A stretch of 64,000 bases of DNA. Origin: Flavobacteriales bacterium 33_180_T64. GTDB taxonomy: Bacteria; Bacteroidota; Bacteroidia; Flavobacteriales; Flavobacteriaceae. Positions 1 to 64,000 of this stretch are shown here, piece by piece (the first letter of the stretch is position 1; every line of letters starts with the position of its first letter). The stretch spans positions 4,259 to 68,258 of the forward strand of contig MAAQ01000023.1 in the NCBI GenBank assembly GCA_002162685.1. The letters are read 5' to 3'. Under the pieces are notes generated by a model that worked only from the letters and a program-made list of their open reading frames with translations, was not told the origin of the DNA and searched no databases. Position numbers and translations under genes: made by a program.

Positions 1-1
1 G

Positions 2-352
2 GCAAGACGGGATACTTTAACAAAAGAAGTGGTTCCAATGTCGGATTTGGTTTCAACAGTAGATACGCTTTTAAAAACAATTCAAAAAGAATTATTTAGT
101 AAAGCACTTAATTATAGAGATACCCATATTACCAAAGTTGATGATTTTGAAACCTTTAAAACAGTATTAGAAACTAAAACTGGTTTTATCTCTGCACATT
201 GGGACGGAACAGCAGCTACAGAACAGAAAATAAAAGAGCTTACAAAAGCAACTATTAGATGTATTCCTATGGATGCCGAAATAGAGGATGGCGTCTGTGT
301 TTATACGGGAAACCCTTCAACTAAAAGAGTGTTATTTGCGAAAGCATATTAA
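2..352 (+). CDS. proS: Prolyl-tRNA synthetase, C-terminal part (5' truncated by window edge)
   Basis: Frame is open from base 2 (ARRDTLTKE...). Contains AHWDGT and ATIRCIP and ends RVLFAKAY, typical of the eukaryote/archaea-type ProRS C-terminus used by Bacteroidota. Confidence 0.93.
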   Translation, partial: ARRDTLTKEVVPMSDLVSTVDTLLKTIQKELFSKALNYRDTHITKVDDFETFKTVLETKTGFISAHWDGTAATEQKIKELTKATIRCIPMDAEIEDGVCVYTGNPSTKRVLFAKAY

Positions 353-380
353 ATTTTTTTAAAAAAAGTTTATCTAGGTG

Positions 381-410
381 TTGCAACATTTAAAAATAGT
401 TGTATTTTTG
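381..410 (+). promoter_or_regulatory. Bacteroidota housekeeping promoter for tRNA-Glu/rpsT
   Basis: TTG at 381-383, 19-nt spacer, TATTTTTG at 403-410 (TAnnTTTG consensus). Confidence 0.7.
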
Positions 411-496
411 CATCCGCAATGAGTAATTGCTTGTTCATTTGAAAAGCGGTTTTATAAGAATTAAAATTATGAAACTGTTAATGAGATAACTCAAAT

Positions 497-568
497 GGCC
501 CGTTCGTCTATCGGCTAGGACGCATGGTTTTCATCCATGTAAGAGGGGTTCGATTCCCCTACGGGCTA
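497..568 (+). tRNA. tRNA-Glu (anticodon TTC)
   Basis: Acceptor stem GGCCCGT/ACGGGCT, anticodon arm CATGG-TT-TTC-AT-CCATG, T-loop GGTTCGATTCC. 72 nt, CCA not encoded. Confidence 0.97.
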
Positions 569-594
569 CAATTTTTTAATAAGAAGAAAACACA

Positions 595-849
595 ATGGCA
601 AATCATAAGTCAGCATTAAAAAGAATCAGAAGTAACGAGTCAAAACGTTTACGTAACAGATATCAACATAAAACAACTCGTGGAGCGATCAAGAGATTAC
701 GCGACATGGAAAAAGCTAAAGACGCAAAAGAATATTTGCCTGCAGTTATTTCAATGATTGATAAATTAGCTAAGAGCAATGTTATTCATGATAACAAAGC
801 GTCTAATTTGAAGTCTAAGTTGACTAAGTATGTTGCTTCCCTAAGCTAA
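595..849 (+). CDS. rpsT: 30S ribosomal protein S20
   Basis: MANHKSALKRIR...IHDNKASNLKSKL, the S20 signature. Confidence 0.98.
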   Translation: MANHKSALKRIRSNESKRLRNRYQHKTTRGAIKRLRDMEKAKDAKEYLPAVISMIDKLAKSNVIHDNKASNLKSKLTKYVASLS

Positions 850-873
850 CAAGAACTTATAATTAAAATTATA

Positions 874-903
874 AAGGCTTCTCTATACGAGAAGCTTTTT
901 TTG
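874..903 (+). terminator. Intrinsic terminator after rpsT
   Basis: AAGGCTTCTC-TATAC-GAGAAGCTTT hairpin followed by a T run. Confidence 0.8.
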
Positions 904-928
904 TTCACCAAATTCTTTTTGAGAAGTG

Positions 929-980
929 ATAAAGCATAAAAAAGCCCTTAATTATAATTAAGGGCTTTTTTATGCTTTAT
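929..980. terminator. 52-bp perfect palindrome, terminator downstream of rho
   Basis: ATAAAGCATAAAAAAGCCCTTAATTATAATTAAGGGCTTTTTTATGCTTTAT equals its own reverse complement. Confidence 0.8.
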
Positions 981-991
981 GAGGTGTTGTA

Positions 992-2674
992 TTACCCATT
1001 CATAGACACTAAGAACTCTTCATTGTTTCTTGTTTGCTTAAACCTGTCATTGATAAATTCCATAGCTTCTACAGGATTCATATCTGCAAGATATTTACGC
1101 ATTACCCACATTCTTTGAATGGTTGTTGCGTCTAATAAAATATCATCACGACGTGTGCTTGAAGATGTTAAATCAATTGCAGGGAAAATACGACGATTAG
1201 AAATCTTACGATCTAATTGTAACTCCATATTACCAGTACCTTTAAACTCTTCGAAAATAACTTCATCCATTTTTGAACCTGTTTCAGTTAAAGCAGTAGC
1301 AATTATTGTTAATGAACCTCCATTTTCAATATTACGAGCAGCACCAAAGAAACGTTTTGGTTTATGAAGTGCATTTGCATCAACACCACCACTTAATATT
1401 TTACCTGATGCTGGTTGAACGGTATTATATGCTCTTGCAAGACGTGTAATTGAATCTAATAAGATAACGACATCATGACCACATTCTACAAGTCGTTTAG
1501 CCTTTTCTAATACAATATTAGCGATCTTAACATGCTCATGCGCTTCTTTATCAAATGTTGAAGCAATAACTTCACCACGAACATTACGTTGCATATCTGT
1601 TACCTCTTCAGGACGTTCATCAATTAATAAAATCATTTGATAAACTTCAGGATGATTTGCAGCAATGGCATTAGCAACATCTTTCAATAACATGGTTTTA
1701 CCAGTTTTAGGCTGCGAAACAATCATACCACGTTGTCCTTTTCCAATAGGAGAAAACAAATCCATAATACGCGTAGAAATGGTACTTTGTTTATCTGCGA
1801 TATTAAATTTTTCTTGTGGGAATAAGGGAGTTAAGTGTTCAAAAGAAACACGATCTCTAACCACCTCAGGGTTTTGGCCATTTATTTTACTAACTTTAAT
1901 TAAAGGAAAGTATTTCTCTCCTTCTTTAGGTGGTCTAACATGACCTAAAACAGTATCTCCAGTTTTTAATCCGAATAAGCGAATTTGTGATTGAGATACA
2001 TAAATATCATCTGGTGATGATAAATAGTTATAATCTGACGAACGTAGAAAGCCATAACCATCTTGCATGATGTCTAAAACACCTTCGCTTTCTATGATGG
2101 CATCAAATTCAAAATCTGGTTCTCTATAACGGTTACGATTGTCTTTGTTACCGTTGTTTTTATGTTGATTACCATTATTGTCTTTAGAACGCGGATTGTT
2201 CTGTTTTTTATTATCGTTATTCTTTTGACGCGGATTTGGTTTGTTGTCATTAGAATTTTTAGGTCGATTATCCTTACCTTGATTATTTCTTGGAGCTTTA
2301 GGTTTCTCCTCTTTGTCCTCGTTAGATTTACTTTGAGGAGATTTCTCGTTTTGAGGAGATTTCTCGTCTTTTTTATCTGCTTTATCTGCTTTATCTGCCA
2401 GTTCCATTTTTTGTTGAACTGGTGGCTTTTGATCTGGTTTCTTCTGAACGCGTGCTCTGGGTTTTTTTTGTTGAGCTGGTTTGATCTGTTCAGCTTTAGG
2501 TTCCTCCTTGACAACTTCTTTTTTTATAGCATCTGGATTTGCTGCTTGGAAGTCTAAGATTTGATAAACAAGATCTAGTTTTTTTAATGTACGATATTTA
2601 GGTACATTTAATTTTTGAGCTATATCCTGAAGTTCAGGAAGCTTCTTGGCTTTTAATTCGGAAATTTCGAACAT
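992..2674 (-). CDS. rho: Transcription termination factor Rho with long low-complexity N-terminal insertion
   Basis: RNA-binding domain GYGFLRS...[10 protein letters not shown], Walker A-like [25 protein letters not shown]. Confidence 0.98.
2332..2398. repeat. In-frame tandem repeats inside the Rho insertion
   Basis: TTTGAGGAGATTTCTCGT x2 (2332-2367) and TTTATCTGC x3 (2372-2398). Confidence 0.9.
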
Positions 2675-2899
2675 GTATGTTTGTACTAATTAAGTTTATT
2701 CTTTGAAATGGATTAGTTTCTTACTTTTTCTGATAAAATATGATAACGAGAAAAATTTGAAAAAAATCTGAAGATTTAATAACCTGTTACACTGTAGATA
2801 ACACATTATTAATGCAATAATACAATTTTATTTTTAAAAATTAATACTACTTTTAAAAAAGAAACTATTAATTTTGTGCTTCATTATTGATAATTATAA

Positions 2900-3310
2900 A
2901 TGATTCAACGTATACAATCTATATATCTTTTACTAGCAGCAATAGTTTCTGCTGGTTTAATATTTGTATTTCATTTGTGGACAAACAACGAAGATGTACC
3001 AGTTTTTGCTAAAGAGGACTACTTATATTTAGGTTTGTTTTTAGGTTCTGCTTTACTATCTTTGATTTCAGTTTTTTGTTTTAAAAATAGAAAGTTTCAA
3101 TTCGTTTTGGGACGACTCAATATAATATTAAACTTTATTTTATTAGGATTTTTTGTATATCAATCGCTAAACGTATCTGGAGAAGCAAATGTTTCTGAGA
3201 AAGGTATTGGGATTCTTCTACCTATTTTATCTATCGTGTTTTTGGTGTTAGCCAATAAGGCCATAAAAAAGGATGAAGAACTTGTAAAATCTGTCGATAG
3301 ATTACGATAA
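2900..3310 (+). CDS. DUF4293 family membrane protein
   Basis: MIQRIQSIYLL start and AIKKDEELVKSVDRLR end, with four hydrophobic segments. Confidence 0.85.
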   Translation: MIQRIQSIYLLLAAIVSAGLIFVFHLWTNNEDVPVFAKEDYLYLGLFLGSALLSLISVFCFKNRKFQFVLGRLNIILNFILLGFFVYQSLNVSGEANVSEKGIGILLPILSIVFLVLANKAIKKDEELVKSVDRLR

Positions 3311-3338
3311 AACCTATTATCTTAATTATTTAGTGCGT

Positions 3339-3368
3339 AAACCCAAGGTGAAGATCTTGGGTTTTTTT
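3339..3368. terminator. Bidirectional terminator
   Basis: AAACCCAAG-GTGAAGAT-CTTGGGTTTTTT between convergent genes. Confidence 0.7.
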
Positions 3369-3385
3369 ATGATTTTACTTTTTAA

Positions 3386-3880
3386 CTAACGTTTAGGAAA
3401 CTCAATAACTTCGAGGTTTTCAATTTTGCGACCATCAATAGTAAATCGTAACATCGTTCTCATATTATGAAAACCATGTTTGCCAACTGCGCCAGGGTTC
3501 ATATGAATTAAATTATAACGTTTATCTGGCATAACTTTTAGAATGTGAGAATGCCCACAAATAAAAATACGAGGTGGATTTTCTTTAATCAAATCGCGTG
3601 TTCTCATATTATATTTTGGAGGATAGCCGCCAATATGCGTCATCCATACATCAACGTCTTCACACATAAATCGATTATGCTCTGGGAATTCAACTCTAGC
3701 TTTGTCATCGTCAATATTTCCATAAACAGCACGTAATGGTTTTAATGCTTTGATGGTATCTGTAACGTTTAAATCTCCAATATCTCCTGCATGCCAAACT
3801 TCATCGGCTTGTTTGACGTGTTTTAAAATGGCATCATCTATGTAACTATGTGTATCAGAAAGTAAAAGGATTTTTGTCAT
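3386..3880 (-). CDS. YfcE/MJ0936-type metallophosphoesterase
   Basis: SDTH, HAGD, GNID, GHSH and NPG motifs. Confidence 0.9.
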   Translation of the reverse strand: MTKILLLSDTHSYIDDAILKHVKQADEVWHAGDIGDLNVTDTIKALKPLRAVYGNIDDDKARVEFPEHNRFMCEDVDVWMTHIGGYPPKYNMRTRDLIKENPPRIFICGHSHILKVMPDKRYNLIHMNPGAVGKHGFHNMRTMLRFTIDGRKIENLEVIEFPKR

Positions 3881-3999
3881 AAGACTGTTCTGGTTTTTGT
3901 TTTATGTGTTTTCCGAAGAAAACCTTTTAATTATGTTAATGGCAATTAATAAGTGCTTAAAACATTTATCTTTGTGTTTTCACAAAAGTAAGGTTTCTA

Positions 4000-4749
4000 T
4001 TGCGTTTTTTTATCGAAATATCATATAACGGAAAAGCATATCACGGTTGGCAAAATCAACCAGATGCAATCTCTGTACAAGAGGTTTTAGAAAAAGGATT
4101 ATCTCTACTTTTAAGACAAGATATAGCTGTTGTTGGTGCAGGAAGAACAGATGCAGGAGTACATGCATCACAACTATTTGCGCATTTTGATTTTAAGGAC
4201 GACTTACCTAAAAATTTTATTTTCAAACTCAATTCTTTTCTGCCAAATGATATTTCCGTTAAGGCTATTTTTAGAGTTAAAGCAGATGCTCATGCACGTT
4301 TTAATGCGTTGAGTAGAACTTATAATTATAGGATCTCAACGCGTAAAAATGTATTTAATTTTGATTATGCTTATGCATTACAAAAGGAGTTGAATGTTGA
4401 GCTTATGCAAAAAGCTTGCGACATTCTATTACAGTATAACGATTTTCAATGCTTTTCAAAAGTAAATACAGATGTAAAAACGTATAATTGTAAACTCATG
4501 CAGGTTAAATGGATTAAGAAAGATGACGAATTAGTTTTTATTATAAAAGCAGATCGCTTTTTGAGAAATATGGTTCGTGCAATTGTAGGAACGCTTATAA
4601 ATATTGGTTTAGGTAAAATTGAACTAGAAAAATTACATGATATTATTGTATCTAAAAATAGGAGTGAAGCAGGGTTTTCTGTGCCAGCTCATGGGTTATA
4701 TCTTGTAAATATTGAATATCCAAATCATATAAAATTGTCTGATAACTAA
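4000..4749 (+). CDS. truA: tRNA pseudouridine(38-40) synthase
   Basis: GAGRTDAGVHA, HARF, FLRNMVR motifs. TTG start. Confidence 0.96.
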   Translation: MRFFIEISYNGKAYHGWQNQPDAISVQEVLEKGLSLLLRQDIAVVGAGRTDAGVHASQLFAHFDFKDDLPKNFIFKLNSFLPNDISVKAIFRVKADAHARFNALSRTYNYRISTRKNVFNFDYAYALQKELNVELMQKACDILLQYNDFQCFSKVNTDVKTYNCKLMQVKWIKKDDELVFIIKADRFLRNMVRAIVGTLINIGLGKIELEKLHDIIVSKNRSEAGFSVPAHGLYLVNIEYPNHIKLSDN

Positions 4750-6516
4750 ATGGAAAATAAAAAGACTAAAGCCTTTGATCTTACATTATTTAAGCGTTTG
4801 ATGCAATACATTCAACCGTATAGGTTAGTGTTTTTAGGTTCTTTAATATGCGTTATTGGCCTTGCTGTTTTTGGAGCATTACGACCTTTGGTATTACAAA
4901 AAGCGATTGACGAGCATGTTGTTTTAAAGACGTATGATGGATTTTTGTTTTTGATTCTAGTAATGCTTGCTCTACTTGTTTTAGAATTCGTTAGTCAATT
5001 GTTATTTATATATTATGCCACTTGGTTAGGGCAATCTGTAGTTAAAGATATTAGAGTGAAACTATATAATCATGTGCTTCGTTTTAGAATGAAGTATTAT
5101 GATACGTCTTCTGTTGGTGTTTTAATTACCAGGACGGTAACAGATATGGAACGTATTGCAGATATATTTGGTCAAGGCTTGTTTATGATTTTTAGTGATA
5201 TTTTAAAAATGATATTTGTTGCTGGAGCAATGTTGTATTTAAATTGGAAATTAAGCCTTATTGCTTTTGTAACGATGCCAATAGTATTGTTTGCAACTAA
5301 GGTTTTTCAGAAGTATATGAAACGCGCTTTTGAAGAAGTTCGTAATGAAGTCTCTAATCTTAATTCTTTTGTACAAGAACGTGTCACTGGAATGAAAATT
5401 CTTCAATTGTTTACAAGAGAGGATACCGAATTTAAAAAGTTTAAAGAGATTAATGAGCGTCATAAAAAAGGATGGTTAAAAACTGTTTGGTATAATTCTG
5501 TATTTTTTCCAATAGCCGATTTATTATCATCTATTACTTTAGGAGCTATTATTTGGGTTGGAGGGTTTATGGTTGTTGTTGGTCAAACGGTTTCAATTGG
5601 TGACTTAACGGCGTATATTATGTTTGTTCCTATGTTGTTTAGACCCTTAAATCAAATCGCAAATAAGTTTAATACCTTGCAAATGGGAATGGTTGCTGCC
5701 GATCGTGTCTTTAAAGTATTAGATACCACATCGCAAATTGATGATTCTGGTTCTGAAATTGTAACAGCATTTAAAGGTGATATTTCATTTAAGGACGTTC
5801 GCTTTTCTTATATAGAAAATGAAGAGGTATTGAAAGGAATTTCATTAGATGTTAATGCCGGAGAAACTGTGGCTATTGTTGGAGCCACTGGTGCAGGGAA
5901 ATCAACTATAATCAATTTGTTAAATCGTTTTTATGATATTAACGATGGAGCAATTTATGTTGATGGTGTAGCGATTAAAAACTTTACTCTAAAATCACTA
6001 AGAACTCAAATAGCGGTTGTGCTTCAAGATGTGTTTTTGTTTGCTGATACAATCTTAAATAATATTACACTTAAAGACCCTAATATTTCAGAAGAAGACG
6101 TTATACAAGCTGCTAAAGATATTGGTATTCATGATTTTATTTCGAGTCTTCCAAATGGGTATCATTACAATGTTAAAGAACGTGGTGTTATGCTCTCTTC
6201 TGGTCAGCGACAATTAATTTCATTTTTAAGAGCTTATGTGACAAATCCAAGTGTTTTGGTGTTAGATGAAGCCACATCATCAGTAGATTCGTATTCAGAA
6301 CAACTCATACAAGATGCGACCGATAAAATCACCAAAGGGAGAACATCAATCGTTATTGCACATCGATTAGCTACAATTCAACAAGCTGATCAAATCATTG
6401 TTATGGACGATGGGAAAATCGTTGAAAAAGGCACGCATAAAGAACTTCTTAAAGTTAAAAATGGCTATTATAGAAAACTTTACGAAGTACAGTTTTTAAA
6501 AGCGGAAGCGGTTTAA
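4750..6516 (+). CDS. ABC transporter, fused permease/ATPase (MsbA/MdlB-like)
   Basis: N-terminal TM domain, GATGAGKST, LSSGQRQ, LVLDEATS. Confidence 0.93.
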   Translation: MENKKTKAFDLTLFKRLMQYIQPYRLVFLGSLICVIGLAVFGALRPLVLQKAIDEHVVLKTYDGFLFLILVMLALLVLEFVSQLLFIYYATWLGQSVVKDIRVKLYNHVLRFRMKYYDTSSVGVLITRTVTDMERIADIFGQGLFMIFSDILKMIFVAGAMLYLNWKLSLIAFVTMPIVLFATKVFQKYMKRAFEEVRNEVSNLNSFVQERVTGMKILQLFTREDTEFKKFKEINERHKKGWLKTVWYNSVFFPIADLLSSITLGAIIWVGGFMVVVGQTVSIGDLTAYIMFVPMLFRPLNQIANKFNTLQMGMVAADRVFKVLDTTSQIDDSGSEIVTAFKGDISFKDVRFSYIENEEVLKGISLDVNAGETVAIVGATGAGKSTIINLLNRFYDINDGAIYVDGVAIKNFTLKSLRTQIAVVLQDVFLFADTILNNITLKDPNISEEDVIQAAKDIGIHDFISSLPNGYHYNVKERGVMLSSGQRQLISFLRAYVTNPSVLVLDEATSSVDSYSEQLIQDATDKITKGRTSIVIAHRLATIQQADQIIVMDDGKIVEKGTHKELLKVKNGYYRKLYEVQFLKAEAV

Positions 6517-7311
6517 ATCTATGACTTCGGTGACTGCTTTTTGATTTTCTAACAGTTGTCTAAAATCACTATCAAAATACATTGCAATAGCAAAAAGGAT
6601 TCCGAAGAATAACATGAAAATTCCTAAGATCACAACAAATAAAAGTGATCTTAATATTATTTCCCAAAAGCTAAGTTGATAAAGGCGTTTTAAAATATAA
6701 GCGCAATATAGCATCATTACAGGGATAAATATCATAGTCATGATACCAGCAGTAATACCAAACATAGCAGATAAAACAATAATAATAGCCGAAACAATTG
6801 ACATCTGGGCTTGCCAATACATAAATACGACTAATAGCTCGGTGTAATTAAATTTGTTTAAACCTATAAATGTAATTCGAGCAATAAGTGCATAAATAGG
6901 AATGTAGAACATCATTAGAATAGATTGATATTCTTGTGCGATACTCATATTTTTTTTCTGAAATTCTTCCTGACCTTTCATAACAAAATTTGAAAAATCT
7001 AAGGCTTCAGGATAGAACTTATTTAAAAATAAAAGATATAAACCTCCAAATGTTAAGGCGAGACCAAAATAGCTTATAGGATTGACATAACGTTTTCTAA
7101 TGCCATTAATATAGCCTTCAATAACAGTTTCTGGCTTTATAAATAAATCATTAAGTGTACGTAAAAGTTTATTGTCGTAATTAAAAAATGTTTCGCTAAT
7201 ATGTTCAAAAAGGTTTTTGAAAGTTAAGCGATTCCTGATCACTTTTCCTCCGCAAATATTACAAAAATCACTATTAGAAATTAATTCAGTATGGCAATTT
7301 TTACAATTCAT
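6496..7311 (-). CDS. DUF3667 domain membrane protein (paralogue 2)
   Basis: N-terminal CKNC...CNIC zinc ribbon, GIRKRYVNP motif, multiple TM helices. Confidence 0.8.
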   Translation of the reverse strand: MNCKNCHTELISNSDFCNICGGKVIRNRLTFKNLFEHISETFFNYDNKLLRTLNDLFIKPETVIEGYINGIRKRYVNPISYFGLALTFGGLYLLFLNKFYPEALDFSNFVMKGQEEFQKKNMSIAQEYQSILMMFYIPIYALIARITFIGLNKFNYTELLVVFMYWQAQMSIVSAIIIVLSAMFGITAGIMTMIFIPVMMLYCAYILKRLYQLSFWEIILRSLLFVVILGIFMLFFGILFAIAMYFDSDFRQLLENQKAVTEVIDLNRFRF

Positions 7312-7323
7312 AGTATTAATTTA

Positions 7324-8115
7324 TTAGGCCTTTTTAATGAGTGTTATAATGATTCCGAAAATAAGTGCTAGGATCATAATGACTATAAATACAAAACCAA
7401 AAGCAATCATTACTAAAAAAAAGTAAGAGAGCGTTTCTAAAAAGCGGGTATTGAAAACACGTTTGAGTATATAAAATAAATACGCGAATGTAAATAGGCT
7501 AACAAATGTAGAAATGACGTAATAGTTAATTCCAAGACATAAAAACAAAATATTTAGTACAGATGTGATAATTACAACTTGAGCTGAATAATATAAATTA
7601 ATAACAAGATGTTCAGTGAAATTAAATTCCCGCTTACCTGCAATCCAATAGGCTATCCATGTGGATATAGCAGAAATAGGGACACTTAATATATAAAAAA
7701 CACTTTGATAATTGTTGTACTGCTCTAGATTAATAGAACTAAAAGGGTTGTTTTTTTGAGATTCACTAGTGTTAAAAGCATCCATAAAAGGAAAATCAAT
7801 ATCTAATGCATCTTTAAAAAAGGTATTCATTAAAAAAACTTGTATTCCTACTAATGTTAAAGAAATGGCAAAATATTGAATAACGCTTATGTGTGTTTTT
7901 CGAGTCCCATTGATAAACTCATTAATAACCGTTTCAGGTTTTGTAAATAGATGAATAAATGTTTTAAAAAATTTATTATCAATGCTTATAAATTCTTCAT
8001 TAATATCTACCCAAATGGTTTTTAATGTCAGGCGATTTCTAATTGTTTTCGCACCACAATTTGAGCAAAAATTAATTTTACTATCGAGAGCTGTATTGCA
8101 GTTTTTACAAGCCAT
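7324..8115 (-). CDS. DUF3667 domain membrane protein (paralogue 1)
   Basis: CKNC...CSNC, RNRLT, LFTKPETVI, FNFTEHLV. Clearly homologous to its neighbour. Confidence 0.8.
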   Translation of the reverse strand: MACKNCNTALDSKINFCSNCGAKTIRNRLTLKTIWVDINEEFISIDNKFFKTFIHLFTKPETVINEFINGTRKTHISVIQYFAISLTLVGIQVFLMNTFFKDALDIDFPFMDAFNTSESQKNNPFSSINLEQYNNYQSVFYILSVPISAISTWIAYWIAGKREFNFTEHLVINLYYSAQVVIITSVLNILFLCLGINYYVISTFVSLFTFAYLFYILKRVFNTRFLETLSYFFLVMIAFGFVFIVIMILALIFGIIITLIKKA

Positions 8116-8898
8116 CTAAGTCAAATCTTTATAAAGTAATGTTGTCAATTCTTGAATATCTTTAAACATAATAAATTCTCCATTTTTTAAATAAGAAATT
8201 TGTCCAGTTTCTTCACTCACAACTAAAGCAACAGCATCTGTTTTTTCGGTAATACCTACAGCTGCACGATGGCGTAAACCAAAACGTTGCGGAATATTTT
8301 TTTCGTTATTTACAGGAAGAATGACGCGTGTTGCTTTCACAATGTTGCTGTCAATTATAATAGCACCATCATGTAGCGGACTATTTTTAAAAAAAATACT
8401 TTCAATGATAGGCTGTGTGACTTTAATATTCATTTCATCGCCAGTATTTGTCAAGAAATCAAGATTATTATTACGTTCTAAAACAATCAAAGCACCTGTA
8501 TTAGTACTTCCCATTTTTTCACATGCATTAACAAGTGCATTAATATCGGTTTCGGCTTCGGCTTCCGTTTTTAAGAATTTCATCTTTTTGAAAAACTTAC
8601 CACGACCACTTAGGTTTGTTGAGCCAACCATAAGTAGAAATTTTCTGATTTCGGGTTGGAATACTACTATTAGTGCAATAATACCTACCTTAATGAAACC
8701 ATCAAAAATACGATGGAGCATAAACATATTTAAAAACTCGGTAACTCTCCAAACTAAATAAATGATAATAATCCCGATAAAAATATTAACCGCAACTGTA
8801 CCTTTTACAAGTTTGTAAACATAATACAGCAAAATAGCAACGAGGAATACGTCTATAAAATCTATAATCCCAAAATCCCAAAATTTGAATTTATCCAA
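8116..8898 (-). CDS. cdaA: Diadenylate cyclase (c-di-AMP synthase)
   Basis: Three N-terminal TM helices, VVFQPEIRKFL, catalytic LHDGA and GLRHRAA motifs. Confidence 0.93.
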   Translation of the reverse strand: MDKFKFWDFGIIDFIDVFLVAILLYYVYKLVKGTVAVNIFIGIIIIYLVWRVTEFLNMFMLHRIFDGFIKVGIIALIVVFQPEIRKFLLMVGSTNLSGRGKFFKKMKFLKTEAEAETDINALVNACEKMGSTNTGALIVLERNNNLDFLTNTGDEMNIKVTQPIIESIFFKNSPLHDGAIIIDSNIVKATRVILPVNNEKNIPQRFGLRHRAAVGITEKTDAVALVVSEETGQISYLKNGEFIMFKDIQELTTLLYKDLT

Positions 8899-8933
8899 TG
8901 TAAAGGTGTTTGTGTAAATTTAACAAAATATGC

Positions 8934-9641
8934 TTAATAAATAAATTCGTTGTTGTCGAATGATATTGTATCTGATTTTGCTTTTAATAATTCTGATTTT
9001 ATTGAGATATAATTTTGAAACGTCATTTTTTTATTGAAATAGAATTCTAAATGAAAACCGATAAAATTATACTTGTTAATAAGGGCGTTTATTTTTTTTT
9101 GAAACTTATCAATGCTAATAATTTCATTTCCAATTTTTATACTTTTGTCGTTATAGATTATTATTGATAAGGTAGATTTAGCATGATAACTAGCCATTTT
9201 AAGATGGTATGCTTCAGGTTTTAAAGTTTGAATTCGAGTTGAATCATTCTCTATATTAACTATTTCGTAAACAACATCTGTAAATTCCAAAAACCCTAAA
9301 TTTTGAATGCTTGTATCATTACAGGTGTAGTAATTTTTTGCAGCTTCATTTTTATGCATTTTAGCATTTCGCTTTTTGTCTTGTAAATATGTTATCTTCG
9401 GAATGGCTTGCCCTAAAGTAAGTCGCTTATCAACATTAATGAGCCAATTGGTCGTGCTTATAATATTTTTTCGGTTGAGTTCAACACTATCTGGTTGCGT
9501 TTCATCGTAAAATAAATAGGCATGAGATACGTCATGAACCTCAATGATTTTAGCGTGCTTAATTTCAGGAAGCTGTAGTGATTTTTCAGTTCCACAAGAA
9601 AGGAAAGTGCTAATGATAAAAAGTAATAATAGAGGTTTCAT
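8934..9641 (-). CDS. Hypothetical lipoprotein
   Basis: Start better placed at ATG 9641 (MKPLLLLFIISTFLSC lipobox), overlapping the folP stop as TAATG. The ORF track starts at 9671. Confidence 0.7.
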   Translation of the reverse strand: MKPLLLLFIISTFLSCGTEKSLQLPEIKHAKIIEVHDVSHAYLFYDETQPDSVELNRKNIISTTNWLINVDKRLTLGQAIPKITYLQDKKRNAKMHKNEAAKNYYTCNDTSIQNLGFLEFTDVVYEIVNIENDSTRIQTLKPEAYHLKMASYHAKSTLSIIIYNDKSIKIGNEIISIDKFQKKINALINKYNFIGFHLEFYFNKKMTFQNYISIKSELLKAKSDTISFDNNEFIY

Positions 9642-10468
9642 TAGTATAATTGTTGCGTTAGTTTGATGCATTCCATTGCTTCTTTGACATCGTGAACACG
9701 TAAAATACTAGCGCCTTTTTGTAAAGCAATTGTATTGAGAACTGTGGTGCCGTTTAGTGCTTCTTTCGAAGAATTGCCTAGTGTTTTATAAATCATAGAT
9801 TTTCTTGAAATTCCAACTAAGGTTGGAATTTCAGAAATTTTTAAAAGCTCTAATTTGTTGAGTAGTTCATAATTTTGTTCGATGGTTTTAGCAAATCCAA
9901 AACCAGGATCAATAATTAGATCTACAATTCCTAATTGTCTAGCAGTAGCTATTCTTTCAGAAAAATAAAAGAGAATATCCTTTACCAAATTATCATAATT
10001 AGTGAGTTGTTGCATCGTTTGAGGTGTTCCTTTCATATGCATCATAATATAGGGAACTCTTAATTTGGCAATTGTTTTAAGCATTTGTTTATCTATATAT
10101 CCTGCCGAAATATCATTTATTAAACTCGCTCCAGCATCAATAGATTGTTGGGCAACATTACTTCTAAAGGTATCTATAGATAATAATACTTTAGGAAAGT
10201 TTTTGATAATGAGCTCAACAATAGGAAGGATACGTTGTAGTTCTTCTATTTCACTTACCTGATTTGCATCAGGTCTTGAGCTGTAAGCACCAACGTCAAT
10301 AAAAGTAGCGCCTTCATTCAACATCGTATCGACTTGCCGTATAATCGAAGATTTATTTCTAAATCGCCCACCATCATAAAACGAATCTGGAGTAACGTTT
10401 AAAATCCCCATAACTTTAGGCTGGTTAAGGTCTATTAATTGTCCTTTACAATTGATGGTTTTACTCAA
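9641..10468 (-). CDS. folP: Dihydropteroate synthase
   Basis: MGILNVTPDSFYDGG, SIDT, DPGFGFAK, SRKS, LRVHDV. Confidence 0.97.
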   Translation of the reverse strand: MSKTINCKGQLIDLNQPKVMGILNVTPDSFYDGGRFRNKSSIIRQVDTMLNEGATFIDVGAYSSRPDANQVSEIEELQRILPIVELIIKNFPKVLLSIDTFRSNVAQQSIDAGASLINDISAGYIDKQMLKTIAKLRVPYIMMHMKGTPQTMQQLTNYDNLVKDILFYFSERIATARQLGIVDLIIDPGFGFAKTIEQNYELLNKLELLKISEIPTLVGISRKSMIYKTLGNSSKEALNGTTVLNTIALQKGASILRVHDVKEAMECIKLTQQLY

Positions 10469-10541
10469 AACTATATAGTCTGGTTAAAGTTTTTAAATCT
10501 GATTAATTTATGCGAAATTTACGGAAAATAAAATGTTTTAA

Positions 10542-11081
10542 ATGCAAGATACTTCAAAACAATATGATGATGTGATATCGCAGTGCAGAAGTCTTTTTAT
10601 TAATAAAATGAAAGACTACGGAAGTGCATGGCGAATTTTAAGATTACCATCATTAACCGATCAGATTTTCATTAAAGCACAGCGAATTAGAGGTTTACAG
10701 CAAAACAACGAGCGTAAGGTTGATGAAGGTGAAGCAAGTGAGTTTATAGGTGTTATTAATTATTGTACAATGGCTTTAGTACAGTTAGAAAAAGGTGTTG
10801 TAGAACAACCAGATTTATCTTTAGAGGATGCAACATCGCTTTATGATGATAAAATTGCTGTTACTAAACAATTGATGTTAGATAAAAATCATGATTATGG
10901 CGAAGCTTGGAGAGATATGCGTGTGAGTAGTTTAACCGATTTGATTTTACAAAAATTACTTCGTGTCAAACAAATTGAAGATAACGCAGGAAAAACATTG
11001 GTAAGCGAAGGTATTGATGCCAATTATCAAGATATGATTAATTATTCGGTATTTGCATTAATCCATTTAAACGAAAAATAA
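10542..11081 (+). CDS. DUF1599 domain protein (two internal repeats)
   Basis: KMKDYGSAWR...SLTD and KNHDYGEAWR...SLTD repeats. Confidence 0.85.
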   Translation: MQDTSKQYDDVISQCRSLFINKMKDYGSAWRILRLPSLTDQIFIKAQRIRGLQQNNERKVDEGEASEFIGVINYCTMALVQLEKGVVEQPDLSLEDATSLYDDKIAVTKQLMLDKNHDYGEAWRDMRVSSLTDLILQKLLRVKQIEDNAGKTLVSEGIDANYQDMINYSVFALIHLNEK

Positions 11082-11084
11082 CAG

Positions 11085-12179
11085 ATGAAAACATTAGTTC
11101 ACATATGCAGAGTTTTAGTAGGCGTTCTTTTTATTTTTTCAGGATTTATTAAACTTAATGACCCTTTAGGGTTTTCGTATAAGCTACAAGAGTATTTTAG
11201 TTATGATGTGTTAGATATTCCGTCTTTAATACCATATGCATTAGGTATTTCAGTATTTGTTGTAGTTGTTGAAGTTGTTTTGGGGGTGTTTTTACTTATA
11301 GGATATAAGTCGAAATTTACAATATGGAGTTTGTTGGCAATGATTGTGTTCTTCACATTTTTAACTTTTTATGCGGCTTATTTTGAAAAAGTAAAAGACT
11401 GTGGCTGTTTTGGAGATTTCTTAAAATTAGATCCTTGGGAATCCTTCTGGAAGGATGTTATTTTATTGGTGATGATTGTTGTTTTATTAATTGGCCAGCG
11501 CCATATTAAACCAATCTTGACTAAATTTGGTCTAACAATAACAGCTCTATTGAGTTTTATAGTTTGCTTATGGTTTGGATATCATGTACTAATGCATTTA
11601 CCAGCTTTAGATTTTAGAGCTTATAAAATAGATGATAACCTTCAAAAAAATATGGAGTTGTCACCAGATGCTCAAAAAGCAATAACTGATTATATTTGGA
11701 CTTATACATTAAATGGTGAAGAAAAAACAGTAACAGATAGAGGACGCGGACCAAAAACTTACGATAAGATAATAGGTGTTGTCACAGAGGAAATAGAAGA
11801 AGGCGATGTGCCCAAAATTCAAGATTTTTCTATAGAATCTGAAGATGAAGATTTAACATCACAATTCTTAGCACAAGAAAAGCTAGTTATGATTGTCGCT
11901 TATAATTTAGAAAAAGCTGAAGCTAATGGTATGGAAAAGCTAAAGGCTATGTCTGACTTAGCTCAGGAAAGAGGCTATACAGTTATAGGCTTAACGGCAT
12001 CTGGAGAATCAAAGAAAAAAGAAGTTAGAGATACTTATAATTTAGATTTTGATTTCTATTTGTGTGACGAGAAAGTATTAAAAACTATAGTAAGAGCAAA
12101 CCCAGGTATTATTGTTTTAGAGAAAGGAACTGTGACTCAAAAAGCACATTATAACGATCTTGAAGATTTAGAATTTTAA
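11085..12179 (+). CDS. DoxX/MauE-like membrane protein with C-terminal thioredoxin-like domain (BT_3928 family)
   Basis: FSGFIKLNDP, DCGCFGD, ESFWKD, VRANPG. Confidence 0.8.
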   Translation: MKTLVHICRVLVGVLFIFSGFIKLNDPLGFSYKLQEYFSYDVLDIPSLIPYALGISVFVVVVEVVLGVFLLIGYKSKFTIWSLLAMIVFFTFLTFYAAYFEKVKDCGCFGDFLKLDPWESFWKDVILLVMIVVLLIGQRHIKPILTKFGLTITALLSFIVCLWFGYHVLMHLPALDFRAYKIDDNLQKNMELSPDAQKAITDYIWTYTLNGEEKTVTDRGRGPKTYDKIIGVVTEEIEEGDVPKIQDFSIESEDEDLTSQFLAQEKLVMIVAYNLEKAEANGMEKLKAMSDLAQERGYTVIGLTASGESKKKEVRDTYNLDFDFYLCDEKVLKTIVRANPGIIVLEKGTVTQKAHYNDLEDLEF

Positions 12180-12196
12180 CTGTAAATACATAACAT

Positions 12197-13273
12197 CTGA
12201 TTAATTATATATTAAATAAAGCACTTTATGCATTACTCACTCTTTTAGGTGTAGTAACTGTAATTTTTTTCTTATTTAATGTGCTTCCAGGTGATCCTGC
12301 GCAAATGATGTTGGGACAAAATGAAGATAGTGAACAGGTTGCTATCGTTAAAGCTAAATACGGATTTGATAAACCTATTTCCACTCAGTATTTATATTAT
12401 CTTAATGATTTGTCACCAGTATCATTTCACTCGACAAACACTCAAGATTATACGTTTTTAAGTAACGGAAAATATACGGCATCAAAACTATTTACAATAG
12501 GAAATACAACTACAGTAATTAAGTTTCCTTATTTGCGAGAGTCGTTTACTAAACAAGGAAAAAAGGTATCACAAGTTATTGGTGAAACTTTGCCTAATAC
12601 TGCTGTTTTGGCTGTGTCTTCTATTCTTATAGCCATCACTTTTGGTGTGATTTTTGGAATAATTTCTGCACTATATAAAGATCAATGGATAGATAAAACA
12701 ATTCAGATTTTTAGTACTTTAGGAATGAGTGTGCCTTCTTTTTTTAGTGCCATTTTATTTGCTTGGTTGTTTGGTTTTGTATTTCATAAATACACTAATT
12801 TAGAAATGATAGGAAGTTTATATGAATTGGATGATTTTGGAGATCGTGTTCATATTAAATGGAAAAATTTGATACTACCAGCAATTGTATTAGGTATTCG
12901 TCCGTTAGCTGTTGTGATTCAACTCATGAGAAATTCATTGTTAGAAGTCTTTAATCAAGATTATATTAGAACAGCTAGAGCTAAAGGACTTAGTGAATTT
13001 CAAATTATAAAAAAACACGCCGTAAAAAATGCATTAAACCCTGTAGTAACTGCAATTTCAGGATGGTTTGCATCCATGTTGGCAGGAGCTGTATTTGTAG
13101 AATATATTTTTGGATGGAATGGCCTTGGAAAAGAAATTGTTAATGCTTTAAATACATTAGATTTACCTGTAATAATGGGATCGGTTTTAGTAATTGCATT
13201 ACTGTTTATTATTATTAATATTTTTGTTGATGTCATTTATGGATGGCTCGATCCAAAAGTAAAATTAGAATAG
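12197..13273 (+). CDS. Peptide/nickel ABC transporter permease (DppB/OppB-like)
   Basis: LPGDPA, DYIRTARAKGL, EYIFGWNGLG. The frame extends upstream to CTG 12197, right after an in-frame TAA, and this adds the first TM helix. Confidence 0.88.
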   Translation: MINYILNKALYALLTLLGVVTVIFFLFNVLPGDPAQMMLGQNEDSEQVAIVKAKYGFDKPISTQYLYYLNDLSPVSFHSTNTQDYTFLSNGKYTASKLFTIGNTTTVIKFPYLRESFTKQGKKVSQVIGETLPNTAVLAVSSILIAITFGVIFGIISALYKDQWIDKTIQIFSTLGMSVPSFFSAILFAWLFGFVFHKYTNLEMIGSLYELDDFGDRVHIKWKNLILPAIVLGIRPLAVVIQLMRNSLLEVFNQDYIRTARAKGLSEFQIIKKHAVKNALNPVVTAISGWFASMLAGAVFVEYIFGWNGLGKEIVNALNTLDLPVIMGSVLVIALLFIIINIFVDVIYGWLDPKVKLE

Positions 13274-13274
13274 A

Positions 13275-13766
13275 ATGAAAAAAATATATACACTAATACT
13301 GCTATGTAGCTTCTTTTTAAGTTGTGAAGCGCAACCAGGTCCAACAACCTTTTCTGAAAAAGCCCTAAACGATGCGTTTGTAAACTTAGAAGGTGAATCG
13401 GTTTCTTTTAAATCTATTTTAGAAGCGTATAAAGGACAAACAATTCTTATTGATGTTTGGGCAAGTTGGTGTAGAGATTGTATTGTAGGTCTACCTAATC
13501 TTAAAGCTTTACAAGAAGAGCATAAAGATGTTGTATACGTGTTTTTATCGATGGATAAATCTCAAAAAAGCTGGAGAAATGGCATAAAAAAATATGAGAT
13601 TACTGGAGAACATTATTTTATGCCATCTGGATGGAAAAGCGATTTTAGTGATTTTGCAGACTTAGATTGGGTCCCACGATATATGGTAGTAGGAGCAGAT
13701 GGAAAGATCAAATTATTTAGAGCTATAAAAGCCAACGATCCTAAAATAAAAGAACAGTTAAAATAA
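13275..13766 (+). CDS. TlpA-like thiol-disulfide oxidoreductase
   Basis: IDVWASWCRDC motif, VPRY cis-Pro loop, lipobox-like FLSC. Confidence 0.88.
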   Translation: MKKIYTLILLCSFFLSCEAQPGPTTFSEKALNDAFVNLEGESVSFKSILEAYKGQTILIDVWASWCRDCIVGLPNLKALQEEHKDVVYVFLSMDKSQKSWRNGIKKYEITGEHYFMPSGWKSDFSDFADLDWVPRYMVVGADGKIKLFRAIKANDPKIKEQLK

Positions 13767-13803
13767 AATTTTAGTTTCTTCGGAAACCTATAAAAGAAAA
13801 CTT

Positions 13804-14553
13804 ATGAGGAAAAATATTGTTGCAGGAAACTGGAAAATGAATAATGATTTATCAAAAACAGCAGCTTTACTATCAGATTTAAAGGAGCAAACAAAAACAT
13901 CTAATGCTGAGGTAATGATTGCACCAACGTTTACAAATCTTTGGCATGCTTTTGAAGCTACAAGACATGATGATATTGAAGTTATTGCACAAAATATGCA
14001 TTTCGCTGAAAATGGTGCTTATACAGGAGAAGTGAATGCAAGTATGCTAAAAAGTATTGGAATTCAAACTGTAATTTTAGGTCATAGTGAACGTCGTGCT
14101 TATTATAACGAAACAGATGAATCTCTTGCTAAAAAAGTAGATACAGCATTAGCTAATGATATGCGTATTATTTTCTGTTTTGGAGAAGAATTAGCAGATC
14201 GTAAGTCTGGAAATGAAGAAACTATAGTTGAAAATCAAATTAAAAAGGCTTTATTTCATTTAGAAGCTTCAGCTTTCAAAAATATAGTTTTGGCTTATGA
14301 GCCAGTTTGGGCTATTGGAACAGGAGAAACTGCAAGCCCTGAGCAAGCACAAGATATGCATGCTTTTATTAGAAAAACTTTAGAAGGTAAATATGGGCAT
14401 ACAGTAGCCGATGATATGACTATTCTCTATGGTGGAAGTGTAAAACCAGGTAATGCTAAAGAAATTTTTTCAAAACCTGATGTAGATGGTGGCTTAATAG
14501 GTGGTGCAGCTCTTAATGCTGAAAATTTTTATGCCATTGTTAATGCGTTTTAA
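13804..14553 (+). CDS. tpiA: Triosephosphate isomerase
   Basis: AGNWKMN, GHSERR, AYEPVWAIGTG, LYGGSV. Confidence 0.98.
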   Translation: MRKNIVAGNWKMNNDLSKTAALLSDLKEQTKTSNAEVMIAPTFTNLWHAFEATRHDDIEVIAQNMHFAENGAYTGEVNASMLKSIGIQTVILGHSERRAYYNETDESLAKKVDTALANDMRIIFCFGEELADRKSGNEETIVENQIKKALFHLEASAFKNIVLAYEPVWAIGTGETASPEQAQDMHAFIRKTLEGKYGHTVADDMTILYGGSVKPGNAKEIFSKPDVDGGLIGGAALNAENFYAIVNAF

Positions 14554-14580
14554 ATAGCGTATTAATTCTATTAATATATC

Positions 14581-14623
14581 TAAGGGTATTCACTGAGTTT
14601 TTGGAATTCAGTGAATACCCTTA
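14581..14623 (+). terminator. Long hairpin terminator after tpiA
   Basis: TAAGGGTATTCACTGA...TCAGTGAATACCCTTA inverted repeat followed by a T-rich tract. Confidence 0.75.
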
Positions 14624-14689
14624 GTCTTTTTTATAACTATGAATCTAACTTGCAATTGATTATTAATCAGTTAATTTAAATTCAGGTTT

Positions 14690-15415
14690 ATGAAGAATCA
14701 AGAACAAATTCTAATACAGCATATTGTATATAGATTATTTACAAAACATGCTTTTAGCGAAGATCTTTTAGGTAAAAGTGATTTAGCAATTAATAAAAAA
14801 ACTTTAAATATTAAAACTATCCTTACCACAGTTTTAATGATGTGCTTAGTGACATTCATAGTAAATAGTCAAACTTTAAAAGTAACAGGTGGTGTAAACT
14901 TAATGCATCTAAATACAGCATTAGAATCACCGATGGGAGAAACCCCTACAGATACAGATACAGATTTGCCTACGAGGTCAATGTTTGTAAGTAGCAATGA
15001 ACTGTTATTAGCATCTGGAAAAAATACGAATAACGAATCAGGCTTTTATTTAGGGTTAGCGCTTAGTGATATTACATTATTTAATAATATTGATTTGCAG
15101 CCCGAAGTAAGATTTGTAGGTGTTAAAGACTTTAATCAAATTCAGGTACCAGTGTTATTAAATTATGGTATTACTGAAAAATTTCATGCTTTCGCAGGTC
15201 CCAATTTTGCATTCTTATTAGATGCAGGAGATAGTGTCAAGTCATTCAATTTTGCTCTAGATTTTGGAGCGTCTTATAATATTTCAGATAAAATTGCCTT
15301 AGATGCGAGATACGATTGGGGACAAACCAATCTTTTAAAAAATGGGGATAGCAATAATTATATAAAAATAAACAATATTCAATTTGGTATTGTTTATCGT
15401 TTTGGAACTAATTAG
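14690..15415 (+). CDS. Outer-membrane beta-barrel (porin family) protein; true start probably near 14810-14837
   Basis: Alternating beta-strand pattern LQPEVRF, GPNFAFL, DARYDWG and terminal IQFGIVYRF. The signal-peptide-like stretch begins at I41. Confidence 0.75.
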   Translation: MKNQEQILIQHIVYRLFTKHAFSEDLLGKSDLAINKKTLNIKTILTTVLMMCLVTFIVNSQTLKVTGGVNLMHLNTALESPMGETPTDTDTDLPTRSMFVSSNELLLASGKNTNNESGFYLGLALSDITLFNNIDLQPEVRFVGVKDFNQIQVPVLLNYGITEKFHAFAGPNFAFLLDAGDSVKSFNFALDFGASYNISDKIALDARYDWGQTNLLKNGDSNNYIKINNIQFGIVYRFGTN

Positions 15416-15432
15416 ACTTTAAGAACGAAGAG

Positions 15433-16458
15433 ATGAAAACTTTAAAACAATTTCTATTTTTTATTACGGTTGCATGTTTTTATATAAATGCTTTTGGACA
15501 ATGTGCAACACCTCCTGCTGATATGGTAAGTTGGTGGACAGGAGATTCTAATACTCTAGATCTTATTGGAACTAATGACGGCACCCAATTAAATGGAATT
15601 AACTATGTCTCAGGAATGGTGAGTGATGCCTTTTTATTTGATGGTATTGACGATCTCATTTTAGTTCCAGATAGTGCAAACTTAGATTTAACTGGTGACA
15701 TGACTTTGATGACTTGGGTAAGACGAATAGGCTATGATAACCAACATCAAGTGGTTCTTTGTAAAGGAGCAGGCTATGTGCCAAATGATGAGTCTGCTGT
15801 TTTTTTAATGCGATTTGAGTTTGATTTAACCGAGTTTCTATTTGAAGATATCAATGGAAATAATATAATTATAAATGGACCAGCATTTGAAGATTCTATG
15901 TATCATCATTATGTATATGTTCGCGAAGGAAATGAGCATAGACTATATGTTGATGGGTTTTTGTTTAATAATGAAACATTCTCTTCAAATCCAGCGAGTA
16001 CTTTAGGCTTACCTCTAACTATTGGAGCGCAATATCATAATCCGACAAATTCTCCAAATGATTATGATTTCAATTTTAATGGTGAAGTAGATGAGATCAT
16101 GGTATACAATAGAGCTTTATCAATATCCGAAATGCAAAGTGTATACAATTCAGGAACTTCTGGTGTATGCAAAGATGGACTTAGTGTTAATGATTTTAGT
16201 CTTGTTGAACGTATAAGTTTATATCCTAATCCAACACGAGGTTTAATTATATTTAAATTAAATGCACAATTGCTTACTAGTTATAGAAATTTAGAACTTT
16301 CTATAATGGACTTAACAGGTCGAATTGTTTGTAGCAATGTAGAATTACAAACTGAAACCAAAGTAGATATCTCAACATTATCTAACGGAATGTATTTGTA
16401 TACTATACGTGGTGAAAACAGAGTTTTAAAGTCTGGTCAATTAATTAAAAAGAGATAA
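15433..16458 (+). CDS. LamG-like jellyroll protein with T9SS type A C-terminal domain
   Basis: Signal peptide, LamG motifs (YHHYVY, LYVDG, FNGEVDEIMVYNRAL), CTD LYPNP...GMYL...LIKK. Confidence 0.85.
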   Translation: MKTLKQFLFFITVACFYINAFGQCATPPADMVSWWTGDSNTLDLIGTNDGTQLNGINYVSGMVSDAFLFDGIDDLILVPDSANLDLTGDMTLMTWVRRIGYDNQHQVVLCKGAGYVPNDESAVFLMRFEFDLTEFLFEDINGNNIIINGPAFEDSMYHHYVYVREGNEHRLYVDGFLFNNETFSSNPASTLGLPLTIGAQYHNPTNSPNDYDFNFNGEVDEIMVYNRALSISEMQSVYNSGTSGVCKDGLSVNDFSLVERISLYPNPTRGLIIFKLNAQLLTSYRNLELSIMDLTGRIVCSNVELQTETKVDISTLSNGMYLYTIRGENRVLKSGQLIKKR

Positions 16459-16570
16459 GAGTTTTGTTACTGTTTTTCTTCTATTTTATTGTTAAACAAA
16501 AGGGACAACCACACCATGCTAAAGAAAGATTAAGAATTATTATTAAATTAGAGGACAAATCCTCATTATT

Positions 16571-18508
16571 TTGAAAAACATAACGCTTTTGTTTTTACTG
16601 GTTACTTCAACTCTTTTTGCGCAACAACAAAAAGAGATTGATAGTATGTATCAAGTGGTAAAAGGAAGCTATAATGATACTATTAAAGGAAATACACATT
16701 ATGAGCTCGCTTGGGCTCTAAAGTTAAAAGATTTACCAGTTGCAAAAGCACATATGGATTCTGCAATGTTAGTTTATCAAGAATTAAAACTGCCTCGAAA
16801 GACTGCTCTTGGTAATTTTCAATATTCAGTGTTGTATCGAATTTCAGGAGATTATAATAAGGCTATTGAGAGCTTGACTAAATATCAAGATTATGTAGAG
16901 AAGGTTAAGGATACTGCGAATTTAACTTATGCTTATTATGAAAAAGGAGTCATATATTCTCAAAAAGGGGATTTACAAACAAGTTTAGAAGAGTTTTATA
17001 AGGCGAATACTTTAGCAGAAGCGATCAATAATTTAGAGATGTCTAGTATGTCTTTAAATAGCATTGGTGTGGTTTATAATGATTTAGGTAAGTATGAGGA
17101 AGCGATTGATGCTTTTCAAAAGGTTTTAGTGATTTATAAGAAACAAAATGTAACTGGTGAGTTTCTAGGAGATACATACAATGGTTTAGCGTCTTCATAT
17201 AAGTATCAAAATAAATATAATGAAGCTGAGGAATATTTTGATAAAGCATTAAAGAATTATAAAGCATCAAATAGTGATTTTGGAGTTTCAATAGCGAATT
17301 TTAATAAGGGTTTGATTTATAATAAGCAGAAACAATTTGAAAAAGCATTAGCATTTTTTAAAAGAGCATATGACATTCAGAAAAAAAATGAGTTTGATTC
17401 AGAATTAGTATTGACCATATCTAGTTTTGCCGAGGCGAATTTTGAATTAGGCAATTATTCTAAAAGTGAATTGCTTTTAGATGAAGGATTAAATCTTGAT
17501 ATTGAAAATAAATTATCTGCAAAAGATCTTTATTTTGAATTATATCGCGTTAATGAGATAAAAAATAATTATCAAAAAGCGCTCAGGTATCATAAAACTT
17601 ATACAAAATATAAGGATAGCATTTATAGTAAAGAAAATATTAAATCCATAAATCTTCTTCAAAAGCAGTTCGAAACCGAAAAAAAAGATAAAGCTATTCT
17701 TAGGCAGCAATTAGCACTAGAACGGAAAGACAATCAAATTAAAAACAAAAGCAATCAAATGAATTTATTATATGGTTTGCTATTTTTTCTGATTGTATTC
17801 TCCATTTTAGGATGGCTAGTATTTCAGCAAAAACAAAAACGAAAAAATTTAGAGTTAGTAACACTAAAAAGAGAATCTCAAGTAAAATCATTAGAAGCAC
17901 TTATTAAAGGTGAGGAGAAGGAGCGTTTTAGAATCGCTAAAGAGTTACATGATGGTGTCAATGGTGATTTATCTGCTATAAAATATAAACTGTCGTCACT
18001 TTTGGAGATGAATAATAAAGTGATTAAAGAGGCTATAACCATGATTGATAACTCTTGTGAACACGTGCGAGCTATTTCACATAATTTAGTACCACCTTCA
18101 TTAGAAAATTTTAATTTAGTTGAAGCAACAGAAAATTACTGTCATGATTTAGATGTCGTAAATCATCAGAAAATCACATTTCAATATTTAGGTAGCACAA
18201 TCAAGTTATCTAAGAATACTGAGGTAAATACATTTCGAATTATTCAAGAATTAGTTACAAATGCCCTAAAACATGCGGATGCTAGTGAGATTAATGTACA
18301 GATAAGTCATAGAGATAATGTGATTCAAATTACTATTGAAGACAATGGAAAAGGGTTTGATAGAAATGCCATTAAAACTGATGGTATTGGATTAAATAAC
18401 ATTCAGTCTAGAGTAGATTATTTGAATGCGACATTAGATTTTATCTCTAATCCTAATGGAACCTCATATACTATTGACATAGACTTAAATACATTAAATG
18501 ATAACTAA
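16571..18508 (+). CDS. TPR-containing sensor histidine kinase (HisKA_3 type)
   Basis: Periplasmic TPR repeats, one TM helix, RIAKELHDGV H-box, QELVTNALKHA, DNGKGF, GIGL. Confidence 0.92.
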   Translation: MKNITLLFLLVTSTLFAQQQKEIDSMYQVVKGSYNDTIKGNTHYELAWALKLKDLPVAKAHMDSAMLVYQELKLPRKTALGNFQYSVLYRISGDYNKAIESLTKYQDYVEKVKDTANLTYAYYEKGVIYSQKGDLQTSLEEFYKANTLAEAINNLEMSSMSLNSIGVVYNDLGKYEEAIDAFQKVLVIYKKQNVTGEFLGDTYNGLASSYKYQNKYNEAEEYFDKALKNYKASNSDFGVSIANFNKGLIYNKQKQFEKALAFFKRAYDIQKKNEFDSELVLTISSFAEANFELGNYSKSELLLDEGLNLDIENKLSAKDLYFELYRVNEIKNNYQKALRYHKTYTKYKDSIYSKENIKSINLLQKQFETEKKDKAILRQQLALERKDNQIKNKSNQMNLLYGLLFFLIVFSILGWLVFQQKQKRKNLELVTLKRESQVKSLEALIKGEEKERFRIAKELHDGVNGDLSAIKYKLSSLLEMNNKVIKEAITMIDNSCEHVRAISHNLVPPSLENFNLVEATENYCHDLDVVNHQKITFQYLGSTIKLSKNTEVNTFRIIQELVTNALKHADASEINVQISHRDNVIQITIEDNGKGFDRNAIKTDGIGLNNIQSRVDYLNATLDFISNPNGTSYTIDIDLNTLNDN

Positions 18509-19133
18509 AATAGCAATTACAGATGATCACGTAATGGTGCTTAGAGGCATCGAAACCATGTTAGAAAACACCCCAGAAATAACTGTGGTGGCGACTTATA
18601 CAAATGCTCAAGACACAATTAACGGGTTAGTCAATGTTGTTCCAGATGTTTTATTATTAGATATCAATTTGCCAGATATTAATGGTATTGATTTAAGTAA
18701 ACAACTTCTTAAACAGTATCCTGAACTTAAAATTATTGCGCTAACCAATTTTGATGATTTGTCTTTTGTAAAACGAATGATGAAAAATGGAGTTCATGGG
18801 TATTTACTTAAAAACACCGATAAAATTGAACTTGTATTTGCACTTAAAACGGTATTGTTAGGAGAATTATATATTCAAAAAAGTATTAATAACAGACTCA
18901 TTAATCAAAATACATCCAAGCCATTAGATAATGGTTTAAATATTAAGTTAACGCGCAGAGAACATGATGTTTTAGTTGGGATTTCAGAAGAACTTACAAC
19001 ACAGCAAATTTCAGAAAAACTATTCATTAGCCCAAAAACTGTCGAAACCCATCGGATGAATATTATGAGTAAACTAGGCGCAAAAAATAGCGTTGGTATT
19101 ATTAAAATAGCGATAGAAAGACAATTATTGTAA
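18498..19133 (+). CDS. NarL/LuxR-family response regulator
   Basis: TDDH, LLDINLPD, GYLLK receiver domain plus LTRRE...SPKTVETHR HTH. Confidence 0.94.
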   Translation: MITKIAITDDHVMVLRGIETMLENTPEITVVATYTNAQDTINGLVNVVPDVLLLDINLPDINGIDLSKQLLKQYPELKIIALTNFDDLSFVKRMMKNGVHGYLLKNTDKIELVFALKTVLLGELYIQKSINNRLINQNTSKPLDNGLNIKLTRREHDVLVGISEELTTQQISEKLFISPKTVETHRMNIMSKLGAKNSVGIIKIAIERQLL

Positions 19134-19296
19134 GTACTAACATTTGCTTTATTAAATAGGTTGATTCTTTAATCTTGGTTATTAAGGGAAAATGAAAAAT
19201 TAAATACGCTGTTTATAATACGAATCGGGAATAAATGACAATCTTTAGGGGAAAATTGATATTTAATGTTCTGATTAAATTAAAGAGATTTGCATC

Positions 19297-19403
19297 TCAT
19301 TAATTTGTTTTTTTAATTGATGTATATATGATTACAAACGATTAATAGCTTAATTGTTGTAATAACCTTAGATTTAGGCTCTCTTTAATTAGAGAGCTTT
19401 TTT
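19297..19403 (+). ncRNA. Candidate sRNA, copy 1 (5' end approximate)
   Basis: Hairpin 19331-19363 plus terminator 19376-19403. No ORF longer than a few codons. Structure is shared with copy 2. Confidence 0.45.
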
Positions 19404-19505
19404 GTTTGTTTCTATTATGGTTTATAATAAGAGTCGGGAATAATTTACAATTTTAAGGGAACAATTTATATTTAGTATTCTGATTTAATTACAGAAATTT
19501 ATAGT

Positions 19506-19620
19506 TCATTAATTTAACTTTTTAAGTTGATGTCGGTTATATAACTACAATCAAACTAATGGCATTTTTTTTATTGTAGATACCTGAATTTTAAGCTCTC
19601 TTTAATTAGGGAGCTTAATT
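19506..19620 (+). ncRNA. Candidate sRNA, copy 2 (5' end approximate)
   Basis: Hairpin 19545-19579 with a compensatory C-G pair, plus terminator stem 19593-19616. Confidence 0.4.
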
Positions 19621-19732
19621 ATTTTACTCAATTCCTTGCGCTATAGTTTAGAACGAAAACCTATAGATTAAACAGGTATATAACAGTAGTTTGATAAAAT
19701 TACATGTAACTTTGCAGCATAAAATTGATGAC

Positions 19733-20569
19733 ATGTCAAATATAATTTATTTAGGATATTACTTTAATGTGCAACCGCTACAACCAGCAGTAGAAATCCT
19801 AATTGCCGAGCTAGGTTATGCAGGTTTTGAAAGTTTTGTAGAAACTGAAGATGGAGTGACAGCTTATATTCAAAAGGAAGAATGGCATGCTAATATTTTA
19901 GAAGATATATATATATTAAATTCTGATGAATTTGAAATTACTTATACTTCTGAGGAGATAGAACAAACCAATTGGAACAAAGAATGGGAAAAGAATTTTA
20001 ATTCCATTATTGTAGATGGGATATGTTCTGTTCGTGCACCTTTTCATGACAAACCAAACACGGACTTTGATATTGTTATAGAACCAAAAATGAGTTTTGG
20101 TACTGGTCATCATGAAACTACACATATGATGATTCAGCATATTTTAAAAAATGATTTTAAGAATAAATCAGTTTTAGATATGGGTTGCGGAACAGGTGTT
20201 TTAGCTATTCTTACTGAAATGAAAGGCGCTAAGCCAATTGATGCTATCGATTATGATAATTGGTGCTACCTTAATAGTATTGAAAATGTAGAACGAAATA
20301 ATAGTCAGAATATTACTGTTTTAGAAGGTGATGCAAGTTTGTTGCTAGGAAAGCAATATGATATTGTTATCGCTAATATTAATAGAAATATTTTGCTGAA
20401 TGATATGGGAACTTATACTAAAACATTGAATGAGAATGGTGTTTTGTTTTTAAGTGGATTTTATAACAGCGATATACCAATCATTGAAGCCGAATGTAAT
20501 AAATTCAACTTAAAACACGTTGAAACTTTAGAAAGAAATAATTGGGTCGCTTTAAAATTTGAAAAATAA
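19733..20569 (+). CDS. prmA: Ribosomal protein L11 methyltransferase
   Basis: NWNKEW, PKMSFGTGHHETT, LDMGCGTG, ANINRN. ATG 19733 is preferred because TAACTTTG (19707-19714) lies upstream. Confidence 0.95.
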   Translation: MSNIIYLGYYFNVQPLQPAVEILIAELGYAGFESFVETEDGVTAYIQKEEWHANILEDIYILNSDEFEITYTSEEIEQTNWNKEWEKNFNSIIVDGICSVRAPFHDKPNTDFDIVIEPKMSFGTGHHETTHMMIQHILKNDFKNKSVLDMGCGTGVLAILTEMKGAKPIDAIDYDNWCYLNSIENVERNNSQNITVLEGDASLLLGKQYDIVIANINRNILLNDMGTYTKTLNENGVLFLSGFYNSDIPIIEAECNKFNLKHVETLERNNWVALKFEK

Positions 20570-20620
20570 TTTTTAACTTTATCTAAGGATACTGTAACCA
20601 ACCTCATTAAATAAACTGCT

Positions 20621-20908
20621 ATGAACACTATGATGAGTACAAAAGAAAAAGTAAAAGAAGAACTCCTTGTTGATACTTTAGAGTCTCCTTTAAATGAGAT
20701 TGTATTATACAATGACGATGTTAATACATTTGATCACGTTATTGATACCTTAATATATGCTTGTGAGCATACAGCTGAACAAGCCGAACAATGTTCTATT
20801 TTAGTACATTATAAAGGTCAGTGTACTGTAAAAACAGGCGAGTATAAAGAGTTAGAACCACGTTGTTCAAAACTTTTACAAGCGGGTTTGAGTGCAGAGA
20901 TAGTTTAA
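20621..20908 (+). CDS. clpS: ATP-dependent Clp protease adaptor ClpS
   Basis: VLYNDDVNTFDHV, ILVHYKG, GLSAEI. Confidence 0.9.
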   Translation: MNTMMSTKEKVKEELLVDTLESPLNEIVLYNDDVNTFDHVIDTLIYACEHTAEQAEQCSILVHYKGQCTVKTGEYKELEPRCSKLLQAGLSAEIV

Positions 20909-22116
20909 AAGAATTTTGAGATTGATAATTTCAAAAAAGAGTCTTCCCTAAAGTTAGATAAGATAAACTCATTAGTATCTATATTGTTAAAAAAGCGCCC
21001 TTCTAATTCTACTTTCCAACTACTTGCTATTCGTCTAGAAGCTTCAATACTAAAAATTTTACTACTGGTTTCTAAGTCTGTAATTCCTCCAATTAGAATC
21101 GAAGTATCTTGTGTGTCATTAAATGCAATTCGACTTCCGAAGAATACATCATTTTGAAGCGCATTTAATGCTAATTCATCTCTTTCATCATAAAGATATT
21201 CACCTAAAACACCAATATCCAACCCGTTACCATCAATATTACTAAAGGTATATTCTATACCTGCAACTAAAGCAAAGAAATCTTGAGTTTTAGAACTGCG
21301 ATAAATAGATTCAAATTTCCATAGAAAGGCATTATGAGTAATCTGAAAATCTAAGCCCGTTTGATTAATCACTGGATAAAATGCATTAATGTTTCCAGAG
21401 TTATCAAATGAAAATAAAGGTTCTCTTCCATTGCCATAAAAATGAGATATACCTATGTCGAATGCACCAAAATAATGCGACCATCTAAAAGCAATATCTT
21501 GTCGCCATTCTTTGGCACTGCTTTCATAAGTAACGGCATCTTCATCGATTATTAAAGGAAATCGTAAACGTCCTTTTTTACCAGGAAAACCCCTTTTTCT
21601 GTGATATGGTAAATAGAAAAAATCAAAATTGCCATAATTTGAAGTTAAGGTGTATTGTAACATAGGCTGTCCTAACTTTTCTTCTCCATCAAATGATTCT
21701 ACAGCATCTGTTTGATTAATAATGTCAACTAAATGATTGCTTTCGGTAACACCCCAATATATTTTTTTTAGTCCAGCACTAAATTCCCAATTGCCTTTTG
21801 CTTTTTGGTAGTAGAGTTCTCTAATATCCCAATGTGTTCGATTATCATCTTGATCTAACCTAAAAAAGCCTGTAAAATTAATACTTTCATAGCCTTTGTT
21901 CCATCGTAAATTGTACTCTGGGCGAAACGCTATTGATGGGAAATGATCTTCTTGATCTTGAAATTGACCGTCGTTTGTGAAGTAGCGATATTCTGCTTCT
22001 ATTTCGAGTTCGAAATCATGAGATACTTTTTTATCTTTCTCTTGAGCAAGCACATTATTTTGCACTAACAAAAGGATAAAGACAAGGGGTAAAAATACTG
22101 TTTTATGAGTTTTCAT
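20905..22116 (-). CDS. Putative outer-membrane beta-barrel of the MMPL/LolA-like module
   Basis: Signal peptide, beta-strand periodicity, RELY and WGVTES motifs, terminal aromatic residue (SKFF). Confidence 0.7.
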   Translation of the reverse strand: MKTHKTVFLPLVFILLLVQNNVLAQEKDKKVSHDFELEIEAEYRYFTNDGQFQDQEDHFPSIAFRPEYNLRWNKGYESINFTGFFRLDQDDNRTHWDIRELYYQKAKGNWEFSAGLKKIYWGVTESNHLVDIINQTDAVESFDGEEKLGQPMLQYTLTSNYGNFDFFYLPYHRKRGFPGKKGRLRFPLIIDEDAVTYESSAKEWRQDIAFRWSHYFGAFDIGISHFYGNGREPLFSFDNSGNINAFYPVINQTGLDFQITHNAFLWKFESIYRSSKTQDFFALVAGIEYTFSNIDGNGLDIGVLGEYLYDERDELALNALQNDVFFGSRIAFNDTQDTSILIGGITDLETSSKIFSIEASRRIASSWKVELEGRFFNNIDTNEFILSNFREDSFLKLSISKFF

Positions 22117-22225
22117 TGATGATTTAATTTAAAAGTGCAATACCGAAAACTATCGCTATTAACCAATACTAACTAAAACGATAAAAGGTATATAGTTAAC
22201 GATATTGCTACTCTTTTATAAGGGA

Positions 22226-22999
22226 TTAATTACCTGCTCTTTTTAGTGCAACTTGTGAAAAATCATCTTCAGTTAAGTTATTTTCAAAATTATAGTCACT
22301 AAACTTTAATAGTGTTTCTTTATTGCTTTGATGATTTACCATATTAAAAATACCAGCTCTCCAAAATTTGTTTTTGTATAACTGATACTCAGAATACGTT
22401 AACGTTTTTAAAAGGGCATTTTTTCTATCATAAAACTCAACTTTTTCAATACGATAACCTTTCGCTTTATTGTAGCTTACTAAGCGTCTTGTATAACCCG
22501 ATTTTGGATCTACAGGATCTTGTTCAACAATGAGGATTCCGTTTTTTTCTTCAAGAAATTTATAAGTATATTTTTCAACCTCTTGAGAAGACAAATCCTC
22601 ATAAGCAAACTCGCTGCCTACAAAAGGACCCGATTTATTATTAGATGAAATTCTTTTTACACGTTTTATAGACGGTAAGTATAACCATTGATCATCAGAG
22701 CCTACTTTGTGTGTAAATGTAAGTGTTGATGTACCTTTTACATCTTTTGGGCTATTAAAAACGATTAAGGATTTATCACCATCTTCGGTTAATTCTAAAG
22801 TTTTAGTGGTTAGTGAACGCTCGCTTGTTTGCCCGTTTTTATTTTTTAAGGTCATCTTTAATTCTACAGTAGAACTATTAAATCCTAAATCAGCTTTTTC
22901 TGCTGCTTTAGCGATTTCTAAACCACGTGCTTCAGGAGTTTGTGCATTTGCAATTCCTATGATTGATAATGCAATGATTGTAATGATTATTTTTTTCAT
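22226..22999 (-). CDS. Outer-membrane lipoprotein-sorting (LolA-like) protein
   Basis: DDQWLYLPSIKRVKRIS, FVGSEFAYEDL motifs, signal peptide. Confidence 0.85.
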   Translation of the reverse strand: MKKIIITIIALSIIGIANAQTPEARGLEIAKAAEKADLGFNSSTVELKMTLKNKNGQTSERSLTTKTLELTEDGDKSLIVFNSPKDVKGTSTLTFTHKVGSDDQWLYLPSIKRVKRISSNNKSGPFVGSEFAYEDLSSQEVEKYTYKFLEEKNGILIVEQDPVDPKSGYTRRLVSYNKAKGYRIEKVEFYDRKNALLKTLTYSEYQLYKNKFWRAGIFNMVNHQSNKETLLKFSDYNFENNLTEDDFSQVALKRAGN

Positions 23000-23001
23000 T
23001 T

Positions 23002-25362
23002 TTATATGTTTTTATGAGTTGTCTTTATTGGTGTTTCGTTTTTACTTATTAAAATAAGTAGAGATGGTAATAGGATAAAATCTATTATTAGAGCAGAGAT
23101 TATTATAATCACTGTAATTCTTGCCATATAACTATTTAATGCAAATGAGGAGGTTGAAAGCACAGCGAATCCAGCTAACAAAACAATTGTTGTTGTTACA
23201 AGGGCTTTTCCAACAGTTTCAAAAGCATATACTACAGCTTGTTTGGCATCATAGCCTAATTCACGCCTTGCTCTTAAAAACTTACTCATAAAGTGAACAG
23301 TATCATCTACTATTATTCCTAAGGTCATACCAAAAACGATCACCATTCCTGTATTTATTTGACCTTTATATAGCGCCCAAATACCGAAACCAACAAGAAC
23401 TGGTGTTACGTTTGGAATGATACTTAATAAACCAAGTTTAAAGTTTCTTAAGGCAAACATAAGTACTAGTGAAATTAGAATAAGTGCTATTATATTTCCA
23501 TTAAACATGCTCTCTGCTTGTCTGAATCCTAATTTTGAAAACATAAGCATTGGACTTACAGCTATAGCGTGCATTTCTTTTGGTGTATTATCGATTAACC
23601 ATTGTTCACTTTTTTCAGAAAAAGCAATCATTTCTGGACTGTCTAAGTTTTTTAATGTAACTGTAACACGAGATTCAGATTTATCGACATTGATTTGGTT
23701 GTTGAGGTCTAATCCAAAAGGTAAAGACAGTTCATATAGGAGTAAATATTGTGCAGCTTCTTCACGATTATCAGGAACACGATAAAAACGTTCGTTATCC
23801 CCATGCATAGAACGATTTACACGTCTAGCAACTTCACTAAAAGCATTTACATGAATAACCTCTGGTTGCTCTTTAAGCCAATCTTCAAAAGCATTAAGTT
23901 TTTTGAGGTACTCTGGATTATTAATACCTCCACTTTCTCCACTACCTATAGAGAACTCTATATTATAAATTCCAGTTAAGTTTTTGCTTATATAATCAGT
24001 GTCTGTTCTAAAAGTAACACTCTCATCAAAATAGTTTATAAACTCATCATTGAAGTCATTTTTTGTTGCTAAAAATGATAAACCTCCAATTATAATTAAT
24101 GAGATAAACGTAAGCTTTAAGGGCTGTTTTACTACAAAATTCCCTAAAGTTGAATACCAATTTTTAGTTGTTTTCTTGTGTTCTTTTTGTGCCTTAATTT
24201 TTACTGGAAATATGGCCATTAAAGCTGGTAGAGCAGTTGTTGAGAAAAGAAAAGCCATAGTCATTCCAAAAGCAGTAATATTTCCCAAATCCCAAAATGG
24301 AGGCACATCTCCAAAATTCATGGTTAAAAAACCTATAACTGTAGTTAAACTCGTAATAAATACTGGCATAAAGTTTAAACGCATCGATTCGATTAAAGCA
24401 TCGACTTTATTAAGGCCGTCTTGACGCATTTTCTGGAGCATAGTTATAAGAATATGAATACTATCTGCTACAGCGAGCGTAAGAATCATAGTCATAAATG
24501 TTGCTGAAGGAGGCGTTAATTTAATACCCATGATACCAATAAATCCTATAGCGCTAATAATTGAAAATAGAACGACAACTAAGGTTGCTATGGTACTATA
24601 AATATTTCTAGTTAATAGTAATGTGGTTATAATAACAATGATTAACATGAGCATCGTTAATGCCATATCTGCCATTGAAGATTCAAAAAAGGCTGTGTTT
24701 AATGGTACGAGTCCTGATGTGTGTACTTCAAAATTTGGATGTTTTTCTTTGAATTCTGAAATCATATTCCTAGTGAACATTGTGACCTCAGGAATCTCTT
24801 TAGCACTATCTAGACCCGGAAGTCTAACGGTAATATTAATTGCAGTAACACTCCCTTTTTCATTTATAATACGGTTGACTATTAATGGTTCTTTTAAAGC
24901 TTTTTCTCTTATTTCAGCAATTTCAGCATCATTTTTTAAAGCCGATTCATAAGACAGATCATCTACATACAAATCATCGCCTACTGCGCTTGTGTGCTGA
25001 AAGTTAGTTAATGCATCTACTCTAGACGAATAAGGTGTGTTCCATGATTCTGTTGTTAATTCTTCAATAGCAGTTAAGTTTTCTTTTGTAAATATGTTGC
25101 CATTAGAAGGAGATAAGACAATGATAACATTATCATCTTTAGTGTATTTTTCTTGAAGTGCGTCAAAAGCTTCTAACTCAGGATTTGACTCACTAAAGAA
25201 TACATGATAATCACCATCAAATTCCATATTTCCCTGAGACCCTAACCCTAATGCTAATATTAAAGATGCTATTAATACATACCATTTTCTTTTAATTACA
25301 AATTCGGCCCATTGTTTTGCGAATTTGTTTGAAGCGTTGCTTACTTTTTTAAGTGCATTCAT
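23002..25362 (-). CDS. MMPL/RND-family transporter
   Basis: Two TM bundles with large periplasmic loops, LAVADSIH and GIIVDDTVH motifs. Confidence 0.9.
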   Translation of the reverse strand: MNALKKVSNASNKFAKQWAEFVIKRKWYVLIASLILALGLGSQGNMEFDGDYHVFFSESNPELEAFDALQEKYTKDDNVIIVLSPSNGNIFTKENLTAIEELTTESWNTPYSSRVDALTNFQHTSAVGDDLYVDDLSYESALKNDAEIAEIREKALKEPLIVNRIINEKGSVTAINITVRLPGLDSAKEIPEVTMFTRNMISEFKEKHPNFEVHTSGLVPLNTAFFESSMADMALTMLMLIIVIITTLLLTRNIYSTIATLVVVLFSIISAIGFIGIMGIKLTPPSATFMTMILTLAVADSIHILITMLQKMRQDGLNKVDALIESMRLNFMPVFITSLTTVIGFLTMNFGDVPPFWDLGNITAFGMTMAFLFSTTALPALMAIFPVKIKAQKEHKKTTKNWYSTLGNFVVKQPLKLTFISLIIIGGLSFLATKNDFNDEFINYFDESVTFRTDTDYISKNLTGIYNIEFSIGSGESGGINNPEYLKKLNAFEDWLKEQPEVIHVNAFSEVARRVNRSMHGDNERFYRVPDNREEAAQYLLLYELSLPFGLDLNNQINVDKSESRVTVTLKNLDSPEMIAFSEKSEQWLIDNTPKEMHAIAVSPMLMFSKLGFRQAESMFNGNIIALILISLVLMFALRNFKLGLLSIIPNVTPVLVGFGIWALYKGQINTGMVIVFGMTLGIIVDDTVHFMSKFLRARRELGYDAKQAVVYAFETVGKALVTTTIVLLAGFAVLSTSSFALNSYMARITVIIIISALIIDFILLPSLLILISKNETPIKTTHKNI

Positions 25363-25375
25363 TTTTTGATTGATT

Positions 25376-25393
25376 TAATTGACCAGTCAACTA
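25376..25393 (-). promoter_or_regulatory. TetR operator 1
   Basis: TTGACCAGTCAA inverted repeat (25379-25390), read TAGTTGACTGGTCAA on the minus strand. Confidence 0.7.
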
Positions 25394-25475
25394 CTTGTTT
25401 TGACAAAATCATTTGTTTACTTATATGACGAATCTAACTTTAGATTAAGGGACAATTATTTATAAATATTAATAA

Positions 25476-25490
25476 TTGACCAGTCATCTA
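25476..25490 (-). promoter_or_regulatory. TetR operator 2
   Basis: Minus strand TAGATGACTGGTCAA. Confidence 0.65.
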
Positions 25491-25507
25491 TTTATTGATT
25501 AAAAAAA

Positions 25508-26104
25508 TTATTTTAAAAGTACGTTTCTTATCATATTCATGAAATTATCAATAGGATAAGCGTTATTCATTTCTTTCATGGTGGTCATGGATCCTTTTCC
25601 TGCATCTTCAATAAATGCAGCAATATCTGCAGCAGCCATTAAGTTATTAATTTCTCCAAGATCTTGAGCTTCTTGAATCACTTCAGTAATTAAAGCTAAA
25701 ACAAATTGTTCTTTATTTAAGATGCTCTTTCTAATGGCCTCACTATGTTCGGCCATTTCATTTCCTAAATTACAGGCCAGACATCCCATTTTACAATCCA
25801 TTTCATTTTTTAGAATGTTATATCTAAACTCGTGAAAATTTAATAGACGTTGTTTTGGAGAAACGGATTTATTTAGTAAAATTTCTTTGGCAGGAGTGAA
25901 ATGATCATCAAAGTACTTTTCTATAGCTTTAACAACAAAATCTTCTTTACTTTCAAAATAAAAATAAAAAGAACCTTTTGGAACACCAGCAATTTTTACA
26001 ATGTCATTGACACTTGTAGCATTGTACCCTTTAGACCATAACAACTCTATCCCTTTATCTAAAAGAATATCTGCTTTAAGTTCGTGTTTTAAGGTTTTAG
26101 TCAT
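25508..26104 (-). CDS. TetR/AcrR-family regulator, NemR-like
   Basis: GYNATSVNDIVKIAGVPKGSFYFYFESKE HTH, and DCKMGCLAC in the C-terminal domain. Confidence 0.92.
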   Translation of the reverse strand: MTKTLKHELKADILLDKGIELLWSKGYNATSVNDIVKIAGVPKGSFYFYFESKEDFVVKAIEKYFDDHFTPAKEILLNKSVSPKQRLLNFHEFRYNILKNEMDCKMGCLACNLGNEMAEHSEAIRKSILNKEQFVLALITEVIQEAQDLGEINNLMAAADIAAFIEDAGKGSMTTMKEMNNAYPIDNFMNMIRNVLLK

Positions 26105-26119
26105 TTCTGATTTTAATAT

Positions 26120-26143
26120 TGCAAATATATGACCACTCGTCTA
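26120..26143 (-). promoter_or_regulatory. tetR promoter overlapped by operator 3
   Basis: Minus strand TAGACGAGTGGTCATATATTTGCA: the operator runs into the TATATTTG -7 box. Confidence 0.7.
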
Positions 26144-26217
26144 GTAAATGAAATTTTTATATGTTAATTTTTTTGTAAATAAGAATTTTACAGACTAATA
26201 CATTGTTGCATAGGTGA

Positions 26218-27630
26218 TTATGATTTTGATTCGGATGGGCAAATAAAATCGGTTATTGATAAATCTGTTTTTTTAATGGCCCCAAAACCTCCTGCGATAT
26301 CAACAAGGCTATGAAAACCACGGGCTTTTAGTATTGAAGCAGCAATAACACTTCTATAACCACCAGCACAATGAATGTAATATTTTTTGTTTTTAGAGAC
26401 ATCACTCATATTTTCATTGATAGAGTCTAAAGCAAAATGTTGAGCATTTTCAAGATGCATGCTTTGATATTCTCCATCTTTTCTAACATCTAAAATGTCT
26501 AAATCACTATGTTTTTCTCGAACTGCAAATTCTTCAGCAGAAATAGACTCTAAGCTGTCTGTGTCTTTTCCTGCAATTGTCCAAGCATCAATTCCTCCTT
26601 CTAAATATCCTAAAGTATTATCGTATCCAACACGCGATAATCGTGTTATGGCTTCTTTACTTTTACCTTTAGGAACAATAAGAAGAATGGGTTGTTTAAT
26701 ATCTGTAATTAAAGCACCAACCCATGGAGCAAATTGTCCGTTAAGCCCAATAAATATTGAATTAGGAATGTGAGATTTTATATAATCACTTTGTGGTCTT
26801 ACATCTAGCATTAAAGCATCTTCACGATTTACTATAGTTTCAAAATCTTCAGGAGTTAGAGGGATGTGACCTGTTTTTAAAACAGATTCAAAAGTGTCGT
26901 AACCTGTTTTGTTAAGCATTGCATTTTTTTGGAAATACTGTGGAGGAGGAGCGATACCATCAAGAACTTCTTTTACAAATTCTGGTTTAGTCATATTTTC
27001 TCTAAGGGCATAATTGGTTTTTTTTTGATCACCAATTGAGCCTACAGTTTCTTTACTTAGATTTTTTCCACAGGCAGAACCTGCGCCATGAGCTGGATAA
27101 ACAATAACATCGTCAGCTAATGGCATAATTTTATTACGAAGCGAGTCATATAGCATTCCTGCTAGATCTTCTTTTGTTAAATCAGATTTGATTGCTAAAT
27201 CTGGTCGTCCTACATCTCCTAAAAAAAGCGTATCGCCAGAAAAGATAGCATGATTTTTACCTGTTTCATCAATCAATAAATATGTAGTAGATTCTAAGGT
27301 ATGTCCTGGTGTATGTAATACTTTTATTGTGATGTTACCAAGTTTAAATTCTTCATTATCATGAGCAGAATGAATAGTATAATTTGTTTCGGCTCCTGGA
27401 CCATAAATAATTGTAGCTCCAGTTTTTTTTGCTAAATCAACATGTCCTGATACAAAATCAGCATGAAAATGAGTTTCAAAAATATATTTGATGTTTGCAT
27501 GATTACTTTTAGCCTTGTCTATATATGTTTGTGTTTCGCGAAGCGGATCTATAATGGCAACTTCTCCATTTGATTCTATATAATAAGCACCTTGAGCTAA
27601 ACAGCTTGTATATAATTGTTCAATTTTCAT
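26218..27630 (-). CDS. MBL-fold persulfide dioxygenase-like protein fused to rhodanese domains (CstB/Blh-like)
   Basis: ETHFHADF, HTPGHT, YPAHGAG, C-terminal rhodanese HCAGGYRS. ATG 27630 (MKIEQLY) is preferred. Confidence 0.88.
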   Translation of the reverse strand: MKIEQLYTSCLAQGAYYIESNGEVAIIDPLRETQTYIDKAKSNHANIKYIFETHFHADFVSGHVDLAKKTGATIIYGPGAETNYTIHSAHDNEEFKLGNITIKVLHTPGHTLESTTYLLIDETGKNHAIFSGDTLFLGDVGRPDLAIKSDLTKEDLAGMLYDSLRNKIMPLADDVIVYPAHGAGSACGKNLSKETVGSIGDQKKTNYALRENMTKPEFVKEVLDGIAPPPQYFQKNAMLNKTGYDTFESVLKTGHIPLTPEDFETIVNREDALMLDVRPQSDYIKSHIPNSIFIGLNGQFAPWVGALITDIKQPILLIVPKGKSKEAITRLSRVGYDNTLGYLEGGIDAWTIAGKDTDSLESISAEEFAVREKHSDLDILDVRKDGEYQSMHLENAQHFALDSINENMSDVSKNKKYYIHCAGGYRSVIAASILKARGFHSLVDIAGGFGAIKKTDLSITDFICPSESKS

Positions 27631-27727
27631 AGAGACATCAGGTTTAACTCCAATACTGGAGTTCTTAATTTTGAGAGGCAAAGATACGAAGTATTCTTTT
27701 TTATAATCTGATAAAAGTCAGCTTTTG

Positions 27728-28144
27728 CTAATGTGGTAATTTGTTTTTTAATATACCATAAACAAATGTTCCTAGTAATGCAGCAAGAATAACTATAATT
27801 ACAGAAAATGCTCCAGTTCCAATTAATATGTACATTGGTCCAGGGCAAGCACCAGATAAAGCCCAACCTAGGCCAAAAATAGTGCCTCCAATGATGTAAC
27901 GTATTAATCCGTTATCTTTTTTAGGAACACGCATTAGTGAATCTTCGATGTTTTTTAGTTTTAATTGTTTGGAAAGTAAAAGCAATAGGACACCAGTTGT
28001 TACTGCGCTTCCTATAATTCCATACATATGAAAGGATTCAAATTTGAACATTTCGTAGATACGATACCAAGAGACAGCTTCAGATTTTACGAGTACGATT
28101 CCGAAGATAATTCCAACGAATAAAAATTTTAAAGACTTTATCAT
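27728..28144 (-). CDS. YeeE/YedE-family (sulfur transport domain) membrane protein
   Basis: IFGLGWALSGACPGP motif. Confidence 0.85.
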   Translation of the reverse strand: MIKSLKFLFVGIIFGIVLVKSEAVSWYRIYEMFKFESFHMYGIIGSAVTTGVLLLLLSKQLKLKNIEDSLMRVPKKDNGLIRYIIGGTIFGLGWALSGACPGPMYILIGTGAFSVIIVILAALLGTFVYGILKNKLPH

Positions 28145-28145
28145 A

Positions 28146-28706
28146 TTAACCAAAAATTAAAGGAAATAGTAAATGAATCATGATTAAACCACCTAAAAAG
28201 AAACCAATAACAGCAATTAGTGATGGTAGTTGTAAGCTACTTAAACCCGTGATGGCATGACCAGATGTACAGCCTCCAGCGTAACGAGTACCAAAGCCTA
28301 CTAAGAATCCGCCAATAATTAAAATAGCTAAACCTTTAATGCTTAACATGGCATCCCAACTATATAATTCTGTTGGAAGTAGTGATTGTCCCGCATTTTC
28401 AAACCCGAGAGAACTAAGTGTTTTAACTGTCTCTGGATTTAAGTTAATGTTCGTAGGTGTTGATAAATAGAAATGTGCAATATAGCCACCTATAATAGCT
28501 CCAAGAACAATAGTGAGATTCCAGCGTTGTGCCTTCCAGTCAAAATCAAAGAATTTTACTTTTTTTCCTGCACCTCCAATAGCACAGAGCGTTCTAAGGT
28601 TTGAAGACATACCAAATGTTTTTCCAAAGTAAATAAGGACAAACATGATAATTGCGATGAGTGGACCACATATATACCATGGCCAAGGTTCTAGGATTGA
28701 TTGCAT
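28146..28706 (-). CDS. YeeE/YedE-family membrane protein
   Basis: VGFGTRYAGGCTSGHAITG motif. Confidence 0.88.
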   Translation of the reverse strand: MQSILEPWPWYICGPLIAIIMFVLIYFGKTFGMSSNLRTLCAIGGAGKKVKFFDFDWKAQRWNLTIVLGAIIGGYIAHFYLSTPTNINLNPETVKTLSSLGFENAGQSLLPTELYSWDAMLSIKGLAILIIGGFLVGFGTRYAGGCTSGHAITGLSSLQLPSLIAVIGFFLGGLIMIHLLFPLIFG

Positions 28707-28760
28707 AAATAGTATAAAATTAAATTCAAAAATAAGAATTTTGTTTTTTTGAAAAAATAG

Positions 28761-28793
28761 TTTGGTAATAATTTAATAAATGTATTATATTTG
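28761..28793 (+). promoter_or_regulatory. Promoter of tRNA-Arg
   Basis: TTTG (28761-28764), 21-nt spacer, TATATTTG (28786-28793). Confidence 0.75.
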
Positions 28794-28807
28794 CACCCAC
28801 TTAAAAA

Positions 28808-28881
28808 GGCCTCGTGGCGCAACTGAATAGCGCACTTGATTACGGCTCAAGAGGTTACTGGTTTGAATCCAGTCGAGGTCA
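28808..28881 (+). tRNA. tRNA-Arg (anticodon ACG)
   Basis: Acceptor stem GGCCTCG/CGAGGTC, anticodon arm CTTGA-TT-ACG-GC-TCAAG, T-arm ACTGG-TTTGAAT-CCAGT. Confidence 0.96.
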
Positions 28882-28887
28882 CGAATA

Positions 28888-28919
28888 AAAAAAAGCAAGC
28901 TATATAGCTTGCTTTTTTT
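28888..28919. terminator. Bidirectional terminator
   Basis: Perfect palindrome AAAAAAAGCAAGCTATATAGCTTGCTTTTTTT. Confidence 0.85.
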
Positions 28920-28938
28920 GTTTTAACACTCCTTTTTA

Positions 28939-31776
28939 CTAAATACTTATTTTAGCAATCGTTTCTTGGTCATCTTTATTGGTGAGGCGTATTATTTTAA
29001 TGTTTTTAGACTCTCTATTTGTTCCGTAATATTTATAAATAGTGACTTTCATAAAAGTTGGATTTTCAGCTTTTTGGTAGCGATCTCCAAAGTATTTTAT
29101 TTTTATAAAATAATCACCTTTTTTTGCTTTAGATAATACAAATTCTTCTGGTCCAAAACCTTGAGTCATATCTGGCGACATAACTCCTCCAATTTTTGTT
29201 TTAGGATGTGAATAGTAACATTCCTCTAGGTTTGGATCAATAATGTGTAAATCTATGTCTGTGTCATTATGATTCCAATCTACAACAATTCTTATGTCTA
29301 AATCAACCTCTTTGAGTAGGTCTTTATTTATGGCACTCAAATCTAAATCATCTTTGTAGTTTTGGATGAGATGTTTTATTTCATTTCTAGCTATTAATTT
29401 CATTCCAGGAAAAATACGTCGCCTAGAGTTTTTATAGATGTCTCCTGTAATAATGCTATTGAATAAATCTAAGGCTTCTTGACATTTACCAATTTTTTGA
29501 TAAGCAAGTGCTAAATCCCTGTAGGATTGTGAATCTTCGGGTCTTAATTCTAAGATACGCTTATATATAAATACGGCTAATTCACTTTCAAAGTTTAATT
29601 GTAGCTGATAAGCATAAACTTTTAGTAATTCATAATCATCAAAATCTACTTCAGCAATATTTGATAATATTCTTATAGAATAACTATTGTCATTGAAGTG
29701 GTTTTTAAAATATGTTGAAACATCACTATAATAAGCGGGCACTTTGCTATAATCTTTACGTTGTTCTAGGTAGAGTTTATAAGCTTCTTTTTTAGAGCTC
29801 GCTTTACGAAGTGCTTTTATATAATCACTATCTAATGTTCGTTTTTTTACAACGAGTTTTTCTTTGTATTTAGCTACATTGTTTGGTGTTTCATCTCGTA
29901 AATAGGCACGACTTGAAATATTGTCTATAGTATCCATATTTACAACACCATTAAGTGTGTTTCCATTAGGTTCTGAAAAGCTCATAACCGCTTCGTTTAA
30001 TTCTTCATCAGCATTATTAAAAAAGCCATCTAGTGATTCGCGTGAAATCGTCTCGCTATTTAGGTCAAAATTTTCTATTCGCCTTAAGCTAACGGCATCT
30101 GAAATGGTACTTTCATTTCTTGTTTTTTTCTTTTCTTCTATGCTAGCAAGTAGAGCATTGTATTCTTCTAGTAATTCTTTAGGAGGTGTGATCTTATATC
30201 TTACATAATCCATGACCTCTTCCAAAACTATTAAAGAGGTATAGTCTGTGACCAGGCTATAGTCAATTCCTAATTGTATAATTTCAGTTTTGTTAGTTTT
30301 AGAATCTATTTCTAATGTATTTAGTTTTTGTTGCGCCCAAATTCGTCTTGTCATAGGATTAGAAGCTTCAGATCCTTTTATTTCTATATCTAAGTGTTGT
30401 GTTATTGTATTTCCGAAGCCAAAATGAAGTGTAATGATATCTCCATTTTTAACATTTTTTCCTGCTATAGAAAAATCATTGTCTACACGTTTAGAACCTT
30501 TTGGATAAATATCTAGAACATCAGAATTAGTGGTATAATTAATAAATTTAAAAGGTTCATATTTGGTAAGTTCTAGAGCTTCAGTTACCGATAATGTATT
30601 AAGGTTAAGATAAGCGCCATTTGATAATTCTGTTAATTGGTTTAGCTGAGAATAGTTTGATTTAACCAAGCTATTAACAATAAACATTGGTTTTGAAGTC
30701 CTAAAATTATAATTGCTTAGAGAGGCAAGACCATCTGAAAATAATAGCGAAACATCTGAATTTGTATTCAAATTGTAGATTACATCATAATTAGTGCCAC
30801 CATCATATACAATATTTTTAATGTCTTCTTTTAAGGTATTCCAATTTCCATTTTCAATTTTAAATGATTTGTTTTTTAGAAGCGTGTTACTAAAGACTAT
30901 AAATGAGATGTCAATATTTTTTAAATTAGAAAAATAACTATCTAAAAAACTAATCTCTTTTTCTAGATTCCTATTCTCCATAGATAGTGAAGCATCCCAA
31001 TAAATGGTGATTTGTTTTGGTTTTTGTCTTAGCCTTTTTTTAGGAGATAAGGTTTTATAAGCATAAAAAAAGTTGCCATATACTAATACCTTTTCAGAAT
31101 TTGATGGTATTGGTATTTTAATTATGATGCTTTTATTAGGGATAAAATCCTTTTTTGAAATCTGCGTTTTAAAATTCTTATTCCAATTAGTGAATTTGAG
31201 ATTAGCGATTTCTCCTTTTTCAATAACAGGTTTGCTTTTTTGTTCAAAGACAGTAATTTCTAGTTTGAAATTGTCTAGTTTTTTTTCGAAATTTAATGGA
31301 AGATTATAATAATGTGCAGTTTCTTTTAATAAAAGTTCTTGTTCGTATGCTAATACGACACGCTTATAACCATTAGCAGGAATAGGGTAGATTCTAGCTT
31401 TATAGTTGTTGCCTGTTCCTTTTTCTAATAGCGCAGGATCTACTTGTCTTCTAACAACATCTTCAAAAGCTATTCGTCCAAGTTCTTTATCCACTACAAC
31501 AGCGTCTCTTAGTTTTCCATTTATATCTAAGGCAAAACGAGATACATCATGTCCATCTCCAAGTGGGAAATTTAATTGTCCTTCAAGAATATTATTTGTT
31601 GGATTGTAAAATAACATATCATAGGTAGTTATAGCAATATTACCTACAACTTCTACTTTTATGTCTAATGTTGATAGACCTAAAGGTTTGTCTTTTACAT
31701 TTAGTACAGGAATGTTTTGAGTGTAGCCATATACTATAAATAATAGCATGAATACAAGTAGAATTGTTTTTTTCAT
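28939..31776 (-). CDS. VIT-domain protein with VWA-like region, TPR-like repeats and C-terminal DUF2135/YfaP-like domain
   Basis: VIT motifs (LEGQLNFPL, VSRFALDING, DPALLE, RIYPIP), IYWDASLSM, WNHNDTDIDLHIIDP, DMTQGFGPEE. Confidence 0.8.
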   Translation of the reverse strand: MKKTILLVFMLLFIVYGYTQNIPVLNVKDKPLGLSTLDIKVEVVGNIAITTYDMLFYNPTNNILEGQLNFPLGDGHDVSRFALDINGKLRDAVVVDKELGRIAFEDVVRRQVDPALLEKGTGNNYKARIYPIPANGYKRVVLAYEQELLLKETAHYYNLPLNFEKKLDNFKLEITVFEQKSKPVIEKGEIANLKFTNWNKNFKTQISKKDFIPNKSIIIKIPIPSNSEKVLVYGNFFYAYKTLSPKKRLRQKPKQITIYWDASLSMENRNLEKEISFLDSYFSNLKNIDISFIVFSNTLLKNKSFKIENGNWNTLKEDIKNIVYDGGTNYDVIYNLNTNSDVSLLFSDGLASLSNYNFRTSKPMFIVNSLVKSNYSQLNQLTELSNGAYLNLNTLSVTEALELTKYEPFKFINYTTNSDVLDIYPKGSKRVDNDFSIAGKNVKNGDIITLHFGFGNTITQHLDIEIKGSEASNPMTRRIWAQQKLNTLEIDSKTNKTEIIQLGIDYSLVTDYTSLIVLEEVMDYVRYKITPPKELLEEYNALLASIEEKKKTRNESTISDAVSLRRIENFDLNSETISRESLDGFFNNADEELNEAVMSFSEPNGNTLNGVVNMDTIDNISSRAYLRDETPNNVAKYKEKLVVKKRTLDSDYIKALRKASSKKEAYKLYLEQRKDYSKVPAYYSDVSTYFKNHFNDNSYSIRILSNIAEVDFDDYELLKVYAYQLQLNFESELAVFIYKRILELRPEDSQSYRDLALAYQKIGKCQEALDLFNSIITGDIYKNSRRRIFPGMKLIARNEIKHLIQNYKDDLDLSAINKDLLKEVDLDIRIVVDWNHNDTDIDLHIIDPNLEECYYSHPKTKIGGVMSPDMTQGFGPEEFVLSKAKKGDYFIKIKYFGDRYQKAENPTFMKVTIYKYYGTNRESKNIKIIRLTNKDDQETIAKISI

Positions 31777-31870
31777 AATAATAGTCTAACGGTTAAATGC
31801 TGTAAATATTAGACTAAAGACACAAGATTTGTGCCATATTAGGATATGTAAATAAAGGAGTTGTTGAAAT

Positions 31871-32023
31871 TTATCCCAAAGCACGTTTAGTCACATAAAC
31901 TCTCCAACCAAAAATGGCCATTTGAAGTTTAGTAGCTTTACTGAGGTCTAACTGTTGTTTAGAAAAACTAGGCAAGAGTAGTTTGTTGAGTTTGGCAAGC
32001 CCTTTAAAGAAATTCTGTGTCAT
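31871..32023 (-). CDS. 50-aa basic small protein, absent from the ORF track
   Basis: MTQNFFKGLAKLNKLLLPSFSKQQLDLSKATKLQMAIFGWRVYVTKRALG*. It resembles a conserved Flavobacteriaceae small protein that I recall being labelled 'SsrA-binding protein', although it is not SmpB-like. Confidence 0.75.
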   Translation of the reverse strand: MTQNFFKGLAKLNKLLLPSFSKQQLDLSKATKLQMAIFGWRVYVTKRALG

Positions 32024-32115
32024 TGTACTTAGGGTGTTATAGAAAATAAACCTGTAAGTAAATTTAAGGGTTTTTAAATGTTAGCCAAAGAACTTAGTCT
32101 CTTTTTAAAAATGAA

Positions 32116-32143
32116 GTAAAACTTATTCTAGACTAAGTTTTAC
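32116..32143. terminator. Hairpin downstream of the 16-aa ORF
   Basis: GTAAAACTTA-TTCTAGAC-TAAGTTTTAC, a perfect 10-bp stem. Confidence 0.5.
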
Positions 32144-32159
32144 AAACATGGGTTTGGAT

Positions 32160-32210
32160 TTAGCTAATCGAAAAAAGAATATCGATTAATAATTTTGCAA
32201 GTGTTGTCAT
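32160..32210 (-). CDS. Candidate 16-aa micropeptide
   Basis: MTTLAKLLIDILFSIS*, preceded by the A-rich initiation region TTAAAAACCAAAACATT-ATG. Confidence 0.4.
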   Translation of the reverse strand: MTTLAKLLIDILFSIS

Positions 32211-32652
32211 AATGTTTTGGTTTTTAAGGTTAATATTTAACTCGTTTTCTTGATTGAGTTTTCAATATATAACCTTGAAAACCCATTCTCCAAATGTTTA
32301 TATGAAAATCTATGAAATTGAATGCTGAATTATAACTAAAAATATGATTTGTATTTCGAAAATAATGTGACTATCTTAAATTTTGTTTTAATATGTAATG
32401 TAAAATAATCATTTCAATTATTATTTGTAATTTTTAAAGGGGCTTTTGAGGCTCTTTTTTTTTAGCCTAGGGGCATTTCATTATAAAATCATTGAAAAAC
32501 GAGCATTTCATCTTTTCTGGTTTTCAGTTTTTAAAATTTTTGACGATTATTTTAGGTTTAAAAAAAGAGCCCTTTTCAGTAAAATTCATGATTTATTAAA
32601 CTCATAATTGCAAATACATTTAATAGATGATTACATTTGTAAAAAATAGAAA

Positions 32653-34632
32653 ATGAAAAGACCGCTATTATATTTCATTTCCATATGCTTTGCGCAACTT
32701 GCTTTTGGTCAAGTTGTCATCAACGAATTAGATTGTGATACACCTGGTGTTGATAATATGGAATTCTTAGAATTGTTAAGTGATACACCAAATTTTCCTT
32801 TAGACGGCTACGTGGTTGTCTTTTTTAATGGATCTACTTCTGGTGGTAACTCAAGTTATTTTACCGTAGATTTAGATGGGTATGTTACAGATGTTAACGG
32901 ATTGTTACTTATAGGTAGTAATGATGTAAGTCCTGTTCCTCAGGTTTTGATTTCGGCAAATGTTTTTCAAAACGGAGCAGATGCTGTAGCAATTTATCAA
33001 GGTAGTTTTTTTGATTTCCCAGAAGAAACCGTTGCAACTATTGATAACCTCATAGATGTTTTGTTATATGATACTTCTGATGCTGATGATGCTGACATGA
33101 TAGCTATTTTTAGTCAAGATCCTAGGTTTACGAATATTCAACAAATCAATGAAGGTTCTGGTAATAATACCAATTCTATTCAACGTTTTGTAGATATAGA
33201 TGATAATATAACCTATACTTCAACTACGCCAACACCAAGACAACTTAATGACGGAAGTGGTGTTGTACTTAACGGAATAAGTATCAATATTGCACAATCT
33301 CAATATAATGAAGGAGAGAGCTTCGACATTGCATTTACCACTGAAAATCCTGTTACAGAAACCTTGAATTTCGACATGCTATTAGATGATAATGGATTTG
33401 ATAGTTTAGATTTTACAGGAAATACTACAATTACAATTCCAATAAACCAAAGTACAGCAATTACAACAATCACTTTAGTTGATGACGCTGATGACGAAGG
33501 TGATGAGGTTACGAGAATTCGTTTTCAAAGTTTGTCTTCAAATTACTTAGCATTAAATAATAATGTCGCAATAAGAATTGTAGATAACGATTTTACAGTA
33601 GCTGGCTTTGGGACGCCTTTAAATCCTACCTTCGGAAATGTAACCAGTACACAACCTGTAGATTACTATAATTCACTAGATGGCTTAGCAGATACGGTTT
33701 TACGTCAAACTTTACAAGATATTATTGCTGAAGAGGGTGTGGTTAGAGGGCAAACCTATGCCGATATTATAGATATTTTAAAAGAAGCAGATCAAAATCC
33801 ATTAAATAGTAATCAGGTATGGTTGGTCTATACCGAACAAGGTCGTGCAAAATTAGACTTACAAACAGGTTCTAATAATAATGGAAAATGGAACAGAGAA
33901 CATACCTTCCCGCGTTCTCGAGGCGGTTTTTTTGATATTGAAGAAGATGAAATTGCCGATGGAAGAGAAGTCTATTGGAATACAACAGCAGATTCTTTAC
34001 GTCACGGAAATTCTGATGCGCATGCTTTGCGTGCTGCAGATGGTCCCGAAAATAGTTCTAGAGGAAATCAGCATTATGGTGAATATACAGGACCAATGGC
34101 TACAGCAGAAAGTTTTTATGGTGATGTGGCAAGAAGTGTATTATATATGGAAATACGGTATAATGGTTTGCAAGTTGTTAATGGATTTCCTGAAGGCACA
34201 ACAGGAGCGTTAGGAGATTTAGCAACCTTATTAGATTGGCATAGAAATGATCCGCCAGATGATTTTGAAATGAATAGAAATAATGTGGTATATACCTGGC
34301 AGTTTAATAGAAACCCATTTATTGATCAGCCTGATTTGGTAGAGTATATTTGGGGCACAAATATTGGTGACGTTTGGGATCAACCATTAAGTGTTCCTGC
34401 GTTTGATACTAATACAATTAAAGTTTATCCTAATCCAACTCAAAATAGTATTTCAATTGAAGGCTTGAAGAGTGAAGCTAATATAGAAGTGTTTTCTATT
34501 GATGGGAGAAAGGTAAAAACGATGAAAGTAAATTCGGATTCTAGTATAGATTTAAATCTTAATAGTGGAATGTATTTACTTCATATTACTTCTGATAATA
34601 AAACGACTATTAAAAAGCTGATAGTTAATTAA
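32653..34632 (+). CDS. T9SS-secreted endonuclease I-family nuclease (lamin-tail-like N-domain, Calx-beta-like middle)
   Basis: VVINELD...EFLEL, WNREHTFPRS, DAHALR, NSSRGN, GDVARSVLYMEIRY, CTD VYPNP...KKLIVN. Confidence 0.88.
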   Translation: MKRPLLYFISICFAQLAFGQVVINELDCDTPGVDNMEFLELLSDTPNFPLDGYVVVFFNGSTSGGNSSYFTVDLDGYVTDVNGLLLIGSNDVSPVPQVLISANVFQNGADAVAIYQGSFFDFPEETVATIDNLIDVLLYDTSDADDADMIAIFSQDPRFTNIQQINEGSGNNTNSIQRFVDIDDNITYTSTTPTPRQLNDGSGVVLNGISINIAQSQYNEGESFDIAFTTENPVTETLNFDMLLDDNGFDSLDFTGNTTITIPINQSTAITTITLVDDADDEGDEVTRIRFQSLSSNYLALNNNVAIRIVDNDFTVAGFGTPLNPTFGNVTSTQPVDYYNSLDGLADTVLRQTLQDIIAEEGVVRGQTYADIIDILKEADQNPLNSNQVWLVYTEQGRAKLDLQTGSNNNGKWNREHTFPRSRGGFFDIEEDEIADGREVYWNTTADSLRHGNSDAHALRAADGPENSSRGNQHYGEYTGPMATAESFYGDVARSVLYMEIRYNGLQVVNGFPEGTTGALGDLATLLDWHRNDPPDDFEMNRNNVVYTWQFNRNPFIDQPDLVEYIWGTNIGDVWDQPLSVPAFDTNTIKVYPNPTQNSISIEGLKSEANIEVFSIDGRKVKTMKVNSDSSIDLNLNSGMYLLHITSDNKTTIKKLIVN

Positions 34633-34641
34633 AGATCTATT

Positions 34642-34690
34642 AAAAAAAAAAGAAAAGCGTCTAAAATTTAGACGCTTTTCTTTTTTTTTT
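34642..34690. terminator. Bidirectional terminator
   Basis: AGAAAAGCGTCTAA-AA-TTTAGACGCTTTTCT with A and T runs on both sides. Confidence 0.85.
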
Positions 34691-36818
34691 AATGACCTAT
34701 AGCTCTAACAAATAGTTTGTCATCTCCAGATTTTCCAAGTACAATATCTGGGATGGCTTGATCTTTCTTTTTCCAGCTTGCGCTAGATTTTCGTCCTTGA
34801 TTGTCGTCAAGTGAGATTTTTATACCAGTAATCTCACCAGCGTTATTACGTTTCACTTTAGTGAATTTCACATCAATACCGTGTTTCTTTAAATTACTTT
34901 TTTGTTTTTTTAAGAAGGAATCAGATGCGTGTTTTGAGATTACAAATTCTATGGTTTCAATATTGTGATTATCAGTGAAATAAACAGATGAAACTGCAGT
35001 TTTAATCTTGTATGGACTTTCTTCTGTAACCTCAACAAGTACAGAGTTGTTGTCACCTGATAATAGCATGTGTTTTTTAGAATTTATGAGGACAACGCCA
35101 TCTTTTCCATGATCTCCGTAGATTTTAATTGCGTTCTCGCCTTTTAATATTTCAATAGTATCAATGCTATTGGGATCCATGCTTTTTAATTTAAAATCTG
35201 AAACTTCATTTCCATTAAGTAGCATTAATGGTTTTTTTCCATCAGTTTCAATAAACTCAAAGTCAACATTTACATCGGTGTCTTTATTTGTTTTATAGAT
35301 AAAACTATTCGATCCTTTTTTAGTCATAATTACGACACCATTTTTTCCTTTATCTCCAAAGCTTTCTAATGCAACTTTGCCTTTTAAAATATTAATAGAT
35401 TTTATGTCGTCTGAATCTATATCTTCAAAAAGTGACTTCTTTACAATTTTACCATCAACAACAAATATAGGATCATCACCTTCTTCTATAATAAGAACGT
35501 TTGAACTTTCATTTTCATAAGCATTAATAGTTGTTTTTGTGTTATTCTTGTTTTCTTCTGTCTCTTCTTCAATAAGATAGATATTATTTCCTGTGGTTTG
35601 TATATTTGTATTTCCGTCTTGAGTTTTAAAACTATAAGTGCCTTTTTTATTGTCTAAAGTGCTAACTCCAAAATTGTGATCGTCACTTTTAAAACGAATA
35701 GCTTTAATAGCATTATCACTATTAACATTGTAGTTAGTAGAATGATCCTTGGTTTTAAAGCTTGTTTTGATGCTTGTGATTTCCCCTTTTTTATTACGCT
35801 TTAGGTTGTTATAGGTGAAGGTGATGCCTTTGTCTTTTAATGTAGATTGCATGCGTTTTAAATCGTCATCACTGGTGTTTTTTGTAATGACAACTTCTAT
35901 GTTTTCAGTTTGAGGTGTTATAATTTCTGAATTTGTTTTTTCTTCTGAAGGAATTTCAATATAAATGTCCTTTGTATTAAAACTCATCATAAATGCAGCT
36001 ATTAGAGGAAGCACTAGTATGAATTTTAATTGGTTGATTTTGTTAGATTTTGATTTGTGTAACATAACGATTCGTTTTTTGATTAATGATGTATAAAAAT
36101 TATTAGTAAATGCTAATTGATGATTTTGAATACTTGTTTTTAGTAATACGGTTTGATAGCTTTTATCGCATTTAGAAATGTGTTGTGCTTTTTGATCGGC
36201 AATAAATTCTAGGTTTTGTTGTAACCCTTTTTTATAAAGCCAAACGATTGGATTAAACCAAAAAATAATACAAGATAGTTGCGCTATAATGGTATCTATT
36301 GAATGTAATTGTGTTGTATGTACTTTCTCGTGATTAATGATATGTAAAAGCTCTTCGCTTTTAAACTGATTAGGGTTGTAAACGATATAATTAAAAAATG
36401 AAAATGCAGCAACTTGTTCATCTGTCTCTAAAATCTTGAAATTATTTGAGGTTGTTATGATTGAAGCATTGTTTAGGATTTTTCTAAGGGATAAAAACTC
36501 GATAGCTAGTTTCCCGAAGAAAAAAAGTAAACCAGCGGTATAAAACCATATAATGAGTTGCATATAGTTAAAAGGTTCTTCTTGAATTTCAGTTGGGTTA
36601 ACTAAGGTGTTAGATGTGTTGATTAGAAATTCAGAAGTATCAATAGCTGTGTATTCAATATATTCAGGAATCACAACAAATGGAATGCAAGACGCAATGA
36701 TTAAACCTGAGAGTAAAAACCAACGATTAGATTGAAAAAAGGTTTCTTTTTTCAAAAACAATTGATAACATATATAGAATATAAAAAGTACAGCTGAAGC
36801 TTTAAGTAAATAGATCAT
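34689..36818 (-). CDS. BlaR1/M56-family metallopeptidase with duplicated extracytoplasmic domains
   Basis: HEKVH zinc motif, WFNPIVW, EFIAD, LIKKRIVML, two TonB-plug-like repeats. Confidence 0.9.
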   Translation of the reverse strand: MIYLLKASAVLFIFYICYQLFLKKETFFQSNRWFLLSGLIIASCIPFVVIPEYIEYTAIDTSEFLINTSNTLVNPTEIQEEPFNYMQLIIWFYTAGLLFFFGKLAIEFLSLRKILNNASIITTSNNFKILETDEQVAAFSFFNYIVYNPNQFKSEELLHIINHEKVHTTQLHSIDTIIAQLSCIIFWFNPIVWLYKKGLQQNLEFIADQKAQHISKCDKSYQTVLLKTSIQNHQLAFTNNFYTSLIKKRIVMLHKSKSNKINQLKFILVLPLIAAFMMSFNTKDIYIEIPSEEKTNSEIITPQTENIEVVITKNTSDDDLKRMQSTLKDKGITFTYNNLKRNKKGEITSIKTSFKTKDHSTNYNVNSDNAIKAIRFKSDDHNFGVSTLDNKKGTYSFKTQDGNTNIQTTGNNIYLIEEETEENKNNTKTTINAYENESSNVLIIEEGDDPIFVVDGKIVKKSLFEDIDSDDIKSINILKGKVALESFGDKGKNGVVIMTKKGSNSFIYKTNKDTDVNVDFEFIETDGKKPLMLLNGNEVSDFKLKSMDPNSIDTIEILKGENAIKIYGDHGKDGVVLINSKKHMLLSGDNNSVLVEVTEESPYKIKTAVSSVYFTDNHNIETIEFVISKHASDSFLKKQKSNLKKHGIDVKFTKVKRNNAGEITGIKISLDDNQGRKSSASWKKKDQAIPDIVLGKSGDDKLFVRAIGH

Positions 36819-36820
36819 AA

Positions 36821-37180
36821 TTAATTCTTTTTCTCAATTAAAGCAATAATTTCTTTGAGTTCATCAACGCTAATTTTTTCCTCTTTTGCAAAGAAGGAAA
36901 CGACATTTTTGTAAGAGCTATTAAAGTAGTTCTCAATAGCTGTGTTCATGAACCTTTTTTTATAAGCCTCTTTACTTACTATGGGGAAGTATTGATGCGT
37001 TTTTCCATATGCATTATAGCTCACGTAACCTTTCTCTTCTAAATGTCTAATAATTGTTGACAGTGTGTTGTAGTGAGGCTTATCTGCTTTGATTTCTGCC
37101 AGTACATCTTTTACAAAAGCTTTTTCAAGCTTCCATAAGATATGCATGATTTCTTCTTCTTTGTTTGTGAGTTTTTGCAC
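36821..37180 (-). CDS. BlaI/MecI/CopY-family repressor
   Basis: LTNKEEEIMHILW, YNTLSTIIRHLEEKGYV, YFPIVSKE. Confidence 0.93.
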   Translation of the reverse strand: MQKLTNKEEEIMHILWKLEKAFVKDVLAEIKADKPHYNTLSTIIRHLEEKGYVSYNAYGKTHQYFPIVSKEAYKKRFMNTAIENYFNSSYKNVVSFFAKEEKISVDELKEIIALIEKKN

Positions 37181-37215
37181 GATATATAGTTTTTGTAAGG
37201 TCTATGCAAACCTAT

Positions 37216-37271
37216 AACTATTTTTATAGTTATACAACTATTGATGTAGTTATTTAACTAAATTTTAAGTT
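37216..37271. promoter_or_regulatory. Three BlaI-type operators at 20-bp spacing
   Basis: AACTA-N6-TAGTT at 37216 and 37236, and AACTA-N6-AAGTT at 37256, next to the minus-strand TAGGTTTG -7 box. Confidence 0.75.
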
Positions 37272-37347
37272 ATCAAATGATTAATATGCTTAGTTTAAAA
37301 TGATATGCACTTTGCAAATTATAGTATCTTCGCAAAAAATAAATTGC

Positions 37348-38295
37348 ATGAGTTTAGTCTGGATAATTTTAGGATTGATGTTATTGGTAATAGGAGGAGA
37401 GTTCTTAGTGAGGTCATCAGTAGCTTTGTCTTTTAAATTGAGCATATCAAAAATGGTTATTGGTATGACAGTGGTTAGTTTTGCGACATCTGCTCCAGAG
37501 TTGTTGGTGAGTTTAAATGCTGCATTAACGGGATCTCCAGCCATTGCTATAAATAATGTTATAGGTTCTAATATTGCAAATATTGGATTGGTATTAGGGA
37601 TTACTGCTTTGGTGAGTTCTATCACTGTAGATCAATCTTTTTATAAGCTTAATTGGCCGGTGATGATGCTGTTTTCAATGGTGCTCTATTATTTTCTTAG
37701 TAATGATAATCAATTGTCGTCTATTGAAGGTGGTGCTCTCTTTGCTGGTTTAATTGTATTTTTAATCGTTTTAATTAAGTCGGCAAAAAAAAATGCTGTT
37801 GTCGAAGCTGTTGATGATAGCTTGGCTGTGGTTTCTAATTTTAAAATAGGATTGTGGTTACTTATTGGAGCTGTGGCACTTTATTTTGGGTCTGTGTGGT
37901 TGGTAGATGGCGCAAAAGAATTAGCAAACGCTTTAGGGGTTAGTGATGCCGTAATCGCTGCAACGGTTATTGCTATTGGTACAAGTGTCCCAGAATTAGC
38001 AGCGTCTGTTATTGCAGCTGTTAAAAAAGAGAAGGCCTTATCGTTGGGTAATTTAATAGGTTCTAATATCTTTAATATTGCATCTGTACTTGGATTAACC
38101 TCAATCATCAAATCGATCCCTGTTACAGATGATGCAATTTTAAATCGTGATATTTTTTGGATGCTAGCTTTTTCGGCAGTATTAATTCCCTTGATTATTA
38201 TTCCAAAGAGATTTCAAATATCTAGATATAAAGGAATATTGTTAGTCGTAGCTTATGGTGTATTCATCTTTTTGGCATTTAAATCTCAGGCATAA
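37348..38295 (+). CDS. Calcium/sodium antiporter (CaCA family, YrbG-like)
   Basis: alpha repeats FATSAPE...GSNIAN and GTSVPE...GSNIFN. ATG 37348 is preferred. Confidence 0.92.
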   Translation: MSLVWIILGLMLLVIGGEFLVRSSVALSFKLSISKMVIGMTVVSFATSAPELLVSLNAALTGSPAIAINNVIGSNIANIGLVLGITALVSSITVDQSFYKLNWPVMMLFSMVLYYFLSNDNQLSSIEGGALFAGLIVFLIVLIKSAKKNAVVEAVDDSLAVVSNFKIGLWLLIGAVALYFGSVWLVDGAKELANALGVSDAVIAATVIAIGTSVPELAASVIAAVKKEKALSLGNLIGSNIFNIASVLGLTSIIKSIPVTDDAILNRDIFWMLAFSAVLIPLIIIPKRFQISRYKGILLVVAYGVFIFLAFKSQA

Positions 38296-38351
38296 AAAAC
38301 GCCTTCTTAAAATTAAGAAAGCGCTTTTTGAACAAAACTATATATTTTAGT

Positions 38352-39365
38352 CTAGCTTATATTAGCCGATTTTACGGTTTTTATAATACGAGAAGCAATT
38401 TTATATGGGTCACCGTTAGATGCTGGGCGACGATCTTCTAGCCAGCCTTTCCAGCCATTTTCTACAGTTATAATAGGGATACGAATAGAGGCGCCTCTAT
38501 CTGAAACTCCGTAACTAAAATCGTTAATTGAAGCCGTTTCGTGTAAGCCTGTTAATCGTTGATCATTAAATTCGCCATAGATATCGATATGTTCATCAAC
38601 AACAGGTCTAAAGGCTTCGCATATTTTTTCATAAACTTCTTGGCTACCACAAGTTCTTAATGTTGTATTAGAGAAATTAGCATGCATACCAGAACCATTC
38701 CAGTCTCCTTTTACAGGTTTTGGATGGTAATCAATATAGTAACCATATTTTTCGGTTAAACGATCTAATAAGTAACGCGCAATCCAAATTTCGTCTCCAG
38801 CAATTTTTGCGCCTTTAGCAAACAATTGGAATTCCCATTGGCCCGAAGCAACTTCTTGATTAATGCCTTCAAAATTTAATCCAGCAGAAATACAGAGATC
38901 AGCATGTTCTTCAACAAAATCACGACCATGAGTATTTCTACCACCAACAGAGCAGTAGTACATGCCTTGAGGGCCTGGATATCCTCCAATAGGGAAGCCT
39001 AGAGGTAATTGTGTATGTGTATCCATGATGAAATATTCTTGCTCAAATCCAAACCAGAAATCATTGTCTTCATCTACAATTGTTGCTCTTGCATTTGACT
39101 CGTGTGGTGTTCCATCTACATTTAAAACTTCAGTCATTACTAAAAAACCATTAGCTCTAGCAGGATCTGGATAAATGGCTACAGGTTTTAATAAACAATC
39201 AGACGATCCGCCTACTGCTTGTCTTGTTGAACTCCCGTCAAATGACCAAATAGGACAGTCTTCTAGTTTTCCGCTAAAGTTGTTTTCAACTTTAGTCTTA
39301 CTTCTCATGTTTTGAGTTGGTTTATAACCATCTAACCAAATGTATTCTAACTTAGATTTGCTCAT
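38352..39365 (-). CDS. glnII: Glutamine synthetase type II
   Basis: LEYIWLDG, WSFDGSST, WFGFEQEY, WNGSGMH, DRGASIRIP, EDRRPASN. 337 aa. Confidence 0.9.
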   Translation of the reverse strand: MSKSKLEYIWLDGYKPTQNMRSKTKVENNFSGKLEDCPIWSFDGSSTRQAVGGSSDCLLKPVAIYPDPARANGFLVMTEVLNVDGTPHESNARATIVDEDNDFWFGFEQEYFIMDTHTQLPLGFPIGGYPGPQGMYYCSVGGRNTHGRDFVEEHADLCISAGLNFEGINQEVASGQWEFQLFAKGAKIAGDEIWIARYLLDRLTEKYGYYIDYHPKPVKGDWNGSGMHANFSNTTLRTCGSQEVYEKICEAFRPVVDEHIDIYGEFNDQRLTGLHETASINDFSYGVSDRGASIRIPIITVENGWKGWLEDRRPASNGDPYKIASRIIKTVKSANIS

Positions 39366-39427
39366 GCTGATTTAATTTTTAAAATTTAAAGTGCAAATAT
39401 TGTAATTTTTATGTTTCGGTCAAAAAA

Positions 39428-39530
39428 AATAGGGTTATTTTTAGTTAAATGTTATTAACAATTGTCAATGCCCTGATTTTTTAGGGGCAGATTGTTGTTT
39501 AAATGAAATATTTATTAAATTAGCCCTATT
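39428..39530. promoter_or_regulatory. Dyad-symmetric control region between divergent GSII and GSIII
   Basis: AATAGGGTTA (39428-39437) and TAGCCCTATT (39521-39530) share centre 39479 with the central TGCCCT-N8-AGGGGCA. Confidence 0.55.
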
Positions 39531-39553
39531 AAAATTATAAAATAATATTTATC

Positions 39554-41740
39554 ATGTCTACACTTAGATTTCATGCCTTAAAAGAAGTATTTAAACACAA
39601 ACCGCTTCAAGTTGAAGAAAATGTAAGGCGTTCTGAAATTTTTGGAGCTAATGTTTTTAATGAATCATCGATGCGGCAATATCTAACAAAAGATGCTTTT
39701 GATAATGTTATGGATGCTATAAGTAAAGGTTCAAAAATTGATAGAGCTATTGCTGATCATATTTCTACAGGAATGAAAGAATGGGCTTTGTCAAAAGGTG
39801 TTACACATTATACACACTGGTTTCAACCGTTAACAGGGGCAACAGCAGAAAAACATGATGCTTTTTTTGAAACGATTGGTAATGGCTTAGCAATAGAAAA
39901 GTTTGAGGGCGGACAACTCGTCCAACAGGAGCCTGATGCATCTAGCTTTCCAAATGGAGGAATTAGAAATACTTTTGAAGCTAGAGGGTATACAGCTTGG
40001 GATCCTACTTCTCCTGCATTTATCTACGGAACGACATTATGCATACCAACAGTATTTGTAGCATATACAGGAGAGGCTTTAGATTATAAAACGCCTTTAC
40101 TACGTGCACTTCAAGCAGTAGATTCGGCAGCTGTAGCTATTTGTAAGTACTTTGATAAAAATGTAAAAAAAGTCAATGCTTCATTAGGGTGGGAGCAAGA
40201 ATATTTTTTAATAGATAGTGGCTTGGCAATGTCCAGACCAGATATTGTATTAACTGGCCGAACCCTTTTAGGGCATTCTCCAGCTAAAGGTCAACAACTA
40301 GATGATCATTACTTCGGAACCATTCCCAACAGAGCAATGGCTTATATGCGTGATTTGGAAACAGAATGTATGTTACTTGGAATCCCTGTTAAAACTAGAC
40401 ATAATGAAGTAGCGCCAAACCAGTTTGAATTAGCTCCAATTTATGAAGAGGCTAATTTAGCAGTAGATCACAATTCTTTATTGATGGATGTGATGGATAA
40501 AATAGCTGAACGTCATAATTTCAAAGTATTATTTCATGAAAAACCTTTTGCAGGTGTAAATGGTTCTGGAAAGCATAACAATTGGAGTTTAGGAACCAAT
40601 ACAGGTGTTAATTTATTAAGTCCAGGAAAAACACCAATGAGCAATCTTCAGTTTTTAACATTTTTCATCAATACAATTAAAGCGGTTCATGACAATGAAG
40701 AATTATTAAGAGCTGCCATTGCATCAGCAAGTAATGATCATCGTTTAGGAGCAAATGAAGCACCACCTGCAATTATATCCGTATTTATTGGTGAGCAATT
40801 AACTAAAGTGCTAAATGAATTAGAAAATGTTACTCATGGAAAATTGTCTCCTCAAGAAAAAACCGATTTAAAGTTGAATGTGGTAGGTAAAATTCCTGAT
40901 GTATTACTCGATAATACAGATAGAAATCGTACATCTCCATTTGCATTTACTGGTAATAAATTTGAGTTTAGAGCAGTGGGTTCAACAGCTAATTGTGCAA
41001 ATTCAATGACGGTTTTAAATACGATTGTAGCAAAACAGTTAATAGATTTTAGAGATGAAGTTGAGCAACTCATTTCTAAAAAAGATATGAAAAAGGATGA
41101 TGCAATTTTTAATGTGCTTAGAGAGTATATTAAGAAATCTAAAACGATTCTTTTTGAAGGTAATGGTTATGGTGAAGCTTGGGAGAAAGAAGCTAAAAAA
41201 CGCGGACTTAGTAATAACAAAACAACACCAGAGGCATTAAAAGCGAAAGTGTCTAAAAAAGCAATTCGTCTTTTTGAAGATTTAGGAGTAATGAACAAAA
41301 CAGAATTGGAGGCACGTTACGAAATAGAAATGGAAGAATATGTATTGAGAATTCAAATAGAAGGAAGAGTTCTTGGTGATATTGCTCGTAATCATGTGGT
41401 TCCTACGGCCGTTCGTTACCAAAATATATTAATAGAAAATGTAAAAGGACTTAAAGAAATTTATGGCGCATCTTTTAAGAAAATAGCCAAAGAGCAACTA
41501 ATTTTAATCGAAGAGATTTCTAGTCATATTGAAGGTATTAATTCTAGTGTAACTAAAATGACTAATGAAAGAAGAAAGGCTAATGGTATCGAAAATTTAG
41601 AAAAGAAAGCTGATGCTTATTGTAATAAGGTAAAACCTCTTTTTGATGATATAAGATACCATTGCGATAAATTAGAGTTATTAGTTGATGACGAACTTTG
41701 GCCATTAACAAAGTATCGAGAATTATTATTTACTAAGTAA
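39554..41740 (+). CDS. glnN: Glutamine synthetase type III
   Basis: 728 aa, HYTHWFQPLTG, EPDASSFP, HNEVAPNQFE, NGSGKHNNW, DRNRTSPFAFTGNKFEFR. Confidence 0.94.
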   Translation: MSTLRFHALKEVFKHKPLQVEENVRRSEIFGANVFNESSMRQYLTKDAFDNVMDAISKGSKIDRAIADHISTGMKEWALSKGVTHYTHWFQPLTGATAEKHDAFFETIGNGLAIEKFEGGQLVQQEPDASSFPNGGIRNTFEARGYTAWDPTSPAFIYGTTLCIPTVFVAYTGEALDYKTPLLRALQAVDSAAVAICKYFDKNVKKVNASLGWEQEYFLIDSGLAMSRPDIVLTGRTLLGHSPAKGQQLDDHYFGTIPNRAMAYMRDLETECMLLGIPVKTRHNEVAPNQFELAPIYEEANLAVDHNSLLMDVMDKIAERHNFKVLFHEKPFAGVNGSGKHNNWSLGTNTGVNLLSPGKTPMSNLQFLTFFINTIKAVHDNEELLRAAIASASNDHRLGANEAPPAIISVFIGEQLTKVLNELENVTHGKLSPQEKTDLKLNVVGKIPDVLLDNTDRNRTSPFAFTGNKFEFRAVGSTANCANSMTVLNTIVAKQLIDFRDEVEQLISKKDMKKDDAIFNVLREYIKKSKTILFEGNGYGEAWEKEAKKRGLSNNKTTPEALKAKVSKKAIRLFEDLGVMNKTELEARYEIEMEEYVLRIQIEGRVLGDIARNHVVPTAVRYQNILIENVKGLKEIYGASFKKIAKEQLILIEEISSHIEGINSSVTKMTNERRKANGIENLEKKADAYCNKVKPLFDDIRYHCDKLELLVDDELWPLTKYRELLFTK

Positions 41741-41756
41741 GTGTTTAAACTAAGTT

Positions 41757-41786
41757 AAAAAAAACCTCATTTAATGAGGTTTTTTA
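41757..41786 (+). terminator. Terminator after GSIII
   Basis: AAAAAACCTCAT-TTA-ATGAGGTTTTTT. Confidence 0.8.
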
Positions 41787-41958
41787 TATTTTATAAGTTA
41801 TCCTAATGCTAACAGATACGTAGAGTTACGTAGATATAAATGAGATTAATGTATTTCAACGCATTAATTTATCAAGTAATCGAAAATATAGTTAAACCTA
41901 TACACACACAGGCATAAATGGTTAAATTTGTAGTGCTATTAATCAATTTTTTGTAATA

Positions 41959-42150
41959 ATGAAGAAGTTACTACTAAGTGTAGCAGCACTTATGTTTGCT
42001 ACCTTGTTGTTTTCTCAGGACGATTCTAACGACGTAAAAGATGACCTTACACAGGACAACGTTGTTAAAACTGAAGCGAGATTTCAAGCAGAATCGTAAA
42101 TGATTTTTGATGCTTACAAAATTATTGGCATTGTTATTAATGCCAACTAA
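41959..42150 (+). pseudogene. Truncated secreted-protein gene (possible curlin remnant)
   Basis: MKKLLLSVAALMFATLLFSQ signal peptide, TAA after 46 codons, then 16 further in-frame codons. It has its own TAAATTTG promoter box and terminator (42152-42184). Confidence 0.5.
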
Positions 42151-42320
42151 AAAGACAAATGGATTTTAAAATCCATTTGTCTTTTTTTATGTATAAAATT
42201 AATTTCATTTAAAATGTAACTCGTTGATAATTAATTTTTTATATTGTCAATTCTTTTGCCTAGATCTTTTGAACTCAAAGTTACTTTGTTGTTGGTTTAG
42301 TTTAACCAAAACAAAATTTG

Positions 42321-42998
42321 ATGATAGCACTATTAATTCGTTTCCACTTGCTAATACTAGTAATGTGTCTTGTAGGAGGTCAGGCCAATGCACAAGAGCA
42401 AGGCGATATTTCAAAGCCAAAAACCAAATTTTATGATTTAAGAGGTACTAATGCATTTGATGCTGTATTAGGGACTTCAGTTATTAATGGAGATTTTGTA
42501 GATCCAATGTTTGAAATTTATACCCATTTTGGTTATAAGAGGCATTTAACACCACATCTTTCAATAGACTTTGGTTACCATAAATTCAATTTAGCATACA
42601 TAGATACATTTAATGAAGGTTTTATGTCTTTTGATTTAAATGTAGAGTTGATAATGATCCCTCATGAACGCTTTTCTCCGTTTATATTTGCAGGAGCAGG
42701 ATATAATGCTTCAAATCATTTTAAACAAACGGCTCCTAAAGTTCAGGGAGGAATTGGTCTAGAATGTGTTGTTTCAAATCAATTTGCACTTAAACTATGC
42801 GCAGATTATAATTATGTGTCTAGTGATACACTTGATGATTTAGAAGCAGGAGCATCAGATGACACCTATTTTAGAATAGCCTTTGGTGTAAACTTATATT
42901 TTGGAGGTGCAGAAAAGAAAGCCAAGATATTAAAAGATTATTCTACAGAAATTGAGTCAAATTCAATAACTGATGATAAAAATAGACCTAAATTGTAA
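42321..42998 (+). CDS. Outer-membrane beta-barrel domain protein
   Basis: Signal peptide and strands SPFIFAGAGY, GGIGLE, RIAFGVNLYF. Confidence 0.7.
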   Translation: MIALLIRFHLLILVMCLVGGQANAQEQGDISKPKTKFYDLRGTNAFDAVLGTSVINGDFVDPMFEIYTHFGYKRHLTPHLSIDFGYHKFNLAYIDTFNEGFMSFDLNVELIMIPHERFSPFIFAGAGYNASNHFKQTAPKVQGGIGLECVVSNQFALKLCADYNYVSSDTLDDLEAGASDDTYFRIAFGVNLYFGGAEKKAKILKDYSTEIESNSITDDKNRPKL

Positions 42999-43034
42999 TT
43001 AACAATTCTTATTTTTGTGGTTTAAAACAAATCC

Positions 43035-44213
43035 ATGAGTCAAGATATTAGTAAACGATATGCCCTTAGAGGTGTTTCTGCCTCTAAAGAAGATGTGCAT
43101 AATGCTATCAAGAATATAGATAAAGGACTATTTCCAAAGGCATTTTGCAAAATTGTACCAGATTATTTAACTAATGATGATGCGTATTGTTTAATTATGC
43201 ATGCTGATGGCGCAGGAACTAAAAGTTCTTTGGCATATATGTATTGGAAAGAAACTGGTGATATTTCGGTTTGGAAAGGCATTGCTCAAGATGCATTAAT
43301 AATGAATATTGACGATTTATTATGTGTAGGAGCTACAGATAATATTATGTTATCGTCTACAATTGGCCGTAACAAAAATGTAATTCCTGGCGATGTTATT
43401 TCGGCAATTATTAATGGTACCGAAGCGCTTATTCAAGATTTAAAAACCTTTGGAGTAACGATTCATTCTACAGGAGGCGAAACTGCCGATGTTGGTGATT
43501 TGGTACGTACAATTATTGTAGATTCTACGGTTACAGCTCGTATGAAGCGTAGTGATGTTATTGATAATGCAAATATTAAAGCAGGAGATGTTATTGTAGG
43601 TTTAGAAAGTTTTGGGCAAGCAACTTATGAAAAAGACTATAATGGAGGTATGGGAAGTAATGGATTGACATCTGCACGGCATGATGTGTTTCACAAGTAT
43701 CTAGCTGAAAAATATCCTGAAAGTTTTGATGCTGCTGTTCCTGAAGATTTAGTGTATTCTGGGCAAACAAAACTTACAGACGATGTTGAGAATTCACCAA
43801 TTGATGCAGGTAAATTAGTGCTGTCTCCAACGCGTACCTATGCACCAATTATAAAAGCAATATTATCTAAATTTTCTTCTGAAACCTTACACGGAATGAT
43901 ACATTGTTCTGGAGGTGCGCAAACGAAAATACTTCATTTCATTGATGATTTACATATTGTAAAAGACAATATGTTCGACGTTCCGCCATTGTTTAAATTA
44001 ATTCAAGAGCAATCAAAAACAGATTGGAAAGAGATGTATCAGGTGTTTAATTGTGGACATCGTATGGAACTATATGTTACTCCAAAAATAGCTGAAGAGA
44101 TTATAACAATTTCAAAATCATTTAATGTTAATGCTCAAATTATAGGTCGCGTAGAAGCTTCCGAAGAAAAAAAGCTTACTATTAAGAGTGAGTTTGGTGT
44201 TTTTGAGTATTAA
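43035..44213 (+). CDS. purM: AIR synthase (Bacteroidota-type PurM)
   Basis: RGVSASKEDV, HADGAGTK, GGETADVGD, GSNGLTSARH, FNCGHRME. Confidence 0.85.
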   Translation: MSQDISKRYALRGVSASKEDVHNAIKNIDKGLFPKAFCKIVPDYLTNDDAYCLIMHADGAGTKSSLAYMYWKETGDISVWKGIAQDALIMNIDDLLCVGATDNIMLSSTIGRNKNVIPGDVISAIINGTEALIQDLKTFGVTIHSTGGETADVGDLVRTIIVDSTVTARMKRSDVIDNANIKAGDVIVGLESFGQATYEKDYNGGMGSNGLTSARHDVFHKYLAEKYPESFDAAVPEDLVYSGQTKLTDDVENSPIDAGKLVLSPTRTYAPIIKAILSKFSSETLHGMIHCSGGAQTKILHFIDDLHIVKDNMFDVPPLFKLIQEQSKTDWKEMYQVFNCGHRMELYVTPKIAEEIITISKSFNVNAQIIGRVEASEEKKLTIKSEFGVFEY

Positions 44214-44500
44214 ATAAATCCTTTGATTAGAAGTAAGAATATTGTGGTTATTAAGCCATCAAATAGATAAATGACTGTAAAAAATTTAATATTAGAGACG
44301 CCTCTAATTTTGTAAAAACGTAGACGTTGTCTTATCTTTCTGTCGCTAATCATAAACCATAATACAAATACTAAGAAGAGTTTTGTTGATAAGGCTAAAA
44401 TAAGTTCAGGGTTAATCATAGTGATTCCTAAGGTTACAATAAACGACCATAAAGCCATAGACTTGTAGTAGTTTAGTATAGATTTTACTTGCTTTTGCAT
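44210..44500 (-). CDS. Hypothetical membrane protein
   Basis: 96 aa with three hydrophobic segments. Its stop overlaps the purM stop. Confidence 0.6.
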   Translation of the reverse strand: MQKQVKSILNYYKSMALWSFIVTLGITMINPELILALSTKLFLVFVLWFMISDRKIRQRLRFYKIRGVSNIKFFTVIYLFDGLITTIFLLLIKGFI

Positions 44501-44610
44501 GAGGATATAACGTCAATAAGTAGAAGAATATTTTTCAATGTAGTTACAAGTTATTCACTATGACGAATCCATAAATTATCGTATTTTTGAATCACAATTT
44601 TAGAAGATAG

Positions 44611-45687
44611 ATGTTAGAGAAATTACAAATAATAAAACAACGCTTTGATGAGGTGAGTGATTTAATCATTCAACCAGATATTATTACAGATCAAAAACGC
44701 TACGTTCAACTTAATAAAGAATATAAAGATTTACGCTTGTTAATGGATAAACGTGAGTTATATATAGAGCTTACTGATAATTTAAAAGAGGCTGAAGACA
44801 TTATTTCTGATGGAAGTGATGCAGAAATGGTTGAAATGGCTAAACTGCAATATGACGAAGCTAAGGTTGGGATTCCAAAACTGGAAGACGAAATACGGTT
44901 TTTACTAATCCCTAAAGACCCAGAAGACTCTAAAAATGCAGTTGTCGAACTTCGAGCAGGAACAGGTGGTGATGAAGCGAGTATTTTTGCCGGTGATTTA
45001 TACAGAATGTATACAAAATACTGTGAAAGTAAAGGCTGGAAAGTAGATACTGTAGATTATAGTGAAGGAACCAATGGTGGGTTTAAGGAAATTCAGTTTG
45101 AAGTTTCTGGAGACGATGTTTACGGAACGTTGAAATTTGAAGCTGGTGTGCATCGGGTGCAACGTGTACCGCAAACTGAAACACAAGGTCGCGTGCATAC
45201 AAGTGCAGCAACTTGTATGGTATTTCCTGAAGCTGAAGAATTTGATGTGGAAATTAATCCAAAAGAAGTACGTATTGATTTTTTCTGTTCATCTGGTCCA
45301 GGAGGTCAGTCGGTAAACACAACATATTCCGCAGTTCGATTAACACACGAGCCTACAGGATTAGTAGCCCAATGTCAAGATCAAAAATCACAACATAAAA
45401 ATAAAGAAAAAGCTTTTAAAGTATTACGTTCACGTTTGTATGATTTAGAATTAGCAAAAAAGAACGAAGCAGATGCAGAAAAACGTGGAAGTATGGTGAC
45501 ATCTGGTGATAGAAGTGCTAAAATTAGAACTTATAATTATCCACAAGGTCGTGTAACCGATCATAGAATAGGATTAACACTTTACGATTTGCAAAATATC
45601 ATAAATGGAGATGTTCAAAAAATAATTGACGAACTCATGCTAGCCGAAAATACTGAAAAGTTAAAAGCTAGTGACGAACATATATAA
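44611..45687 (+). CDS. prfA: Peptide chain release factor 1
   Basis: PQT tripeptide (RVPQTE), [17 protein letters not shown]. Confidence 0.97.
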
Positions 45688-45719
45688 ACTTTAGAGCCTC
45701 TTTTTGAGGCTTTTTTAAT

Positions 45720-46532
45720 ATGACAACACAACAGCTTACCGAACAAATCAAGAAAAAGAACTCCTTTCTATGTATTGGATTGGACGTTGATTTAAATAAA
45801 ATCCCGAAACATTTATTAGAAGAGGAAGATCCAATTTATGCCTTTAATAAAGCTATTATTGATGCCACACATCATTTGTGTGTTGCTTACAAGCCTAACA
45901 CAGCATTTTACGAAGCTTATGGTTTAAAAGGATGGAAAGCTCTTGAGAAGACGATAAAGTACCTTAACGAAAAGCATCCTGAAATTTTTACTATTGCAGA
46001 TGCAAAACGTGGTGATATAGGAAATACAAGTACAATGTATGCTAAAGCATTTTTTGAAGATTTAGCATTTGATAGTGTAACTGTTGCTCCTTATATGGGG
46101 AAAGATTCTGTAGAACCATTTCTTGCATTCGAAAATAAACACACTATTATGTTAGCTTTAACGTCTAATGAAGGTGCTTTTGATTTTCAAACAAAGACTA
46201 TAGATGGAAATGAATTGTATAAACAGGTTTTAGAGACTTCTAAGTCTTGGAAGAATTCTGAAAACTTAATGTACGTTGTTGGAGCCACTAAAGCTGAGTT
46301 TTTAGCAGATATTAGACAGATTATTCCAGATTCTTTTTTATTGGTTCCAGGAGTTGGAGCGCAAGGAGGAAACCTGCAAGACGTTTGTAAATATGGAATG
46401 AATGATGCTATCGGTTTGTTAATCAATTCTTCTAGAGGAATTATTTATGCCTCGCAGAATGAAGATTTTGCTCAAGCTGCTGCTATTAAAGCCGAAGCTC
46501 TTCAAAAGCAAATGAAACTTATATTATCTTAA
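45720..46532 (+). CDS. pyrF: Orotidine 5'-phosphate decarboxylase (type 2)
   Basis: [36 protein letters not shown]. Confidence 0.96.
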
Positions 46533-46569
46533 TTAAAATCATTGGACCAAATTAAATTTGGTAGTACAT

Positions 46570-47349
46570 ATGATCTGTAAAGACCAACTTAATAGAGTTA
46601 TTCATATAGACGATACACCAAAACGAATCGTGTCGTTAGTGCCTTCTCAGACCGAATTATTAGTAGATTTAGGTTTAGAGTCTTCAATAGTGGGTATCAC
46701 TAAATTTTGCATACATCCAAAATATTTGCGAAAAGAGAAAACAGTTGTAGGCGGAACTAAACAAGTCAGTTTTGAGAAAATTAAAGCTTTAAACCCTGAT
46801 ATCATTCTTTGTAATAAAGAAGAAAACACTAAGGAAATGCTTATTGAGCTTGAAGATATTGCTTCAGTTCATATGAGTGATATTTATAATGTTAAAGATA
46901 CTTTAGCTCTTATTAGTATGTATGGTGAGTTGTTTTCAGTAGAAAGGAAAGCTGATCTTTTAATTTGGGATATTAAAAATCAATATCAAGAGTTTCAAAA
47001 TTATATTCATACGAAACCAATATTAAAAGTAGCCTATTTTATTTGGAAAAAGCCATGGATGGTCGCTGCGAAACATACGTTTATTGATGCGCTATTGACG
47101 TTAAACAACTTTGAAAATACTTTTGACACATTAGAACGTTACCCTGAAGTTGATTTGGATATTATAAATCGTAATGTAGATATAATTATGTTGTCTAGTG
47201 AGCCTTATCCATTTAAAGACAAAGATATTGATGAATTAAGAATGCAATTTTTAAACACTAAGATTATGTTAGTTGATGGTGAATTTTTCTCTTGGTATGG
47301 TTCCAGATTAAAAAAGGCCTTTAAGTATTTTAAAACACTTCATGAATAG
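46570..47349 (+). CDS. Helical-backbone metal/cobalamin-binding protein (BtuF-like)
   Basis: RIVSLVPSQTE, VGGTK, NKEEN, VDGEFFSWYGSR. Confidence 0.8.
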   Translation: MICKDQLNRVIHIDDTPKRIVSLVPSQTELLVDLGLESSIVGITKFCIHPKYLRKEKTVVGGTKQVSFEKIKALNPDIILCNKEENTKEMLIELEDIASVHMSDIYNVKDTLALISMYGELFSVERKADLLIWDIKNQYQEFQNYIHTKPILKVAYFIWKKPWMVAAKHTFIDALLTLNNFENTFDTLERYPEVDLDIINRNVDIIMLSSEPYPFKDKDIDELRMQFLNTKIMLVDGEFFSWYGSRLKKAFKYFKTLHE

Positions 47350-47413
47350 TAATCAACTTCTCAATATTTAATTTCTTGTGTGATGCTATTAAAACATCGA
47401 TAAGCTTAGAATA

Positions 47414-47614
47414 TTAATTTTGCTGTAAAATTGAATGATCTCGATTTAAGTATTTGATTTTGTTTATTTTGTGAAGGAGTTTGATTGCTTTGTATTCTGA
47501 AATATCACTTAAGGCAGAATCAGTTTGACGAAAATTATAAGCTTGCTCTATAAGGGATTTGTATCGAGCTAGTAACAAACTTTGGTTATTAATATTTTTT
47601 TTTGTGTATTTCAT
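47414..47614 (-). CDS. Small helical hypothetical protein (Lacal_2735-like, tentative)
   Basis: About 66 aa, LLARYKSLIEQAYNF...SDISEYKA. A promoter-like TAAATTGCA lies upstream. Confidence 0.6.
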   Translation of the reverse strand: MKYTKKNINNQSLLLARYKSLIEQAYNFRQTDSALSDISEYKAIKLLHKINKIKYLNRDHSILQQN

Positions 47615-47684
47615 CACAAAGTGAATTGGCTATTAAATTTAAGTAAAAAATTGCAATTTAGCACTATAATCTGCTAATTATGTT

Positions 47685-47770
47685 AATAAAAAATCGGCCT
47701 ATAGCTTAGACCGATTTATAATTACTGATTTAATTTAACTGAATAATGAAGTGTATTATTCTTAACTAAC
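47685..47770 (-). ncRNA. Candidate orphan sRNA
   Basis: Minus-strand terminator ATCGGTCTA-AGCTA-TAGGCCGAT-T6. The upstream gene already has its own terminator. A -7-like CATTTTTGCA lies at 47774-47783. Confidence 0.35.
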
Positions 47771-47862
47771 TAGTGCAAAAATGCGTTTTATTTGAACGTT
47801 TAATGTTATGCTAATATTAGCATAATATTAAATGTTATTACAATAATTTTAATGTGGAGTAC

Positions 47863-47895
47863 AAAAAAAACAGAATACCTAGATATTCTGTTTTT
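47863..47895 (-). terminator. Terminator after DUF4197 gene
   Basis: AAAAACAGAATA-CCTAGA-TATTCTGTTTTT. Confidence 0.8.
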
Positions 47896-47915
47896 ATACT
47901 TGATTAATATTTGCC

Positions 47916-48623
47916 TTAATCTTGAAGCGCAAATACTTTTTTTAATAGCGTTGTTGTTCTTGAAGATACTTTAGTTCTAATTTCTTTTTCTTCAACAGCA
48001 ATCATAGTGTAAACACCTTTTAAAGCCTCACCAGTAACATAATCTGTGAGATCTGGATTAACATTATTTGTAAATGGAATGGCATTGTATTTACTAATAA
48101 GATTAGACCAAATTTGATCTGCACCAACTTTGCTAAAGGATTTATTAATAACAGGTTTAAACTTATTATAAAGTTCGGTTTGTGTTTTACTAGTTAAATA
48201 TTGTGTTGCAGCAGCATCGTTTCCTAATAATATGTTTTTAGCATCATTAAAGGTGATATCTTTAACAGCATTTATAAATATTGGTGTGGCTTCACTTACG
48301 GCATCTTCTGCAGCTCTGTTAAGTACCTTTAGTCCTTCATCAGCTAAGTTTCCTAATCCAATATCACGTAAGCCTTTGTCTACTTTTTGTAATTCTTCAG
48401 GAAGTAAAATTTTAACAAGTTCATTCTTAAAAAAACCATCTTTTTGAGTGAGTTTACTTACTTGTTTATCAATACCTAAATCTAAAGCTTGTCGTAAGCC
48501 TGAAGCAATATCTGTATTGCTCAAAACACCTCCTCCTTGAGGAAGACTATTAACAACGTCTTGTAACTCTGCACAAGCAGTAAGATTGAAAATGAGGGCG
48601 AAAACTAAAAATTTACGAATCAT
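47916..48623 (-). CDS. DUF4197 family lipoprotein
   Basis: LTAC lipobox, GLRQAL, ILLPEEL, LNRAAEDA, EEKEIR. Confidence 0.88.
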   Translation of the reverse strand: MIRKFLVFALIFNLTACAELQDVVNSLPQGGGVLSNTDIASGLRQALDLGIDKQVSKLTQKDGFFKNELVKILLPEELQKVDKGLRDIGLGNLADEGLKVLNRAAEDAVSEATPIFINAVKDITFNDAKNILLGNDAAATQYLTSKTQTELYNKFKPVINKSFSKVGADQIWSNLISKYNAIPFTNNVNPDLTDYVTGEALKGVYTMIAVEEKEIRTKVSSRTTTLLKKVFALQD

Positions 48624-48854
48624 GGTTTTGGGTTTTTTAATAGTTTACAAATATAGATATTTCATTCATTTATAACTTATTAATCGGGTATTAAAGAACC
48701 CAAGTGCCTGAAAAAAGACAATTAAAAACGAGCTATAATTAGTAAAAGAAAAGAGGCATACTTTGAATTATAAAATGAAAATGAAATAAATTAACATAAA
48801 ATGCTATTTTAGCACAATAGTTGTTAGTATAAAGGGAGTTATAAAAACAAGTAA

Positions 48855-49967
48855 ATGAAATTTAGTAAATATCTATTAATTGTATTTCTTAGTAGTCTTC
48901 CTTTTTTAAGTAGTGGACAAATTCGTTTTTCTGAAACGATACAAACCTCTAAAATAGTTGCAAATACTGAAGCGTCATTGTTCTTTCTTGATTTTTGGGC
49001 AACATGGTGTGGACCTTGTGTATATGCTTCAGAATATCTAGAGGTCTTGCAAAAACAGTATCCAGATCGCTTTTATGTCATTTCTTTAAGTGAAGAAAAC
49101 CCTGAAGTGGTGAAGCGATTTTTAAAAAAGAATCCAACAGATTTAGCCGTTGTAATCGATTACAAAGGAGAAACATTTAGAGCTAATAATACCCGAACTC
49201 TTCCTTACGGACTTTTAATAAACGCAAACGGAACTGTGTTATGGAAAGGGAGTCCTACAGATTTTAAACCATCAGATTTAGAGCGATATTTAAGCCGAAA
49301 TACTAAACAAAACGACGTTAATAAGGTATTCAAAGTTCAGAAAATAAAAAAAGAAGTGTTTAAGGCAGATTATAAGCCTACTTCAGATTTTGAAATTAAA
49401 CAACTTAAAAATGAAACCTATGAGACTTTAATTAGATCTATTAAAGGCGATTATATTTATTATAAAGGTGATTTGAAAAGTATTATTGCTAGAGAGCAAA
49501 AAATCATGAATACTCAAGTCAATATAGTTTTAGAGCTAAATAAGACTTATGAAATTTATGTAAAGAAAGGTCAAAATGCAACATTTCAAATTTTAGACGT
49601 ATTAAAATTAGATTTATTTCATACCGAAAAAAAAGGAGAGGTATTGATGTTAGATATATCAAATATTAATTATTGGGATACAAATCAAATTGATTGGGGA
49701 AAGAATACTGCAGCATATTTAATTGATGATACTCAAATACAAGGGGATAATGTTACATTTGAAGATGTGATGTTTCAATTAGTATCTGTATTAGAAATAC
49801 CTATGTCTATTAAAGGAGGTGAGGCAGATAAAGAAAAGCATGATTGGCAAATGCATCATAAATTTTTTAACCTGATGCAAAGTGATATGCAAGATACTTA
49901 TGGCATTAAGGTGACTAAAGAAAAAGGAAGCTTTAAAATGTATACTATAAGAAAAAAGACACCATAA
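48855..49967 (+). CDS. Thioredoxin/TlpA-domain protein with uncharacterised C-terminal domain
   Basis: Signal peptide, DFWATWCGPC, LPY cis-Pro loop. Confidence 0.8.
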   Translation: MKFSKYLLIVFLSSLPFLSSGQIRFSETIQTSKIVANTEASLFFLDFWATWCGPCVYASEYLEVLQKQYPDRFYVISLSEENPEVVKRFLKKNPTDLAVVIDYKGETFRANNTRTLPYGLLINANGTVLWKGSPTDFKPSDLERYLSRNTKQNDVNKVFKVQKIKKEVFKADYKPTSDFEIKQLKNETYETLIRSIKGDYIYYKGDLKSIIAREQKIMNTQVNIVLELNKTYEIYVKKGQNATFQILDVLKLDLFHTEKKGEVLMLDISNINYWDTNQIDWGKNTAAYLIDDTQIQGDNVTFEDVMFQLVSVLEIPMSIKGGEADKEKHDWQMHHKFFNLMQSDMQDTYGIKVTKEKGSFKMYTIRKKTP

Positions 49968-49980
49968 GGCGTCTTTTTAT
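49959..49980. terminator. Bidirectional terminator
   Basis: AAAAAGACACC-ATAA-GGCGTCTTTTT between convergent genes. Confidence 0.7.
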
Positions 49981-50014
49981 ATTATCTATGGTAGTGTTAA
50001 TGTTTGGTAACCTT

Positions 50015-51115
50015 TTAGTTGTTTAATACTCTAAATTCAGTACGTCTGTTTCTTTGGTGTTCAGAATCTGCACAATCAACATCATTAGAACAACGGTTAG
50101 TTAACCTAGATTCTCCATATCCTTTTGCCGATAAACGGTTTCTAGAAATTCCTTTAGAAACTAAATAGTTAACTACAGCGTTAGCTCGTTGTTGCGATAA
50201 AGACATATTGTAATCATCATTGCCTCTAGCATCAGTATGTGACATGATTTCAATACTAACAGGTTTACCATTTAAGATAGGCAATAACGTTTCGTCAATT
50301 GTTCTTTTAGATGCAGATGTTAAACGTGCACTAGCAGTTTGATAAAAAATTGGAATAACTGTTGGGTTTAATAATTCACACTCAACTTCTTCCCAAGTCG
50401 TAATCCCTCCTTTTTTGTCAAGAATAGTTCTTGTAACAGTTTCTTGGCGAGCAGTAATTGTATTACTTCTTGTAGACGCAGGAACATCTACTACTTGACG
50501 AGTGATCGTTTTATACTCTGCAGGAATCTCAATTCTATCCATACGAGCAGGAGTTTTAATAACTCTTTTCTTATATGATGTATTTCTTTCAGGAACAGGA
50601 ATACTAGATGTACTAGCATCTGTTGCTAAAGTTGTAAACGGAACATCTCTATTGGTTGCTGGATATTCAACAAAACAAGCAGCTACACAATCTTCCTTGT
50701 TTACTGAAGGACAATCTTCAAGAATTTTGTATTCCCAACCTGATGTTGCAGGATAGGTTTCAAAAGTTCTTGAATCTCTTCCAAAAGTAGCAGGAATAAT
50801 ATTTAAATCTGTACGCGCTTCCTTATTTATATATGATACATCAACAGTTTCATAAGTTGCAGGTGTATAAACATATTTTTCTGTAGCTTCTTTTACTAAT
50901 ACTGTTTCTTCTACAGTTTTGTAAGTAGCAGGAACAACTTCTAAAGTTGAATAAGCAGGATAAACTTGTAAGGTTTCTGTAACGTCCTTAAACGTGTCTT
51001 TAGTAATGCATTTTACATAACATTTTCCAGGTTCTGGATTTGCAGGAAGCCCTTGAGCTTGTACGTATCCTATACTTGAAATTAAGCATAAGAATAAAAA
51101 TAATTTTTGTTTCAT
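50015..51115 (-). CDS. OmpA-C domain protein with Cys-containing extended N-terminal region
   Basis: C-terminal SHTDARG...NMSLSQQRA...KGYGES...NRRTEF peptidoglycan-binding domain. Confidence 0.88.
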   Translation of the reverse strand: MKQKLFLFLCLISSIGYVQAQGLPANPEPGKCYVKCITKDTFKDVTETLQVYPAYSTLEVVPATYKTVEETVLVKEATEKYVYTPATYETVDVSYINKEARTDLNIIPATFGRDSRTFETYPATSGWEYKILEDCPSVNKEDCVAACFVEYPATNRDVPFTTLATDASTSSIPVPERNTSYKKRVIKTPARMDRIEIPAEYKTITRQVVDVPASTRSNTITARQETVTRTILDKKGGITTWEEVECELLNPTVIPIFYQTASARLTSASKRTIDETLLPILNGKPVSIEIMSHTDARGNDDYNMSLSQQRANAVVNYLVSKGISRNRLSAKGYGESRLTNRCSNDVDCADSEHQRNRRTEFRVLNN

Positions 51116-51430
51116 AAAATTAAAAATTAGTTAATGGTTATCGATAATATTTTGAACTAACACATTTTTGTGTAGCAATAGTGAGACACCAAATTATTTG
51201 AAAAGTCACTTTTAAGGATTTTATTAGAAACAGGGTTTTATTTAAAATTCAAATGTAATTAACTGATAAAGAATGAGTTAATTTTTGTTTTGCTGATGAG
51301 AAATAACTTGTAAACATTTTTGATAAGGTTTAAATTAGAATTCTTTTTTCAATTAAAGAATTCTAATTATATAGATGCTTCTTTTGAAAATTCCGTAAAT
51401 TTGTGTCTTTAAAATCTCATATAATTACGA

Positions 51431-54400
51431 ATGAAGCAAGTCGCACCATATCACCCAAAGTATAAAGTAAGAATCGTAACAGCAGCATCACTTTTTGATG
51501 GTCATGATGCATCCATCAATATTATGCGTAGAATTATCCAAGCAACAGGAGTTGAGGTAATTCATTTAGGGCATGATAGAAGTGTTGAAGAAGTTGTAAA
51601 TACAGCTATTCAAGAAGACGTAAATGCTATTTGTTTAACATCATATCAAGGTGGTCACAATGAGTATTTTAAGTATATGTATGATTTACTTAATGAAAAA
51701 GGAGCAGGTCATATCAAAATCTTCGGAGGAGGAGGAGGTGTTATTTTGCCTTCGGAAATTAAAGAACTCATGGATTATGGTATTTGTAGAATTTACTCTC
51801 CCGATGATGGACGTGAAATGGGATTACAAGGCATGATTAACGATTTAGTAGAACAATCTGATTTTGCAATTGGAGATTCGTTAAATGGTGAACTTGAAAG
51901 TCTTCCGAAGAAAAACTCAAAAGCAATCGCGCGCGTGATTTCTTCTGCTGAAAATTTTCCAGATGTTGCAAAAGCAACTTTAGATAAGATCCATACTAAA
52001 AATAAAACATCAAAAACACCTGTGCTTGGAATTACAGGAACTGGAGGTGCAGGTAAATCGAGCTTAGTTGATGAGTTGGTTCGTCGTTTCTTAATCGATT
52101 TTCCTGAGAAAACTATAGGTATTGTTTCTGTAGATCCTTCAAAACGAAAAACTGGAGGAGCACTGCTAGGCGATAGAATTAGAATGAATGCTATTAACTC
52201 TCCAAGAGTATATATGCGTAGTTTGGCAACACGTCAATCTAACTTAGCATTGTCAAAATATGTAAACGAAGCTGTTGAAGTTTTAAAAGCAGCAGAATAT
52301 GATTTAATTATTTTAGAAACATCTGGTATTGGACAATCTGATACCGAAATTATAGAACATAGCGATGTGTCTTTATATGTTATGACTCCAGAGTTTGGAG
52401 CAGCAACGCAGCTTGAAAAAATCGATATGCTTGATTTTGCCGATTTAGTAGCTATTAATAAATTTGATAAAAGAGGATCACTAGATGCTTTACGTGATGT
52501 TAAAAAACAATACATGCGTAATAATAATCTTTGGGACATTCCTCAAGATGAACTACCTGTTTTTGGCACAATTGCATCACAGTTTAATGATCCAGGAATG
52601 AATACACTCTACAAAGCTATTATGGATAAAATTGTAGAGAAAACAGATTCTGATTTAAAGTCAACGTTCCGCATTTCAAATGAAATGAGTGAGAAGATTT
52701 TTGTGATTCCTCCTGCAAGAATACGTTACCTTTCTGAAATTTCTGAAAATAATCGCGCTTACGATAAAACAACTAATACACAAGTCGAAGTAGGTCAAAA
52801 ATTATACGGAGTATATAAAACAATTTGCTCTGTAGCAAATATCACATCGAGAGCAGTCGAGATGTCTTTTATTGGAAAATTAGGATTAAATGATGATGAG
52901 ATCTTGAAACAAGTTCAGGATGATAATACTAAAGAATTTTTAGGATTATTATTCAAAGAATTTGATCGTGTAAAACTTAATTTAGATCCTTACAATTGGG
53001 AAATCATTACAGGTTGGGATGACAAAGTAAACAAATATAAAAGCCCTATCTATTCATTTAAAGTACGTGATAAGGAAATTAAAATTGAAACGCATACAGA
53101 GTCATTATCGCATACACAAATTCCAAAAGTAGCCTTGCCTAAGTACCAAGCTTGGGGTGATATTTTAAAATGGTGTTTGCAAGAAAATGTACCAGGAGAA
53201 TTTCCTTATACTTCAGGATTGTATCCTTTCAAAAGAACAGGAGAAGATCCTGCACGTATGTTTGCTGGTGAAGGAGGTCCAGAGCGCACAAACCGTCGTT
53301 TTCATTATGTAAGTATGGGACTCCCAGCGAAGCGTTTATCTACAGCTTTTGATAGTGTGACGCTCTATGGAAATGATCCAGATCTTAGACCCGATATCTA
53401 CGGAAAAATTGGTAATGCTGGTGTTTCTATTTGTTGTTTAGATGATGCTAAGAAATTGTATTCGGGTTTCAATTTAGCAGATGTTATGACGTCTGTTAGT
53501 ATGACTATTAATGGTCCAGCACCAATGCTTTTAGGATTCTTTATGAATGCCGCTATAGATCAACAATGTGAAATTTATATTAAGGAGAACGAACTAGAGA
53601 ATGATGTTGAAGCTATAATAGCTGCGATCTATAAAAATAAAACGCGTCCAACGTATAATGGAGAATTACCAAAAGGGAATGATGGTTTAGGTTTAATGTT
53701 GCTTGGTGTTACTGGAGATCAAGTGCTTCCAATCGACGTGTATCAAGATATTAAAATCAAAACGATTGCTCAAGTTAGAGGAACTGTTCAAGCTGATATT
53801 CTAAAAGAAGATCAAGCACAAAATACTTGTATTTTCTCTACAGAATTTGCATTGCGATTAATGGGAGATGTTCAAGAATATTTCATTGATAATAATGTAC
53901 GTAATTTTTATTCAGTATCAATTTCTGGGTATCATATTGCTGAAGCTGGAGCAAACCCGATTTCGCAATTAGCATTTACACTTGCTAACGGATTTACCTA
54001 TGTTGAGTATTATTTATCTAGAGGAATGGATATCAATAAATTTGGTCCAAACTTATCGTTCTTTTTCTCAAATGGTATCGATCCAGAATATGCTGTTATT
54101 GGTCGTGTGGCACGTAAAATTTGGTCTAAAGCATTGAAACTTAAATATGGCGCAAATGCTAGAGCACAAATGCTAAAATATCATATTCAAACTTCAGGGA
54201 GAAGCTTACATGCTCAGGAGATTGATTTTAATGATATTCGTACAACACTTCAAGCTTTATATGCTATTTATGATAACTGTAACTCATTACATACAAATGC
54301 GTATGATGAAGCAATTACTACACCAACTGAAGAGTCTGTGCGCCGCGCTATGGCAATTCAGTTAATTATCAATAAAGAGTTAGGTTTAAACAAAAATGAA

Positions 54401-54871
54401 AACCCAATTCAAGGGTCATTTATTATCGAAGAGTTAACCGATTTAGTAGAGGAAGCTGTATTGTTAGAATTTGATCGTATTACTGAGCGTGGTGGTGTTT
54501 TAGGGGCTATGGAAACTATGTATCAACGTAGTAAGATTCAAGAAGAGAGTTTGTATTATGAGACTTTAAAACATAATGGGCAGTTTCCAATTATTGGTGT
54601 AAATACATTCTTAAGTTCTAAAGGTTCTCCAACGGTTGTTCCAGCAGAAGTGATTAGAGCTACCGAAGAAGAAAAGCAATTTCAGATTAAAACTTTAGCA
54701 AATCTTCATAAAGCAAATGATACTAAAACTCTTTTAAAAGAGTTACAGCATAAAGCGATAAACAACGAGAATATTTTTGAAGCCTTGATGGATGTCTGTA
54801 AAGTGTGTTCATTAGGAGAAATCACATCGTCTTTATTTGAAGTAGGAGGGCAGTATCGTAGAAATATGTAA
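51431..54871 (+). CDS. icmF: Fused cobalamin-dependent acyl-CoA mutase / MeaB-like GTPase (IcmF-type)
   Basis: N-terminal B12-binding [18 protein letters not shown]-loop, C-terminal mutase barrel ([21 protein letters not shown]). Confidence 0.88.
52841..52924. repeat. Two REP-like palindromic units inside icmF, in frame
   Basis: ATCACATCGAGAGCAGTCGAGATGT (52841-52865) and GAGATCTTGAA-ACAAG-TTCAGGATGA (52898-52923). Confidence 0.55.
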
Positions 54872-54939
54872 ATCTTCAGGTTTAGGTTCTTATTTAAATA
54901 TAAGGATAGTATTTATTGTTGAATAGATTCAAAAATAAA

Positions 54940-55737
54940 ATGATGACCAAACTATTAGTGGCACTATGTCTTTTTGTAGTCCTAAGTTTCGTGTCCTGTA
55001 AAGAAGAAAAACAAAAAGTAGATACAAGTGAGTCTAATATACTTGTCGTTGATAGCTTAGTTGTTTATCAGACTGATAATTTAATGATTAGGAGGCTATC
55101 TAATCATATTTATGAGCATGTTTCTTATTTAAATACTAAGGATTTTGGTAAGGTTGGTTGTAATGGAATGTTGGTTGTGAATGAAGATAAAGGGATTCTT
55201 TTTGATACTCCAACGGATAACCAAAGTTCATTAGAATTAATAAATTTTGTAACTCAAGAGTTGAAAAGTGATATAGTAGCTGTTATCCCAACTCATTTTC
55301 ATGAAGATTGTGTTGGTGGAATAGAAGCGTTTGAAAAGCAAAATATTCCAATGTATGCAACGAACCAAACTATAGAATTATTAAAAAAGAAGGGTCAAAA
55401 TTTCTCTAAGCCTATAAACAATTTTGATAACAGTCTCACCTTAGATATTAAAGGCAAAAAAGTTTTTGCAACCTATTTTGGAGAAGGGCATACTAAAGAT
55501 AATATTATAGGATATTTCCCAGAGAATAATACCATATTTGGTGGATGCCTGATTAAGAAAGTTGGAGCAGGTAAAGGGAACTTGGAAGATGCAAACACAA
55601 ATGATTGGTCTGAAACTGTTCGCAAAATCAAATTGAGATATCCAGAAGTTGAAATTGTTATTCCTGGTCATGGAAAATGGGGAGGAATAGAGTTGTTGGA
55701 CTATACAATAGAGTTATTTGAAAAAAGTAATATATAA
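54940..55737 (+). CDS. Subclass B1 metallo-beta-lactamase, lipoprotein
   Basis: THFHEDC (HxHxD), GHT, GGCLIK, GNL and PGHG: all six B1 zinc ligands are present. Lipobox FVSC. Confidence 0.9.
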   Translation: MMTKLLVALCLFVVLSFVSCKEEKQKVDTSESNILVVDSLVVYQTDNLMIRRLSNHIYEHVSYLNTKDFGKVGCNGMLVVNEDKGILFDTPTDNQSSLELINFVTQELKSDIVAVIPTHFHEDCVGGIEAFEKQNIPMYATNQTIELLKKKGQNFSKPINNFDNSLTLDIKGKKVFATYFGEGHTKDNIIGYFPENNTIFGGCLIKKVGAGKGNLEDANTNDWSETVRKIKLRYPEVEIVIPGHGKWGGIELLDYTIELFEKSNI

Positions 55738-55739
55738 AT

Positions 55740-55765
55740 GCATCTTTTTTATAAGATTGTCGTCT
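55740..55765 (+). promoter_or_regulatory. Candidate ECF-sigma promoter
   Basis: GCATC (55740-55744), 16-nt spacer, CGTCT (55761-55765), 30 nt upstream of the Cys-rich ORF. Confidence 0.5.
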
Positions 55766-55794
55766 ATTAGGTGAATCAATAAAAATAATATATT

Positions 55795-55896
55795 ATGAAA
55801 AATACCGAATGTACTTGTAATTGTGAAGGCTGTAAAAGTGGAGACTGTAAAAACTGTTCTTGTGAGAATTGCTCATGTAACAATTGCAACTGTTAA
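55795..55896 (+). CDS. Metallothionein-like 33-aa peptide, absent from the ORF track
   Basis: MKNTECTCNCEGCKSGDCKNCSCENCSCNNCNC*: 11 Cys, no His or aromatic residues. A-rich initiation region. Confidence 0.85.
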   Translation: MKNTECTCNCEGCKSGDCKNCSCENCSCNNCNC

Positions 55897-55912
55897 TTTA
55901 AAATGATCCTCT

Positions 55913-55958
55913 AAACAGAACTTAATTAGTGACAACCTACTAAAAGGTTCTGTTTTTT
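55913..55958 (+). terminator. Interrupted hairpin with T tail between the Cys-rich ORF and the sigma gene
   Basis: AAACAGAAC...GTTCTGTTT outer stem, TTAGT/ACTAA inner stem, then TTT. Confidence 0.5.
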
Positions 55959-55971
55959 AGTAATATAAAGT

Positions 55972-56511
55972 ATGAGTACTAAAGACATATGGAACCTTTA
56001 TGCAAACGATATCAAACACTTTATTTTAAGTAAAGTAAAAGATACCACAATCGCTGATGATTTATTGCAAGAGACTTTTATTAAGGTGCATACAAAAATA
56101 GAGACCTTAAAAGATAAAAGTAAGTTAAAACCTTGGCTGTTTTCAATTGCGAGATATACAGTTTATGATTATTTTAAACAACATGTCAATTCGCATGAAA
56201 TTTCAGATATAGATATTATTTCTAAAGATTCAATACTAGAACATAACGAAAAAGATTGTTTGTATGGTATTGTAAAAACCTTGCCTAAAAAATATAGAGA
56301 TCCATTGTTTCTGTCAGATATTAAGGGAGTTAAGCAAAATGTAATCGCTCAACAACTTAAGTTGAAGCTTTCAACTACAAAATCAAGAATTCAACGCGCT
56401 AGGAAATTGATAGCTCAAGGCTATATAGATTGTTGTGATTTTAAAATGAATGATAAAGGTATTTTGATAGGTGAAGTCAAAGAAAAAGAGCAATGTAAGG
56501 TTTGTAACTAG
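55972..56511 (+). CDS. ECF sigma factor, SigZ-like, with Cys-rich C-terminal tail
   Basis: Region 2 DDLLQETFIK...WLFSIAR, region 4 LSTTKSRIQRAR, tail YIDCC...EQCKVCN. Confidence 0.9.
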   Translation: MSTKDIWNLYANDIKHFILSKVKDTTIADDLLQETFIKVHTKIETLKDKSKLKPWLFSIARYTVYDYFKQHVNSHEISDIDIISKDSILEHNEKDCLYGIVKTLPKKYRDPLFLSDIKGVKQNVIAQQLKLKLSTTKSRIQRARKLIAQGYIDCCDFKMNDKGILIGEVKEKEQCKVCN

Positions 56512-56567
56512 TAGCAAGCTAAACTTATAATAGCACTTAAAAAGAATTCAATTTTTGTGAATTGTAA

Positions 56568-56963
56568 TTACAATGTCATCATCCAACTGCGTTGTAAACG
56601 TTTAAATTTTTTTATTTCACTTTGTAGTACTGGTAAGAAATCGCTACCATTACTATTACAATGTTGTAAACGATTGCAGTTAAGGTGTAATCGATGTGTT
56701 AAGTGTTCTAAAGATGCTAAATGCTTATGTTTCTTGTCGGAAAAACGTTCCGCTTGAGCTTTCTCAATTTCGGGAGCTAAGGATTCAGATTGTTGAATGA
56801 TATCTCCAGAAAAATAAATGTCTGTATCCTCGCTACCATCAGGTCGTAAATAGGATAAATCTTGATTGATATACGTTGAAATGTTTCTTGATATCACAAG
56901 AATATCTATAGCCTTTTGATATATAGGAAGTTCAGATAAGTTTGATGGAATGTTATATTTCAT
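56568..56963 (-). CDS. Hypothetical protein, probably a four-helix bundle
   Basis: LPIYQKA N-terminus and an all-helical pattern. ATG 56963 is preferred over the ORF-track start. Confidence 0.65.
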   Translation of the reverse strand: MKYNIPSNLSELPIYQKAIDILVISRNISTYINQDLSYLRPDGSEDTDIYFSGDIIQQSESLAPEIEKAQAERFSDKKHKHLASLEHLTHRLHLNCNRLQHCNSNGSDFLPVLQSEIKKFKRLQRSWMMTL

Positions 56964-57077
56964 TTTCAATAGCAATTGTAACAAAATTAATGACAAGTGA
57001 CGAAAACTTAATTTAGATTTTAAAGTAAAATCGTATATTTGATTTAATTATTAATGTTTATTATTAAATTACTTTAA

Positions 57078-57521
57078 ATGTATATAGATGCGCTCAATTG
57101 GAAGATTTTAAAATGTATTCAGCTTAATGCGAGACAGTCTAATGCTCATATTGGACGTCAAGTTGGGATTAGTTCTCCAGCAGTTTCAGAACGTATTAAA
57201 AAAATGGAAGATGCTGGAATTATTGAAAGTTATAATGCATTAGTATCTCCCTTTGAAACTGGGTATCAATTAAAGGCTTTGATTACACTTCGAGCTTTTA
57301 TGGGAATGTTAAAACCGTTTTTAGTAAAGGTAAAAACCTATGATGAGGTTATTAATTGCTATCGTATTACTGGTAATGAAAATATTGTGATGGAAGTAGT
57401 TTTAAAAAATCAAAAACACTTAGAGTCATTTATTGATCAATTGATCGTTTATGGGGAAACCAAAACCCAAATTATATTATCTCATGTTGTAAAGCATAAC
57501 GAAGTGAAGCAATTAAAATAA
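57078..57521 (+). CDS. Lrp/AsnC-family regulator
   Basis: NARQSNAHIGRQVGISSPAVSERIKKME HTH, CYRITG. Confidence 0.93.
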   Translation: MYIDALNWKILKCIQLNARQSNAHIGRQVGISSPAVSERIKKMEDAGIIESYNALVSPFETGYQLKALITLRAFMGMLKPFLVKVKTYDEVINCYRITGNENIVMEVVLKNQKHLESFIDQLIVYGETKTQIILSHVVKHNEVKQLK

Positions 57522-58283
57522 TTACTTTTCAATAATGAGATGTGGAATATCTTCTAAGTTCCAATCAATTACCAAACCACCTGCAAGACTTTGAGTAATG
57601 TCTTTTCCGTAGAGATACTCACAGAGATATAATGCAGCTTCAAACGATTTAGCTCCTCCAGCTGAAGTTATATATTTTCCGTCGTGAACAAATAAGACCT
57701 CTTTTCTAATATCCAAATTAGGAAAACGTTCTCGCATCGTATCAATATCGCTTGGAAATGTTGTGGATACCGAATTATCTAGTAAGCCTGCTTGGGCTAA
57801 GACAAAAGCGCCATCACAATGGGAGGTTATAAATTGAGCCTCTTTATCTACACGTTTTACAAAATTAATCATGGCTTGATCTTCCAAATCGGAATCCAAA
57901 TGATGCTCAGCACTTGGCACAACCAGAATATCAATTTGTGGGAGTTCATCTTTTGTATAATTAAAATCGGGTAGAATACGCATACCTTCAAATGTGGTTA
58001 TAGGCTTATCTGTGTTAGCAACAGTAAACACATTCATAGGCTTGATGCTATCTCTAAAAATTGTGTGTTGAAAAATATCAAAAGGTGCAGTTAATTCAGT
58101 ATTAAAAACACCATCCATAATTAAAAATGCTACATTATAACGGTTAGGTTCTAATTTTGGAAATTGCTTTTCATTATGCTTAACCTGTTTCTTTGTTTCA
58201 TCATTTTGAGCTTCTTTTTTCTCTTCGGTAGTATTACAACCTGTTAATAATAGGACGCTCAATAAAAATATAATGTGTTTCAT
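57522..58283 (-). CDS. DJ-1/PfpI-family lipoprotein
   Basis: LTGC lipobox, ELTAPFD, ILVVPS, SHCDGA nucleophile elbow, ITSAGG. Confidence 0.88.
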   Translation of the reverse strand: MKHIIFLLSVLLLTGCNTTEEKKEAQNDETKKQVKHNEKQFPKLEPNRYNVAFLIMDGVFNTELTAPFDIFQHTIFRDSIKPMNVFTVANTDKPITTFEGMRILPDFNYTKDELPQIDILVVPSAEHHLDSDLEDQAMINFVKRVDKEAQFITSHCDGAFVLAQAGLLDNSVSTTFPSDIDTMRERFPNLDIRKEVLFVHDGKYITSAGGAKSFEAALYLCEYLYGKDITQSLAGGLVIDWNLEDIPHLIIEK

Positions 58284-58289
58284 TTTATA

Positions 58290-58670
58290 CTATGTGTTAA
58301 TTCGCCAAGGCGGATTTTTTCTGTTTTTTCCAGCGCTAAAAAGTATAATGTGATTCCCGTCTAAATCATTTAAATGCGCTTCTCTCCATAGCCAGCTTTT
58401 ATCTTCAGGTTCCGAAGTAAATATAATTCCTTTTTGTTGAAGATCACTTACGAGTTCATCCAAATTATCATCTTCAAAATAAACTGTAATACCATTTCCT
58501 GCTGAAAGTGTGGCGACTTTATGAATTGAAAACGTTGTATTTCCGTCTGGACATTCAAATCTCACATAACGCGGTAAAGCTTCAACAATCAATTTTAAAC
58601 CTAGAATTTTATAAAACTCAGTAGCTTTTTCAACATCTAATGATGGAATTGTAATTTGGTTTAGATTCAT
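58290..58670 (-). CDS. VOC/glyoxalase-family protein
   Basis: FYKILG, WLWREAHLNDLDGNHI. Confidence 0.88.
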   Translation of the reverse strand: MNLNQITIPSLDVEKATEFYKILGLKLIVEALPRYVRFECPDGNTTFSIHKVATLSAGNGITVYFEDDNLDELVSDLQQKGIIFTSEPEDKSWLWREAHLNDLDGNHIILFSAGKNRKNPPWRINT

Positions 58671-59884
58671 TATAGATTGTTTTTAATACGTTTTTGTAAC
58701 CACAAGGATAATACTACTGCTAATGCACCATAAGTACAAGTGACTAACCAATTGATTTGGTAACCATAATTGTCTACAATGCTTAATCCAATTTTAGAGC
58801 TGAAAATATGGGATAATGAAAATGCAATGGCAAATAAAGCCATGTAACTGCCTTCTACTCCTTCTTTTGCTCTGTTAAGCGCAAATTTATTTGTATACGG
58901 AAACCCTAACATTTCACCAATAGTCATCATGATCATATGTATAATAAGAATACCTATCCAAAAATTCTGAAATATCACAAAGAAACTCAATCCCATAAGT
59001 AAACAAGCTATAAGAATATGTTTTGTCACAGGAATATGTTTTTTTTCTAAGTAATTTATAAAGGGCATTTCAAAAACAACAATAATGGCTATGTTTATGA
59101 CCCAGAATAATCCAATTTCAAATTCATTTAGGTTGAAAATTTCTTCATAATACAAAGGCATAGTTACAACGAGTTGAAAAAAGGCCATACCCATAAAGAA
59201 ACAAATGCCTATAAAAACCCAATACGTAAAATCTTTATAAACGATATTATTGTCTTTTTTTAGGTCTAGGTTTTCTTTGGTTTCAATAGGCTTCTTTCTA
59301 GGCTCTTTTACTAAATAGTAAAACAAAGCAATAGCCAAAATACATGTGATGCCATCTATCCAGAATAGTAGACTGTAACCTCTCGTTACAATAATTAAAC
59401 CAGCAACTGTTGGTCCAATTCCCATACCTGCATTTATTGCTAGTCGTATTAATGCTAACGAACGTGTGCGATTTTCTGGTTTACTGTATGCTTTGAGTGA
59501 TACATAAATTGCAGGGCGAAAAGTATCTGCTACAATCATAACGAATAATATGCCAAAACATAGTCCCCAAAATGAGGTGATGTATTGTAACCCGATAAAG
59601 CTAAGTCCAGTAATAAAAAGACTGATAATCATTACTTTATAAAATCCTATTTTATCGGTTAGCTTACCGCCTAGCCATCCACCTATAGCGGAACCAAGTC
59701 CGAAGAATACAAAAATCCATCCTGCATCGCCTTTACTAAAATCGAGATTTTTTGTAAAGTATAGTGACAAAAACGGAATCACCATAGTCCCAGCTCTATT
59801 AATAAGTGAGATTAATGCTAGATACCAGATTTCTTTAGATAAACCTTGGAAAGATTCGATATAGTTTTTAAATAGTATTTTCAT
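58670..59884 (-). CDS. MFS transporter
   Basis: About 12 TM helices, motif A GGKLTDKIG, NAGMGIGP. Confidence 0.92.
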   Translation of the reverse strand: MKILFKNYIESFQGLSKEIWYLALISLINRAGTMVIPFLSLYFTKNLDFSKGDAGWIFVFFGLGSAIGGWLGGKLTDKIGFYKVMIISLFITGLSFIGLQYITSFWGLCFGILFVMIVADTFRPAIYVSLKAYSKPENRTRSLALIRLAINAGMGIGPTVAGLIIVTRGYSLLFWIDGITCILAIALFYYLVKEPRKKPIETKENLDLKKDNNIVYKDFTYWVFIGICFFMGMAFFQLVVTMPLYYEEIFNLNEFEIGLFWVINIAIIVVFEMPFINYLEKKHIPVTKHILIACLLMGLSFFVIFQNFWIGILIIHMIMMTIGEMLGFPYTNKFALNRAKEGVEGSYMALFAIAFSLSHIFSSKIGLSIVDNYGYQINWLVTCTYGALAVVLSLWLQKRIKNNL

Positions 59885-59904
59885 TTTGATTATTGTATAA
59901 ATGT

Positions 59905-59934
59905 AAAAAGTCCGACGATATCGTCGGACTTTTT
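59905..59934 (-). terminator. Attenuator terminator upstream of the MFS operon
   Basis: Perfect 30-bp palindrome AAAAAGTCCGACGATATCGTCGGACTTTTT, 20 nt before the MFS start. Confidence 0.8.
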
Positions 59935-59962
59935 ATGATTGATTAGTTATATAATTATATTA

Positions 59963-60040
59963 TCATAGCATATAGTAGGTCCGACTCTTATAAAAAGAGG
60001 TCTTCTGTTTTTGTGTATATGTAATGACGCAGTTTTGCAT
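59963..60040 (-). CDS. Leader peptide of attenuator (25 aa)
   Basis: MQNCVITYTQKQKTSFYKSRTYYML*. It contains GTCGGAC, complementary to the terminator 5' arm. The promoter box TAGCTTTG lies at 60062-60069 (minus strand). Confidence 0.7.
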   Translation of the reverse strand: MQNCVITYTQKQKTSFYKSRTYYML

Positions 60041-60099
60041 TTTTCTTATTTTAATATCTGGCAAAGCTATAAAAAAAATGTTTAAGTTGTATTTTTGAA

Positions 60100-60720
60100 A
60101 TGAAAATTATAATTATGAGATCTTATTTACTACTTGCTTTACTATTTGTGTCTACACTAAGTTGTGCACAAGACAAAACGCCAATTGCTGGAGATACCGA
60201 ATTTCAGAAAGAAATTAATGCTGAATATAAAGACGTGACAACATCACCTTTAAAGGACAAGGATAGAAAGAATTTTAAAGGTTTGGATTTTTTTAAATTC
60301 GATTCTACTTTTGTTGTTAAGGCTACTTTTAAAAGAACACCTGAAGCGGAAGTATTTAAAATGAAAACAACAACTAGCCGATTACCAGAATACGTAAAGT
60401 ATGGTGTGGTTACTTTTAACCTTAAGGGAAAAACACATCAGCTTAATATTTATCAAAATCAAGGATTAATCAAGAAAGAAGAGTACAAGGATTACCTATT
60501 CCTTCCATTTTTAGATAATACCAATGGTGAAGGAAGTTATGGTGGCGGACGTTATATTGATATGCGTATTCCTGAAGGCGATACGATAGACATAGATTTT
60601 AATAAAGCGTACAATCCGTATTGTGCTTATAATGAAAACTATTCGTGTCCAATTGTTCCTAGAGAGAACTATGTAGATCTAGAAGTTAAAGCAGGCGTTA
60701 AAGCATTTGGGAAACATTAA
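60100..60720 (+). CDS. DUF1684 domain protein
   Basis: LFLPFLDNTNG, YGGGRYID, DFNKAYNPYCAYN, CP. Confidence 0.9.
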   Translation: MKIIIMRSYLLLALLFVSTLSCAQDKTPIAGDTEFQKEINAEYKDVTTSPLKDKDRKNFKGLDFFKFDSTFVVKATFKRTPEAEVFKMKTTTSRLPEYVKYGVVTFNLKGKTHQLNIYQNQGLIKKEEYKDYLFLPFLDNTNGEGSYGGGRYIDMRIPEGDTIDIDFNKAYNPYCAYNENYSCPIVPRENYVDLEVKAGVKAFGKH

Positions 60721-61091
60721 ATTAATTTTGTAGATACGATATAACCTAGCCATACGCAAAAGAGGCCTAATATAATACTAGACAATAAATAGCTTAAAAA
60801 AAGATTGGTTTGACCAGCTTTTAAAAATGAAATACTTTCATGTGTAAAAGCGGAGAAGGTTGTAAAACCACCACAGAAACCAGCCACCAAAAACACAAAA
60901 AGCTCATTGGATACTTTATGCTTTACCAGAATATAACCAAAAACAGTACCTATAATAAAACTACCAATTAGGTTGACTGTAAAAGTTCCCCAAGGAAAAT
61001 GATAACTATCAGTAGTAAATTGTTTTCCAATTAAAAATCGTAATGTGCTACCAAAACCTCCACCTATAAAGACTAAAACTAACTGCTTCAT
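60717..61091 (-). CDS. crcB: Fluoride efflux channel CrcB/Fluc
   Basis: GGGFGSTLR, PWGTFTVN, GFCGGFTTFSAF. Confidence 0.95.
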   Translation of the reverse strand: MKQLVLVFIGGGFGSTLRFLIGKQFTTDSYHFPWGTFTVNLIGSFIIGTVFGYILVKHKVSNELFVFLVAGFCGGFTTFSAFTHESISFLKAGQTNLFLSYLLSSIILGLFCVWLGYIVSTKLI

Positions 61092-62111
61092 TTACTCAAC
61101 AGCTAAATAAATCTCTGTAATCCAATTTGCAGGATTTGACGTAGATATTGGATCAGTTAAATAAGACTCTAGTGCAGGACCAGTTTCTGGCTGAACTAAA
61201 TTGTTTTCTTTGATGTAAATCATTGTTTTATCCCATGCTTCTTGAAGGTTCTCGTAATTTCCTTTTAAGACTGTTTTAACGGCTTTAAATGGTTCTAATT
61301 GACCAGTAAGAACGTCAGTTTCAGCAGTTGTTATTTTTGAAGTTGTGGGAATACAACAAGAAAACATAACAGTATTATTTTCAAGATCCCATTTGTGATA
61401 AATAACAAATGGCGTTCCAGCCATTGAAACATTATTAGATATCGCATATCCTCCAATTTTTGGCATCATTTCTTGCATTTTTTGTTTGAAATCATCCATT
61501 TTACAAGAGGTTGTATTGTATAAATAAAAGCCACCACTATGGTGTGTCACGCCTTCCACATTGATACTATATTTTTTCATGTCAGCCGCTAAAATACTAT
61601 CAAGTTTTTCTAAGCTTCTTTCATAATTTGGACCTATTTGTTTTTCCATTCCGCCCATAAAAAAAGAGAAAGCTTTAAATCCAAAAGGAAGATCTTTTCC
61701 AGAAATAGACCAAGTCACTTCTGTAGTACCATCATTGATTGGTTTAAGATCCCATCTTACATCAGACTTTGGAAAATCAGCAAATTGCATTTCTTGAATA
61801 ATTATAGCATTAGATTTGGTGTCTGTAGTTTTCATAATCCCAACACCATCTTTATCTTCCCAAGAATAAGAACCATCAATACCTCTAGTGTGTTCAGGAA
61901 GTGTTATTTTTAAGTCAGGATCAGCTTCTACCCATGATGACCAAGCTTCCCAGTTTTTAAAATCAATAACATTTTGGTATACAACACTTGCAGGTGCTTG
62001 TATTGTTTTTGTTCGTTTTACTTCAAACGAATTGGGCTGAACCGCAATATATATTGCGATACCTATAAAAAAGATTAAAAGTAAAAATAGAATATATTTA
62101 AATGCTTTCAT
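61092..62111 (-). CDS. SRPBCC + GyrI-like effector-binding fusion protein
   Basis: N-terminal TM anchor, WEAWSSW, TEVTWS, C-terminal GNYENLQEAW and ESYLTDP. ATG 62111 is preferred. Confidence 0.8.
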   Translation of the reverse strand: MKAFKYILFLLLIFFIGIAIYIAVQPNSFEVKRTKTIQAPASVVYQNVIDFKNWEAWSSWVEADPDLKITLPEHTRGIDGSYSWEDKDGVGIMKTTDTKSNAIIIQEMQFADFPKSDVRWDLKPINDGTTEVTWSISGKDLPFGFKAFSFFMGGMEKQIGPNYERSLEKLDSILAADMKKYSINVEGVTHHSGGFYLYNTTSCKMDDFKQKMQEMMPKIGGYAISNNVSMAGTPFVIYHKWDLENNTVMFSCCIPTTSKITTAETDVLTGQLEPFKAVKTVLKGNYENLQEAWDKTMIYIKENNLVQPETGPALESYLTDPISTSNPANWITEIYLAVE

Positions 62112-62213
62112 TTTAATTGTTGCTATTAAATTAATTAGGTACTCAAAGATAATCAATTTCAGCAGATGTTTATAAATGGTTACATTTGTGAGACAATAAT
62201 TAAATAATTAACA

Positions 62214-64000
62214 ATGAAATTGAAATTTATATTGGTTTTATCTATTATTACAGGGATTATGTTTTCTTGTGGAGAAGATAAAAAAGAAGAAAAAGTAGAC
62301 ACTACTAAGGTGGAAAAAAAGGCAGCGTTTGATTATAACGTCGAACAGTTTGCGGACATTAAAGTGTTGCGTTACCAAATTTCTGGATGGGAAGATTTAA
62401 CCTTAAAAGAACAAAAGCTAGCTTACTATTTAACGCAAGCAGGTTTATCTGGTCGTGATATTATGTGGGATCAAAACTACAGACATAATTTGAAAATTAG
62501 AAAAGCTTTAGAACGTATATATGCTAATTATAAAGGCGATAAAGAATCAAATGATTGGAAAGCCTATGAAACTTACATGAAGCGTGTTTGGTTTTCTAAT
62601 GGGATACACCATCATTATTCAAATGCTAAGTTAGCACCTGAGTTTTCTTCAGACTATTTAAATAGCTTATTATCAGATACAAATACAACCTTAGAAGGCG
62701 AAGCCTTTGATGTGATTTTTAATGATAAAGATTCTAAAAAAGTAAATCAAGCTAAAGGCGTTGATAATGTGTTATTATCTGCTGTTAATTTTTATGGACC
62801 AGATGTAACTAATGCAGATGTTGAGAATTTCTATAAAAAGAAAAGTTCACCAAATCCAGACAAACCTTTGTCTTATGGATTAAATTCTCAATTGGTAAAA
62901 GAGGATGGTGTTTTAAAAGAACGTGTTTATAAATCTGGAGGTTTATATGGCGATGCTATTGATGAGATCGTTAAATGGTTAGAATTAGCTCAAGATGTAG
63001 CCGAAAATAAAGCTCAAGGCGATGCTCTTGGTTTATTAATACAGTATTATAATACTGGTGATTTACAAACTTGGGATGATTATAATGTAGCTTGGACTGC
63101 AGCTACAGAAGGAAATATTGATTATATAAACAGTTTTATAGAAGTTTATAATGATCCATTAGGTTATAGAGGTTCTTATGAAACCGTTGTTCAGGTTAAG
63201 GATTTTGATATGTCTGAGAAAATGGCAGTTTTATCTGAAAACGCACAATGGTTTGAAGATAATTCACCGCTATTAGATGCGCATAAAAAAGATAGTGTTG
63301 TAGGCGTTACTTACAAAGTTGTAAATGTAGCAGGAGAAGCAGGAGATGCGTCACCAAGTACACCAATTGGAGTTAACTTACCAAATGCTAACTGGATTAG
63401 AGCATCTGTAGGAAGTAAATCAGTGTCTTTAGGAAATATTATTCATGCTTATAACAATGCAGGAAGTACAGGACGTTTAAAAGAATTTGTTCATGATGAT
63501 GAAGAATATGAATTAGAAGAAAAATATGGACAATTAGCAGATAAATTACATACAGCACTTCATGAAGTAATTGGACATGCATCAGGACAATTAAATCCAG
63601 GTGTTGGTGAAACAAAAGAAACACTTAAAAATTATGCATCTACTTTAGAAGAAGGTCGTGCCGATTTAGTTGGATTGTATTATTTATATGATTCTAAATT
63701 GCAAGAACTAGGATTGGTAGAAGATTGGAAGTCTGTTGGAAAAGCGGCTTATGATGGTTATATCCGAAATGGATTAATGACACAATTAATAAGATTAGAT
63801 CTTGGAGATGATGTTGAAGAAGCTCACATGAGAAACAGACAATGGGTTTCTGCATGGGTTTTTGAACAAGGTGAAAAAGAGAATGTGATTGAGAAAGTTA
63901 CTAAAGACGGGAAGACGTATTTCAACATTAATGATTATGATAAACTTCATGAGTTATTTGGTCAGTTATTAAGAGAAACACAACGTATTAAATCTGAAGG
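62214..64000 (+). CDS. Dipeptidyl-peptidase III (M49), lipoprotein, 3' truncated by window edge
   Basis: Not in the ORF track. MKLKF...VFSC lipobox, QFADIKVLRY, GINLPN-like GVNLPN, HEVIGH (HExxGH), EEGRAD. Promoter TACATTTG at 62181-62188. Confidence 0.9.
   Translation, partial: MKLKFILVLSIITGIMFSCGEDKKEEKVDTTKVEKKAAFDYNVEQFADIKVLRYQISGWEDLTLKEQKLAYYLTQAGLSGRDIMWDQNYRHNLKIRKALERIYANYKGDKESNDWKAYETYMKRVWFSNGIHHHYSNAKLAPEFSSDYLNSLLSDTNTTLEGEAFDVIFNDKDSKKVNQAKGVDNVLLSAVNFYGPDVTNADVENFYKKKSSPNPDKPLSYGLNSQLVKEDGVLKERVYKSGGLYGDAIDEIVKWLELAQDVAENKAQGDALGLLIQYYNTGDLQTWDDYNVAWTAATEGNIDYINSFIEVYNDPLGYRGSYETVVQVKDFDMSEKMAVLSENAQWFEDNSPLLDAHKKDSVVGVTYKVVNVAGEAGDASPSTPIGVNLPNANWIRASVGSKSVSLGNIIHAYNNAGSTGRLKEFVHDDEEYELEEKYGQLADKLHTALHEVIGHASGQLNPGVGETKETLKNYASTLEEGRADLVGLYYLYDSKLQELGLVEDWKSVGKAAYDGYIRNGLMTQLIRLDLGDDVEEAHMRNRQWVSAWVFEQGEKENVIEKVTKDGKTYFNINDYDKLHELFGQLLRETQRIKSE

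Follow-up and report, generated by a model that had tools for sequence, protein, structure and literature searches.

Two non-coding repeats are located between a response regulator gene and prmA in Flavobacteriales bacterium 33_180_T64 (MAAQ01000023.1). Their position raises the question of whether they are genes for small RNAs (sRNAs) and, if so, whether they are controlled by the two-component system next to them. Coordinates given without a locus handle are positions in the window, which is the whole 64,000-nt stretch of DNA that was analysed, and the features are collected in Table 1.

Architecture and predicted folding of the units

The gap between the regulator gene (ending at 19133) and prmA (ATG at 19733) is 599 bp long with 25 % G+C and holds two units arranged head to tail with a period of 209 bp. 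The units are 80 % identical over the first 106 nt and 76 % identical over about 197 nt, and the tandem duplication reported in a preliminary description of this DNA (49 of 60 positions identical between 19211-19270 and 19420-19479) was reproduced exactly. With copy 1 as the query against the whole genome, copy 2 was retrieved at E = 3.6e-32 and therefore the repeat is far beyond chance. Tandem Repeats Finder detected no repeat because the copies are too diverged, whereas alignment and BLAST did detect the duplication. The same description saw no real ORF in the units, and indeed no ORF of at least 20 aa was found to be common to both copies. A 22-codon ORF (MTIFRGKLIFNVLIKLKRFASH, 19235-19303) crosses the upstream module in copy 1 only; at the corresponding place in copy 2 the start codon is missing and a stop occurs. 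We also noticed that residues 19685-19704 (AGTAGTTTGATAAAATTACA), just 5' of the prmA -7 box, are 80 % identical to the matching stretch of units 1 and 2 and keep the period of about 210 bp, like a partial third repeat that is statistically indistinguishable from AT-rich background.

Table 1. Location of the features in the window
Feature	Position	Strand	Description
Probable operator and promoter of the OMP_b-brl-LamG(T9SS)-kinase-regulator operon	14581-14653	+	TAAGGGTATTCACTGA, 11 nt, TCAGTGAATACCCTTA, 29 nt, TAACTTGC (14646-14653)
TPR-HisKA_3 histidine kinase	16571-18508	+	Kinase of the same operon
Response regulator	18498-19133	+	Receiver and GerE/LuxR HTH domains; no terminator of its own before unit 1
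Unit 1 (copy 1)	19211-19419	+	5' module, -7-like box, three hairpins, terminator; R1 score of 3' module 98.3 bits
Copy 1 GGGAA direct repeats	19227-19231 and 19249-19253	+	About 63 and 41 nt 5' of TTGC in the -7-like box
Copy 1 -7-like box	19285-19292	+	GAGATTTG; aligns with the perfect TAnnTTTG box TACGTTTG of C16b
Copy 1 hairpin H1	19298-19322	+	CAUUAAUU / AAUUGAUG; predicted fold; register not conserved in C16b
Copy 1 hairpin H2	19331-19363	+	AUUACAA...UUGUAAU, 14 bp; predicted fold
Copy 1 terminator H3	19376-19408	+	GGCUCUCU-UUAAUU-AGAGAGCU plus U-run; stem 19376-19399; -12.7 kcal/mol
Unit 2 (copy 2)	19420-19625	+	76-80 % identity to unit 1; R1 score 84.1 bits
Copy 2 GGGAA direct repeats	19436-19461	+	Boxes at 19436 and 19457
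Copy 2 -7-like box	19494-19501	+	GAAATTTA, weak
Copy 2 hairpin H1	19507-19532	+	11 bp; predicted fold
Copy 2 hairpin H2	19545-19579	+	CUACAAU...AUUGUAG; predicted fold
Copy 2 terminator H3	19591-19628	+	U-run interrupted (UUAAUUAUUUU); stem 19591-19618; -14.6 kcal/mol
prmA -7 box	19707-19714	+	TAACTTTG; score 42 against a null maximum of 29; prmA starts at 19733

Each unit is closed at its 3' end by a Rho-independent terminator on one strand, with stems of -11 to -15 kcal/mol followed by U-runs, and the U-tract of copy 2 is poor. Three terminator-like sites were observed where 0.3 were expected. The exchange of U-A for C-G that had been proposed as a compensatory change in hairpin H2 (ATTACAA/TTGTAAT in copy 1, CTACAAT/ATTGTAG in copy 2) is present, as is the A-U to G-U change in the terminator stem. 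Folding from the inferred starts gives an identical H1-H2-H3 layout in both window copies, and H1 of unit 2 carries an 8-nt insertion relative to unit 1. All four copies in the genome (the other two, C16a and C16b, are described below) are more stable than their shuffles, with z-scores of -3.6 and -3.6 for the window copies and -5.1 and -2.9 for the remaining copies. Five stem cells form G-U pairs that would become C-A on the opposite strand, and therefore only the (+) strand fits; the terminators are likewise predicted to function on this strand only. Among five sequences, which include a copy from the congener G018, 90 % of the cells pair against 40-51 % with slid partners, and compensatory changes occur in three pairs, a result that 8 of 500 shuffles equal. 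With five sequences only, we regard this covariation as supportive but thin. H1 could not be aligned across the copies and the register of H2 shifts between C16a and G018.

The micro-ORFs of the preliminary description (MYI* at 19320 and MSVI* at 19530) are both present, as is every other sequence feature that it listed, and all five copies have an ATG that falls into one alignment column (19320-19322, 19530-19532, L009 5093-5095, L009 5341-5343 and, for G018, L026). If this ATG started a translated micro-ORF, the units could be leader-peptide attenuators, and the C16a and G018 copies do contain six-codon ORFs (MYTTNF and MYTTSF). This is scarcely credible, however, as the ORFs are 3, 4, 8, 6 and 6 codons long with different stops, the residues that they have in common derive from conserved H2 stem nucleotides, and three of the five terminators have no co-directional gene downstream. 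The ATG lies within the 3' arm of H1 in both window copies and in C16a, which probably explains its conservation.

Copies 1, 2 and C16b, which we call type 1, have an upstream module of about 85 bp in common that contains two GGGAA boxes and TTCTGATT. The boxes are paired as had been described, with a spacing of 21-22 bp (19227 with 19248/9 in copy 1, 19436 with 19457 in copy 2); the repeats are retained in copy 2 and weakened in C16b. As a regulon motif, the module was found genome-wide to be confined to the three type-1 units. C16a belongs to a second type and has only the core in common with the type-1 units.

The -7 consensus and its location at positions -12 to -5 are known from earlier work (PMC9723704). 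C16b lies after another terminator and has its perfect TAnnTTTG box about 100 nt ahead of its own terminator. The boxes of the window copies had been called non-consensus and this holds for both, since copy 1 matches TAnnTTTG at 7 of 8 positions (5 of the 6 specified bases) and copy 2 at 6 of 8 (4 of 6). The chance rate of TAnnTTTG is about 0.8 per kb per strand, and no recognisable -33 element was found ahead of the units. From the copy 1 box, transcription would start at about 19297-19299. Derivation of the unit promoters from the prmA promoter was considered and rejected, the scores of 16-18 being not significant against a null 95th percentile of 20.

A start further upstream would make the whole 209-bp unit an RNA of about 195 nt, with the GGGAA region as RNA closed by the helix AAUCGGGAA / UUCUGAUU. 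All three type-1 copies show this helix when the 5' module is folded by itself (minimum free energy), copy 1 and C16b show it in the full-length folds as well, and it varies by G-U-compatible changes only (AAUCGGGAA, AGUCGGGAA and AAUCAGAAUG against UUCUGAUU, UUCUGAUU and CGUUUUGAUU). It shows no double compensatory change, however, and the 5' module alone has no extra stability compared with shuffles (z = -1.0, +2.1 and -1.5). Furthermore, no -7 box was found 5' of copy 1 and the C16a/G018 type is without the 5' module. We consider the longer RNA very unlikely.

Distribution and insertion of the family

A covariance model, R1, was built on the 3' module (H2, linker and terminator). Exactly four copies were found in the 3.75-Mb genome at 74-98 bits, followed by the next match at 29.6 bits. 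The four copies form two tandem pairs, namely the window pair and C16a/C16b on contig C16, and the paralogous copies are 69-80 % identical. Sibling genes are at least two homologous non-coding units in one genome, and here there are four with no ORF in common.

Within the genus the family is present in 2 of the 39 species, this one and G018, and the closest relatives are without copies. The G018 copy comprises the core of about 115 nt and was detected at 46.6 bits with the model and at E = 1.4e-23 in the DNA search. It is identical to C16a at 98 of 117 positions (84 %) and the similarity ends at the unit edges, the contexts of the two copies being unrelated. Conservation between them starts about 20 nt ahead of H1, and the upstream module is absent from this type. 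The G018 copy is convergent to tRNA-Pro and tRNA-Arg genes and has no co-directional gene upstream, and therefore its terminator can serve only its own transcript. The 4-fold degenerate sites of prmA are saturated between the two species (25 of 66 identical), so the conserved core points to either purifying selection or recent transfer. By PrmA identity (79 %), G018 ranks with the congeners furthest from this species, and the family is missing from the closest ones, so that a recent transfer is a real possibility. The pattern of 2 in 39 species would fit mobile or dispensable DNA as well as it fits a regulator.

Covariance-model and DNA searches of the 39 congeners and of 400 family genomes (302 genera) returned only G018, the other weak matches being generic terminators; as scoring in these genome-wide searches is limited to the top candidates of an initial filter, strongly diverged copies could escape. 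A comparison with Rfam had been proposed in the preliminary description, and no Rfam 15 family was matched: JA04 reached 21.9 bits against a gathering score of 81 and suhB 16.4 bits against one of 41, and both of these best hits cover the terminator only, with E above 4. The other copies returned nothing from Rfam except tRNAs. BLAST against phage and plasmid collections gave no match. An IUPAC pattern for four of the copies, scanned over genome, metagenome and viral collections, gave three chance matches in unrelated phyla and also matched the C16 locus itself and one metagenome contig (L072).

In 5 congeners the orthologous regulator gene and prmA are separated by 35-75 bp, with only the prmA -7 box inside the gap, and in 8 other genera by 33-44 bp. 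All 13 of these loci, with gaps of 33-75 bp, are without a unit, and no copy near regulator-prmA loci was detected when the genus was searched with covariance models. The prmA -7 box is ancestral, with TATCTTTG / TAACTTTA as its counterparts in congeners. At the C16 locus (a DUF6923/TPR-protein locus), the congeners are without the RNA-like pair as well as the HNH and lipoprotein genes beside it, and a filter-free model search of the syntenic gaps of 17 congeners found no copy. By this comparison of loci, the window pair and the C16 pair are both lineage-specific insertions. The C16 pair faces a convergent gene and adjoins no two-component system.

Two further features of these loci were observed. 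Upstream of the RNA-like pair, the C16 locus (L009 3641-4960; G000:C16:334641-335960) carries both a free-standing HNH/NUMOD4 homing-endonuclease gene of 182 aa and a gene for a 240-aa lipoprotein with no Pfam, PHROG or PADLOC match. The interval between tpiA and prmA (13804-19733 in the window; loci L040-L068) is variable: at least 16 congeners have tpiA and prmA about 110-140 bp apart, and the OMP-LamG-kinase-regulator operon lies between them in just six species of the genus, counting this one. The linkage of the regulator gene with prmA recurs in 8 other genera despite the rarity of the operon in the genus.

The insertions would also be consistent with a selfish or neutral promoter-terminator cassette that was copied or transferred into gaps and has no regulatory role in the host. 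The distribution is patchy with a distant second carrier, the three loci are all non-syntenic and lineage-specific, and the C16 and G018 copies adjoin a homing-endonuclease gene absent from congeners and two tRNA genes, respectively. The 84 % identity across saturated species could also mean recent transfer and not selection. Furthermore, the window insert is flanked by AAAATTAAAT / AAAATTACAT, of which the nearest relative, G011, has a single copy. This flanking repeat is weak, however, being a match of 10-11 nt that scores above the 95th but below the 99th percentile of the null and is thus marginal. Against selfish DNA we also count the presence of four copies only, the absence of terminal inverted repeats, the absence of a nearby transposase or integrase and the lack of any similar sequence in the phage, plasmid, viral, metagenome or genome collections searched. 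Paralogs at 69-80 % identity nevertheless keep their stems through wobble and compensatory changes. We therefore consider such a cassette unlikely. A MITE or REP-type repeat was rejected because the four copies occupy two loci, lack terminal inverted repeats and show a marginal flanking repeat at best, and the mobile-element collections gave no match.

Candidate sibling sRNA genes

We favour, at somewhat better than even chances, the reading of the units as young and narrowly distributed paralogous sibling sRNA genes with predicted transcripts of about 105-120 nt. The sibling part of the claim in the preliminary description is retained as the best reading, based on z-scores of -3.6 in both window copies, wobbles that fit the (+) strand, three compensatory pairs and a core that is 84 % identical across species, while activation by the neighbouring regulator is not retained. 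Each unit would have its own promoter at the -7-type box, which is perfect in C16b (TACGTTTG) and less so in copy 1 (GAGATTTG) and copy 2 (GAAATTTA). A type-1 unit would then be composed, in order, of the module of about 85 bp, the -7-type box, a variable H1, a conserved H2 (A[C/U]UACAA / UUGUA[G/A]U), the linker AACCUUAG and the terminator (GCUCUCU...AGAGAGC plus U-run). The type-1 upstream module may bind some regulator, not identifiably the neighbour, and the RNAs would act in trans by base pairing. No shared single-stranded seed was found across the copies, and a search for targets with complementarity of at least 13 nt gave AT-rich noise, with the best match (17 nt) inside a coding region. 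This lineage alone received the window pair, which was placed downstream of the regulator gene and upstream of the prmA promoter; since two terminators now part prmA from the kinase-regulator operon, this insertion rewires the locus.

The sibling genes might in addition have spread as a unit. In this version the core of about 115 nt (H1-H2-H3), running from promoter to terminator, would be an sRNA gene cassette that moves horizontally between distant congeners without a mobility protein, lands in intergenic gaps (by tRNAs, a homing endonuclease or prmA), gains differing upstream control modules and amplifies in tandem. We regard this version as rather doubtful.

The units could instead act mainly in cis. 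Unit 1 would then close the kinase-regulator operon as its 3' UTR and terminator and might be a source of a 3'-UTR-derived RNA, and the pair of terminators would insulate prmA. The terminator at 19376-19399 is the first one after the regulator gene, relatives have the regulator gene and prmA 33-75 bp apart without a terminator, and prmA retains its ancestral -7 box 3' of the insert. CpxQ, an sRNA made from the 3' UTR of cpxP, is a known case of this kind, and unit 1 resembles it in its place immediately behind the final gene of a two-component operon, where it supplies the first terminator. However, the explanation as a 3' UTR cannot apply to unit 2, C16b or the G018 copy, and promoter-like boxes are found ahead of the hairpins. 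The cis reading also leaves the second unit, the C16 pair facing a convergent gene and the orphan G018 copy unexplained, and a plain terminator needs neither conserved H1 and H2 hairpins nor an upstream module. It is therefore improbable as the main function.

Characterised sRNAs are few in Flavobacteriaceae, and the RNA biology of the group is without the classical Hfq and Shine-Dalgarno logic. Sibling sRNAs elsewhere include the tandem array LhrC1-4 of Listeria, which is under the LisRK two-component system, PrrF1/PrrF2 of Pseudomonas and the Neisseria siblings, all of which are conserved across a species or genus and have defined seeds. The units resemble these in the tandem duplication of an sRNA gene of about 100 nt with a promoter-like region and a terminator in each copy, but differ in their presence in 2 of 39 congeners and in having no evident shared seed. 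If transcribed, the units would add a young lineage-restricted sRNA family to Flavobacteriaceae, and one that captures the birth and spread of sRNA genes through insertion, tandem duplication and exchange of upstream regions.

From the same bacterial family, the Rfp11, 13, 15 and 18 sRNAs of Flavobacterium psychrophilum are independent, strongly folded, terminator-ending RNAs with TAnnTTTG promoters (PMC9723704). The candidate units are likewise strongly folded and terminator-ending with TAnnTTTG-like boxes, but no homology was detected with the covariance model, which found nothing among 400 genomes from 302 genera of the family.

The neighbouring two-component system and its operator

OmrA and OmrB of enterobacteria are adjacent sibling sRNAs that are activated by EnvZ-OmpR. 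The preliminary description had the neighbouring NarL-type regulator bind the GGGAA direct repeats and activate both units, which would parallel the action of OmpR. We examined this through the operator of the regulator itself. Orthologues and paralogues of the kinase were taken from 300 family genomes, and a common architecture was observed beside related two-component systems in 8 genera: two 16-bp palindromes with the consensus TCAGGGTATACCCTGA, 26-27 bp apart, followed after about 29 nt (28-31 as extracted, depending on box spacing) by the TTGC of a TAnnTTGY-type box. The loci listed with this layout are L120, L123, L124, L128, L129, L130 and L132. The TAnnTTGY-type -7 box is the SM5 variant (PMC9723704).

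A position weight matrix made from 15 operator boxes was scanned over this genome. The two best matches, at 14581-14596 and 14608-14623, score 20.5 bits each, are 27 bp apart and form the only box pair in the genome. They lie ahead of the regulator's own operon, whose first gene has its ATG at 14690, and from this conserved co-location the site at 14581-14653 is the probable operator and promoter of that operon. Just after tpiA, the paired boxes also make up a 17-bp hairpin with a T-run behind it, and therefore the operator site might serve as the tpiA terminator as well.

When 19200-19640 was scanned with the same matrix, no 16-mer above 2 bits was found. The GGGAA boxes are without the CCC half and their spacing is 21-22 bp as against 26-27 bp; moreover, no conserved GGGAA repeat was found in the upstream region of the kinase itself. 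C16b has the same upstream module far from any two-component system, and adjacency to the regulator is unique to this lineage, the gap being short in the 5 congeners and 8 genera. In favour of the regulator, the units adjoin its gene and three copies keep the GGGAA boxes with constant spacing, box 1 lying 63 nt before TTGC. The control regions of the regulator family itself show a similar distance of 65 nt, and GGGAAT is like the operator left half TCAGGGAAT. In addition, the same regulator-prmA gap in G094 gained another gene behind a genuine operator pair, so targets of the regulator can settle at this spot. Since the link rests on an adjacency that arose from a single recent insertion, we rate control by the regulator as quite unlikely, and the activation claim is not upheld. 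With OmrA/OmrB the units have in common two adjacent paralogous terminator-capped genes, similar upstream regions and the idea of two-component control. They differ from them in having no sequence or Rfam relationship, in the absence of the regulator's probable operator and in a two-component adjacency that is not conserved. As no terminator separates the regulator gene from unit 1, this unit may nevertheless share a transcript with the regulator's operon, which presumably regulates itself. Adjacency alone is misleading here, and the comparison yields a testable operator for a widespread family of TPR kinases and LuxR-type regulators.

Other insertions were observed beside orthologous regulators. 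In G094 (L123 4030-4730), the gap between the regulator gene and prmA holds a genuine operator pair, a TAAATTGC box and a gene for a lipoprotein of about 170 aa, which is likely to be a direct target of the orthologous regulator. In L129 (G090), an ORF of about 95 aa is found 3' of the regulator gene, adjoining an operator pair and bracketed by direct repeats of about 110 bp (…TTTGTCACTTCGAGTGAATTTTTGAGGCACGA…). By eye we take this ORF to resemble a GIY-YIG-type nuclease, and together with its repeats it looks like a small mobile insertion. Finally, about eight CAATTT / CAACTT hexamer repeats were noticed in L124 (G262), about 50 nt ahead of the operator box.

Follow-up and report, generated by a model that had tools for sequence, protein, structure and literature searches.

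A Cys-rich, metallothionein-like peptide gene paired with a SigZ-like ECF sigma factor in marine Bacteroidota: a candidate metal-sensing module

To our knowledge, only a handful of bacterial metallothionein families have been characterised. Very short metallothioneins that combine CxC and CxxC motifs with an absence of aromatic residues include the Neurospora-type fungal copper metallothioneins and the alpha domain of vertebrate metallothionein, the 11 Cys of which hold four divalent ions, and in cyanobacteria SmtA is linked to SmtB. A comparable arrangement occurs in Mycobacterium, where MymT is linked to RicR (PMC10141476). In both SmtA/SmtB and MymT/RicR a small Cys-rich metal-buffering protein has its sensor nearby or in the same regulon, the two are joined by negative feedback, and the sensor is a repressor of the ArsR type or the CsoR type.

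Sigma factors that sense metals directly have been described in Myxococcus xanthus. CorE and CorE2 (former ECF44, now in ECF238) are ECF sigma factors without an anti-sigma factor that carry Cys residues in the linker between regions 2 and 4 as well as a short Cys-rich C-terminal tail with 6 Cys in 28-38 residues, and their targets are efflux pumps and oxidases. In both proteins a CxC motif located between region 2 and region 4.2 is essential, and CorE2, which responds to Cd and Zn and has no anti-sigma factor, requires its linker Cys and its tail Cys (PMC4937300). SigZ, for which no anti-sigma factor is known, and CorE2 are placed in the same group, ECF238, some members of which have a linker Cys (PMC7826278), and which has been criticised as heterogeneous (PMC8999054). 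An earlier note on the DNA described here had stated that the SigZ and CorE lineages are classed together, and this agrees with the published classification.

We analyzed a stretch of 64,000 nucleotides (the window) from contig MAAQ01000023.1 of Flavobacteriales bacterium 33_180_T64, in which a gene for a very small Cys-rich peptide directly precedes the gene for a Cys-tailed ECF sigma factor. The earlier note had located a metallothionein-like ORF 75 nt before a SigZ-like sigma gene and a convergent gene downstream of both, and the spacing and the orientation are as it described. The features of the locus are as follows.

54916-55737: upstream of the peptide gene, a gene for a subclass B1 metallo-beta-lactamase (NF033088, 254 bits, cut-off 200)
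55739..55776, plus strand: predicted ECF-type promoter of the peptide gene with its -35, its -10 and a downstream GTGAAT, assigned from the consensus
55795..55896, plus strand: unannotated metallothionein-like peptide gene of 33 codons, assigned from Cys pattern and conservation
55913..55958, plus strand: stem-loop with T-run in the interval between peptide gene and sigma gene, assigned from folding energy
55972..56511, plus strand: gene for a 179-aa SigZ-like ECF sigma factor, assigned from NCBIfam and Pfam matches
56242..56259, plus strand: encodes residues His91 to Cys96 (H-N-E-K-D-C), with which the linker that joins regions 2 and 4 ends, assigned from invariance
56431..56508, plus strand: Cys tail of the sigma factor (Cys154-Cys155, a short beta hairpin, Cys175-x2-Cys178), assigned from invariance and an AlphaFold model
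56568-56996, minus strand: gene for a protein of 142 aa, convergent with the sigma gene

Membership of the sigma factor in the ECF family (group 4 sigma-70) is clear, as it consists of regions 2 and 4 only and scores above the cut-offs of TIGR02937 (64.4 bits, cut-off 42.9) and of the Pfam models Sigma70_r2 (48.7) and Sigma70_r4_2 (39.3). Its best family match is the SigZ model NF007215 (164 bits over profile positions 1-181), and it aligns with SigZ of Bacillus subtilis end to end, tail included. The score nevertheless lies under the curated cut-off of 212, as does that for TIGR02959 (147.7 bits, cut-off 168.65), and we thus call the protein SigZ-like rather than a SigZ equivalog. When genomes were searched with the SigZ model, the window sigma factor scored 163.7 bits and one of 14 control genomes passed the cut-off. 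The source genome contains two SigZ-like ECF sigma factors, that of the window included, and its other 23 ECF-like matches score at most 83 bits. Since SigZ itself has no known function or regulon, the family match does not add a mechanism.

The sigma factor does have the descriptive features of ECF238, namely a Cys-bearing extension of roughly 20 aa, a Cys in the linker as in some members of the group, and the absence of an anti-sigma factor. As the earlier note had claimed, the protein ends in ...AQGYIDCCDFKMNDKGILIGEVKEKEQCKVCN, it has a further Cys (EKDCL) before region 4, and no anti-sigma gene adjoins it; no such gene is conserved beside the pair in 80 relatives or at 50 diverse loci. 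His91, Cys96, Cys154, Cys155, Cys175 and Cys178 are invariant among 44 diverse sequences, whose identity with the window protein is 36-67%. Cys154-Cys155 closes the last helix of region 4 (residues 133-155 in the AlphaFold model), which is followed by strands at about 158-165 in a tail modelled with pLDDT 67-81, while the alignment of solved ECF sigma structures to the window protein ends at residue 148. This invariant His/Cys set is a candidate sensor that may bind metal, but its role could instead be that of a redox switch or of a site for structural zinc. The proposed likeness to CorE stands only in part: a linker Cys and the lack of an anti-sigma factor are shared, whereas the essential CxC of the linker is replaced at the same position by the invariant His91-x4-Cys96, and without the CxC motif the window protein is not a member of the CorE type (former ECF44). 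Its tail bears four invariant Cys (CC...CxxC) within 25 residues, in an arrangement that differs from the 6 Cys of CorE and CorE2, the one target predicted for it is the metallothionein-like peptide gene, and it belongs to Bacteroidota instead of Myxococcota.

The peptide of the window, MKNTECTCNCEGCKSGDCKNCSCENCSCNNCNC, has 33 residues of which 12 are Cys (36%), and it lacks His, Phe, Tyr and Trp. Eleven of these Cys, arranged as C-x-C-x-C-x2-C-x4-C-x2-C-x-C-x2-C-x-C-x2-C-x-C, and one Gly are invariant across 78 distinct peptide sequences, in which Asn or Thr is preferred at certain other positions and TGT and TGC alternate freely at the invariant Cys codons. The entropy summed over the first, second and third codon positions of these sequences amounts to 13.4, 12.4 and 32.4, and judged from such patterns of substitution the ORF is a real gene under selection at the level of protein. 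Being small, dense in Cys, rich in CxC and CxxC and free of aromatic residues and His, the peptide has the operational features of a metallothionein, and fixed Cys spacing without aromatics is a sequence hallmark of metal-thiolate clusters, the predicted mode of metal binding by the peptide. Similarity to known metallothionein families is lacking, however, in both Pfam models and PDB entries: the peptide has no Pfam match even at E <= 10 and no NCBIfam match, and searching the PDB with a profile built from 28 peptides gave no match at E <= 10. The proteins SmtA and MymT, which contain His, exceed it in length and share no sequence relationship with it, and although the Neurospora-type metallothioneins and the vertebrate alpha domain resemble it in size and composition, their Cys spacing is different and homology is undetectable, so that this comparison suggests no more than candidate stoichiometries. 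The gene has also escaped annotation, as no gene is called at its position in one complete relative genome and exact look-up of four peptides found none of them in a collection of 15 billion proteins. Gene finders overlook it, and transcriptome and proteome studies are consequently blind to the peptide.

A survey of gene neighbourhoods had been proposed in the earlier note, with rare linkage among relatives to count against the proposed module, and the survey shows the opposite. In 79 of 80 relatives of the sigma factor, the gene immediately before the sigma gene is the peptide gene. An unbiased scan for the peptide pattern, with loci from Flavobacteriaceae and Saprospiraceae, finds a sigma gene within a few hundred bases at 87 of 104 assessable loci, including pairs from Saprospiraceae in which the sigma factor is merely 35-42% identical to that of the window. 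The exact Cys pattern is present in 50 of 401 Flavobacteriaceae species, once per genome, and a reversed-pattern control gave 0. This recurrence together with the linkage to the sigma gene is far beyond chance. The note's further remark that such a pairing had not been described is in line with our reading of the literature, in which we found no published description of it; the joining of putative CorE-like sigma control to a metallothionein-like peptide gene is new, with metal sensing as the candidate function. Seventeen peptide genes have no sigma gene beside them, and the genomes of 14 of these lack a SigZ-like sigma factor at E <= 1e-15. These lone genes mostly have boxes of the type TAnnTTT(G/A), the -7 element of Bacteroidota housekeeping promoters, in place of an ECF-type promoter, and a stem-loop with a U-run follows about 6 of the 17. 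That the peptide gene occurs alone, mostly in genomes that lack the sigma factor, indicates that the peptide has a function of its own.

Upstream of the peptide gene in the window is a -35 element TGCATC (55739-55744) followed by a T-run, a spacer of 16 nt, a -10 element CGTCTA (55761-55766) and a conserved downstream GTGAAT (55771-55776). From 150 loci we derive the consensus TGCATCTTTTT-N11-cGTCTAtTataTGAAc, and the spacer measures 16 nt in 150/150. Where a sigma gene is adjacent, a promoter of this type (TGCATCTTTTT, a spacer of 16 nt, CGTCTA) stands before the peptide gene at 144 of 147 loci, and where none is adjacent, at 0 of 17 (144/3 versus 0/17; Fisher p = 2e-20, a value that ignores kinship among the loci). 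A weight matrix run over the 3.75-Mb source genome gives one site above 18 bits, the peptide promoter itself at 41.9 bits, and hence no further regulon members in that genome. A strict promoter pattern applied to 101 relatives matches once in each of 14 genomes and twice in none. Of 12 matches inspected, 11 precede a peptide-sigma pair, and the twelfth lies in a stretch where no open frame follows it, with a near-identical match in another genome. The text of Rhodius 2013 contains nothing on ECF24 or ECF44 promoters.

The earlier note had supposed that the sigma factor transcribes both the peptide gene and its own gene. Strict co-occurrence of the promoter with the sigma factor and its uniqueness in the genome fit transcription of the peptide gene, but self-transcription is uncertain, as a conserved hairpin, which resembles a terminator at many loci, lies between the two genes and a housekeeping-type -7 box precedes the sigma gene in many relatives. 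Single-sequence folding of the window gives one hairpin, which begins 17 nt past the peptide stop codon (-15.3 kcal/mol, z = -2.9), against a median of -21 kcal/mol over 144 related loci, with z below -2 in 91% of them. A U-rich run follows the hairpin at about half of these loci, and the stems shown vary between genera. The hairpin is probably the terminator of a short peptide mRNA, and this terminator may be leaky.

The earlier note had allowed that the upstream metallo-beta-lactamase gene might be coincidental, and so it proves: this gene adjoins the pair in none of 80 relatives and at 1 of 147 loci of a larger set, the gene before that of the peptide is in relatives methylmalonyl-CoA-mutase-like or of another kind, and the lactamase gene appears to be an insertion at the window locus. 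The convergent gene for the 142-aa protein is present at 65 of 80 loci but tracks the synteny of AsnC and mutase genes and is absent from the Saprospiraceae pairs, and it thus belongs to the neighbourhood rather than to the module. A Cys-rich ORF of 66 aa (56557-56757, plus strand) is rejected as a hidden anti-sigma gene, since it runs antisense to the 142-aa gene and is interrupted by stops even in the closest relatives. Among 127 neighbouring genes no maturase is enriched, and we accordingly reject the peptide as a RiPP precursor. Metal transporters and other metal genes are likewise not enriched among these 127 neighbours at 50 diverse loci, so that genomic context does not name a metal, and several loci have genes of the DJ-1/PfpI, OsmC or glyoxalase type among their neighbours. 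A paralogous Cys-tailed sigma factor of the source genome has a gene for an ArsO-family monooxygenase next to it (NF040505, 488 bits, cut-off 425), and the first gene behind its related promoter again encodes a small Cys-rich peptide, here with three CC pairs, an arrangement kept at about 30 of 41 orthologous loci. The ArsO gene leaves metalloids or thiol stress as possible signals.

We favor, with a probability of roughly 0.55, the reading that the pair is a two-gene sense-and-sequester module for thiol-seeking metals in marine Bacteroidota. Our model infers that both proteins bind metal, and it likewise infers the nature of the signal, the way in which the switch turns and the closing of a feedback loop. 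A metal or metalloid with affinity for thiols (candidates are Zn, Cd, Cu, Hg and As(III)) would build up in the cytoplasm and occupy the putative site formed by His91, Cys96, Cys154-Cys155 and Cys175-x2-Cys178 within a tail of 30 residues, converting the sigma factor to an active form as in CorE2. RNA polymerase with the sigma factor would then initiate at the single TGCATC-N16-CGTCTA promoter of the genome to produce a short mRNA for the peptide with its 11 conserved Cys. Most transcripts would stop at the hairpin, while some may run on into the sigma gene. The peptide would take up metal in thiolate clusters, free metal would fall, and the sigma factor would switch off. Such a putative feedback resembles that of SmtA/SmtB and MymT/RicR, except that a sigma factor takes the place of the repressor.

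Several other explanations share the same genes but differ in what is sensed. The sigma factor could be a thiol or redox switch in which a structural zinc is held as if an RsrA-like domain were built in, with oxidants or electrophiles causing disulfides, zinc loss and activation, and with the peptide sacrificing its thiols as buffer or scavenger instead of storing metal. The H-x4-C and CxxC motifs do resemble the ligand set of zinc-binding anti-sigma factors of the RsrA type, the DJ-1/PfpI, OsmC and glyoxalase-type neighbours relate to electrophile or oxidant stress, and metal genes are not enriched among the neighbours at the 50 diverse loci. These stress-type neighbours, however, follow general Flavobacteriaceae synteny and are missing at the Saprospiraceae loci. 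Regulons of redox-responsive sigma factors usually comprise thioredoxin-type enzymes, unlike the one Cys-rich peptide predicted here, and the fixed Cys spacing without aromatics is what metal-thiolate clusters would lead one to expect; we therefore consider a redox switch unlikely. A signal of As(III) or Sb(III), with the peptide as an arsenite-binding buffer or chaperone, strikes us as rather improbable too. As(III) and Sb(III) favor three-thiol sites and vicinal Cys pairs, an invariant CC pair is present in the window sigma factor, and the ArsO-family gene follows the paralogous sigma gene whose peptide has three CC pairs. But ars genes adjoin the pair in none of the 50 diverse loci, the window peptide has CxC and CxxC instead of CC pairs, and a metalloid signal would be a special case of the sense-and-sequester module and not a separate mechanism.

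The remaining explanations concern the role of the peptide itself. It could be a partner of the sigma factor, a 33-residue anti-sigma or co-sensor that acts on the Cys tail directly or via a shared metal, since its gene fills the operon slot usual for an anti-sigma gene, stays with the sigma gene across families while other neighbours change, and seems to be the entire regulon. The 17 lone peptide genes without an ECF-type promoter, 14 of them in sigma-less genomes, argue against this role, to which we give little credence. We give still less to a Cys-rich leader peptide, by which translation of the ORF would sense the supply of cysteine or Cys-tRNA and control how far transcription continues past the hairpin to the sigma gene. 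A short ORF dense in Cys, a hairpin that carries a T-run at about half of the loci and a regulatory gene, in this order, make an attenuator-like arrangement, and yet a ribosome-dependent attenuator would be found solely before the gene that it regulates, whereas the same peptide is also encoded in single-gene units without a downstream sigma gene, about 6 of 17 with a clear stem-loop and U-run terminator. Moreover, the Cys spacing, the invariant Gly and the preferred Asn and Thr are kept at the level of protein, the single-sequence fold has one hairpin, 17 nt past the stop codon of the ORF, and the ECF promoter stands upstream of the ORF and not of the sigma gene alone, which makes attenuation a very improbable explanation.

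A more far-reaching form of the sense-and-sequester module is a closed-loop homeostat with a regulon of one gene, the 33-residue product of which would serve as both metal sink and direct off-switch, either by accepting metal or by acting as an anti-sigma factor smaller than any known, and would found a new, widespread metallothionein family of marine Bacteroidota. The CC-repeat peptide with the ArsO-linked sigma factor, as a sister system, would then point to a general class of pairs made of a Cys peptide and a Cys-tailed sigma factor. We regard this form as doubtful though conceivable. If the sense-and-sequester module is borne out, the peptides would constitute a fourth metallothionein family, present in ~13% of the Flavobacteriaceae genera sampled and in Saprospiraceae, and would change the view of metal buffering in abundant marine heterotrophs. 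The peptide gene would also provide the first concrete target for sigma factors of the SigZ type. With one promoter and one target gene per genome and six candidate ligand residues, the sensing mechanism is directly testable in vitro.

The region between a metallo-beta-lactamase gene and a convergent gene for a 142-aa protein contains a small peptide gene, its promoter and the gene for a SigZ-like ECF sigma factor.

54916-55737: subclass B1 metallo-beta-lactamase gene, upstream of the peptide gene and after a mutase gene
55739-55766, + strand: promoter of the peptide gene, TGCATCTTTTT and CGTCTA separated by a 16-nt spacer, with a conserved (A/G)TGAA element downstream
55795-55896, + strand: metallothionein-like peptide ORF of 33 codons, reading MKNTECTCNCEGCKSGDCKNCSCENCSCNNCNC
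55913-55955, + strand: stem-loop and T-run between the peptide and sigma genes, -15.3 kcal/mol, z = -2.9
55972-56511, + strand: SigZ-like ECF sigma factor of 179 aa, starting 75 nt after the peptide stop, with a C-terminus ending in YIDCCDFKMNDKGILIGEVKEKEQCKVCN
56568-56996, - strand: gene for a 142-aa protein that matches no family; convergent with the sigma gene

The earlier note's description of the two genes and their neighbors was accurate. The small ORF is a genuine gene that annotation has missed. Searches of Pfam and NCBIfam give its peptide no match even at E <= 10, an exact look-up of four such peptides in ~15 billion predicted proteins found none of them, and the complete Psychroserpens ponticola genome has the ORF at the corresponding site but no gene called there. 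Among 80 loci from many Flavobacteriaceae genera that encode sigma homologues of 55-69% identity, 79 have the same ORF 53-93 nt 5' of the sigma gene; the lone exception, Aquimarina sp. I32.4 (L079:2822-2911), has a short 29-aa version with 8 Cys before the sigma gene that may have arisen by frameshift or divergence. Across 78 distinct nucleotide sequences 11 core Cys and one Gly are invariant and the Cys codons swap freely between TGT and TGC. Summed column entropy at codon positions 1, 2 and 3 is 13.4, 12.4 and 32.4, and this concentration of variation in the third position argues for selection at the protein level. Literature searches on SigZ, CorE and ECF238, on metallothioneins of bacteria and on the taxa involved turned up no account of this peptide family or of its pairing with a sigma factor.

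Linkage is also common when the search starts from the peptide. A degenerate DNA pattern of the Cys skeleton, run against a species-representative genome collection, matched at least 120 stretches; among the matches listed 6 consist of TGC repeats and 114 represent true peptide genes, hosted by Flavobacteriaceae, Saprospiraceae and Cytophagales. A sigma gene lies within a few hundred bases in 87 of the 104 listed loci with enough downstream sequence, including Saprospiraceae loci whose sigma is merely 35-42% identical to that of the window. The neighborhood survey for tiny Cys-rich ORFs that had been proposed as a check thus finds the pairing frequent in both directions (79/80 and 87/104), and a comparison of neighborhoods leaves the peptide and sigma genes as the only constant companions. 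In an even Flavobacteriaceae sample the Cys pattern occurs in 50 of 401 species (39 of 302 genera), always in single copy, with 0 matches to a reversed-pattern control, and the module's promoter is found in only about a third of the species of the window's own genus. This partial presence across family and genus indicates an accessory, patchy module. Most lone peptide genes (loci L084, L100, L106, L141, L167, L175, L190, L200 and others) come from uncultured marine Flavobacteriaceae and Saprospiraceae whose genomes are small (1.4-2.9 Mb) and lack the sigma; many have housekeeping-type -7 boxes and some have clear terminators. Such lineages may produce the peptide constitutively.

The promoter carries a CGTC -10 element typical of ECF promoters. 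Its spacer is 16 nt in 150/150 collected promoters, and CGTC mostly lies 27-29 nt from the ATG. We counted co-occurrence of promoter and sigma over 174 distinct loci: with an adjacent sigma gene the motif is present in 144 loci and missing from 3 (two of these are one base off), and with no adjacent sigma gene it is present in 0 and missing from 17 (Fisher p = 2e-20, a statistic that ignores shared ancestry). At most lone peptide genes the ECF motif is replaced by boxes of the type TAnnTTT(G/A), the -7 element of Bacteroidota housekeeping promoters, and 14 of the 17 genomes with a lone peptide gene have no SigZ-like sigma at E <= 1e-15. Thus gain or loss of the sigma accompanies gain or loss of the promoter, a co-variation that is the best available evidence that the window's sigma would read the peptide-gene promoter. 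With a weight matrix made from the 150 promoters, the whole 3.75-Mb genome has one site above 18 bits, the peptide promoter itself at 41.9 bits. A strict pattern run against 101 related genomes gave one match each in 14 genomes and two in none; 11 of 12 examined matches have the peptide gene and then a Cys-tailed sigma downstream, and the twelfth has no open frame downstream, with a near-identical match in another genome. These counts suggest a one-promoter regulon.

Matches above cut-offs to TIGR02937 and to Pfam regions 2 and 4 identify the sigma as an ECF factor. Its best family is SigZ (NF007215), at 164 bits under the 212-bit equivalog cut-off, with an alignment covering all 181 profile positions, tail included. 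Six residues, His91, Cys96, Cys154, Cys155, Cys175 and Cys178, do not vary across 44 diverse sequences with 36-67% identity to the window's sigma; a set of 82 sequences, one paralogue included, likewise keeps all five Cys. In an AlphaFold model (mean pLDDT 84; tail 67-81) the first region-4 helix begins at Cys96 and the last helix ends with Cys154-155, after which come a beta hairpin and the CxxC; alignment to solved ECF structures ends at residue 148. This Cys/His set is a candidate on-board sensor.

CorE2 of Myxococcus, which is activated by Cd and Zn without an anti-sigma, requires a six-Cys tail and a CxC in the inter-domain position that His91 and Cys96 occupy here (PMC4937300). The classing together of SigZ and CorE lineages holds for SigZ and CorE2, which are united in ECF238 (PMC7826278), a grouping criticized as heterogeneous (PMC8999054). 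The window's sigma uses the same kind of parts as CorE2 but lacks its CxC, and for that reason a CorE-like assignment was rejected.

The stem-loop behind the peptide gene has counterparts in 144 related intergenic regions (median -21 kcal/mol; z below -2 in 91%), and the example stems vary among genera, which argues that the structure itself is conserved. A U-rich run lies 3' of the hairpin in about half of the loci, and a clear stem-loop plus U-run is found behind about 6 of 17 lone peptide genes. A housekeeping-type -7 box, TAnnTTT(G/A), is present in 101 of 132 peptide-sigma spacers versus 35 expected from shuffles, within or after the hairpin and 4, 13 or 31-36 nt 5' of the sigma start; the window's spacer (55897-55971) has no such box. 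In many genera the box sits in the hairpin loop (intergenic regions of loci L001-L200). In Tenacibaculum, where just 4 nt separate it from the sigma ATG, it would give a leaderless sigma mRNA. The ECF promoter likely yields a short, abundant peptide mRNA, and the sigma is likely supplied by read-through, its own weak promoter or both. Of the proposal that the sigma transcribes the peptide gene and itself, the first part fits the co-occurrence of promoter and sigma; given the mixed routes, the second, positive autoregulation, is possible but uncertain.

A sister system is present on C17, another contig of the same genome.

C17:2761-8849: cluster outside the window, a sister sigma with three related promoters
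C17:4243-4401: 52-aa ORF with three CC pairs
C17:5536-6078: second Cys-tailed SigZ-like sigma

This is the only other SigZ-like sigma in the genome (172.6 bits, versus 83 for the next ECF). The three promoters share the form TGCATCATTTTTAAAA-N6-CGTCTTA and a 15-nt spacer, and each precedes one unit: a flavoprotein oxidoreductase; the 52-aa ORF, then an MFS transporter, the sigma and an ArsO-family monooxygenase (488 bits, cut-off 425); and a secreted Cys-rich protein of 173 aa. The cluster includes a second flavoprotein and a DUF4405/DUF2271 protein. Of 41 orthologous loci, drawn from several Bacteroidota families, about 30 retain the CC peptide. Thus the theme of a small Cys-rich peptide placed first behind the promoter of a Cys-tailed sigma recurs. 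A hybrid peptide at one locus (L235:2239-2400) has a CC-repeat-like N-terminal half and a metallothionein-type C-terminal half of CxC type, CECTCTCSCTSC. This hybrid hints at related roles for the two peptide families. The C17 cluster has the look of a regulon of the sister sigma linked to arsenic or thiols, and the arsenic-linked ArsO neighbor keeps metalloids among the candidate signals.

Other neighbors vary. The beta-lactamase scores 254 bits with NF033088 (cut-off 200), and its nearest named families, CIM and CHM, both stay below their own cut-offs. It has a homologue in 0/80 related loci, and in several of these the mutase gene lies upstream. The gene therefore resembles a lineage-specific insertion, and the suspicion that its presence is coincidental is borne out. 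The convergent 142-aa gene is found in 65/80 Flavobacteriaceae loci (66-88% identity) and, like it, an AsnC-type regulator occurs in most of them; Saprospiraceae pairs have neither, so both reflect synteny. A Cys-rich ORF of 66 aa that follows the sigma on the plus strand was rejected as a hidden anti-sigma: it is the 142-aa gene read in antisense, and stop codons interrupt it in close relatives. With that ORF excluded, no anti-sigma is among the constant neighbors, in agreement with the earlier note. The Pfam families that occur most often among 127 neighboring genes from 50 diverse loci are AsnC, methylmalonyl-CoA mutase, DJ-1/PfpI, DUF3703 and OsmC, and the 25 commonest include no metal transporter, metallochaperone or RiPP maturase.

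The analysis shows the peptide gene, its linkage to the sigma, how the promoter goes with the sigma, and the invariance of the Cys/His residues. Metal binding by sigma and peptide, the identity of the signal (Zn, Cd, Cu, Hg or As(III), or else thiol oxidation) and the feedback are inferences. The best-supported reading is that peptide and sigma form a self-contained module, in which a sigma with an on-board Cys/His sensor would turn on a single metallothionein-like peptide gene, and the peptide would take away the inducer and so close a feedback loop.

Follow-up and report, generated by a model that had tools for sequence, protein, structure and literature searches.

The window analysed here, a stretch of 64,000 nucleotides from Flavobacteriales bacterium 33_180_T64 (GCA_002162685.1, MAAQ01000023.1:4259-68258), a genome of the genus Psychroserpens, carries a compact cassette in which a promoter, a very short cysteine-rich gene, a hairpin and a gene for an ECF sigma factor follow one another in this order (Table 1). 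The cysteine-rich ORF had been predicted to be an unannotated metallothionein-like gene, and it does translate as described, with 11 Cys among its 33 residues and neither His nor aromatic residues; the A-rich start context that had been noted is borne out as an A/T-rich one, with aataaaaataatatatt preceding the ATG. The promoter begins 2 nt past the stop codon of a gene for a metallo-beta-lactamase, and its -10 element ends 28 nt 5' of the ATG of the peptide gene.

Table 1. The cassette and its flanking genes, with positions counted from the first nucleotide of the window.
Feature	Position	Strand	Details
Subclass B1 metallo-beta-lactamase gene, lipoprotein-type	54916-55737	+	NF033088, 254 bits
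ECF-type promoter	55739-55766	+	-35-like TGCATC(TTTTTT) at 55739-55750, with TGCATC at 55739-55744; -10-like CGTCTA at 55761-55766
Cys-rich peptide gene, 33 codons	55795-55896	+	MKNTECTCNCEGCKSGDCKNCSCENCSCNNCNC; ATG start; stop TAA at 55894-55896
Hairpin (55913-55955) and U-run	55913-55961	+	-15.3 kcal/mol, z = -2.2; between peptide stop and sigma start
SigZ-like (ECF238-type) ECF sigma gene, 179 aa	55972-56511	+	Pfam Sigma70_r2 and Sigma70_r4_2
Gene for a protein of 142 aa	56568-56996	-	Convergent to sigma gene; no Pfam or NCBIfam match
Lrp/AsnC regulator gene	57078-57521		

A conserved cysteine-rich peptide gene

In a six-frame scan of the 3.75-Mb genome, this ORF has the highest Cys content among all ORFs that start with ATG, and the sole other ORF with 11 Cys is a hydrophobic frame of 44 residues; such richness in Cys is far beyond chance for this genome. 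We recovered 90 distinct orthologous coding sequences, all of 32-34 codons and nearly always of 33, which have the consensus MKNxECTCNCxGCxxGNCxNCTCENCTCxNCNC. The ATG, the TAA, the length and the spacing of the Cys residues (CxCxCxxCx4CxxCxCxxCxCxxCxC) are conserved across them, the 11 Cys being kept in 989 of the 990 cells of the alignment, and TGT and TGC alternate in 11 of the 11 Cys columns. T7, G16, T22 and N32 are nearly invariant despite variation at third positions, and His, Phe, Tyr and Trp, which do not occur in the window peptide, are rare among the orthologues and restricted to variable positions. The pN/pS ratio is 0.29 overall and 0.56 for non-Cys codons, and the summed entropy amounts to 17.4, 16.4 and 35.5 for the first, second and third codon positions, respectively, so that the third position shows about twice the variation of the other two. 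Taken together, the pN/pS ratio, the codon-position entropy and the retention of Cys through synonymous swaps indicate a translated frame under purifying selection. The original prediction had named homologues as the place to check the Cys pattern and the reading frame, and both are retained there. The substitution pattern over codon positions in the 90 orthologues is not that of a chance ORF or of a signal on the opposite strand, and we have very little doubt that the peptide gene is real.

The peptide shares with metallothioneins a low molecular mass (33 residues, and 32-34 in its orthologues, where metallothioneins stay below about 10 kDa) and a Cys-rich sequence of CxC and CxxC units with few or no aromatic or His residues. 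No Pfam or NCBIfam model matches it: when 30 members of the peptide family were compared with the Pfam metallothionein families, PF02069 included, none matched at E values up to 10, and a profile search of the PDB with the peptide alignments returned a single, compositional match (E = 3.5). The Cys/His zinc-finger-like ligands that define the SmtA/BmtA profile PF02069 are not found either, as the orthologues contain no conserved His. The peptide is thus unrelated in sequence to SmtA/BmtA, as had been expected, and the further statement that characterised bacterial metallothioneins are longer is correct, given that the SmtA-type proteins comprise about 56-60 aa with about 16% Cys, compared with 33 aa and 33% Cys here (PMC13578184). 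An AlphaFold2 model of the peptide, computed from a 57-row alignment and without metal, has no confident fold (pLDDT 63.5, pTM 0.28), which is to be expected of a peptide that folds only around metal and is therefore compatible with metal binding without being proof of it.

Distribution and synteny of the cassette

A protein search identified full-length orthologues without stops in 10-11 of the 36 other genomes of the genus. At the level of the family, a profile search of Flavobacteriaceae detected the peptide in 62 of 401 genomes and 50 of 302 genera, each time as a single copy, and a scan of named genome records yielded 70 loci with the peptide gene. The carriers among these named records are marine Flavobacteriaceae throughout and belong to Psychroserpens, Lacinutrix, Winogradskyella, Polaribacter, Lutibacter, Aquimarina, Olleya, Formosa, Algibacter, Mariniflexile, Bizionia and other genera. 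A sample of 401 genomes from across the phylum contained no peptide match outside Flavobacteriaceae. Of the proposal that the gene represents a distinct Bacteroidota metallothionein family, the distinct, unannotated and conserved Cys-only family stands, and its extension to Bacteroidota at large does not, since in the phylum sample it is confined to Flavobacteriaceae. Protein databases hardly contain the family: eight orthologues looked up as exact sequences in a collection of 15 billion proteins were all missing from it, and a profile search of 1.84 billion representative proteins gave only 4 matches, all of them unnamed singletons and 3 with wrong, longer starts. Separately, a Logan contig (SRR28275268; L184:2155-2307) encodes a relative of 50 aa (...ESCTCSCEGCKDGNCADCSCEDCECSGCSC) with an N-terminal extension of 20 residues; it sits among Toprim and PD-(D/E)XK nuclease genes without an adjoining sigma gene and may belong to a mobile-element context.

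In 38 of 40 and in 68 of 70 loci, the peptide gene is directly followed by the sigma gene in the same orientation, in line with the synteny for which the original prediction had suggested to look. Within the genus, the peptide and an orthologue of the sigma factor (63-72% identity) occur together in the same 11 genomes, that of the window included, and both are missing from all the other genomes searched. Among the genomes of the phylum sample, the 4 other Flavobacteriaceae with a strong sigma match are the same 4 that have the peptide. Because the two genes are adjacent, their co-loss can be a single event, and the co-presence and co-absence seen in the genus could reflect few events of deletion or gain. 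The patchy spread over 50 genera would argue for repeated co-inheritance. In a relative without the cassette (L189), the next conserved gene follows about 50 nt after icmF and leaves a clean empty site. At two loci, L041 (G383:C106) and L042 (G166:C69), a Cys-rich ORF is found without the sigma gene and without the promoter; L041 has an intact peptide gene in the same icmF/142-aa gene slot, as if the sigma gene had been deleted, a hint at an independent function of the peptide.

The recurrent neighbours (icmF, the gene for the 142-aa protein, Lrp and MFS) were named by similarity to genes of the window. We considered icmF, which encodes a B12/cobalt enzyme, as a possible part of the module and rejected it: it is conserved in 45 of the 70 loci and is present also where the cassette is absent, as befits backbone synteny. 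The gene for the 142-aa protein and the Lrp/AsnC gene, both conserved in 36 of the 70 loci, are backbone synteny as well, as they occur also in cassette-less genomes at 76-89% identity. The B1 metallo-beta-lactamase, a zinc enzyme, was likewise discarded as a module part; it is inserted between icmF and the cassette in the window genome only, more than 100 related loci lacking it at this position, and its nearest named families, CIM, CHM and BMHC, all score far under their cut-offs. Genes of the ars, cop or mer type were not found in the conserved neighbourhood of the 70 loci.

The promoter, its other targets and the intergenic hairpin

The promoter follows the consensus TGCATCTTTTT-N11-CGTCTA, or in a wider form TGCATCTTTTT-N11-cGTCTatTAtaTGaAc, which occurs in 92 of 99 loci, and the distance from the end of CGTCTA to the ATG is 24-28 nt in 84 of these 92. 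A -10 element of the CGTC type is typical of ECF sigma promoters and unlike the Bacteroidota housekeeping promoter. When a position-weight matrix of 45 nt was built from 88 promoters and applied to the 3.75-Mb genome, it found one promoter site (score 46.3; runner-up 14.9), and a loose promoter pattern with up to 3 mismatches produced only noise in the window genome. With this single matrix site, the cassette looks self-contained here.

We also searched 72 cassette-bearing genomes with the core pattern GCATCTTT-N14-GTCTW, which gave about 18 matches besides the peptide promoters. Five of these matches, in 5 of the 72 genomes, lie 17-26 nt ahead of the start codon of a gene for a cation diffusion facilitator (CDF) or of an rpiB-CDF pair, a position into which a random match would fall with a chance of roughly 1 in 10,000 or less. 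The CDF genes behind the promoter core match Pfam Cation_efflux (E = 1e-48 and 3e-45), and their products have His-rich N-termini (MGHHHSHSH..., MAHNHENHH...). These sites represent at least three different arrangements and agree with the promoter core only, their scores with the 45-nt matrix ranging from -4 to 27 compared with a median of 45 for the peptide promoters. A link between the promoter core and CDF genes thus exists, and it appears that the same sigma factor also drives a CDF exporter in some genomes. The two CDF genes of the window genome, both in rpiB-CDF loci, are preceded by no promoter motif. These paralogous pairs (C23:443050-443799 and C8:24119-24868) are 67-73% identical to the CDF of L146, and other genera (L151) likewise pair ribose-5-phosphate isomerase B (rpiB) with a metal exporter.

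These results do not support the Cu(I) preference that had been suggested on the basis of CxC density, as the only other genes found behind the promoter core are those of CDF-type exporters of divalent cations with His-rich N-termini, and CorE2, which responds to Cd and Zn, is the closest characterised relative of the sigma factor that has a CDF target (PMC4937300). Together, this parallel and the link to CDF genes favour Zn, Cd or Co over Cu(I).

Between the peptide gene and the sigma gene, a strong hairpin occurs at the same place in nearly all of the 99 loci. Its stems are unrelated between lineages, so that it is the structure and not the sequence that is selected. At least 4 T are found in the 9 nt that follow the hairpin in 49 of 88 loci. 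A simple terminator scan returned none at 55913-55961 because the loop exceeds the limit of the scan. The hairpin is separated from the sigma gene by only 10-25 nt, which leaves no room for a separate promoter after it, and it is probably a leaky terminator or a stabiliser of the RNA end.

The sigma factor and related gene pairs

The best NCBIfam models for the sigma factor are those of SigZ (NF007215 and TIGR02959), and its scores of 164.4 and 147.7 bits lie below the respective curated cut-offs of 212 and 168.65. By its sequence it fits group ECF238, which was formed by merging the former ECF24 and ECF44 and includes SigZ of B. subtilis and CorE2 of M. xanthus (PMC7826278). Across 66 orthologues, the linker has H91 and C96 without exception (HxxxDCL), and the tail has four equally invariant Cys residues (C154, C155, C175 and C178), which form a Cys-rich C-terminal domain. 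We found no gene for an anti-sigma factor among the neighbours in the window or among the recurrent neighbours in the 70 loci.

To place the cassette in a wider context, 300 Bacteroidota genomes were searched with the sigma protein and 29 loci were examined, in 17 of which a Cys-rich mini-ORF adjoins the SigZ-like gene. In Flavobacteriaceae, this is the family of 33-34 aa upstream of the sigma gene; in other Bacteroidota families, there are peptides of 38-44 aa with about 13-15 Cys upstream of SigZ-like sigma genes, peptides of 26-27 aa with 9 Cys downstream of them, and CN-repeat peptides of 41-43 aa beside them. The 33-codon gene is therefore one clade of a broader pairing of SigZ-like sigma factors with Cys-rich peptides, of which we found no description in the literature searched. 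Examples of unannotated mini-ORFs (loci L159-L179) are MSIKGTCECTNCDCSTCDCVNCKANNCTCENCDCSKCDCCN, which lies upstream, and MKNLTECTCIECDCIVSPCDCSCCGG, which lies downstream and has its own TGCATCTTTTT...CGTCT motif. One distant Bacteroidota family has TGCATCTTTTT-N10-CGTCT about 40 nt before a SigZ-like sigma gene and again before the downstream Cys-rich mini-gene. As the motif there precedes the sigma gene and a different Cys-rich gene, the sigma factor is the common element and the likely reader of the motif, and its autoregulation through the motif would be the simplest reading of the sequences.

The window genome also encodes a second SigZ-like sigma factor (C17:5536-6078; tail GCC...C...C) within a cluster (C17:2700-8900) that comprises genes for an ArsO-family flavin monooxygenase (488 bits, cut-off 425) and a further FAD oxidoreductase, as well as genes for an MFS permease and a Cys-rich lipoprotein. 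Around this paralogous sigma gene, the related motif TGCATCATTTTTAAAA-N7-CGTCTTA occurs three times ahead of genes of the cluster, a second observation that ties the motif to the sigma factor. The cluster looks like an arsenic/metalloid regulon of the paralogue.

Discussion

We believe that the peptide is best explained as a metallothionein-like buffer that forms the main output of a self-activating, metal-sensing sigma factor, a reading to which we give a probability of about 55% and which draws on analogy with characterised systems. As the peptide has no sequence similarity to known metallothionein families, its assignment to the metallothioneins rests on composition and context and is plausible. 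The product of the ORF would be a cytoplasmic metallothionein-like peptide and the main, here apparently the only, output of the sigma factor encoded downstream, and the 11 thiols among its 33 residues might accommodate about four divalent ions in a cluster, by analogy with the alpha-domain of vertebrate metallothioneins. The sigma factor, which lacks an anti-sigma factor, would sense a thiophilic metal directly through the His and Cys of its linker and its CC...CxxC tail and, once loaded with metal, would direct RNA polymerase to TGCATCTTTTT-N11-CGTCTA. This would give rise to an abundant short transcript for the peptide that mostly ends at the hairpin, and some read-through into the sigma gene would provide positive autoregulation while keeping the sigma message scarce. 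The peptide would then bind the free metal and thereby switch off the response in a negative feedback loop, of which we infer metal binding, inducer and feedback, as well as the terminator function of the hairpin. The most likely inducers would be Zn, Cd or Co, since the sigma factor apparently also drives a CDF exporter in some genomes.

The strict adjacent pairing of the two genes resembles that of sigma/anti-sigma pairs, and the peptide might accordingly be a regulatory partner of the sigma factor that acts by contact, as an anti-sigma-like inhibitor or as a donor or acceptor of metal, rather than as a bulk buffer. No other regulator is encoded nearby, peptide and sigma factor are both Cys-rich, and no other cassette target is detectable in the window genome, where the cassette would otherwise regulate only itself. 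We nevertheless regard such a partnership as unlikely. Canonical sigma/anti-sigma pairs are typically coupled near 1:1, whereas the peptide-first order and the hairpin favour a large excess of peptide over sigma factor; moreover, the peptide has no anti-sigma domain signature, one genome (L041) retains the peptide without the sigma factor, and in the other family the peptide gene has its own promoter copy 3' of the sigma gene, like an ordinary member of a regulon.

It is about equally improbable that the peptide is a thiol sponge for a ligand other than Zn, Cd or Co, such as Cu(I), Hg(II), As(III) or a different metalloid. Good binding of Cu(I) and As(III) is a general property of CxC-rich peptides, and the second SigZ-like sigma factor of the window genome adjoins an ArsO-family monooxygenase behind a related TGCATCATTTTT...CGTCTTA motif; given this ArsO gene beside a paralogue in the same genome, the sigma family as a whole may respond to metalloids. 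In the clade studied here, however, CDF exporters are the only further genes found behind the promoter core, their His-rich N-termini are typical of divalent cations, and ars, cop and mer genes are missing from the conserved neighbourhood.

We give still less weight to a role in thiol or redox buffering, in which the cysteines of the sigma factor would register disulfide or electrophile stress and the peptide would serve as a source of sacrificial thiols or as an electrophile decoy. The five invariant Cys of the sigma factor would suit such a function, as would the DJ-1/PfpI, glyoxalase and MFS genes that lie further downstream in the window. These neighbours recur in only 7-21 of the 70 loci and on the other strand, however, and redox buffering would leave the CDF link unexplained; in addition, the fixed Cys spacing suggests a defined cluster geometry over generic thiols.

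A short ORF rich in Cys codons, a hairpin often followed by a T-run and a downstream gene formally have the layout of an attenuator, and the ORF could thus be a cis-acting leader peptide whose 11 Cys codons sense charged tRNA-Cys and, together with a terminator hairpin, gate the sigma gene. We consider this very improbable, because selection acts on the protein: G16, T7, T22, N32, the length and the Cys spacing are kept and third positions are free, and the pN/pS of 0.56 for non-Cys codons extends the constraint beyond the codons that an attenuator would need. Despite the conservation of the ORF, different lineages have entirely different stems, which argues against any conserved anti-terminator pairing; furthermore, the gated gene encodes a sigma factor rather than an enzyme of a cysteine pathway, and in another family the peptide gene lies 3' of the sigma gene. 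Least probable of all is that the gene product matures into a modified or secreted peptide such as a RiPP or bacteriocin. It is small and Cys-rich like some radical-SAM-modified precursors, but it has no leader or signal sequence, the first Cys following after only five residues, and in the 70 loci no gene for a maturation enzyme, a protease or an exporter recurs within 3 kb.

Returning to the metal buffer under a self-activating sigma factor, the cassette illustrates how annotation misses a conserved gene that is present in about one sixth of the genera of Flavobacteriaceae. If the peptide binds metal, it would represent, to judge from the literature searched, the first native family of metallothionein type in Flavobacteriaceae, and one that is smaller and richer in Cys than the bacterial metallothioneins described (about 60 aa, 16% Cys). 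For a metallothionein, regulation through an alternative sigma factor instead of a repressor would be a novel kind of wiring, and the poorly understood SigZ/ECF238 group would gain a defined promoter together with a target gene and a signal that can be tested. With a length of less than 800 bp and its apparently self-contained nature, the cassette is attractive as a part for metal biosensing or sequestration, and it could serve to indicate trace-metal stress in marine metatranscriptomes. More speculatively, SigZ/ECF238 sigma factors and Cys-rich mini-proteins might constitute phylum-wide and almost wholly unannotated two-gene homeostats, in which a sensor sigma factor would bind a thiophilic metal or metalloid through its own cysteines and turn on a thiol sponge, which competes for that ligand and so resets the sensor, and in which the peptide families (33 aa with 11 Cys here, 26-27 aa with 9 Cys, 41-44 aa with 14-15 Cys, and CN-repeat peptides) would be tuned to different ligands; we advance this broader idea tentatively and think it somewhat doubtful, and if true it would provide a first function for the orphan B. 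subtilis SigZ group.

Comparison with known systems

On the side of the regulator, the sigma factor resembles CorE2, CorE and SigZ in being an ECF sigma factor without an anti-sigma factor and with a Cys-rich C-terminal extension, here with the invariant CC...CxxC tail. Cd and Zn activate CorE2 by way of its Cys-rich tail, and CorE2 regulates the efflux of cations through a pump (PMC4937300, PMC7826278); the CDF genes behind the promoter core in five genomes would be a counterpart to that target. CorE depends on Cu and regulates its own expression (PMC4937300, PMC8999054). In both CorE and CorE2, a linker CxC is essential and the tail contains six Cys (PMC4937300), whereas the sigma factor described here has H-x4-C, that is H91 and a single C96, in the linker and four Cys in the tail; it is therefore not CorE-like (ECF44) in the strict sense, and metal sensing is ascribed to it by analogy. 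It differs from SigZ in scoring below the equivalog cut-offs. The literature searched reports no Cys-rich peptide target for CorE, CorE2 or SigZ, and it holds no description of Flavobacteriaceae metallothioneins or of SigZ-linked Cys-rich peptides.

On the side of the peptide, the closest likeness is to single-domain metallothioneins. The alpha-domain of vertebrate metallothioneins has 11 Cys and holds an M(II)4 cluster, and the Cu-metallothionein of Neurospora is another single-domain form. Like these, the peptide is very small, consists of about one third Cys in CxC and CxxC units, has no aromatic or His residues, is rich in Asn, Ser, Thr, Lys and Gly and shows no confident fold without metal. 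It differs from them in its bacterial origin and its own Cys pattern, with no detectable homology, and its metal binding is predicted. SmtA and BmtA, for their part, use His ligands and have a zinc-finger-like fold. With these proteins and with MymT of mycobacteria the peptide shares the arrangement of a small cytoplasmic peptide adjoining a dedicated regulator, its role in metal handling being a predicted one. Compared with SmtA/BmtA, it combines 33 aa with 33% Cys and no His, and a putative alternative sigma factor control takes the place of the SmtB/ArsR repressor. The cassette is plausibly described as a peptide of metallothionein type that belongs to a new sequence family and is controlled by an ECF sigma factor.

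Follow-up and report, generated by a model that had tools for sequence, protein, structure and literature searches.

A putative three-gene operon in the genome of Flavobacteriales bacterium 33_180_T64 (3.75 Mb) begins with an MFS transporter gene, and a perfect palindrome stands directly ahead of that gene. What does this palindrome do, and does the short open reading frame before it take part? A preliminary description of the locus had proposed a ribosome-dependent attenuator ahead of the MFS-VOC-DJ-1 operon, built from an open reading frame lying upstream (uORF), a hairpin inside it, a GTCGGAC antiterminator and a terminator. We analyzed this leader on the minus strand of a 64-kb window, the whole stretch of DNA under study (64,000 nt), together with orthologous leaders. 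Comparative evidence strongly supports the proposed core, and the leader is very probably a leader-peptide transcription attenuator of the operon. The stall motif that had been proposed with it, K-Q-K, does not describe the leader family.

The regulated gene encodes a 404-aa protein (Pfam MFS_1, 1.4e-52). NCBI names its orthologues "MDR family MFS transporter". The closest solved structure is NorA, a weak match (E 3e-7). NCBIfam models matched the protein only weakly and below threshold; TIGR00900 led with 65 bits, where the cut-off is 320, and these matches included no Mef model. A VOC/glyoxalase-family gene follows, its start overlapping the MFS stop, and a DJ-1/PfpI-family gene is the last of the putative operon (both by Pfam). 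Among the 79 loci with enough flank, VOC lies directly downstream of MFS in 43 and DJ-1 at most 1.2 kb downstream in 25. The divergent neighbor upstream of the leader is a DUF1684 gene (Pfam), found there in 76 of 82 loci with enough flank. At the other end of the operon, an AsnC/Lrp-family regulator gene (57078-57521, plus strand) converges on the DJ-1 gene, and the two gene ends, 57521 and 57522, abut. The features of the region are as follows.

60090..60097, plus strand: candidate -7 box TATTTTTG for the DUF1684 gene
60062..60069, minus strand: -7 promoter box TAGCTTTG (TAnnTTTG) of the leader/MFS transcript, read from the sequence
Between box TAGCTTTG and the uORF ATG, minus strand: A-rich spacer of 21 nt, read from the sequence
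59963..60040, minus strand: leader uORF, 25 codons plus TGA, peptide MQNCVITYTQKQKTSFYKSRTYYML; ATG at 60040, TGA at 59965-59963
60016..60028, minus strand: 5' strand of the outer anti-antiterminator helix, GUCAU..CAUAUA, codons 5-9 (RNAalifold, compensatory changes)
59983..60002, minus strand: inner hairpin P1, GACCUCUU / AAGAGUC (fold and covariation); arms in the DNA are GACCTCTT at 60002-59995 and AAGAGTC at 59989-59983
59979..59985, minus strand: antiterminator segment GUCGGAC (DNA GTCGGAC), codons 19-21, complement of the terminator 5' arm
59962..59974, minus strand: 3' strand of the outer helix, UAUAUG..AUGAU, including the uORF stop UGA (RNAalifold, compensatory changes)
59935..59961, minus strand: A/U-rich linker of 27 nt, from outer helix to terminator, conserved in sequence
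59905..59934, minus strand: intrinsic terminator, 13-14 bp stem, 4-nt loop, U5 tract (fold and covariation); 5' arm GUCCGAC at 59929-59923, 3' arm GUCGGAC at 59916-59910
58670..59884, minus strand: MFS transporter gene, the regulated gene
58290..58670, minus strand: VOC/glyoxalase-family gene
57522..58283, minus strand: DJ-1/PfpI-family gene

The box, the 25-codon frame and the palindrome of the preliminary description are thus all in place on the minus strand. The palindrome, AAAAAGTCCGACGATATCGTCGGACTTTTT (written AAAAAGUCCGACGAUAUCGUCGGACUUUUU), occupies 59934-59905. It is perfect over 30 nt, or over 32 nt with the flanking T/A, and 20 nt separate it from the MFS ATG at 59884. GTCGGAC in codons 19-21 (59985-59979) had been described as exactly complementary to the terminator 5' arm GTCCGAC (59929-59923). 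The sequence bears this out, and the pairing is conserved in the 97 leader copies examined below. The 3' arm of P1 has GUC in common with the antiterminator segment. The terminator hairpin (59905-59934) was not listed by a simple terminator scan; ViennaRNA scores the same hairpin at -18.4 kcal/mol. The 20-nt core of the palindrome occurs once in the 3.75-Mb genome, so a REP- or MITE-type repeat was rejected. The leader fold has a z-score of -3.8 against dinucleotide shuffles. With the unique core and the conservation of the whole layout in relatives, this indicates that the arrangement is more than chance.

Distribution of the leader and its reading frame

A DNA search of relatives found the intergenic region kept in about 30 Psychroserpens species, with a palindrome that was often 100% identical and flanks at 70-80%. 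A covariance model, R1, was built from 28 Psychroserpens leaders. Of 401 Flavobacteriaceae genomes, 140 yielded a full-length copy, one in each, and together they represent 117 of 302 genera. Among the carriers are Winogradskyella, Dokdonia, Tenacibaculum, Polaribacter, Kordia, Lacinutrix and Algibacter; none came up in what is probably Flavobacterium. In 401 evenly sampled Bacteroidota genomes (180 genera), every full-length match fell within Flavobacteriaceae. The orthologous MFS gene, with the N-terminal sequence NTFKGLSxEVWWLALIT, follows the leader in 96 of 97 aligned copies. For the remaining copy, L106, the script found no long open reading frame downstream of the leader.

The MFS orthologue itself is present in 246 of the same 401 Flavobacteriaceae genomes. 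We sampled 20 genomes that have it and lack an R1 match. With filters off, a diverged leader in the expected orientation immediately ahead of MFS came up in 15 of these (L263, L266-L269, L271-L277, L279-L281); none was seen upstream of MFS in L264, L265 and L270. The layout of the diverged leaders is unchanged, with a TAnnTTTG box, an ATG-initiated uORF and a terminator just before the MFS start. Their terminator stems are different ones: GCCCGGC/GCCGGGC, CGCCCAAC/GUUGGGCG and CGUCCAAC/GUUGGACG. The 15 diverged leaders among 20 R1-negative genomes indicate that the element probably accompanies most copies of the pump gene. One genome, G214, has its leader match at C1:1083619-1083768 and its best MFS match, at 56% identity, at C1:1500936-1502114. 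The two are 417 kb apart, which suggests two MFS paralogues, only one of them preceded by the leader.

We used 97 aligned orthologous leader copies for the uORF and helix counts. Frame 0 is open in all 97, while the other two frames are open in 20 and 4. The uORF starts with ATG in 94 copies and GTG in 2, spans 22-28 codons, and ends in TGA in 83 of 96. Its length is kept in frame: the distance from the ATG to the stop anchor is a multiple of 3 in 93 of 97 copies (classes of 60, 69, 72, 75, 78 and 81 nt). In 74 of 97 copies, 36 nt of linker separate the stop anchor from the GUCCGAC stem core; its overall range is 34-40 nt, with no triplet periodicity. This contrast between a frame-kept uORF length and a linker varying by 1-2 nt gives a Fisher p of ~1e-15 with related sequences counted as independent. 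Just 5' of the ATG, A predominates strongly and occupies -3 in 89 of 97 copies, a start context that fits the Shine-Dalgarno-less initiation of Bacteroidota. In 88 of 97 leaders a TAnnTTT[GA] box is found 18-23 nt 5' of the ATG. TAnnTTTG is the -7 promoter element of Bacteroidota.

The peptide is conserved only loosely, with the consensus M-R-N-N-V-T-I-Y/C-[RK]-[KQ]-Q-x-T-S. Nucleotide entropy by codon position showed no clear third-position excess, and amino-acid-level selection on the leader peptide was therefore rejected. The coding evidence thus comes from start, stop and frame maintenance rather than from amino-acid selection, and we do not claim a conserved specific arrest sequence. Judged from the alignment, the uORF is under reading-frame constraint, its start and stop are fixed relative to the RNA helices, and the precise peptide is not constrained. 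By the same comparison it is probably translated, as the frame of an attenuator would be. A 3-codon mini-ORF (ATG ATA ATA TAA) over the uORF stop was considered and set aside. It is conserved in Psychroserpens, and its TAA is not kept family-wide.

Covarying helices and their predicted order of folding

Three helices of the full-length RNA emerge both from RNAalifold and from an unbiased mutual-information scan: the outer helix, P1 and the terminator. Structure counts were taken from the 97-sequence alignment. The OFF-state helices are 88% paired, against 37-47% in slid controls, and contain 181 double-change cells against 47 in shuffles; these are related sequences, so the shuffle statistics here and below overstate independence, and the alignment was fitted to the OFF-state structure, so the pairing leans towards it. 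Pairs of the outer helix are among the top mutual-information pairs, with compensatory changes from C-G to U-A in 20 of 97 copies and from U-A to C-G in 19. The 4-bp core of P1 has 11-17 double changes per pair. Two Psychroserpens leaders illustrate its behavior. P1 reads CUUUU/AAAAG in L015, a compensatory version. In L025 it is wholly different, GAUCG/CGAUC (DNA GATCG/CGATC), and the hairpin still forms with the uORF frame kept.

The antiterminator, GUCGGAC paired with GUCCGAC, is absent from the covariance model and therefore provides an independent test. Its cells are 94% paired across the 97 sequences, against 16-43% in slid controls. Double-change cells number 17, where shuffles give 1.8, and none of 500 shuffles of these related sequences reaches 17. 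The antiterminator also becomes the RNAalifold consensus once the terminator 3' arm is omitted. The terminator stem is 94% paired, with double changes at 8 pairs, including G-C to A-U in 11 copies, U-A to C-G in 10 and A-U to G-C in 7. Psychroserpens L020, L025 and L029 carry a three-way change. Their terminator has gone from GTCCGAC/GTCGGAC to GTCTGAC/GTCAGAC, and the upstream segment is GTCAGAC or a near variant, with CAG for CGG in all three. By this alignment, then, all four helices (outer, P1, antiterminator and terminator) covary. Variable sites in the Psychroserpens alignment fall in the spacer before the ATG, the P1 loop and the terminator loop.

The preliminary description had P1, written as GACCTCTT/AAGAGTC, partly sequester the antiterminator segment. 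The hairpin is present and covaries. The main sequestering structure is a different one, made of the outer helix and the hairpin together. On the evidence of fold and covariation, the anti-antiterminator is two-layered, the outer helix enclosing both P1 and GTCGGAC. In the OFF fold GUCGGAC is only partly paired, with GUC in P1 and GGAC in a loop, so that sequestration would be largely topological.

The conserved 36-nt linker is without explanation in a ribosome-based model. The mutual-information scan found no canonical covarying partner for it, and a second antiterminator helix or a linker hairpin was rejected on this ground. Candidate linker pairings, UAUGAU/AUCAUA in the window and AUAUUGU/ACAAUAU in other genera, do not fall in the same columns. 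One possibility for the segment at 59935-59961 is a module that pauses RNA polymerase or sets timing.

Folded step by step, the leader of the window passed through a succession of three structures. Between about nt 94 and nt 130 the anti-antiterminator (-9.9 kcal/mol) scores best. Emergence of the 5' arm tips the balance to the antiterminator (-17.0 kcal/mol against -12.6), which gives way to the terminator (-18.4 kcal/mol) after another 6-12 nt. The same succession was seen in orthologues, in 65, 72 and 90 of 91, and the terminator lies within the full-length minimum-free-energy fold in 90 of 91. We also computed the effect of a ribosome masking the RNA. With the P site on codons 1-15 GUCGGAC is free, and on codons 16-24 it is blocked. 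The steric model of a stalled ribosome in the preliminary description holds in this computation. At equilibrium, the mask model favors the antiterminator as soon as the 5' arm has emerged, whether or not a ribosome is present. It was therefore rejected as proof of default termination, and a default-OFF state depends on an assumed kinetic trap.

A proposed attenuator and its alternatives

The leader contains the parts that define a ribosome-dependent attenuator: a uORF, a terminator before the gene, an antiterminator that excludes the terminator and an anti-antiterminator overlapped by the uORF. An open uORF of frame-kept length, with compensatory changes in terminator, hairpin, outer helix and antiterminator, is what argues for this reading. 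Both the uORF and the GTCGGAC:GTCCGAC complementarity, whose loss in relatives would have spoken against the preliminary description, are conserved in the orthologous MFS leaders.

The pathway would run as follows. Transcription would start a few bases 3' of box TAGCTTTG, and a ribosome would initiate at the A-rich, Shine-Dalgarno-less start of the 25-codon uORF. The uORF RNA would fold so that codons 5-9 pair with the stop-codon region, enclosing P1 and GUCGGAC. If this anti-antiterminator has already formed, or if the ribosome occupies codons 16-25, GUCGGAC would be unavailable. The terminator would then form 20 nt before the MFS start and transcription would stop. A ribosome held with its P site at about codons 1-15 would instead prevent the outer helix from forming. 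GUCGGAC would then be free to capture the emerging 5' arm GUCCGAC, no terminator would form, and the operon would be transcribed. The kinetic step is that the 3' arm would appear too soon for a pre-formed outer helix to rearrange. We infer the default state, the kinetic folding order and the stalling signal of this attenuator.

Could the switch work without a ribosome? A ligand or protein might stabilize the anti-antiterminator or the antiterminator, as in a riboswitch or protein-binding RNA switch, leaving the ORF incidental. Weak peptide conservation would be expected of such a switch, and it would offer a role to the conserved unpaired codons 9-12 and the 36-nt linker, which have none in the ribosome model. 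An incidental ORF would hardly stay open in 97 of 97 copies, take indels in threes only inside its own bounds, keep its ATG and A-rich start context and hold its stop codon at a fixed structural position. The fold, moreover, consists of three simple helices without a complex conserved junction, and there is no Rfam match. We consider a ribosome-free switch very unlikely. A ribosome could also be stalled by shortage of a charged tRNA, Tyr or Asn, in the classical logic of amino-acid operons. In favor of this, the leader is built like trp-type attenuators, codons 3 and 4 most often specify Asn (~50% each), and the window's leader has four Tyr codons, which the preliminary description had offered as a sign of amino-acid sensing. 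These four are an outlier, the Tyr count being 1-3 in 92 of 97 leaders. Tyr8 is Cys in 26 of 96, and the leader Tyr codons sit in the AU-rich UAUAUA strands of the helix. Asn3-Asn4 is Asn-Cys in most Psychroserpens leaders. The per-codon table of aligned leaders holds no conserved run or cluster of one regulating residue, and the controlled genes are an MDR-named transporter, VOC and DJ-1 rather than a biosynthetic pathway. Tyr sensing in particular is not borne out, and sensing of a tRNA shortage as a whole has, in our estimate, a similarly slim chance.

The palindrome might also act as DNA, and the rest of the arrangement be coincidence. It would then be an operator, for example for the nearby AsnC/Lrp-type regulator, or a leftover bidirectional terminator. 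It is a perfect dyad between divergent genes, and its stem GTCCGAC...GTCGGAC is unusually invariant, at 100% in many Psychroserpens leaders with flanks at 70-80%. Slow evolution of the stem is accounted for by the triple constraint on upstream segment, 5' arm and 3' arm, and no DNA-binding protein is needed. Where the stem does change, it changes by compensatory substitutions, and the upstream third segment covaries with it. Diverged leaders have quite different stems (GCCCGGC or CGCCCAAC), the loop is free to vary, and a U-tract always follows on the MFS strand. A leftover terminator would need a gene that ends here, and the flanking genes diverge from the region. This DNA-based explanation is scarcely tenable, the least probable of those considered.

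Possible stalling signals and relation to known attenuators

For the ribosome-dependent attenuator, the preliminary description had named K11-Q12-K13 as a macrolide stall motif. This does not hold for the family. Only 15 of 97 leaders contain [RK]x[RK] within residues 5-15, and the macrolide "+x+" argument thus fails to describe the family. The K-Q-K of the window is the product of a 3-nt insertion that just two further Psychroserpens species share. The feature retained is a basic/Gln-rich stretch at codons 9-11 ([RK][RKQ][RKQ] in 63 of 97), within the unpaired segment between the outer helix and P1. Our best guess, which we hold as perhaps evenly balanced, is that the signal would be ribosome-targeting compounds or a general slowing of translation. 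It draws on analogy with the Bacillus and mef(E)/mel leaders and on the "MDR family MFS" naming.

A more specific proposal is speculative, and we think it more probably wrong than right. The leader would be a family-wide translation-stress sensor of marine Flavobacteriaceae, in which the loose peptide core V-T-I-Y/C-[RK]-[KQ]-Q arrests the ribosome on a natural product exported by the pump, and the 36-nt linker serves as an RNA-polymerase pause module that sets the timing. The natural product could be, for example, an algal or bacterial ribosome-targeting metabolite. If true, this would be the first ribosome-read efflux-pump attenuator described in Bacteroidota, on Shine-Dalgarno-less mRNAs.

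Leader-peptide attenuation is established for drug-response genes of Firmicutes (PMC4335068, PMC6851288, PMC9226507, bioRxiv 10.1101/2025.01.13.632840). In Bacillus subtilis, the drug-response leaders of this type are bmrB-bmrCD, vmlR, tlrB (yxjB) and ytbDE (PMC6851288, PMC9226507, bioRxiv 10.1101/2025.01.13.632840). As in these leaders, the RNA of a short uORF is the anti-antiterminator here, followed by an antiterminator and an intrinsic terminator before a transporter or resistance gene, and read-through would be expected on an early ribosome stall in the uORF. Bacillus ytbD is also an MFS gene, like the gene regulated here. There is no sequence or Rfam relationship to the Bacillus leaders, and the phylum is Bacteroidota. 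Initiation here is A-rich and without a Shine-Dalgarno sequence, and no second layer sequestering such a sequence is evident.

The macrolide-efflux attenuator of mef(E)/mel (msr(D)) has a 327-nt leader and an 8-residue peptide, Mef(E)L, MTASMRLR (PMC4335068). There too, the 5' leader of an MFS efflux gene exerts control through a leader peptide and a Rho-independent terminator. In contrast to its R-L-R arrest motif, [RK]x[RK] is found in 15 of 97 leaders here, and the leader is ~150 nt with a peptide of 22-28 residues. The pump is not a Mef orthologue. The element is chromosomal, vertically conserved and of fixed synteny, not on a mobile element. Neither of the features of macrolide "+x+" leaders of the ErmDL and Mef(E)L type, a conserved motif and an Erm, Mef or Msr downstream gene, was found.

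The classical amino-acid leaders trpL, hisL, leuL and thrL share the logic proposed here, in which no translation or complete translation would lead to termination and a stall inside the uORF to read-through. They also share the placing of the stop codon inside the sequestering helix. They differ in that the present leader has no run of regulatory codons and its downstream genes are not biosynthetic. By comparative evidence, the element would work like known leader-peptide attenuators, and every testable defining feature of the class is present. For Flavobacterium psychrophilum, a study of the transcriptome described leader-peptide attenuation as likely, with clues only at amino-acid operons (PMC9723704). 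Our full-text search found no description of this leader element, and no described example of an efflux-pump leader-peptide attenuator in Bacteroidota.

A Bacteroid-trp leader motif exists in Rfam, and Rfam searches of the leader and the window gave no match to it. At permissive E-values the only matches were terminator-like and sub-threshold (for example MicC, AgrB and Trp_leader at 15 bits). Three leader peptides tested against NCBIfam matched no model. A known RNA family or leader-peptide family was rejected, since nothing reached a curated threshold in either database. Over the whole window, Rfam returned only two tRNAs at gathering score, and no fluoride riboswitch. The crcB gene (60717-61091, minus strand) comes directly after a 354-aa SRPBCC + GyrI-like gene (61092-62156, minus strand).

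The element is single-copy and vertically inherited, and no fewer than a third of the sampled Flavobacteriaceae genomes carry it. Because it is widespread and probably goes with most pump copies, it could serve as a regulon marker and, in these abundant marine bacteria, as a natural reporter of anything that stalls ribosomes. It is also a test case for transcription-translation coupling and attenuation where initiation needs no Shine-Dalgarno sequence. In practical terms, the leader merits an Rfam-style family and the uORF merits annotation.

The divergent DUF1684 gene also gained a revised start. The mechanical ORF list begins it at ATG 60100. It is the ATG at 60115, CTCATAATT on the minus strand, that all Psychroserpens relatives keep, and this is most likely the start to be used. 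Read from there, the N-terminus is MRSYLLLALLFVSTLSC..., which resembles a lipoprotein signal peptide. Box TATTTTTG lies 17 nt upstream of this ATG, back to back with leader box TAGCTTTG, in a conserved block, CAAAAATACAACTTA on the minus strand, that is nearly invariant in Psychroserpens. It is presumably the DUF1684 promoter.
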